IMG/VR virus record: IMGVR_UViG_3300017697_000015
Span: 53,154 to 73,153 of that record
Length of the DNA: 20,000 nt
DNA from: an uncultured virus (IMG/VR IMGVR_UViG_3300017697_000015)
Taxonomy: Duplodnaviria > Heunggongvirae > Uroviricota > Caudoviricetes
Direction: 5' to 3' (one strand)
The position numbers and the translations under genes were made by a program. This document shows positions 1-20,000 of this stretch, piece by piece (within the stretch, counting starts at the first letter, position 1; each line of letters starts with the position of its first letter). The notes beneath the pieces were generated by a model. That model was given only the letters and a program-made list of their open reading frames with translations, ran no database searches and was not told where the DNA came from.

Positions 1-23
1 GTGTATTCTTTTGTTTCGCTCAT
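1..23 (-). CDS. 5' end of a gene running off the window (MSETKEYT...), possibly the replicative helicase downstream of primase
   Basis: ATG at 23-21 preceded by TGGAAA and a sigma70 promoter at 52-80. The helicase identity is only a guess from primase adjacency. Confidence 0.4.
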
Positions 24-51
24 TTGGTTTTCCATTCAATTATCATGATGT

Positions 52-80
52 ATTATAACATACTGAATTGCTATTTGCAA
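52..80 (-). promoter_or_regulatory. sigma70-type promoter TTGCAA-N17-TATAAT
   Basis: -35 at 80-75, -10 at 57-52, 17-nt spacer, TG-n extended -10; overlaps the primase stop codon. Confidence 0.7.
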
Positions 81-1084
81 TACTTATTCATTATTACTTG
101 TATCTTTAGTGGATTGTGTATCGCACTATCTAGTATAGTCTGTATAGTGAATAATTCACCATATTTTAGTGCTGCATCTGCTGCGTCTTTACATTCATCC
201 CATTCTGGGAATGATACGTACCATCCGCGATTGATTGCTGTATCTACTAATGACTTACTTGCAGAATCAGCATCGGGTAATAATATAATTTTTTTCTTCA
301 AACTATCGATTATATTTCCTTGTTCGATATTTATATTATTTGAACCAACTGCTATTCCATCAGTGAAGTATGCATCCAGTTGTCCTTCTGTTACGATCAC
401 AATCTTTTTATTAGATTGCTTATCTAATCCATATACGAAATCTAGTTTTGGTTGCTTAGTGAAATATTTTGGTATTTCTTTAGTAATTGTTCCTACCCAT
501 CGTGCAGTGTATCCTACTATCACACCTTTATAAAAGAATACATGAATAAATCTATTCTTCATTCGTGCTGGTGACATAGATGGTGAATAATAGAAACGAG
601 AATCCATAGGATCTAATCCTCTTGACACCATGTATTCCAATACTCTCTCAAGTTCAGGAGTTACCTCGGTGTACTCGGATATAGGCTTCGCACCTTGCGG
701 CAATTCTACTGGTTCCCAATTGATCTCTACCGCATCATCGATTGATACTTTCTTTAAAAGAATAGTCTCAATATCGCGATCTTCAAGTAATCTTAATTGT
801 AATCGTTGAATATCACTTGAATCTGCACCAAATGCTGTATATAATGCTTTCAGACGGTCGTCTATTTTATTGTCTAGCGTGGGCCAGCCTGCTGTGAAAT
901 TACAGTTGAAGCAATTGTATTGAAAGGTATCTTGCTCTGGGAAATAGAAACCACCACGACCTTTTGTGTCGTGAGAATGACCCCTAGTAGCACATACAGG
1001 GCAATTACCAGAAACCCATCCAGACGGATTTATCTTCCAGTTAGGTGGTATATGCGCTCTTGTAAAATCTATTATTAATCTCAT
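71..1084 (-). CDS. DNA primase (T4 gp61/DnaG-like; Zn-binding domain + TOPRIM)
   Basis: N-terminal CPVC...CFNC Zn ribbon; TOPRIM motifs VIVTEGQLDA, LLPDAD, KDAADA. Start placed at 1084 (MRLIIDF) because the ATG at 1093 overlaps the promoter -10. Confidence 0.9.
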   Translation of the reverse strand: MRLIIDFTRAHIPPNWKINPSGWVSGNCPVCATRGHSHDTKGRGGFYFPEQDTFQYNCFNCNFTAGWPTLDNKIDDRLKALYTAFGADSSDIQRLQLRLLEDRDIETILLKKVSIDDAVEINWEPVELPQGAKPISEYTEVTPELERVLEYMVSRGLDPMDSRFYYSPSMSPARMKNRFIHVFFYKGVIVGYTARWVGTITKEIPKYFTKQPKLDFVYGLDKQSNKKIVIVTEGQLDAYFTDGIAVGSNNINIEQGNIIDSLKKKIILLPDADSASKSLVDTAINRGWYVSFPEWDECKDAADAALKYGELFTIQTILDSAIHNPLKIQVIMNKYCK

Positions 1085-1091
1085 GTTATAC

Positions 1092-1120
1092 ATTCTACAC
1101 GATTAATGTGATTTTGTCAA
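1092..1120 (-). promoter_or_regulatory. sigma70-type promoter TTGACA-N17-TAGAAT for primase
   Basis: -35 at 1120-1115, -10 at 1097-1092, 17-nt spacer. Confidence 0.8.
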
Positions 1121-1127
1121 TAGAATG

Positions 1128-1949
1128 TTACACTCTTATTACGATTTTATCCACAGTACCACTAAATGTATTATCAATCTTCGCTCTCATATATGACAAG
1201 TTAGATTGTACTGAAAACGGCTCAATACCAGTGAAATTATTGAACTCGTGATAATCAGCGAATGGTGACAAATCTAAATCAAACCAATCACTTGGTCCAG
1301 GTGACTGTGCAGTTGTTCCCTGCATATAAAAATCACCTGTGTAGTCAGTGCAATATACGCCAAATGTAATCAACCCATTTGGTTTATTATAGTAAGAAGG
1401 TCCTACAATAATTGAACTATAGTCAAATATACCTTCTGATGTAAATTCGGTTACGATTTGAGAAGTTAACGGTATTGCATGTGCTTCATCTGATATCTCT
1501 ACTGTGAAATTAGGGCGCATATTCTGATCTACATACATAGGCAATACAAGTCCTAGTTCATTAGTATATGTTAATACTAAATCACATAGACCAGTATCTA
1601 TATTTGATAAGTGAGATGCACGTACTACTAATTTCACACTACCTAGATCATAATCGGTAATTGTACATGTTGTACTTAATATCGTACTATTAGATTCCCT
1701 GTATACTAATGATGCATTAATATTCATATTAAATAATGAAATTGGTTTGCGATCTTGATTCTTTATGAAGAAATGCAACTCATTGTCAAGTCCCTTAAAT
1801 AATTTAAGACGATTGAAATTAACGGGCGCATTGATCGTTGTACCACGTGTACTATTGTATTGCGATGAACCTGTGGCTGTGCCGTGATCTTTTAATATGT
1901 ATAGATCACCAGATTGATTTATATTGTAACTTGTGCTGTAATTGCTCAT
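1128..1949 (-). CDS. putative virion structural protein (BppU N-terminal-like beta-sandwich followed by a second beta-rich domain)
   Basis: 273-aa ORF; pattern LFKGLDNELHFFIKNQDRKPISL...DYDLGSVKLVV...DTGLCDLVLTY resembles baseplate-upper N-domains; late motif CATAAATA upstream. Confidence 0.55.
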   Translation of the reverse strand: MSNYSTSYNINQSGDLYILKDHGTATGSSQYNSTRGTTINAPVNFNRLKLFKGLDNELHFFIKNQDRKPISLFNMNINASLVYRESNSTILSTTCTITDYDLGSVKLVVRASHLSNIDTGLCDLVLTYTNELGLVLPMYVDQNMRPNFTVEISDEAHAIPLTSQIVTEFTSEGIFDYSSIIVGPSYYNKPNGLITFGVYCTDYTGDFYMQGTTAQSPGPSDWFDLDLSPFADYHEFNNFTGIEPFSVQSNLSYMRAKIDNTFSGTVDKIVIRV

Positions 1950-1974
1950 TTTATAAGTCCCTGATTATATCTTG

Positions 1975-1982
1975 TATTTATG
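1975..1982 (-). promoter_or_regulatory. T4-like late promoter variant CATAAATA
   Basis: One mismatch to the T4 late consensus TATAAATA; 25 nt upstream of ATG 1949; same motif recurs upstream of other structural genes. Confidence 0.6.
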
Positions 1983-2005
1983 CAGAAATGATGAAAATAT
2001 TTTAG

Positions 2006-2013
2006 TATAAATA
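2006..2013 (+). promoter_or_regulatory. T4-like late promoter TATAAATA
   Basis: Exact T4 late consensus, 6 nt upstream of ATG 2020. Confidence 0.7.
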
Positions 2014-2019
2014 ATAGTA

Positions 2020-2391
2020 ATGCAAAAACAATATGAAGAATTACTCGACCAATATCCATTTCTGACAGTGCTATCTTACGCCGGCAACGAATATGTTGGT
2101 GTCATGCAGAACATTGACACTCAAATCGCAAGCATGTATATGTTTGAACGATTGGAATCAGTAGATGAAAAGCAATTATTTCTTATGCTAGGAGAAGAAT
2201 GGTGGTGGGAAACTAATAGACAGTTACCGATCAACATTGCCTTGATCAATAGGTGGCATTTTCAACACTGTATACAAAGTTTTAATGTAAAGCAAATGGA
2301 AATAATCGCTGGTCCCGAAGTTAGACTCAGCAATTCCATTACAAAAAGAATAAAACGTAGAAGTATTAATCTTATGAAAAAGAGTCTTTAA
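2020..2391 (+). CDS. hypothetical protein (only credible plus-strand gene)
   Basis: 123-aa ORF filling the gap between minus-strand genes, with own promoter motif; WWWETNRQLPINI motif, basic C-terminus. Confidence 0.8.
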   Translation: MQKQYEELLDQYPFLTVLSYAGNEYVGVMQNIDTQIASMYMFERLESVDEKQLFLMLGEEWWWETNRQLPINIALINRWHFQHCIQSFNVKQMEIIAGPEVRLSNSITKRIKRRSINLMKKSL

Positions 2392-2950
2392 CGATCTTGT
2401 TTAATTGCATAACCACTACCATTGCGTATGAGTGAGCGTGACTTTTCTTAAAGTAATAAGAATCATCTTCTGGCTTAACCCAAATGTCGTTCATCACAGT
2501 ATCCCAATCTTTGCCAATTAGGTGACTCTTTGCTGGTCGTATCATTGCCAATACTGCTGCCAATTGACCAACACTTTTAGGCTTCATTTGTTGAACAATT
2601 CCATAATGTGAATGTATATGGAAACATTTCTCAACAATTTCCCTATGCTCTAATAGATCCCACATGGGTTCCATTTCAAGTAATTCATCAAGTTCTGCTT
2701 TGTTATTGATATCATTATATACTGATACATTCAACAAATCCATTTTAAAGTAACCCATCTTTTCGGCATCTTTATGATCTATTGTCGCTAAACCATTATA
2801 TGGATTAGTAGGAATCTCATGAAAATATACACCTGTGTTGTGCTTTTTTTCAGTATGTTCTCGCTTTATCATTGCAGGCGTATTTTCAATTAGAGCAAGT
2901 AATTTATCTCTATTCGCAATATCTATGTCAATATCTGTATTAACTATCAT
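2372..2950 (-). CDS. miniature DNA polymerase III alpha (DnaE, family C)-like protein
   Basis: Colinear DnaE motifs in 192 aa: TDIDID (PDxDxD), KHNTGVY (HAAGVV), GYFKMDLLN (GLVKFDFLG), LAMIRPA (ALYRPG), YYFKKSHAHSYA (YGFNKSHSAAYA). Confidence 0.8.
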   Translation of the reverse strand: MIVNTDIDIDIANRDKLLALIENTPAMIKREHTEKKHNTGVYFHEIPTNPYNGLATIDHKDAEKMGYFKMDLLNVSVYNDINNKAELDELLEMEPMWDLLEHREIVEKCFHIHSHYGIVQQMKPKSVGQLAAVLAMIRPAKSHLIGKDWDTVMNDIWVKPEDDSYYFKKSHAHSYAMVVVMQLNKIVKDSFS

Positions 2951-2956
2951 ACTAAT

Positions 2957-3649
2957 TTATCCTATACTCGCTTGTTTCAAAATAGTTTCTACCCATTGTA
3001 AATCTTTAACTTCATTTTTACGCTTTAATCGTATCTGCCAATATTGAGGATCAATATAATCTACAATCATTTCAATCTGTTTATTATTCAACATATCCAA
3101 TAATCCCTGTGCATCATTACTTGCATATATAACCCAAGGACTGATTCTACCAGAACATATATGAAAAACTGCTAGACTAGGCGCTACTGTTTTGAAATAT
3201 GTATTCCAATCACTTTCTCTATCTTCTGCCCAATCTTGCATTGCTAGTATTGTTCGCTCGACTGCTCTATCAACACTCTCAACTTTCAATCGCTCTTTTA
3301 CCCACCCACTAAATCTCGCATCATGTGTCCAGTGATCTAGTTTTACTTGATTCTTTAGTAACCAAGTGGTGAATCCAATTACATCATCTATCTTAACCTC
3401 AATGCAATATTTGCCAAACTTTATGAACGCACCATAATACGAACTTTTTGCAAATTCGGTATAAGATTTGTCTTTCTTTGAATTTGTCCCAATACGATAA
3501 AATAACTGATATGCACGATATCCTAATTGAACATCTTTATCTGTCTCTTGCATATGTCGTTTTTTCTGTACACATAGATGTACGATAAGCGTGTTTTCAC
3601 GCTTAAAGTCTTTATTGCAGTATTCACATTTATACGATTTTTGTTGCAT
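2957..3649 (-). CDS. Zn-finger protein, possibly a gp59-like helicase loader
   Basis: N-terminal YKCEYCNKDFKRENTLIVHLC (C2H2/C2HC-like finger); remainder helical with pattern similarity by eye to T4 gp59. Confidence 0.6.
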   Translation of the reverse strand: MQQKSYKCEYCNKDFKRENTLIVHLCVQKKRHMQETDKDVQLGYRAYQLFYRIGTNSKKDKSYTEFAKSSYYGAFIKFGKYCIEVKIDDVIGFTTWLLKNQVKLDHWTHDARFSGWVKERLKVESVDRAVERTILAMQDWAEDRESDWNTYFKTVAPSLAVFHICSGRISPWVIYASNDAQGLLDMLNNKQIEMIVDYIDPQYWQIRLKRKNEVKDLQWVETILKQASIG

Positions 3650-3669
3650 AATTTATAAACTTGTTATTC

Positions 3670-4128
3670 TCATTTAAGAAGAGCAGTTGTTTCTTTTTTA
3701 CTTAATCCAAAATCAAATAGCAATTCTCTTAGATCATTCTTGTCATGCATACCAATAAACAATTCTACTTCATCATCGTTTAAATTAGGGTAGTTTTCTT
3801 TAATGAATTTAAATATCTTCGTATCTGTTCCCTTCTTGCCAGGAGAAATCCACTCATGATATTGACTAGTTCCTAATGACAACGCTTGTAATAACTGAAA
3901 CTGTAACTTGGGATGATGTCTAAGAGTATTAAAGTGAATATTTACTAATTCGTTTGTCCACTCTAAATAATGCTCTGCCAATTTACCTTTACATGAACTT
4001 ATGAACCGTTGCTGTGTCCACATATTCTTATTATATTTCACAGTCTCTTCATCAGTTAGACTATCATACCAATTGCGATCACGTGTATCAATTGCACGCA
4101 TCTCATTTTTAATATTTAATTTACTCAT
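3670..4128 (-). CDS. putative clamp loader small subunit (T4 gp62-like)
   Basis: QRFIS...NELVN...HPKLQFQLL...EWISPGKK...IKENYP follows the recalled gp62-family pattern; size and replication context fit. Confidence 0.6.
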   Translation of the reverse strand: MSKLNIKNEMRAIDTRDRNWYDSLTDEETVKYNKNMWTQQRFISSCKGKLAEHYLEWTNELVNIHFNTLRHHPKLQFQLLQALSLGTSQYHEWISPGKKGTDTKIFKFIKENYPNLNDDEVELFIGMHDKNDLRELLFDFGLSKKETTALLK

Positions 4129-4130
4129 AT

Positions 4131-4850
4131 TTAAAACACTATTTTCAATTCTAGGGGTTGCTTTTTATCTTCTTTAACTATGATTGCTTCTTTTATTATA
4201 CACGTAGATACGTCAAATGACAACCTAAACATCATCAAAGCACTAATATCATTAGTATATATTTTTACATCATCATAATAAGCAGTGGTCATACTATTTG
4301 GCATTGTGTCTTTTAACCATTTTCTCATATCAAGCATACGTTTATGTGATTCAGGATTACTCCTACTCCATTGATATTGATGCTGAGGCTGCTTAACTGT
4401 AATAGCATTCATTCGAATAGTTACACTGTATACATACTTATCATAGTAGTTCTGCTTTCTTATAATCTGCGTTATTTCTTTGTTATTAAGCAACTCTCTA
4501 TGTGCTTCATCTTTTGGGGACTTTACTTGCACTATATCAAAAAGATTAGTATTTTTATCTGTGACATGCAATAAGAACTTAACTGCTTCGTCATTAAACA
4601 TATTAAAGTATACGCGCAGTGTGCATCCATTCATACGATAATAATAATTATCCCCAATCACTATTTTTACATCAGTTGTATTATTTTTGATAATTGGTTT
4701 AAGTGCCATTAGTCTTCGATGAGTACTCATGTGAGAATCAGATAATTTAGTCGTGCATATATACATACATGAGTCATAACCATAACACAATTTAGTAGTC
4801 ATGTCCCACATATCGTGTTTCACTATTCTTACATGATGATCTTGAGTCAT
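4131..4850 (-). CDS. hypothetical protein
   Basis: 239-aa ORF tightly packed in the operon, SD-like AGGA upstream. Confidence 0.75.
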   Translation of the reverse strand: MTQDHHVRIVKHDMWDMTTKLCYGYDSCMYICTTKLSDSHMSTHRRLMALKPIIKNNTTDVKIVIGDNYYYRMNGCTLRVYFNMFNDEAVKFLLHVTDKNTNLFDIVQVKSPKDEAHRELLNNKEITQIIRKQNYYDKYVYSVTIRMNAITVKQPQHQYQWSRSNPESHKRMLDMRKWLKDTMPNSMTTAYYDDVKIYTNDISALMMFRLSFDVSTCIIKEAIIVKEDKKQPLELKIVF

Positions 4851-4859
4851 AATTTATTC

Positions 4860-5360
4860 CTAAATCAACTCACTAATGTCTAATACTTCTGGTATCTTAT
4901 TTACTTCTTTTATAAGATAGATACATTCTGGATTATCACCATCACACAATGGTACTGACAGAATATGACCAAACTTCAGTTTTGGGGCATGCCATTTTAC
5001 ATCTGTAAACACATTAACAATATTCACATCAAGATATTTTGGGCTATAGCCAGTCATTGGGTTCATCGCAATTGTAGTGAAACCTCTATCATTTAATCCC
5101 ATCAAACTAATTACTTCAGGATTTCCTACTTCTGGGTCGCAAATAACAATACTCCAATCCAAAGGTACATTGATCGTATATTCACCAACTTGCAACACTG
5201 CTGCGGGACTATAAAAACTTTCTAAAAAAATTAATGGAATAAAATAATAATCCACGTTCTTTGGGTCACTATAATCTAATACGCCATATCGTAGATCATC
5301 TACTAATTCAGGCACATCATCCAATTCGTAGGTGCGATTTTCCACCGTGAGTATTTTCAT
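4860..5360 (-). CDS. hypothetical protein, possible degenerate Hint (intein-like) fold
   Basis: 166-aa ORF with SD AAGGA and own promoter; beta-strand pattern parallels Hint domains but without splicing residues. Confidence 0.7.
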   Translation of the reverse strand: MKILTVENRTYELDDVPELVDDLRYGVLDYSDPKNVDYYFIPLIFLESFYSPAAVLQVGEYTINVPLDWSIVICDPEVGNPEVISLMGLNDRGFTTIAMNPMTGYSPKYLDVNIVNVFTDVKWHAPKLKFGHILSVPLCDGDNPECIYLIKEVNKIPEVLDISELI

Positions 5361-5389
5361 AATTTGGTTCCTTATTATTAATGTAATAC

Positions 5390-5418
5390 ATTATATCACA
5401 TTATATCATACGAGTCAA
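5390..5418 (-). promoter_or_regulatory. sigma70-type promoter TTGACT-N17-TATAAT driving the 5360-2372 operon
   Basis: -35 at 5418-5413, -10 at 5395-5390, TG-n extension; a second TATAAT lies in the spacer as part of a 10-bp tandem repeat. Confidence 0.8.
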
Positions 5419-5424
5419 TAGGTT

Positions 5425-6882
5425 TTACTTGTAATCTACTTTCTCTATTGAAAAAGGATAATTTGCTTCTTTATAAAATTTCTTACGTTCAGTCAAATGA
5501 CGCTTACTAAACTTTGCTGTACTCGTGAAATCATATATCTCTACAAAGTCCTTATCATCTGCTCTACGAACACCACGTCCAATTGATTGTATTACACGCA
5601 CAAAACTCTTACCAGGCTCAATCAATACCATGTTAAATATGCGTGGGATGTTTAATCCAACTGCTGCTACACCATATGTCGCAATAGTAATACTATTAGT
5701 CGCTTCATTAATTTCATCGTATGTGTCTTTACGATCTGTAGACTTCATTGCTCCCTTAACGAAAGTAGTATCACCGCCAATATGATCAACTAACATTTCG
5801 CCTGCTTTAATGCGATCAACCAATACCAGAGTATTACCAGATTGTGATATTGTCTTTATTAAATCACCCATGTAACTAATACGATGTGCATTCGTTGTCA
5901 AAAATGTCAATTCACTTTGATAATTAGTATAGTCAGTGATTTCTTTCATTTGTACAATATTAACATGACAATTACTTAGTACACCCATGTCTTGTAATTC
6001 TGATGCTGCTAAACGATTTACTACATTGCCCAAACTAACTTGCAATGTCATTTGTTCGTTTTCTGCTTTTGGTATTGTACCTGTCAATCCCCATCGTAGA
6101 GGTACATTAGCAAATTCCTTAGTAAGCATATCTTTTAGTACATCCGCCTTTGCTTGGTGAACTTCGTCTACTATGATACAGACTACATCCTCTGCAAAGT
6201 CTTGCAATCCCCAATCTTGCTCACCATTCTTGAATCGTTTACGAATTACGTTAAGACTCTGCCATGTACAAATTGTATGAGTTCGTCCAAATTCTTTTTT
6301 ATCACCAAAGTACACACCAACATCAAGTCCAAGATTAATATAATCTGCGCATGTTTGATTCACCAAATCTTTATTTGGGACAATAACAATAGAACGACCA
6401 TACTTCTCTGCTTTATAACTTAACGCTGCTGTAATCAATGTTTTACCAGCACCCGTTGCAATCTCTTGTAGACACTGAGGAGTTTCTACAAACTTGTTGA
6501 CAATGTCAATTTGATAATCACGTAGTGTTACAGGATGTCCTTCAAATCGATGCTTTGCGGGCCATACTTTATGTTGAAACGTAGATTCATCTACCAAATC
6601 AAACTCAAATTTATTATGAGTTCTAAGATCATCCAATTCAATCTGATAACCATCTTCGATGATAATAGGAATCGCTGTCTCTAATAGACTGACAAATGTA
6701 ATACCACCGATGGTAAAATATCGTTCACACCCATCCCATCTACCTAATTTATAGGAAGGAACATGTCGCGCATAAGGCAAGAAAAACTTAAACTTTGCCT
6801 CTAGTTTTTTTCTAGTGGTAAGTTCAAGTCCTTCTATCTTTGCATTGACTTCGTCTTTCAATATAATTGTTGCAGTTTTAAT
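5425..6882 (-). CDS. uvsW: UvsW-like SF2 DNA helicase
   Basis: Walker A IATGAGKT, DEVH, GLTGT, QSIGRGVR, N-terminal YKLGRWDG. Start extended from TTG 6861 to ATT 6882 on the basis of SD GGAGA at 6893-6889. Confidence 0.9.
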   Translation of the reverse strand: MKTATIILKDEVNAKIEGLELTTRKKLEAKFKFFLPYARHVPSYKLGRWDGCERYFTIGGITFVSLLETAIPIIIEDGYQIELDDLRTHNKFEFDLVDESTFQHKVWPAKHRFEGHPVTLRDYQIDIVNKFVETPQCLQEIATGAGKTLITAALSYKAEKYGRSIVIVPNKDLVNQTCADYINLGLDVGVYFGDKKEFGRTHTICTWQSLNVIRKRFKNGEQDWGLQDFAEDVVCIIVDEVHQAKADVLKDMLTKEFANVPLRWGLTGTIPKAENEQMTLQVSLGNVVNRLAASELQDMGVLSNCHVNIVQMKEITDYTNYQSELTFLTTNAHRISYMGDLIKTISQSGNTLVLVDRIKAGEMLVDHIGGDTTFVKGAMKSTDRKDTYDEINEATNSITIATYGVAAVGLNIPRIFNMVLIEPGKSFVRVIQSIGRGVRRADDKDFVEIYDFTSTAKFSKRHLTERKKFYKEANYPFSIEKVDYK

Positions 6883-6917
6883 TGTTGTTCTCCAATTTGT
6901 TTTTACTTATTCTAACG

Positions 6918-6943
6918 AAAGACCCAGGATTCCTGGGTCCTTT
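6918..6943 (-). terminator. hairpin, probable intrinsic terminator after the AAA ATPase gene
   Basis: GACCCAGG-AAT-CCTGGGTC followed by TTTCGTT on the minus strand. Confidence 0.6.
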
Positions 6944-6961
6944 ATAACAGTCAATAAACTA

Positions 6962-7846
6962 TTATGCAGTTGATCGCATACAGGTGATTTCTGCCATACG
7001 CTGCCATTTGTCACTTTTGGTTTTACGCAAGTCTGCAATTTTACATACCATACGTAGACTAATCTCGCGCATACGATCTTTGTTATTATCTACAAAGTCA
7101 ACAATTTCGTGTTGCTCTGCTTCTGAAAAACCATACTCTTCTAGCATACCATCCTTAACAACTTGACGGCAACGCAATAGACGCTCACGTGTACTGTTCA
7201 TAGTCAGATCAAGATAGTGACAACGCGACATAATTGCATCTAAGTGATCTTTGATCTTACCACGTACTTTGTCAAATTTCAAGTTAGTAATGAAAATTAC
7301 AGATCCTTTAAATTCAAATGACTCAGGAATTCCTTCACGACGGAGTGCTGAACTTTCAGTGTTCCAAGAAATCCTACGCTTCTTAGAACTATCTAACGCT
7401 GCTTTTAATAGGTTTAATGACAATTCATCATACAACACCGAATCACAATCGTCTAATACAAGTACATTGTTAGCATCAGCATAACGATATAACAACTTAT
7501 ATAAACCGATTGCAGAAGCAGCGCCTTTCTCAATGCCAAATCGCGATACTGCACCACGTAACTTATCAAACAATGAATTCTTTTCAATAACATTCTCAAC
7601 ACCGAATGACTTACCAACTCCAGGAGGACCTGTTACTACCATTCCGCGAATATCACCATCTACTGACATTTGAGTCATTTCATCTAAGATACTGAATCGT
7701 TCACGTAGACGCTCAACAATCTCATTATCAGTTTCAGTAGTAACCGACTCAGTAGTATCTACTTCAATGATAGATGCTGCTGCGTTCTTACGAGGACGAC
7801 CTGCTTTGCGTTTTGTAGTGGTTAATTTGATTGTTTGAGTAGTCAT
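6962..7846 (-). CDS. AAA+ ATPase
   Basis: Walker A GPPGVGKS, Walker B LVLDDCD, sensor-1 VIFITN, arginine finger SRC; basic N-terminal KRKAGRPRK. Confidence 0.85.
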   Translation of the reverse strand: MTTQTIKLTTTKRKAGRPRKNAAASIIEVDTTESVTTETDNEIVERLRERFSILDEMTQMSVDGDIRGMVVTGPPGVGKSFGVENVIEKNSLFDKLRGAVSRFGIEKGAASAIGLYKLLYRYADANNVLVLDDCDSVLYDELSLNLLKAALDSSKKRRISWNTESSALRREGIPESFEFKGSVIFITNLKFDKVRGKIKDHLDAIMSRCHYLDLTMNSTRERLLRCRQVVKDGMLEEYGFSEAEQHEIVDFVDNNKDRMREISLRMVCKIADLRKTKSDKWQRMAEITCMRSTA

Positions 7847-7882
7847 GTTTTAGATTCCTATCTAATTAATTAATGAAGTTCT

Positions 7883-7912
7883 ATTATACAGTAAGATGTA
7901 TTGGTTTGTCAA
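7883..7912 (-). promoter_or_regulatory. sigma70-type promoter TTGACA-N18-TATAAT
   Basis: Perfect hexamers at 7912-7907 and 7888-7883; SD AGGA before ATG 7846. Confidence 0.8.
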
Positions 7913-7915
7913 GGG

Positions 7916-8134
7916 TTATTTAAGATATAATGCAAATGATGTTGCATAATGTTTAACGATGTAGGACTGTGGTCGAGTATATTCTGCATTTGAAGGACCA
8001 CGATACTTATATCTAAACTTCCCAGGATATTGACGCTGCACATCATCTACATACATCATTGGGATGCCCTTTGCAAAACTTCTCTCGTTAGGTGATGTTT
8101 CAAAAATCTGCAATATTGAATCAAGTTGTGTCAT
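7916..8134 (-). CDS. small hypothetical protein (likely early gene)
   Basis: 72-aa ORF directly downstream of a consensus promoter. Confidence 0.7.
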   Translation of the reverse strand: MTQLDSILQIFETSPNERSFAKGIPMMYVDDVQRQYPGKFRYKYRGPSNAEYTRPQSYIVKHYATSFALYLK

Positions 8135-8169
8135 AATTTTCTCGCTCTTCTTTATTAACTTACTTAACT

Positions 8170-8198
8170 ATTATAGCAAGGATCATTACTTTTGTCAA
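8170..8198 (-). promoter_or_regulatory. sigma70-type promoter TTGACA-N17-TATAAT
   Basis: Perfect hexamers at 8198-8193 and 8175-8170, TG-n extended -10. Confidence 0.85.
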
Positions 8199-8210
8199 GT
8201 GTCTATCCAC

Positions 8211-8237
8211 AAAAAAACCCACATTTGTGGGTTTTTT
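8211..8237. terminator. intrinsic terminator (potentially bidirectional)
   Basis: AAAAAAACCCAC-ATTT-GTGGGTTTTTT; downstream of ORF 8281-9477. Confidence 0.85.
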
Positions 8238-8279
8238 ACCTAGTTTATATTATTGTATTTTCAATAACAACATCGATAT
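8211..8279. repeat. direct repeat copy A (3' trailer + terminator)
   Basis: 8247-8279 is identical (33 nt) to 16865-16897; the adjacent terminator is also near-identical. Confidence 0.9.
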
Positions 8280-8280
8280 T

Positions 8281-9477
8281 TTACTCTGTTATATTTACAC
8301 CAGCAATATATGAACTAAATTTTCGTGGGGCTATTGGCACTATACCAGCAGCAACACCAAACTGATTTCCAAAGGTATTCGCATTGCCTCCAAGACTGTA
8401 AGGATTATTAGGATATTGGCTGGTAGTCCATGCTGGTGGACTTTCATTCATATCAATAACAGTTAAACGATCATTATGCTCACCAAATATCAATGCAACA
8501 CCTGGAGCAGCCTCAAATGCACCATTACCATATTCAGTGGAAGATTGTGATCCATTTTGAATTTTAGATACTACACCAGTAGAAATGTTGTAGTAAGTAA
8601 AGTAATTAGTACCTTGCTCCACTATATAACTTTCGCCTAGTGTATTAGTAACAACACATGCCCCATCAGAATAACCACCGACAGCAAGGTTCACATTGTT
8701 AATATCAATTGGAGTTGGTGCTGGATCATTGGGACCAGGAATAGTAAAGTAAGACATTACATTACCACCGCCTGATGTTTTCGAATATATTTTTCCATTA
8801 TGATGAAGAGTATAACTTCCTTGGTTATGTGCTGGCATGTATAACCCACCAGTTACAGAAAAGTCCGAATGAATTCCAGTATCAATATGTCTTCTAAGAA
8901 CAGTACTCGCTGATGATATTGCATACATGTAAGTTCCGTCAGTACACATCTGGTGCACATTAGTTGCACCAAAGGAAAATTCATCTGTCTCTACGCCGTC
9001 CTCGTCATATTCAGTTACTACACCAGCACAAAGTTTATAGAATTTTATAGTTGACGTTACTCCATGCACGTGAACAAAACCACTAGTTCCAATATTAATG
9101 CCGGTTGTTTCACTAACACTCTTTACTTCAGGATTGAGGTAGCCGTTTACAGTAGTAAACGTATTCAACCCTTCACTGCCATTACAAAAGAACAAACCTT
9201 TAAGACCCGTTGAAGGCCTTAAAGGGAACTTAAACGACACGGTAGAATTATTGTCAACCAATATTGATTTATTAAGCTGAAGACTTCCATCATTATTACT
9301 AGTTTGTAGTACATGACCATCTTGTTCTAGCGTTGCGCCTCTTCCTAGATTTATCGCGTCTATATCGCTAATAACCGCTTTGGTCGTACTCGTTGTTGAT
9401 ACTATATTCTGTGTAGTTGCTTCTGGAGATACCTCTAGGTCAACTATGTTTTGAAATACTTTTACTTGTTCTGGCAT
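8281..9477 (-). CDS. putative fibre-associated adhesin / beta-propeller protein, paralog 3
   Basis: 398 aa; shared motifs QMCTDGTY, NQGSY, VGGYSDGA, YIVEQGT, STEYGNG, PGVALIFGE; SD GGAGG. Confidence 0.7.
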   Translation of the reverse strand: MPEQVKVFQNIVDLEVSPEATTQNIVSTTSTTKAVISDIDAINLGRGATLEQDGHVLQTSNNDGSLQLNKSILVDNNSTVSFKFPLRPSTGLKGLFFCNGSEGLNTFTTVNGYLNPEVKSVSETTGINIGTSGFVHVHGVTSTIKFYKLCAGVVTEYDEDGVETDEFSFGATNVHQMCTDGTYMYAISSASTVLRRHIDTGIHSDFSVTGGLYMPAHNQGSYTLHHNGKIYSKTSGGGNVMSYFTIPGPNDPAPTPIDINNVNLAVGGYSDGACVVTNTLGESYIVEQGTNYFTYYNISTGVVSKIQNGSQSSTEYGNGAFEAAPGVALIFGEHNDRLTVIDMNESPPAWTTSQYPNNPYSLGGNANTFGNQFGVAAGIVPIAPRKFSSYIAGVNITE

Positions 9478-9502
9478 TTGAAGCCTCCAATTTTTGAATT
9501 TA

Positions 9503-10711
9503 TCATGATTCTGTTATAGTTACGCCAGAAACCAGTGCGCTAAAACTTCGGGGTGCTATTGGTACTATTCCACCAGCAATGGTAAATTTATTACCAAAGC
9601 AATTACTTGCTTGTACAGTAGAATAAGGATTACCATCTTGCCATGTTGAAGTTGACCATGCTGGTGGACTTTCATTCATATCAATAATTACTATACGATC
9701 ATTATGCTCACCAAATATCAATGCAACACCTGGAGAAACTTCACAAGCACCATTACCATATTCAGTAGAAGCAGTACTTCCAGATGCAACTTTCGTGACT
9801 ACATCAGTATCAAGATTCCAATAAGTAAAGTAATTAGTACCTTGCTCTACTATATAAGGTACTCCTGCTACCGTTGTTACTACTGTAGCACCATCAGAAT
9901 AGCCACCGACTGCTAAATCATTGTTAGCAACCTGTTGTACTGCGCAATTCAAAGCCGGATTGCCTGTAAGAGTTATGATCTGTGCATAGCCATGTCCACC
10001 GTTTCCCTTATTATATAGTTTCCCATTATGATAAAGAGTATAACTTCCTTGGTTGTCGGCTGGCACGTTAATATTTGGTGCACAAGTGAATGAATCAGTA
10101 ACTCCTGATTCAATATGTCTTCTAGTAAATGCCGATGTAGTAGTAACTCCGTACATATAGATTCCATCAGTACACATTTGTCTTGTAGCACTTGTACCAA
10201 ACGGAAATGATGTTAGAAGTTGTCCAAGATGATTATGCTCATAGACCATGCCGTTTAATATTGCAAAAAACGTTATATCCCCTGTAACTGAATGTACATG
10301 AACAAATCCAGAAGTTCGACTTTTTGAAGCGTCTGCACCAGTGGAAATACTTGTAATTTGCGGAGTCATAACGGTTGGTCCACCTTCAATATAATTATTT
10401 CCTTCAATCCCGCCGTGTCCAAAGAACATGCCTCTGAAACCAACGTTTGCTCTAGATGGAAATTTTAAAGATAATACAGAATTAGTATCAACCACTAGTT
10501 TTTTAGTACGTGTAAGAACTCCTAGACTATCGCCAGTTGCCATACTTCTACCATCAAGGTCTAAGGTCACATTCGCTCCTAAGTCTATACAGTCAACATC
10601 CTTAATTACTGCGCGTTCTGTTGAACTGGTTGTTACCAACGGAACCGTTGTTTCTGCTACTGGCACTTCTTGTGCTACTATGTTTTGAAATACTTTTAAT
10701 TTTTCAGGCAT
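9503..10711 (-). CDS. putative fibre-associated adhesin / beta-propeller protein, paralog 2
   Basis: 402 aa; same motif series; SD AAGGAGG; late motif upstream. Confidence 0.7.
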   Translation of the reverse strand: MPEKLKVFQNIVAQEVPVAETTVPLVTTSSTERAVIKDVDCIDLGANVTLDLDGRSMATGDSLGVLTRTKKLVVDTNSVLSLKFPSRANVGFRGMFFGHGGIEGNNYIEGGPTVMTPQITSISTGADASKSRTSGFVHVHSVTGDITFFAILNGMVYEHNHLGQLLTSFPFGTSATRQMCTDGIYMYGVTTTSAFTRRHIESGVTDSFTCAPNINVPADNQGSYTLYHNGKLYNKGNGGHGYAQIITLTGNPALNCAVQQVANNDLAVGGYSDGATVVTTVAGVPYIVEQGTNYFTYWNLDTDVVTKVASGSTASTEYGNGACEVSPGVALIFGEHNDRIVIIDMNESPPAWSTSTWQDGNPYSTVQASNCFGNKFTIAGGIVPIAPRSFSALVSGVTITES

Positions 10712-10732
10712 TTTAAGCCTCCTTATTATGTT

Positions 10733-10740
10733 TATTTATG
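10733..10740 (-). promoter_or_regulatory. late promoter variant CATAAATA
   Basis: 21 nt upstream of ATG 10711. Confidence 0.6.
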
Positions 10741-10871
10741 TTTGAGTTTTATGACGTAACAACATAATCTCTTATCAACTTTAAGGTCTACCTTAACTCA
10801 GATGCAATATAATGTTACAGTATCTACTCTATTATCTATTTAAATAATGATTAAATTGACAATTATCAGAT

Positions 10872-10904
10872 ATAAAACCAGTCTATATAAGAGACTGGTT
10901 TTAT
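10872..10904. terminator. intrinsic terminator hairpin
   Basis: ATAAAACCAGTCT-N7-AGACTGGTTTTAT, a 13-bp perfect inverted repeat downstream of ORF 10934-12118. Confidence 0.8.
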
Positions 10905-10933
10905 TGTTTTATTAACTAATTTCATTAGTTATG

Positions 10934-12118
10934 TCAATCGTCAACCAGTATTCCAGCAACACGTGCAGTATAAGAGCGTATTGGGACTGGAACTTGGCCT
11001 CCTGCCATAGCGAACTTATTACCAAAGTTATTTGATATTCCAGCAATGCCCCATGGATTGGCATCACCTACTATCATTGTCTGGGTCGGAGTAATAGGAT
11101 TCATATCAATAATTGTTATACGATCTGATTGCTCACCAAATATCAACGCAACACCGGGAGAAAACTCAACGAAGCCATTGCCATATTCAGTGGAAGATTG
11201 TGATCCAATAGATGTTTTAACAATTGTGTCAGTATCAAGATTCCAATGGTAATAAGAACTGGTTCCTTGCTCTACTATATATGGTACACCTGCTACCGTA
11301 GTAACAAGACCAGCTCCATCACTATAACTACCTACATTTAAATCATTATTAGTAATTTTTGTGACTACGTGTGTAGTAAGATCCAGTATTGTGACATAGG
11401 TCCTCCCTGCCATGTTCTTAGAATATAGCTTGTTATTGTGATATATTAAGTAAGAACCTTGGTTTGCACCAGGAACGTCCATACTAAATGCTGGCGATGA
11501 TAACGTAATATCACTACTAACACCAGTTTCAAGATGTTTTCTACGTATCACTGTGCCACTTTCAACGGCATACACATAGGTTCCGTCAGTACACATTTGC
11601 CATGTTTGGGTATTTCCAATAGTCTCCTGATCTGAAACTTCTAGTCCATTATGATCATACTGCCAAATATTTCCAGCATGCAGTCTATAGAATTCTAGAT
11701 CACCCGTTACCGAGTGAGTTCGTGAAAATGCGCTAGTTGCGTAAATCGATGAAGTACCAAGGCTTACGACTTTTGGTTTGTCTATGTACTGGGCAGTCAC
11801 TATATTGTGTCCTTCTGTGCCACCAAACCACATCATACCTTTGAACTGCGTCTCAGCCTCCGTTGGAAACGTTAAATTTAGTGAAGAATTTGTATCAATA
11901 ATTACACTTTTAGATAATTCAATGTCACCAGCCTCAGTACTAGTACTAAGTACTCGACCACCAATGTCTAATACAGCGCCGTTACCTACGTTAGATAACT
12001 TAATATCCCTAACGAGTGCACGCTGCGTTGACGTAGTTGATACCAACGGATGAGTTGAGGTAGCATGTGTCACATTTTCGTCTATTACATTTTTAAATAC
12101 TTTTAAATTAGCCGACAT
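10934..12118 (-). CDS. putative fibre-associated adhesin / beta-propeller protein, paralog 1
   Basis: 394 aa; same motif series; start overlaps the fibre stop codon (TAATG), SD GGAGG inside the fibre's last codons. Confidence 0.7.
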   Translation of the reverse strand: MSANLKVFKNVIDENVTHATSTHPLVSTTSTQRALVRDIKLSNVGNGAVLDIGGRVLSTSTEAGDIELSKSVIIDTNSSLNLTFPTEAETQFKGMMWFGGTEGHNIVTAQYIDKPKVVSLGTSSIYATSAFSRTHSVTGDLEFYRLHAGNIWQYDHNGLEVSDQETIGNTQTWQMCTDGTYVYAVESGTVIRRKHLETGVSSDITLSSPAFSMDVPGANQGSYLIYHNNKLYSKNMAGRTYVTILDLTTHVVTKITNNDLNVGSYSDGAGLVTTVAGVPYIVEQGTSSYYHWNLDTDTIVKTSIGSQSSTEYGNGFVEFSPGVALIFGEQSDRITIIDMNPITPTQTMIVGDANPWGIAGISNNFGNKFAMAGGQVPVPIRSYTARVAGILVDD

Positions 12119-15100
12119 TATAAACCTCCAATATATGAATTTATTAAATATGAAGCAATCGATGAACCGCCAGAACCGCCAGAGCCGCCAGAACCTGCTG
12201 GGCCTGCTGGGCCTGTTGCTCCATCTGCTCCTGCTGCACCAACATTACCTTGTACACCTTGAATTCCTTGTGGTCCTTGTATTGATCCACCACTTACCCA
12301 TGCAGAAGTACCATCCCATACATGCAAACTGTCATCTGCTTGTACTATATATGCATCACCTTGTGTATTACTTCCTGTTGGAAGATCACCGATAGTTGCC
12401 ACTTGACCCAAGAAATTGATACCTAAACCAGCAGCACCTTGAATGCCCTGTATGCCTTGAATACCAGTTGAACCTGCTGCGCCTGCTGCACCATCTTCTC
12501 CTGCTGCGCCAGTTAATAACAATGATGTAGCAGATAATGCAATACCTGCTTCAACAGAGGGCGTTGCTTCTGAAGTACCTAGCGTTCCATCACCTTGTAT
12601 GTAATAACGAGTTCCTGCGGTAAGACCAGATTGATTCTCGCTAACACCACCTTTAAGAATGATAGATGCTGTTTGACCATCTGTGTAAGATGCTGATGAA
12701 AGTCCAACGTAACTTAAAGAATTTAAAGTGCTATCTCCTGTTGCTTGCATTTGACCAACATGGGCACTGCCAAGAGGGTTTCCGCCACCAGTGAAATTAT
12801 TTTGATTTCCTATCTTAGTTACATAAACAAATTTACCACCTGACATAAATGCAAGAGCTGATGCTGTATGATCACTTTCAGTGTTTATTTCAGTTATAGT
12901 ATCAAGAGTAATCGTTGTTCCTGAAACTGAACCTGTGTTTACTACTGCATCATTTGTAACGTCTTCTGAATACATATACGCAAATTTACCACTACTATGT
13001 GGACTAAACTCTATAGCGTGATCCCTTGCTCCAGTGCCGTTTTGGGGGAAAAATTCTATGTAAGAACCTAACGTAATTGATGTTCCTGAAATAGTACCAG
13101 CTACTATTGTTCCATTACGTCGATTGACGCTATTATTCTTACCTCTGTACTGTACTATAAAACTAGTAAGATCAATTGGATTAACAGCCATGGCTGGATA
13201 TTCGATGCTGTCCCAAGGAAGATTCACAGCAGTACCTACAGTCATGCTAGAACCAGATATTGTGCCAATTTTTACAGTTCCATCAACAAGTAATATAAAT
13301 TTACTTGTTCCAACGGCTTTTACAAGACCAACACTGTATCCTAATGCACCAACTGAAATAGCAGAGCCAAATGAAACACTTGTTCCTGAAACTGTGCCTA
13401 CTTTAATGTACGTGCCACTGTTTTGGTACATAGATACTAATTTATTATTATCAACGAGATCAAAGGCACAACTATGATAACTCGTTGATGCTGAAGAAAC
13501 CACAACTTCTGTACCAAAAGTTATTGATGTTCCTGAAATCGTACCTATTTTTATGCCAGCAGTTAAATCAGCTTTCCTATAGCTTATAGCAAATTTACCC
13601 GAAGAGTTTGGTGCAAAACTTATTTGTCTATTAGTTGTAACTTCAGAGTTGAAAACAACTTCCGTGCCAAAGGTAATAGTTGTTCCTGAGACTGTTCCAA
13701 GAACACACACTCCTACAGTCCCACCAGTTCTGTAAGCAACAATAAACCGATCTGGATTAGTTGAGTCTATTTTAACGTCAAACCCTTGCCAAGTATGGGT
13801 AGTAGTAATATTTTCAAATACGGCTGCATTACTAGCAGGAGGTATATTTCTTGGGATTATTGGTGCATAAACTGCCTGTACTGTACCATCAGCCATCAAT
13901 TCAACTGCTTGACCATTAGGTAACGTACCTGTTGCTACAAAGTCTCTAGAACCACCAACACCATCTGCACCAGTTGCACCTGTTGCTCCTGTTGCACCTG
14001 TTGCACCTGTTGCACCTGTTGCACCATCTTCTCCTGCTGCACCAGTTAATAACAATGATGTAGTAGATAATGCAATACCTGCTTCAACAGAGGGCGTTGC
14101 TTCAGAAGTACCTAGCGTTCCGTCACCTTGTATGTAGTAATGAGTTCCCGTGGTAAGTCCAGATTGATTCTCGCTAATACTACCTTTAAGAATAATAGAT
14201 GCAGTTTGACCATCTGTATAAGTTGCTGATGAAAGTCCAACGTAACTTGAAGACGATAAGGTACTATCTCCAATGCCTGCCATCTGTCCTATGTATGCCT
14301 GTGGATAGGTACCCGTTTTTATAACACCTACAAACTTTCCATTCGATTGGAACATAATCTCTGATGAGACAATATCAGAACTAGCTATTGAAATAGCACT
14401 GTTAAAAGAAACAGTGTTATTAGTAACTGAACCTGAACGAACATAGCCTGTATTAGTTATATCGTCAGTGTACTGAATAACAAAAGCGCCACTAGTTGAA
14501 GGATTAAATTTTACTGAAAGCCCTTTTGCTCCATTATTAGTGGCAACTTGAAATCTATTTTCTGCTCCAAATGTTATTGTTGTTCCTGATACAGTTCCAG
14601 CTCTTGCGCCACCATAATATTTATTAGTTGGTTCAGATATTCCTGAGTTTGTTGTATGGCCTTTGTGTATTATAATAAAAGACCCTGTGTTTAGAGGATC
14701 AACAGCAAGTTGTACAAAATCACCGCTATAAGAACCAGTAGAAAGTGTAGCTTCAGTGCCAAGCGTAATAGATGTACCTGACACAGTGCCAACTATTGCA
14801 AAAGCACCAGCCCCACCTTTGTTATATGCGCTTACAAACTTCCCATTTGAAATAAAACTTAACTGACCATAGTTGCAATCATTTGTACTTATAGTGACTT
14901 CTGTACCATACGATATACTTGTGCCTGATATTGTTCCTACTCTACAACGCGCATGACCGCCAGCAGGCCAATATGTATATTGAACTACAAATGTATTGTT
15001 ATCCACAGGATCAAACGCGCAATTAGCAACAACACTTGTTCCAGCTGTGTATTGATTTTCAGAGCCAAGAGTTATGGTTGATCCTGACAATGTACCTACG

Positions 15101-16617
15101 ATTACTACGCCACTGTAATTAGCTTTCCTGTAACTTAAAATAAACTTACCAGAAGTATTAGGAGCAAACTCTACATGCCTGTGATAAGTAGCCTCGCTAT
15201 TAAAAATAACTCCTGTACCAAAGGTAATAGTTGTACCTGAAATAGTAGCAACAGCAATAACTCCATAACCAGAACTAGTGTTGTAAGTTAGAAGAAATTG
15301 ATTAGAGTTATTAGGATCAAGAGCAGTTTTAAATCCTTCAACTGGATTTGAATTTGATGTACTTATTTGATACAAACTACCTGCGGGTATCGACTCTGCT
15401 AATGCGTTTGTTACAGCTTCAACAGTACCGTCAGTTTTAAGTATTACAGCTTGACCATTAGGTAACGTACCTGTTGCTACAAAGTCTCTAGAACCGCTAG
15501 ATCCACCAGTACCAGCAGGTCCCGCAGGTCCCGCGGGTCCATCTTCGCCAACTATACTAGTACCTTGAATTCCTTGTATACCTTGAATTCCTTGTGCACC
15601 ATCTGCACCATCTGCTCCTGCTGGTCCTGCTGGTCCTGTTGCACCAGTTGCACCATCTACACCATCTGCACCATCTGCACCAGAAATTCCTTGTGGACCC
15701 ATAGGTCCCGCCACTGTGCTATCTGCGCCAGCAGGTCCATCTTCGCCTTGTATACCTTGGATTCCTTGAATTCCTTGTGGTCCTGTTGCACCAGATCCCG
15801 CTGGTCCTTGTGGTCCCGCTGGTCCTGTTGCACCTGTTGAGCCTGTTGCGCCTGTTGAGCCTGCGTTGACTCCGCTAATTTGAGCATCTACATAAGCGAT
15901 AGTCGCTTTTAGTGCCAATGCATTTGTCATTGTGCTTACGAAATTAGCATCATCACCTAGCGCATTTGCTAATTCATTCAACGTATCCAATGCACCTGGC
16001 GCGCCATTGATAATATTTGATATTTCTTGATCTACATAACCTTTTGTAGTTACATGACCTGCTGCTGTCGGTGATCCAACATTAATAATTTGATTGTTGT
16101 CTAAATCAATTTTGTCACCAAATACAACTGCATTGCCACCTTGGTCGGTAATTTTCATACCTGTCGCCATTTGCAATGTTGCTGCCATGTTTATAGTAGT
16201 ATCAGAATCGAGTGTTAAAACGCCTGTACCTGACACTTTTGTTGTGAGTGATTGGTTTGCATCTGCTTGAACAACGATAGTTCCACTGTTTGATTCAATA
16301 ACCTTTTGACCATCGATATATAGCGAACCTTCGGATAGATATAAATCTCTCCATTTCATAGTTGGTGATCCAAGATCGTAACCTGTTGTTCCGTCTGAAT
16401 CTATTGTTGGGATAATGTGACCTGACATGAATAGATCGCCATTACCCGATATTCCTTGGTTATTTCCTGCTACGCCTGCTATTGCGGTATCTACGTAGAC
16501 TTTTGTTGCTGCATGATCTGTCTGGGTAGGTGATCCAGTGATGGATAAATTACCACCAATCTGCGAATCGCCATTGGTTATAAAACCACCTTCCATATTA
16601 AAACGTTTTTGACTCAT
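12118..16617 (-). CDS. long collagen-containing fibre protein 1 (tail or head fibre) with two repeated ~510-aa modules
   Basis: 1499 aa; HAATKVYVD and GAPGALDTLNELANALGDD fibre motifs, Gly-X-Y tracts, repeated GTxSGTxITxG strands; SD AAGGAG. Confidence 0.85.
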   Translation of the reverse strand: MSQKRFNMEGGFITNGDSQIGGNLSITGSPTQTDHAATKVYVDTAIAGVAGNNQGISGNGDLFMSGHIIPTIDSDGTTGYDLGSPTMKWRDLYLSEGSLYIDGQKVIESNSGTIVVQADANQSLTTKVSGTGVLTLDSDTTINMAATLQMATGMKITDQGGNAVVFGDKIDLDNNQIINVGSPTAAGHVTTKGYVDQEISNIINGAPGALDTLNELANALGDDANFVSTMTNALALKATIAYVDAQISGVNAGSTGATGSTGATGPAGPQGPAGSGATGPQGIQGIQGIQGEDGPAGADSTVAGPMGPQGISGADGADGVDGATGATGPAGPAGADGADGAQGIQGIQGIQGTSIVGEDGPAGPAGPAGTGGSSGSRDFVATGTLPNGQAVILKTDGTVEAVTNALAESIPAGSLYQISTSNSNPVEGFKTALDPNNSNQFLLTYNTSSGYGVIAVATISGTTITFGTGVIFNSEATYHRHVEFAPNTSGKFILSYRKANYSGVVIVGTLSGSTITLGSENQYTAGTSVVANCAFDPVDNNTFVVQYTYWPAGGHARCRVGTISGTSISYGTEVTISTNDCNYGQLSFISNGKFVSAYNKGGAGAFAIVGTVSGTSITLGTEATLSTGSYSGDFVQLAVDPLNTGSFIIIHKGHTTNSGISEPTNKYYGGARAGTVSGTTITFGAENRFQVATNNGAKGLSVKFNPSTSGAFVIQYTDDITNTGYVRSGSVTNNTVSFNSAISIASSDIVSSEIMFQSNGKFVGVIKTGTYPQAYIGQMAGIGDSTLSSSSYVGLSSATYTDGQTASIILKGSISENQSGLTTGTHYYIQGDGTLGTSEATPSVEAGIALSTTSLLLTGAAGEDGATGATGATGATGATGATGADGVGGSRDFVATGTLPNGQAVELMADGTVQAVYAPIIPRNIPPASNAAVFENITTTHTWQGFDVKIDSTNPDRFIVAYRTGGTVGVCVLGTVSGTTITFGTEVVFNSEVTTNRQISFAPNSSGKFAISYRKADLTAGIKIGTISGTSITFGTEVVVSSASTSYHSCAFDLVDNNKLVSMYQNSGTYIKVGTVSGTSVSFGSAISVGALGYSVGLVKAVGTSKFILLVDGTVKIGTISGSSMTVGTAVNLPWDSIEYPAMAVNPIDLTSFIVQYRGKNNSVNRRNGTIVAGTISGTSITLGSYIEFFPQNGTGARDHAIEFSPHSSGKFAYMYSEDVTNDAVVNTGSVSGTTITLDTITEINTESDHTASALAFMSGGKFVYVTKIGNQNNFTGGGNPLGSAHVGQMQATGDSTLNSLSYVGLSSASYTDGQTASIILKGGVSENQSGLTAGTRYYIQGDGTLGTSEATPSVEAGIALSATSLLLTGAAGEDGAAGAAGSTGIQGIQGIQGAAGLGINFLGQVATIGDLPTGSNTQGDAYIVQADDSLHVWDGTSAWVSGGSIQGPQGIQGVQGNVGAAGADGATGPAGPAGSGGSGGSGGSSIASYLINSYIGGL
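12487..12738. repeat. internal repeat, module C-terminal block (copy at ~14020-14271)
   Basis: Near-identical DNA at offset 1533 encoding GDSTL..SYVGLSS...EAGIALS.TSLLLTGAAGEDGA. Confidence 0.9.
13909..13953. repeat. internal repeat, module N-terminal block (copy at 15451-15495)
   Basis: Identical 45-nt stretch encoding GSRDFVATGTLPNGQ. Confidence 0.9.
13968..14025. repeat. 9-nt tandem repeats encoding (GAT)n collagen linker
   Basis: (gttgcacct)n-type tandem array. Confidence 0.85.
15721..16540. repeat. ~820-bp near-identical repeat shared by the 5' parts of the two fibre genes (copy at 19190-20000)
   Basis: Colinear at offset 3460 with mostly synonymous differences and one 9-nt collagen indel. 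Confidence 0.95.
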
Positions 16618-16645
16618 GATTAAGCTTCTCCTTTAGTTAACTGTA

Positions 16646-16653
16646 CTATTTAT
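16646..16653 (-). promoter_or_regulatory. late promoter variant CATAAATA
   Basis: 28 nt upstream of ATG 16617. Confidence 0.6.
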
Positions 16654-16688
16654 GGAAAAACTATAGTCAATTAAACTCACATTCAATT

Positions 16689-16717
16689 ATTATATCATTG
16701 ATTTAAATATATGTCAA
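16689..16717 (-). promoter_or_regulatory. sigma70-type promoter TTGACA-N17-TATAAT upstream of fibre 1
   Basis: Perfect hexamers at 16717-16712 and 16694-16689, TG-n extension. Confidence 0.7.
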
Positions 16718-16773
16718 TGAGTATTCCATATTAAAATAATAGCAATTTATGTGCTTTTATGTATATTATACTG

Positions 16774-16781
16774 TATTTATA
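16774..16781 (-). promoter_or_regulatory. late promoter TATAAATA
   Basis: Exact T4 late consensus in the intergenic region, but the region is very AT-rich. Confidence 0.45.
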
Positions 16782-16827
16782 CCAACTTCAGTATTTTTCC
16801 TATATGAGATAATATATTATCAGCCAT

Positions 16828-16897
16828 AAAAAAACCCACAATGTGGGCTTTTATTATCTAGTTGATATTATTGTATTTTCAATAACAACATCGATAT
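16828..16897. repeat. direct repeat copy B (3' trailer + intrinsic terminator of fibre 2)
   Basis: AAAAAAACCCAC-AAT-GTGGGCTTTT hairpin plus the 33-nt block identical to 8247-8279. Confidence 0.9.
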
Positions 16898-16900
16898 ATC

Positions 16901-19900
16901 TTATGCTATCTTGATTAACATTGTTGTGTCAGTAAGTGCCATTCCAATTTTAACTGCATCTTCACCAGTAACAGTACTGATACCGCCTTCTTTTTGAGCA
17001 TAGTAAATCGATCCAGCAGTCAACCCAGTAAATCCAGTCATCTGTCCATCAGTCTGAACAGATACACTATTACCTGTTAAACCATCGTCAGATGAGATGC
17101 CTATCAATCTATCAGCAGAAAGATTACTTACATCGGGTGAGCTGTGCTGGTTTACTATGGCTGCACCTGTCATTTCCATACATGATATATATCTACCAGT
17201 GTTACCCAAGTTAACATGCATACTATATTTACCATGTGCTGCTGTCTGTTGGTTTAATGCTGCTCCATGAGCAGAAGATGCATTAATTGTTGTGCTTACA
17301 GGATCAGTAGTTACAATAGTAATCTCGTTTGCATCCGGCGTTACTACCTGACTGTCAGTAACGTTAGATATCGTACACTTGATAAGGTAGTCAGCTCCAA
17401 TCATAATTTCAGTATCATCATGCGGATTGAAACAAACATTCTGTGCCGTTTCTTGATCAGCCATATTACCCATTGTTGAACCTGTAGACAAGATGACATC
17501 TCCAAGGTCCTTTGCTGTTCCTACTGTGACCGAGCCACTACCTTCATTGAATACAGTACCTATAACAATATCTGTTTGAGCATGAGATGAAGGACCAGTT
17601 AGTGATTTAACTACTAATGCAAATCGTCCACCTGTACTTGAATCAAAATTAGGTTCCCATGCAAAACTCTTTCCTCTGAAATAAGCCGTTGCGTGATCAC
17701 CAATGGACACCGTATCATTGGGAGAAAAGGTATCGCCAACAATATCAACAACCTGTACGCACGAACCACCAGAATTCTTACCAAAAGCCAATAGCATCTT
17801 GTTCCCATCATCTGGGAAGAATCTACAATAAGATGAGTTAGAAGTTTGCATGCCAGGAGAATACGTAGCTAACACGTTAAACGTAGTATCACTTGTCAGT
17901 TGACATAACTCAACCCTTCCGTGTTGTCTACTAGTCTGAATAAATCTGCCAGATACGGTAGGATGCAACGAAAACGATCCATAACTATAAGATCCACCGA
18001 AAGTATTAAAACCGCCTAGATCAGTTAACGCTAATGTACTTGCGTCTATACTGAATCGCAAGGTCACACTATTTGGACCTGAGCGAAACCAAACAATACC
18101 TTCATTGACTGGATCAAACTGAGAGTCAAGACCAGAAGCTGATTGCGCAGTACCAGTTAAAAGACCAGCACGCAGGCTTGGTCCCCAAGTTACTGATCCG
18201 TCTGCTGCAACCAAACCAACGTTATGTTGTGGTGTTGAGTCACCAGCAGAAACCATAAATCTGTTAGGATTAAACGGATCTACCGAAACATAATAATTAT
18301 TATTATTAGAAGGTATAGCATGACTGTGTGTTCCAGTATTTGGATATGCTATTCCTTCTAGTATCGAAGCAGTTTGACCCGGATTCAGATATGGCGTTTC
18401 AATCTTTCCCGATGCATTCATTATAACTGCATCACGAGCATCTATATTTGTAGCAAGTTCAAGACTAATTGTGGAACTTGAACCACCACCAGTTCCTGCT
18501 GCTGCTAATATTTTAGCATCAATTTCAGATTCCATTGGAATCGTTGCATTCCAAGTTGGTGCGGCTGATATTTCCATGTAAAAGGCACTGTTATTGGAAC
18601 TATTGTAGGTTATGAATTCAAGAGAAGATGCTTGACCATGTGTAAATAAGAGACTCGTGCCGGGTATCTGCATACCAGCATTAGTTGATATATTAGAAAT
18701 TAATGTATTATTATTCTGATCATATATATTAAATTTTCCCCTAAGTGCAGAACTTGTACCTTGTACCAATGCATAATTGCCATTATCATAGTCTATTCTC
18801 GTCAATCCAATAGTATGCTGTGTCCAATCAGAGAACCAATTTGAAATAGTAACTGGTGAAACAAATGTTATTGTTTTCGGACCAGAAGTATTATATACTA
18901 CGAATATATTATTTGTCCCACCAGTAGCGTTGATTGTAACACCCGAAGACACTGATGCAACATGAGAAGCAGTAAGCTGCTCTGATCCAACTGCGGCTAC
19001 CGTCTTTTTCCATTCGAAGGTGGATGGTTTAAACCAAGCAAGATCAATAGTAGATGCAGCAGGTTCAGATTCTTGCATATACACATTATCAAAACTTGCA
19101 CCTGCACCATCTGCACCATCTGCGCCATCTGCGCCTGCTGCGCCATCTGCACCATCTGCACCATCTGCACCAGCAGGTCCTGCTACACCATCTGCGCCAG
19201 CAGGTCCATCTTCGCCTTGTATACCTTGGATTCCCTGTGGTCCTGTTGCACCAGATCCCGCTGGTCCTTGTGGTCCCGCTGGTCCTGTTGCGCCTGTTGA
19301 GCCTGTTGCGCCTGTTGAGCCTGCGTTGACTCCGCTAATTTGAGCATCTACGTAAGCGATAGTTGCTTTCAATGCTAACTCATTTGTCATTGTACTTGCG
19401 AAATTAGCATCATCACCAAGTGCATTTGCTAATTCATTCAACGTATCTAGTGCGCCTGGCGCACCATTAATAATATTTGATATTTCTTGATCTACGTAAC
19501 CTTTTGTAGTTACATGGCCTGCCGAAGTTGGTGATCCAACATTAATAATTTGATTATTATCTAGATCGACTTTGTCGCCAAATACAACTGCATTGCCACC
19601 TTGGTCGGTAATTTTCATACCTGTCGCCATTTGCAATGTTGCTGACATGTTTATAGTAGTATCAGAATCGAGTGTTAATACTCCCGTACCTGTAACTTTT
19701 GTTGTGAGTGATTGATTCGGATCTGCTTGAACAACAATAGTTCCACTGTTTGATTCAATAACCTTTTGACCATCGATATATAGCGAACCTTCAGAAAGAT
19801 ACAAATCTCTCCATTTCATCGCTGGTGATCCAAGATCGTAACCTGTTGTTCCGTCTGAATCTATTGTTGGGATAATGTGACCTGACATGAATAGATCGCC

Positions 19901-20000
19901 ATTACCCGATATTCCTTGTTGATTGCCTGCTACGCCTGCTATTGCGGTGTCTACGTAGACTTTGGTAGTTACGTGGTCGATAAGAGTAGGTGATCCAGTA
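16901..20000 (-). CDS. collagen-containing fibre protein 2 (5'-truncated by window edge)
   Basis: Frame is open beyond 19888 to the window end (TGSPTLIDHVTTKVYVDTAIAGVAGNQQGISGNGDLFM), matching fibre 1; Gly-X-Y tract followed by different C-terminal domains. Confidence 0.85.
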   Translation of the reverse strand, partial: TGSPTLIDHVTTKVYVDTAIAGVAGNQQGISGNGDLFMSGHIIPTIDSDGTTGYDLGSPAMKWRDLYLSEGSLYIDGQKVIESNSGTIVVQADPNQSLTTKVTGTGVLTLDSDTTINMSATLQMATGMKITDQGGNAVVFGDKVDLDNNQIINVGSPTSAGHVTTKGYVDQEISNIINGAPGALDTLNELANALGDDANFASTMTNELALKATIAYVDAQISGVNAGSTGATGSTGATGPAGPQGPAGSGATGPQGIQGIQGEDGPAGADGVAGPAGADGADGADGAAGADGADGADGAGASFDNVYMQESEPAASTIDLAWFKPSTFEWKKTVAAVGSEQLTASHVASVSSGVTINATGGTNNIFVVYNTSGPKTITFVSPVTISNWFSDWTQHTIGLTRIDYDNGNYALVQGTSSALRGKFNIYDQNNNTLISNISTNAGMQIPGTSLLFTHGQASSLEFITYNSSNNSAFYMEISAAPTWNATIPMESEIDAKILAAAGTGGGSSSTISLELATNIDARDAVIMNASGKIETPYLNPGQTASILEGIAYPNTGTHSHAIPSNNNNYYVSVDPFNPNRFMVSAGDSTPQHNVGLVAADGSVTWGPSLRAGLLTGTAQSASGLDSQFDPVNEGIVWFRSGPNSVTLRFSIDASTLALTDLGGFNTFGGSYSYGSFSLHPTVSGRFIQTSRQHGRVELCQLTSDTTFNVLATYSPGMQTSNSSYCRFFPDDGNKMLLAFGKNSGGSCVQVVDIVGDTFSPNDTVSIGDHATAYFRGKSFAWEPNFDSSTGGRFALVVKSLTGPSSHAQTDIVIGTVFNEGSGSVTVGTAKDLGDVILSTGSTMGNMADQETAQNVCFNPHDDTEIMIGADYLIKCTISNVTDSQVVTPDANEITIVTTDPVSTTINASSAHGAALNQQTAAHGKYSMHVNLGNTGRYISCMEMTGAAIVNQHSSPDVSNLSADRLIGISSDDGLTGNSVSVQTDGQMTGFTGLTAGSIYYAQKEGGISTVTGEDAVKIGMALTDTTMLIKIA
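19098..19172. repeat. 9-nt tandem repeats encoding (GAD/GAA)n collagen
   Basis: (gcaccatct)n-type tandem array. Confidence 0.85.

Follow-up and report, generated by a model that had tools for sequence, protein, structure and literature searches.

Split, minimal forms of the alpha subunit of DNA polymerase III (Pol III alpha) are already known from comparative genomics (Iyer et al. 2021). In its part on group 2.2 jumbo phages, that is, the Rak2/PA5oct/Atu_ph07-like jumbo phages, this paper (PMC7824862; Viruses 13:63) describes the split minimal Pol III alpha together with a family B replicase carried by the same phages, and it is proposed there that the minimal enzyme might work together with this replicase when one strand is synthesised or in repair. 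Its authors also speculate that the split minimal Pol III alpha could preserve a near-ancestral minimal family C core. When the full-text literature from 2021 on was searched, no experimental work on the split minimal Pol III alpha was found, and PMC7824862 was the only paper that matched. The paper on phage Sharanji, in the part that names the gene, merely lists 'DNA polymerase III DnaE', and DNA polymerase is unmentioned in the main text of the PA5oct omics paper. The GenBank label of the homologue in vB_Pa-PAC2 is 'DNA polymerase III alpha'.

The 192-aa open reading frame (ORF) reported here is alike in family, length and motifs to the split minimal Pol III alpha, in which PHROG 11778 represents the C-terminal half (C-half) and PHROG 11127 the N-terminal half (N-half), and it is no different in kind from its group 2.2 counterparts. 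The setting is also common to both, since the record belongs to a jumbo myophage with a family B polymerase, an SF2 helicase and a DnaG-type primase. We conclude with good confidence that the product of the ORF is the C-half of a minimal Pol III alpha made of two pieces, which would form a heterodimeric polymerase accessory to the family B replicase. To the earlier description we add a mapping of the split point (E. coli DnaE 393/399), a candidate fused form, and a model of the complex with controls.

The window, by which we mean the whole stretch of DNA analysed, is the final 20 kb of a 73,153-base IMG/VR virus fragment with an estimated completeness of 20%. The lineage is uncultured and apparently marine, and near-identical homologues bear Tara and JGI source labels; the copy in the window is at most 50% identical to that of any cultured phage. 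A gene for a family B DNA polymerase is found at the opposite end of the record (G000:C1:555-1757, PF00136, E 4.4e-33, in an 880-aa open frame); the sequence-only reading of this locus had suggested looking for a separate family A or B replicase. The features of the window are collected in Table 1.

Table 1 Features of the window and of the 192-aa ORF. Positions are those of the window unless residues are stated.
Feature	Position	Strand	Basis or remark
DnaG-type primase	71..1093	-	phrog_47 'DNA primase', E 5e-28
273-aa ORF between primase and C-half	1128-1949	-	phrog_14467 virion structural family, weak, E 1.2e-8
123-aa ORF, convergent with C-half	2020-2391	+	phrog_11637 (unrelated to DnaE), E 3.4e-31; 3' overlap 20 nt
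192-aa ORF, probable C-half of split minimal DNA Pol III alpha	2372..2950	-	Intact in ORF list; PHROG, conservation, PDB profile, AF2
Start codon ATG of 192-aa ORF	2950-2948	-	Read from sequence
Stop codon TAA of upstream gene	2957-2959	-	Between AGGA and ATG of 192-aa ORF
Shine-Dalgarno AGGA	2960..2963	-	9 nt before ATG of 192-aa ORF; read from sequence
DIDID	Residues 6-10 of 192-aa ORF		Translation
KHNTGVY	Residues 36-42 of 192-aa ORF		Translation
FKMDLL	Residues 68-73 of 192-aa ORF		Translation
AMIRPA	Residues 135-140 of 192-aa ORF		Translation
FKKSHAHSYA	Residues 167-176 of 192-aa ORF		Translation
230-aa conserved protein directly upstream of C-half	2957-3649	-	phrog_11058, E 4.8e-64
SF2 DNA helicase, upstream of C-half	5425..6861	-	ResIII E 1.1e-18, Helicase_C E 6.2e-10, phrog_16 'DNA helicase' E 1.2e-67; listed with TTG start, start putative
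Two perfect (12/12) sigma-70 consensus sites	8198-8170, 7912-7883	-	TTGACA, 17/18-nt spacer, TATAAT; both lie upstream of the 6962-7846 gene, within the gap
Very long ORF, 1499 aa	12118-16617	-	Several tail-fibre/collagen-like PHROG matches
Very long ORF, at least 995 aa	16901-19888	-	Several tail-fibre/collagen-like PHROG matches; may run past window end

On the same strand as the C-half, several conserved families without assigned function are found (phrog_11058, 11758, 11279 and 1250), and the N-terminus of the phrog_11058 protein (residues 6-26) resembles a C2H2 zinc finger, below the threshold. Some of this arrangement recurs in Phosso, a Sinorhizobium phage with a complete genome. There, a primase and DnaB likewise lie downstream of the C-half, an equivalent convergent arrangement with an overlap of 4 nt is seen at the 3' end of the C-half gene, and a 'virion structural protein' occupies the matching place of the replication module. 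Promoter-like sites were not enriched in the window (44 observed against 45.3 expected), and a tRNA search found none.

The claim of the sequence-only reading that an intact ORF is present with an AGGA Shine-Dalgarno sequence and a stop codon was borne out, with the addition that the gene is on the minus strand, which had been left unstated. The stop codon of the upstream gene falls between the Shine-Dalgarno sequence and the start codon, and the genes are therefore closely packed. All five of the DnaE-like motifs which that reading had named are present in the translation, and the DxD motif begins after 5 residues of the protein.

Several comparisons show that the 192-aa protein is a true homologue of the palm and fingers of DnaE. 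First, when a profile of 88 homologues was compared with PDB sequences, all nine distinct matches at E <= 1 were Pol III alpha, with a best E of 1.2e-5. In this alignment, profile positions 55-140 pair with E. coli 539-641, by which K69/D71 are placed on K553/D555, and positions 152-179 pair with E. coli 740-768, by which FKKSH is placed on FNKSH (756-760). Second, the AlphaFold2 (AF2) model of the protein, made with an alignment, had a mean pLDDT of 96.4 with every residue confidently modelled, and its Foldseek ranks 1-15 were all DnaE or PolC entries, seven of them at E <= 0.001. Third, in VIA-align, 13 family C polymerase entries led with Z 6.3-10.0, and the next entry, an unrelated one, reached Z 3.6. 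The match to Taq DnaE (3e0d) had Z 10.0 and rmsd 4.0 over 190 aligned residues (chain 458-838), and that to E. coli DnaE (2hnh) had Z 9.0 and rmsd 3.8 over 183 aligned residues (chain 399-781). The homology claimed from the sequence was thus recovered by all three methods, including the structural comparison with the E. coli and Taq enzymes that had been proposed for checking it. With these two bacterial enzymes (2HNH and 3E0D), the ORF has in common the palm DxD and KxD, (F/I)RP, and F(N/K)KSH..YA. The family C core is also shared with PolC of Firmicutes, matched in the Geobacillus entries 3F2B/3F2C with Z 9.6 over 189 residues at 13% identity; PolC is far longer, at over 1400 aa, and has an exonuclease inserted.

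Compared with bacterial DnaE, about half of the region E. coli 399-781 is deleted in the ORF. The 190 residues of the protein represent a region which takes about 385 residues in E. coli DnaE (397/399-781), and in the profile alignment about 47 positions stand for E. coli 403-539 and about 11 for 641-740. Relative to E. coli, about 89 residues are therefore absent from the DxD motif to residue 539 and, within the fingers, about 87 from 641 to 740; we take these two gaps to represent the thumb and some of the fingers. Since 183-190 residues align across the whole of E. coli 397/399-781, the earlier description of the protein as compressed by internal deletions, and not simply truncated, is correct. 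The search against DNA_pol3_alpha gave a divided outcome: Pfam was silent, with no match in the ORF at E <= 0.1 for either DNA_pol3_alpha or PHP, whereas the PDB profile matched solely Pol III alpha. The thumb deletion probably breaks the Pfam model, so that this silence is no argument against homology.

The whole ORF is covered by phrog_11778 'DNA polymerase' (E 7.5e-65, residues 4-190 against profile 6-195 of 197), and residues 53-141 also match positions 579-679 of phrog_405, a DnaE-type profile of 1190 positions (E 1e-7). Using tblastn, homologues were found in 96 phage records, every one of a jumbo phage, with identities of 38-50%, and 95 of them span at least 80% of the 192-aa query. These phages include Rak2, K64-1, 121Q/PBECO4-like, PA5oct-like, Atu_ph07, XacN1, SCTP-2 and Phosso. 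The family is also very abundant in metagenomes, with at least 7932 cluster representatives (90% identity) at E <= 0.001 out of 8000 scored candidates in a search restricted to proteins of 105-336 aa; among the 120 metagenomic homologues listed, the length was 172-206 aa. One metagenomic homologue, P0004, is 93% identical and lies on a 318,573-bp contig. When representatives clustered at 50% identity were searched exhaustively, 409 matches to the C-half family were obtained.

The family is strongly constrained. When the query was aligned with 87 diverse homologues (88 sequences, 31-93% identity), D6, D8, K69, D71 and P139 were invariant, and conservation was 90% or higher at D10, A26, H37, G40, W97, P124, A131, R138, K141, K168, H171 and A176. 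The dN/dS, calculated from near relatives, was 0.059 (L011) and 0.063 (L013 and L017), and the ORF is under purifying selection; dS is saturated in more distant pairs. The three aspartates on which the sequence-only reading depended are thus among the invariant residues. These data also bear on whether the ORF could be a decaying remnant or a mis-called fragment of a frameshifted or truncated full-length dnaE, as the shortness of the protein and its being missed by Pfam DNA_pol3_alpha might suggest. With thousands of homologues of like length (about 190 aa among the matches listed), a dN/dS of 0.06, a confidently modelled chain, and abutting ORFs on both sides that carry no DnaE-like sequence, we give this explanation a practically negligible chance. 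Homologues that are fragments of a split or frameshifted full-length dnaE had been named beforehand as a finding that would speak against a genuine miniature protein; what was found is a piece of a split DnaE, but of a minimal one and not of a full-length one.

The protein consists of the Mg2+-binding DxD and KxD strands and reduced fingers. In the AF2 model, the first residues correspond to E. coli 397-399, which leaves out the GS-motif (NTP-binding) part of the palm, and the chain ends at the equivalent of about residue 781, with no clamp-binding motif, OB fold or tau-binding domain. There is no PHP domain, as the ORF starts 5 residues before the DxD and has no PHP match in Pfam, and neither a thumb nor full fingers can be accommodated in 190 residues for E. 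coli 399-781. The earlier list of missing parts (PHP, most of the thumb and fingers, clamp-binding and OB domains) therefore stands. A complete palm with both GS motif and three aspartates, as in full-length family C polymerases, is not found in this one chain. Compared with bacterial DnaE, the GS-motif part of the palm in the split minimal Pol III alpha sits on another polypeptide.

This second polypeptide was located in relatives of the phage. In Phosso, a second DnaE piece was detected at 97,516-97,740 (phrog_405 362-436, E 1.9e-10), and the C-half lies at 321,328-321,903, 224 kb away. The ORF of the Phosso N-half has 177 aa, ends with ...GVGRGSSVASY...ELDFDEFLN-stop, and matches PF07733 at positions 21-95 (E 5.3e-12, which passes the curated cut-off) as well as phrog_11127 (E 2.2e-50); GenBank names both Phosso genes 'DnaE-like DNA polymerase III alpha'. 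In a marine relative (G004, 205 kb, 56% complete), whose C-half is 65% identical to that of the window, a 168-aa N-half lies about 117 kb from the C-half. The halves are 43 kb apart in PA5oct, and the distance across relatives ranges from 43 to 224 kb. The N-half family gave 1698 matches, with PF07733 in all 120 listed and a length of 159-182 aa among these. The AF2 model of the N-half had a pLDDT of 86.5, and its residues 67-168 align to E. coli 277-393 (Z 10.0-11.0, rmsd 2.6, 98 aligned). Since the N-half corresponds to E. coli 277-393 and the C-half to 399-781, the two halves abut, and the split point falls after the GS-motif helix and before the DxD strand. We considered an intein or trans-splicing origin of the split and rejected it: the N-halves end with ...EFL(N/K)-stop and the C-half begins with MIVNTDID, which leaves no space for intein halves.

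The first 65 residues or so of the N-half had no structural match above Z 2.4 and no recognised DnaE counterpart. In G004 (L089:1498-2004, minus strand), residues 1-65 form a small alpha/beta unit with strands at 9-11, 28-31 and 54-57 and helices at 13-21 and 35-46, in which D15, L21, I37 and N41 are invariant and W43 and C44 are at least 90% conserved. This domain may take the place of a module that DnaE has and the split enzyme lacks, for example the thumb or PHP.

Several lines of evidence suggest that the two halves belong together. In cultured phages, the genus counts of records with the C-half and the N-half match: 34 and 34 for Escherichia, 11 and 11 for Pseudomonas, 11 and 10 for Klebsiella, 8 and 8 for both Salmonella and Erwinia, and 4 and 4 for both Xanthomonas and Yersinia. 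The difference in Klebsiella may arise because at least two Klebsiella records are partial, and additional N-half matches in Bacillus and Clostridium phages are presumably full-length DnaE. A suggestive link is also provided by P0175, a metagenomic protein of 375 aa in which N- and C-half are arranged head to tail with a 9-residue linker. Its residues 80-180 are 46% identical to N-half 70-168 (E 4e-24), and its residues 190-374 are 39% identical to residues 5-183 of the window's protein (E 1e-42). P0175 is a singleton, encoded on a single contig of 2,415 bp, and could be an unsplit relative or else an assembly artefact. No longer or fused forms were found by word-based search, which is a weak type of search. 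A joint MAFFT alignment of P0175 with both half-families was discarded, as most N-halves were put on C-half columns and a few were spread over the full length.

The complex was modelled using the N-half of G004 and the C-half of the window, that is, halves from two phages. The model scored 0.89 and the best control 0.09, a mark that 116 of 157 solved complexes attain, as do 2 of 215 mismatched pairs. At least 98% of the contacts agreed between runs, and the partner pLDDT was at least 90. In the predicted interface, N-half residues 129-142, which include G134-S140 (GVGRGSS), are set against C-half residues 5-13 with the DIDID motif. In the same model, N-half residues 3-11 and 24-30 also contact the C-half. 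Since the halves of a split gene can pass such a test through their resemblance to solved single-chain DnaE, the model indicates that the halves are compatible, or that they resemble such structures, which is short of binding.

These results change the interpretation that the sequence-only reading had preferred, namely a stand-alone minimal nucleotidyltransferase. In that interpretation, the 192-aa protein alone would bind nucleotide and catalyse, for example in terminal or protein nucleotidylation. It is true that the three aspartates and the K/R/H residues of the fingers are in a single chain and are invariant or nearly so, that this chain is predicted to fold confidently by itself (pLDDT 96.4), and that no N-half is found in the window's record or in the records of its eight closest relatives. 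However, transferases of the Pol-beta fold require the GS-motif helix, which is missing from the ORF and is encoded by a distant gene in relatives. The GS piece forms a separate and equally conserved family, co-occurs with the C-half in cultured phages and is fused to it in P0175, and the complex model sets GVGRGSS against the DxD strand. The records that lack the N-half are 11-40% complete. We regard a stand-alone enzyme as very improbable. The other option that had been offered, the catalytic core of a multi-subunit polymerase, came nearest to the truth, with the correction that the GS part of the active site is on a second protein in relatives.

For the phage of the window itself, the partner is assumed from relatives. 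The N-half was not found in its own record, where PF07733 gave no match anywhere in the 73 kb at E <= 10. It was also not found in eight other records with a C-half 92-100% identical (G001-G003 and G006-G010, 11-40% complete), in five further marine relatives, or in G005, these records all being fragments. Among the 15 marine relatives, the record of G004 is the one that has it, and all 15 are fragments with a completeness of 11-60%. Since the halves lie 43 to 224 kb apart where both are seen, the missing N-half is to be expected in such fragments and proves nothing either way.

In the two-piece polymerase that we propose, the C-half would bring the three metal-binding aspartates, D6 and D8 on the DxD strand and D71 on the KxD strand, and shortened fingers with R138-P139 and F-K-K-S-H...Y-A. 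The separate N-half, with a length of about 170 aa and a gene that lies tens to hundreds of kb from that of the C-half, would supply the GS-motif helix that grips the triphosphate of the incoming nucleotide. In the heterodimer, the GS motif is predicted to pack on the DxD strand and would thereby restore a Pol-beta-like nucleotidyltransferase active site. Such an enzyme would synthesise DNA on a template distributively, with low processivity and without proofreading, and would assist the family B replicase, for example by extending primers, by making one of the strands, or in repair. The binding of the halves, the catalysis and the biological role are what we infer from the comparisons above, and DNA polymerase activity in an enzyme without a thumb or a clamp-binding motif is uncertain.

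The heterodimer might also be active in another way, as a template-independent or RNA-directed nucleotidyltransferase used in tailing, DNA modification or signalling by nucleotides in phage-host conflict, and not as a polymerase of replication or repair. Such an activity would suit the absence of the thumb, clamp-binding, OB and proofreading modules, the presence of a family B replicase in the phage, and the first 65 or so residues of the N-half, which have no recognised DnaE counterpart (Z <= 2.4). On the other hand, the DnaE-type fingers motifs (R138-P139 of IRP and FKKSH...YA) are kept under strong constraint, and the gene shares its replication module with those of a primase and a helicase in both the window and Phosso. 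Considering these points, we judge a function of the heterodimer outside replication and repair to be improbable.

The same primase and helicase neighbours fit a primer-extension role of the accessory polymerase, which is agreement and not proof. A possible analogue of such a role is found in Bacillus subtilis, where DnaE, a full-length and clamp-binding family C polymerase, acts next to the primase as the primer-extending partner of a different main replicase, PolC. By this analogy, we tentatively propose, as a more specific and rather unlikely version of the accessory polymerase, that the mini Pol III alpha of about 360 residues is active, independent of the clamp and free of proofreading, and that it extends primers beside the primase and then hands over to PolB.

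In conclusion, we assign the 192-aa ORF with good confidence to the C-half of a split minimal Pol III alpha. If the two-piece enzyme is active, it would represent the smallest core among family C polymerases and reveal which DnaE parts catalysis requires. An active enzyme would also mean that the replisome of these phages mixes bacterial-type and archaeo-eukaryotic-type polymerases. If the proposed hand-over from the mini Pol III alpha to PolB is true, a DnaE-to-PolC-style division of labour would have been reinvented in a T4-like replisome.
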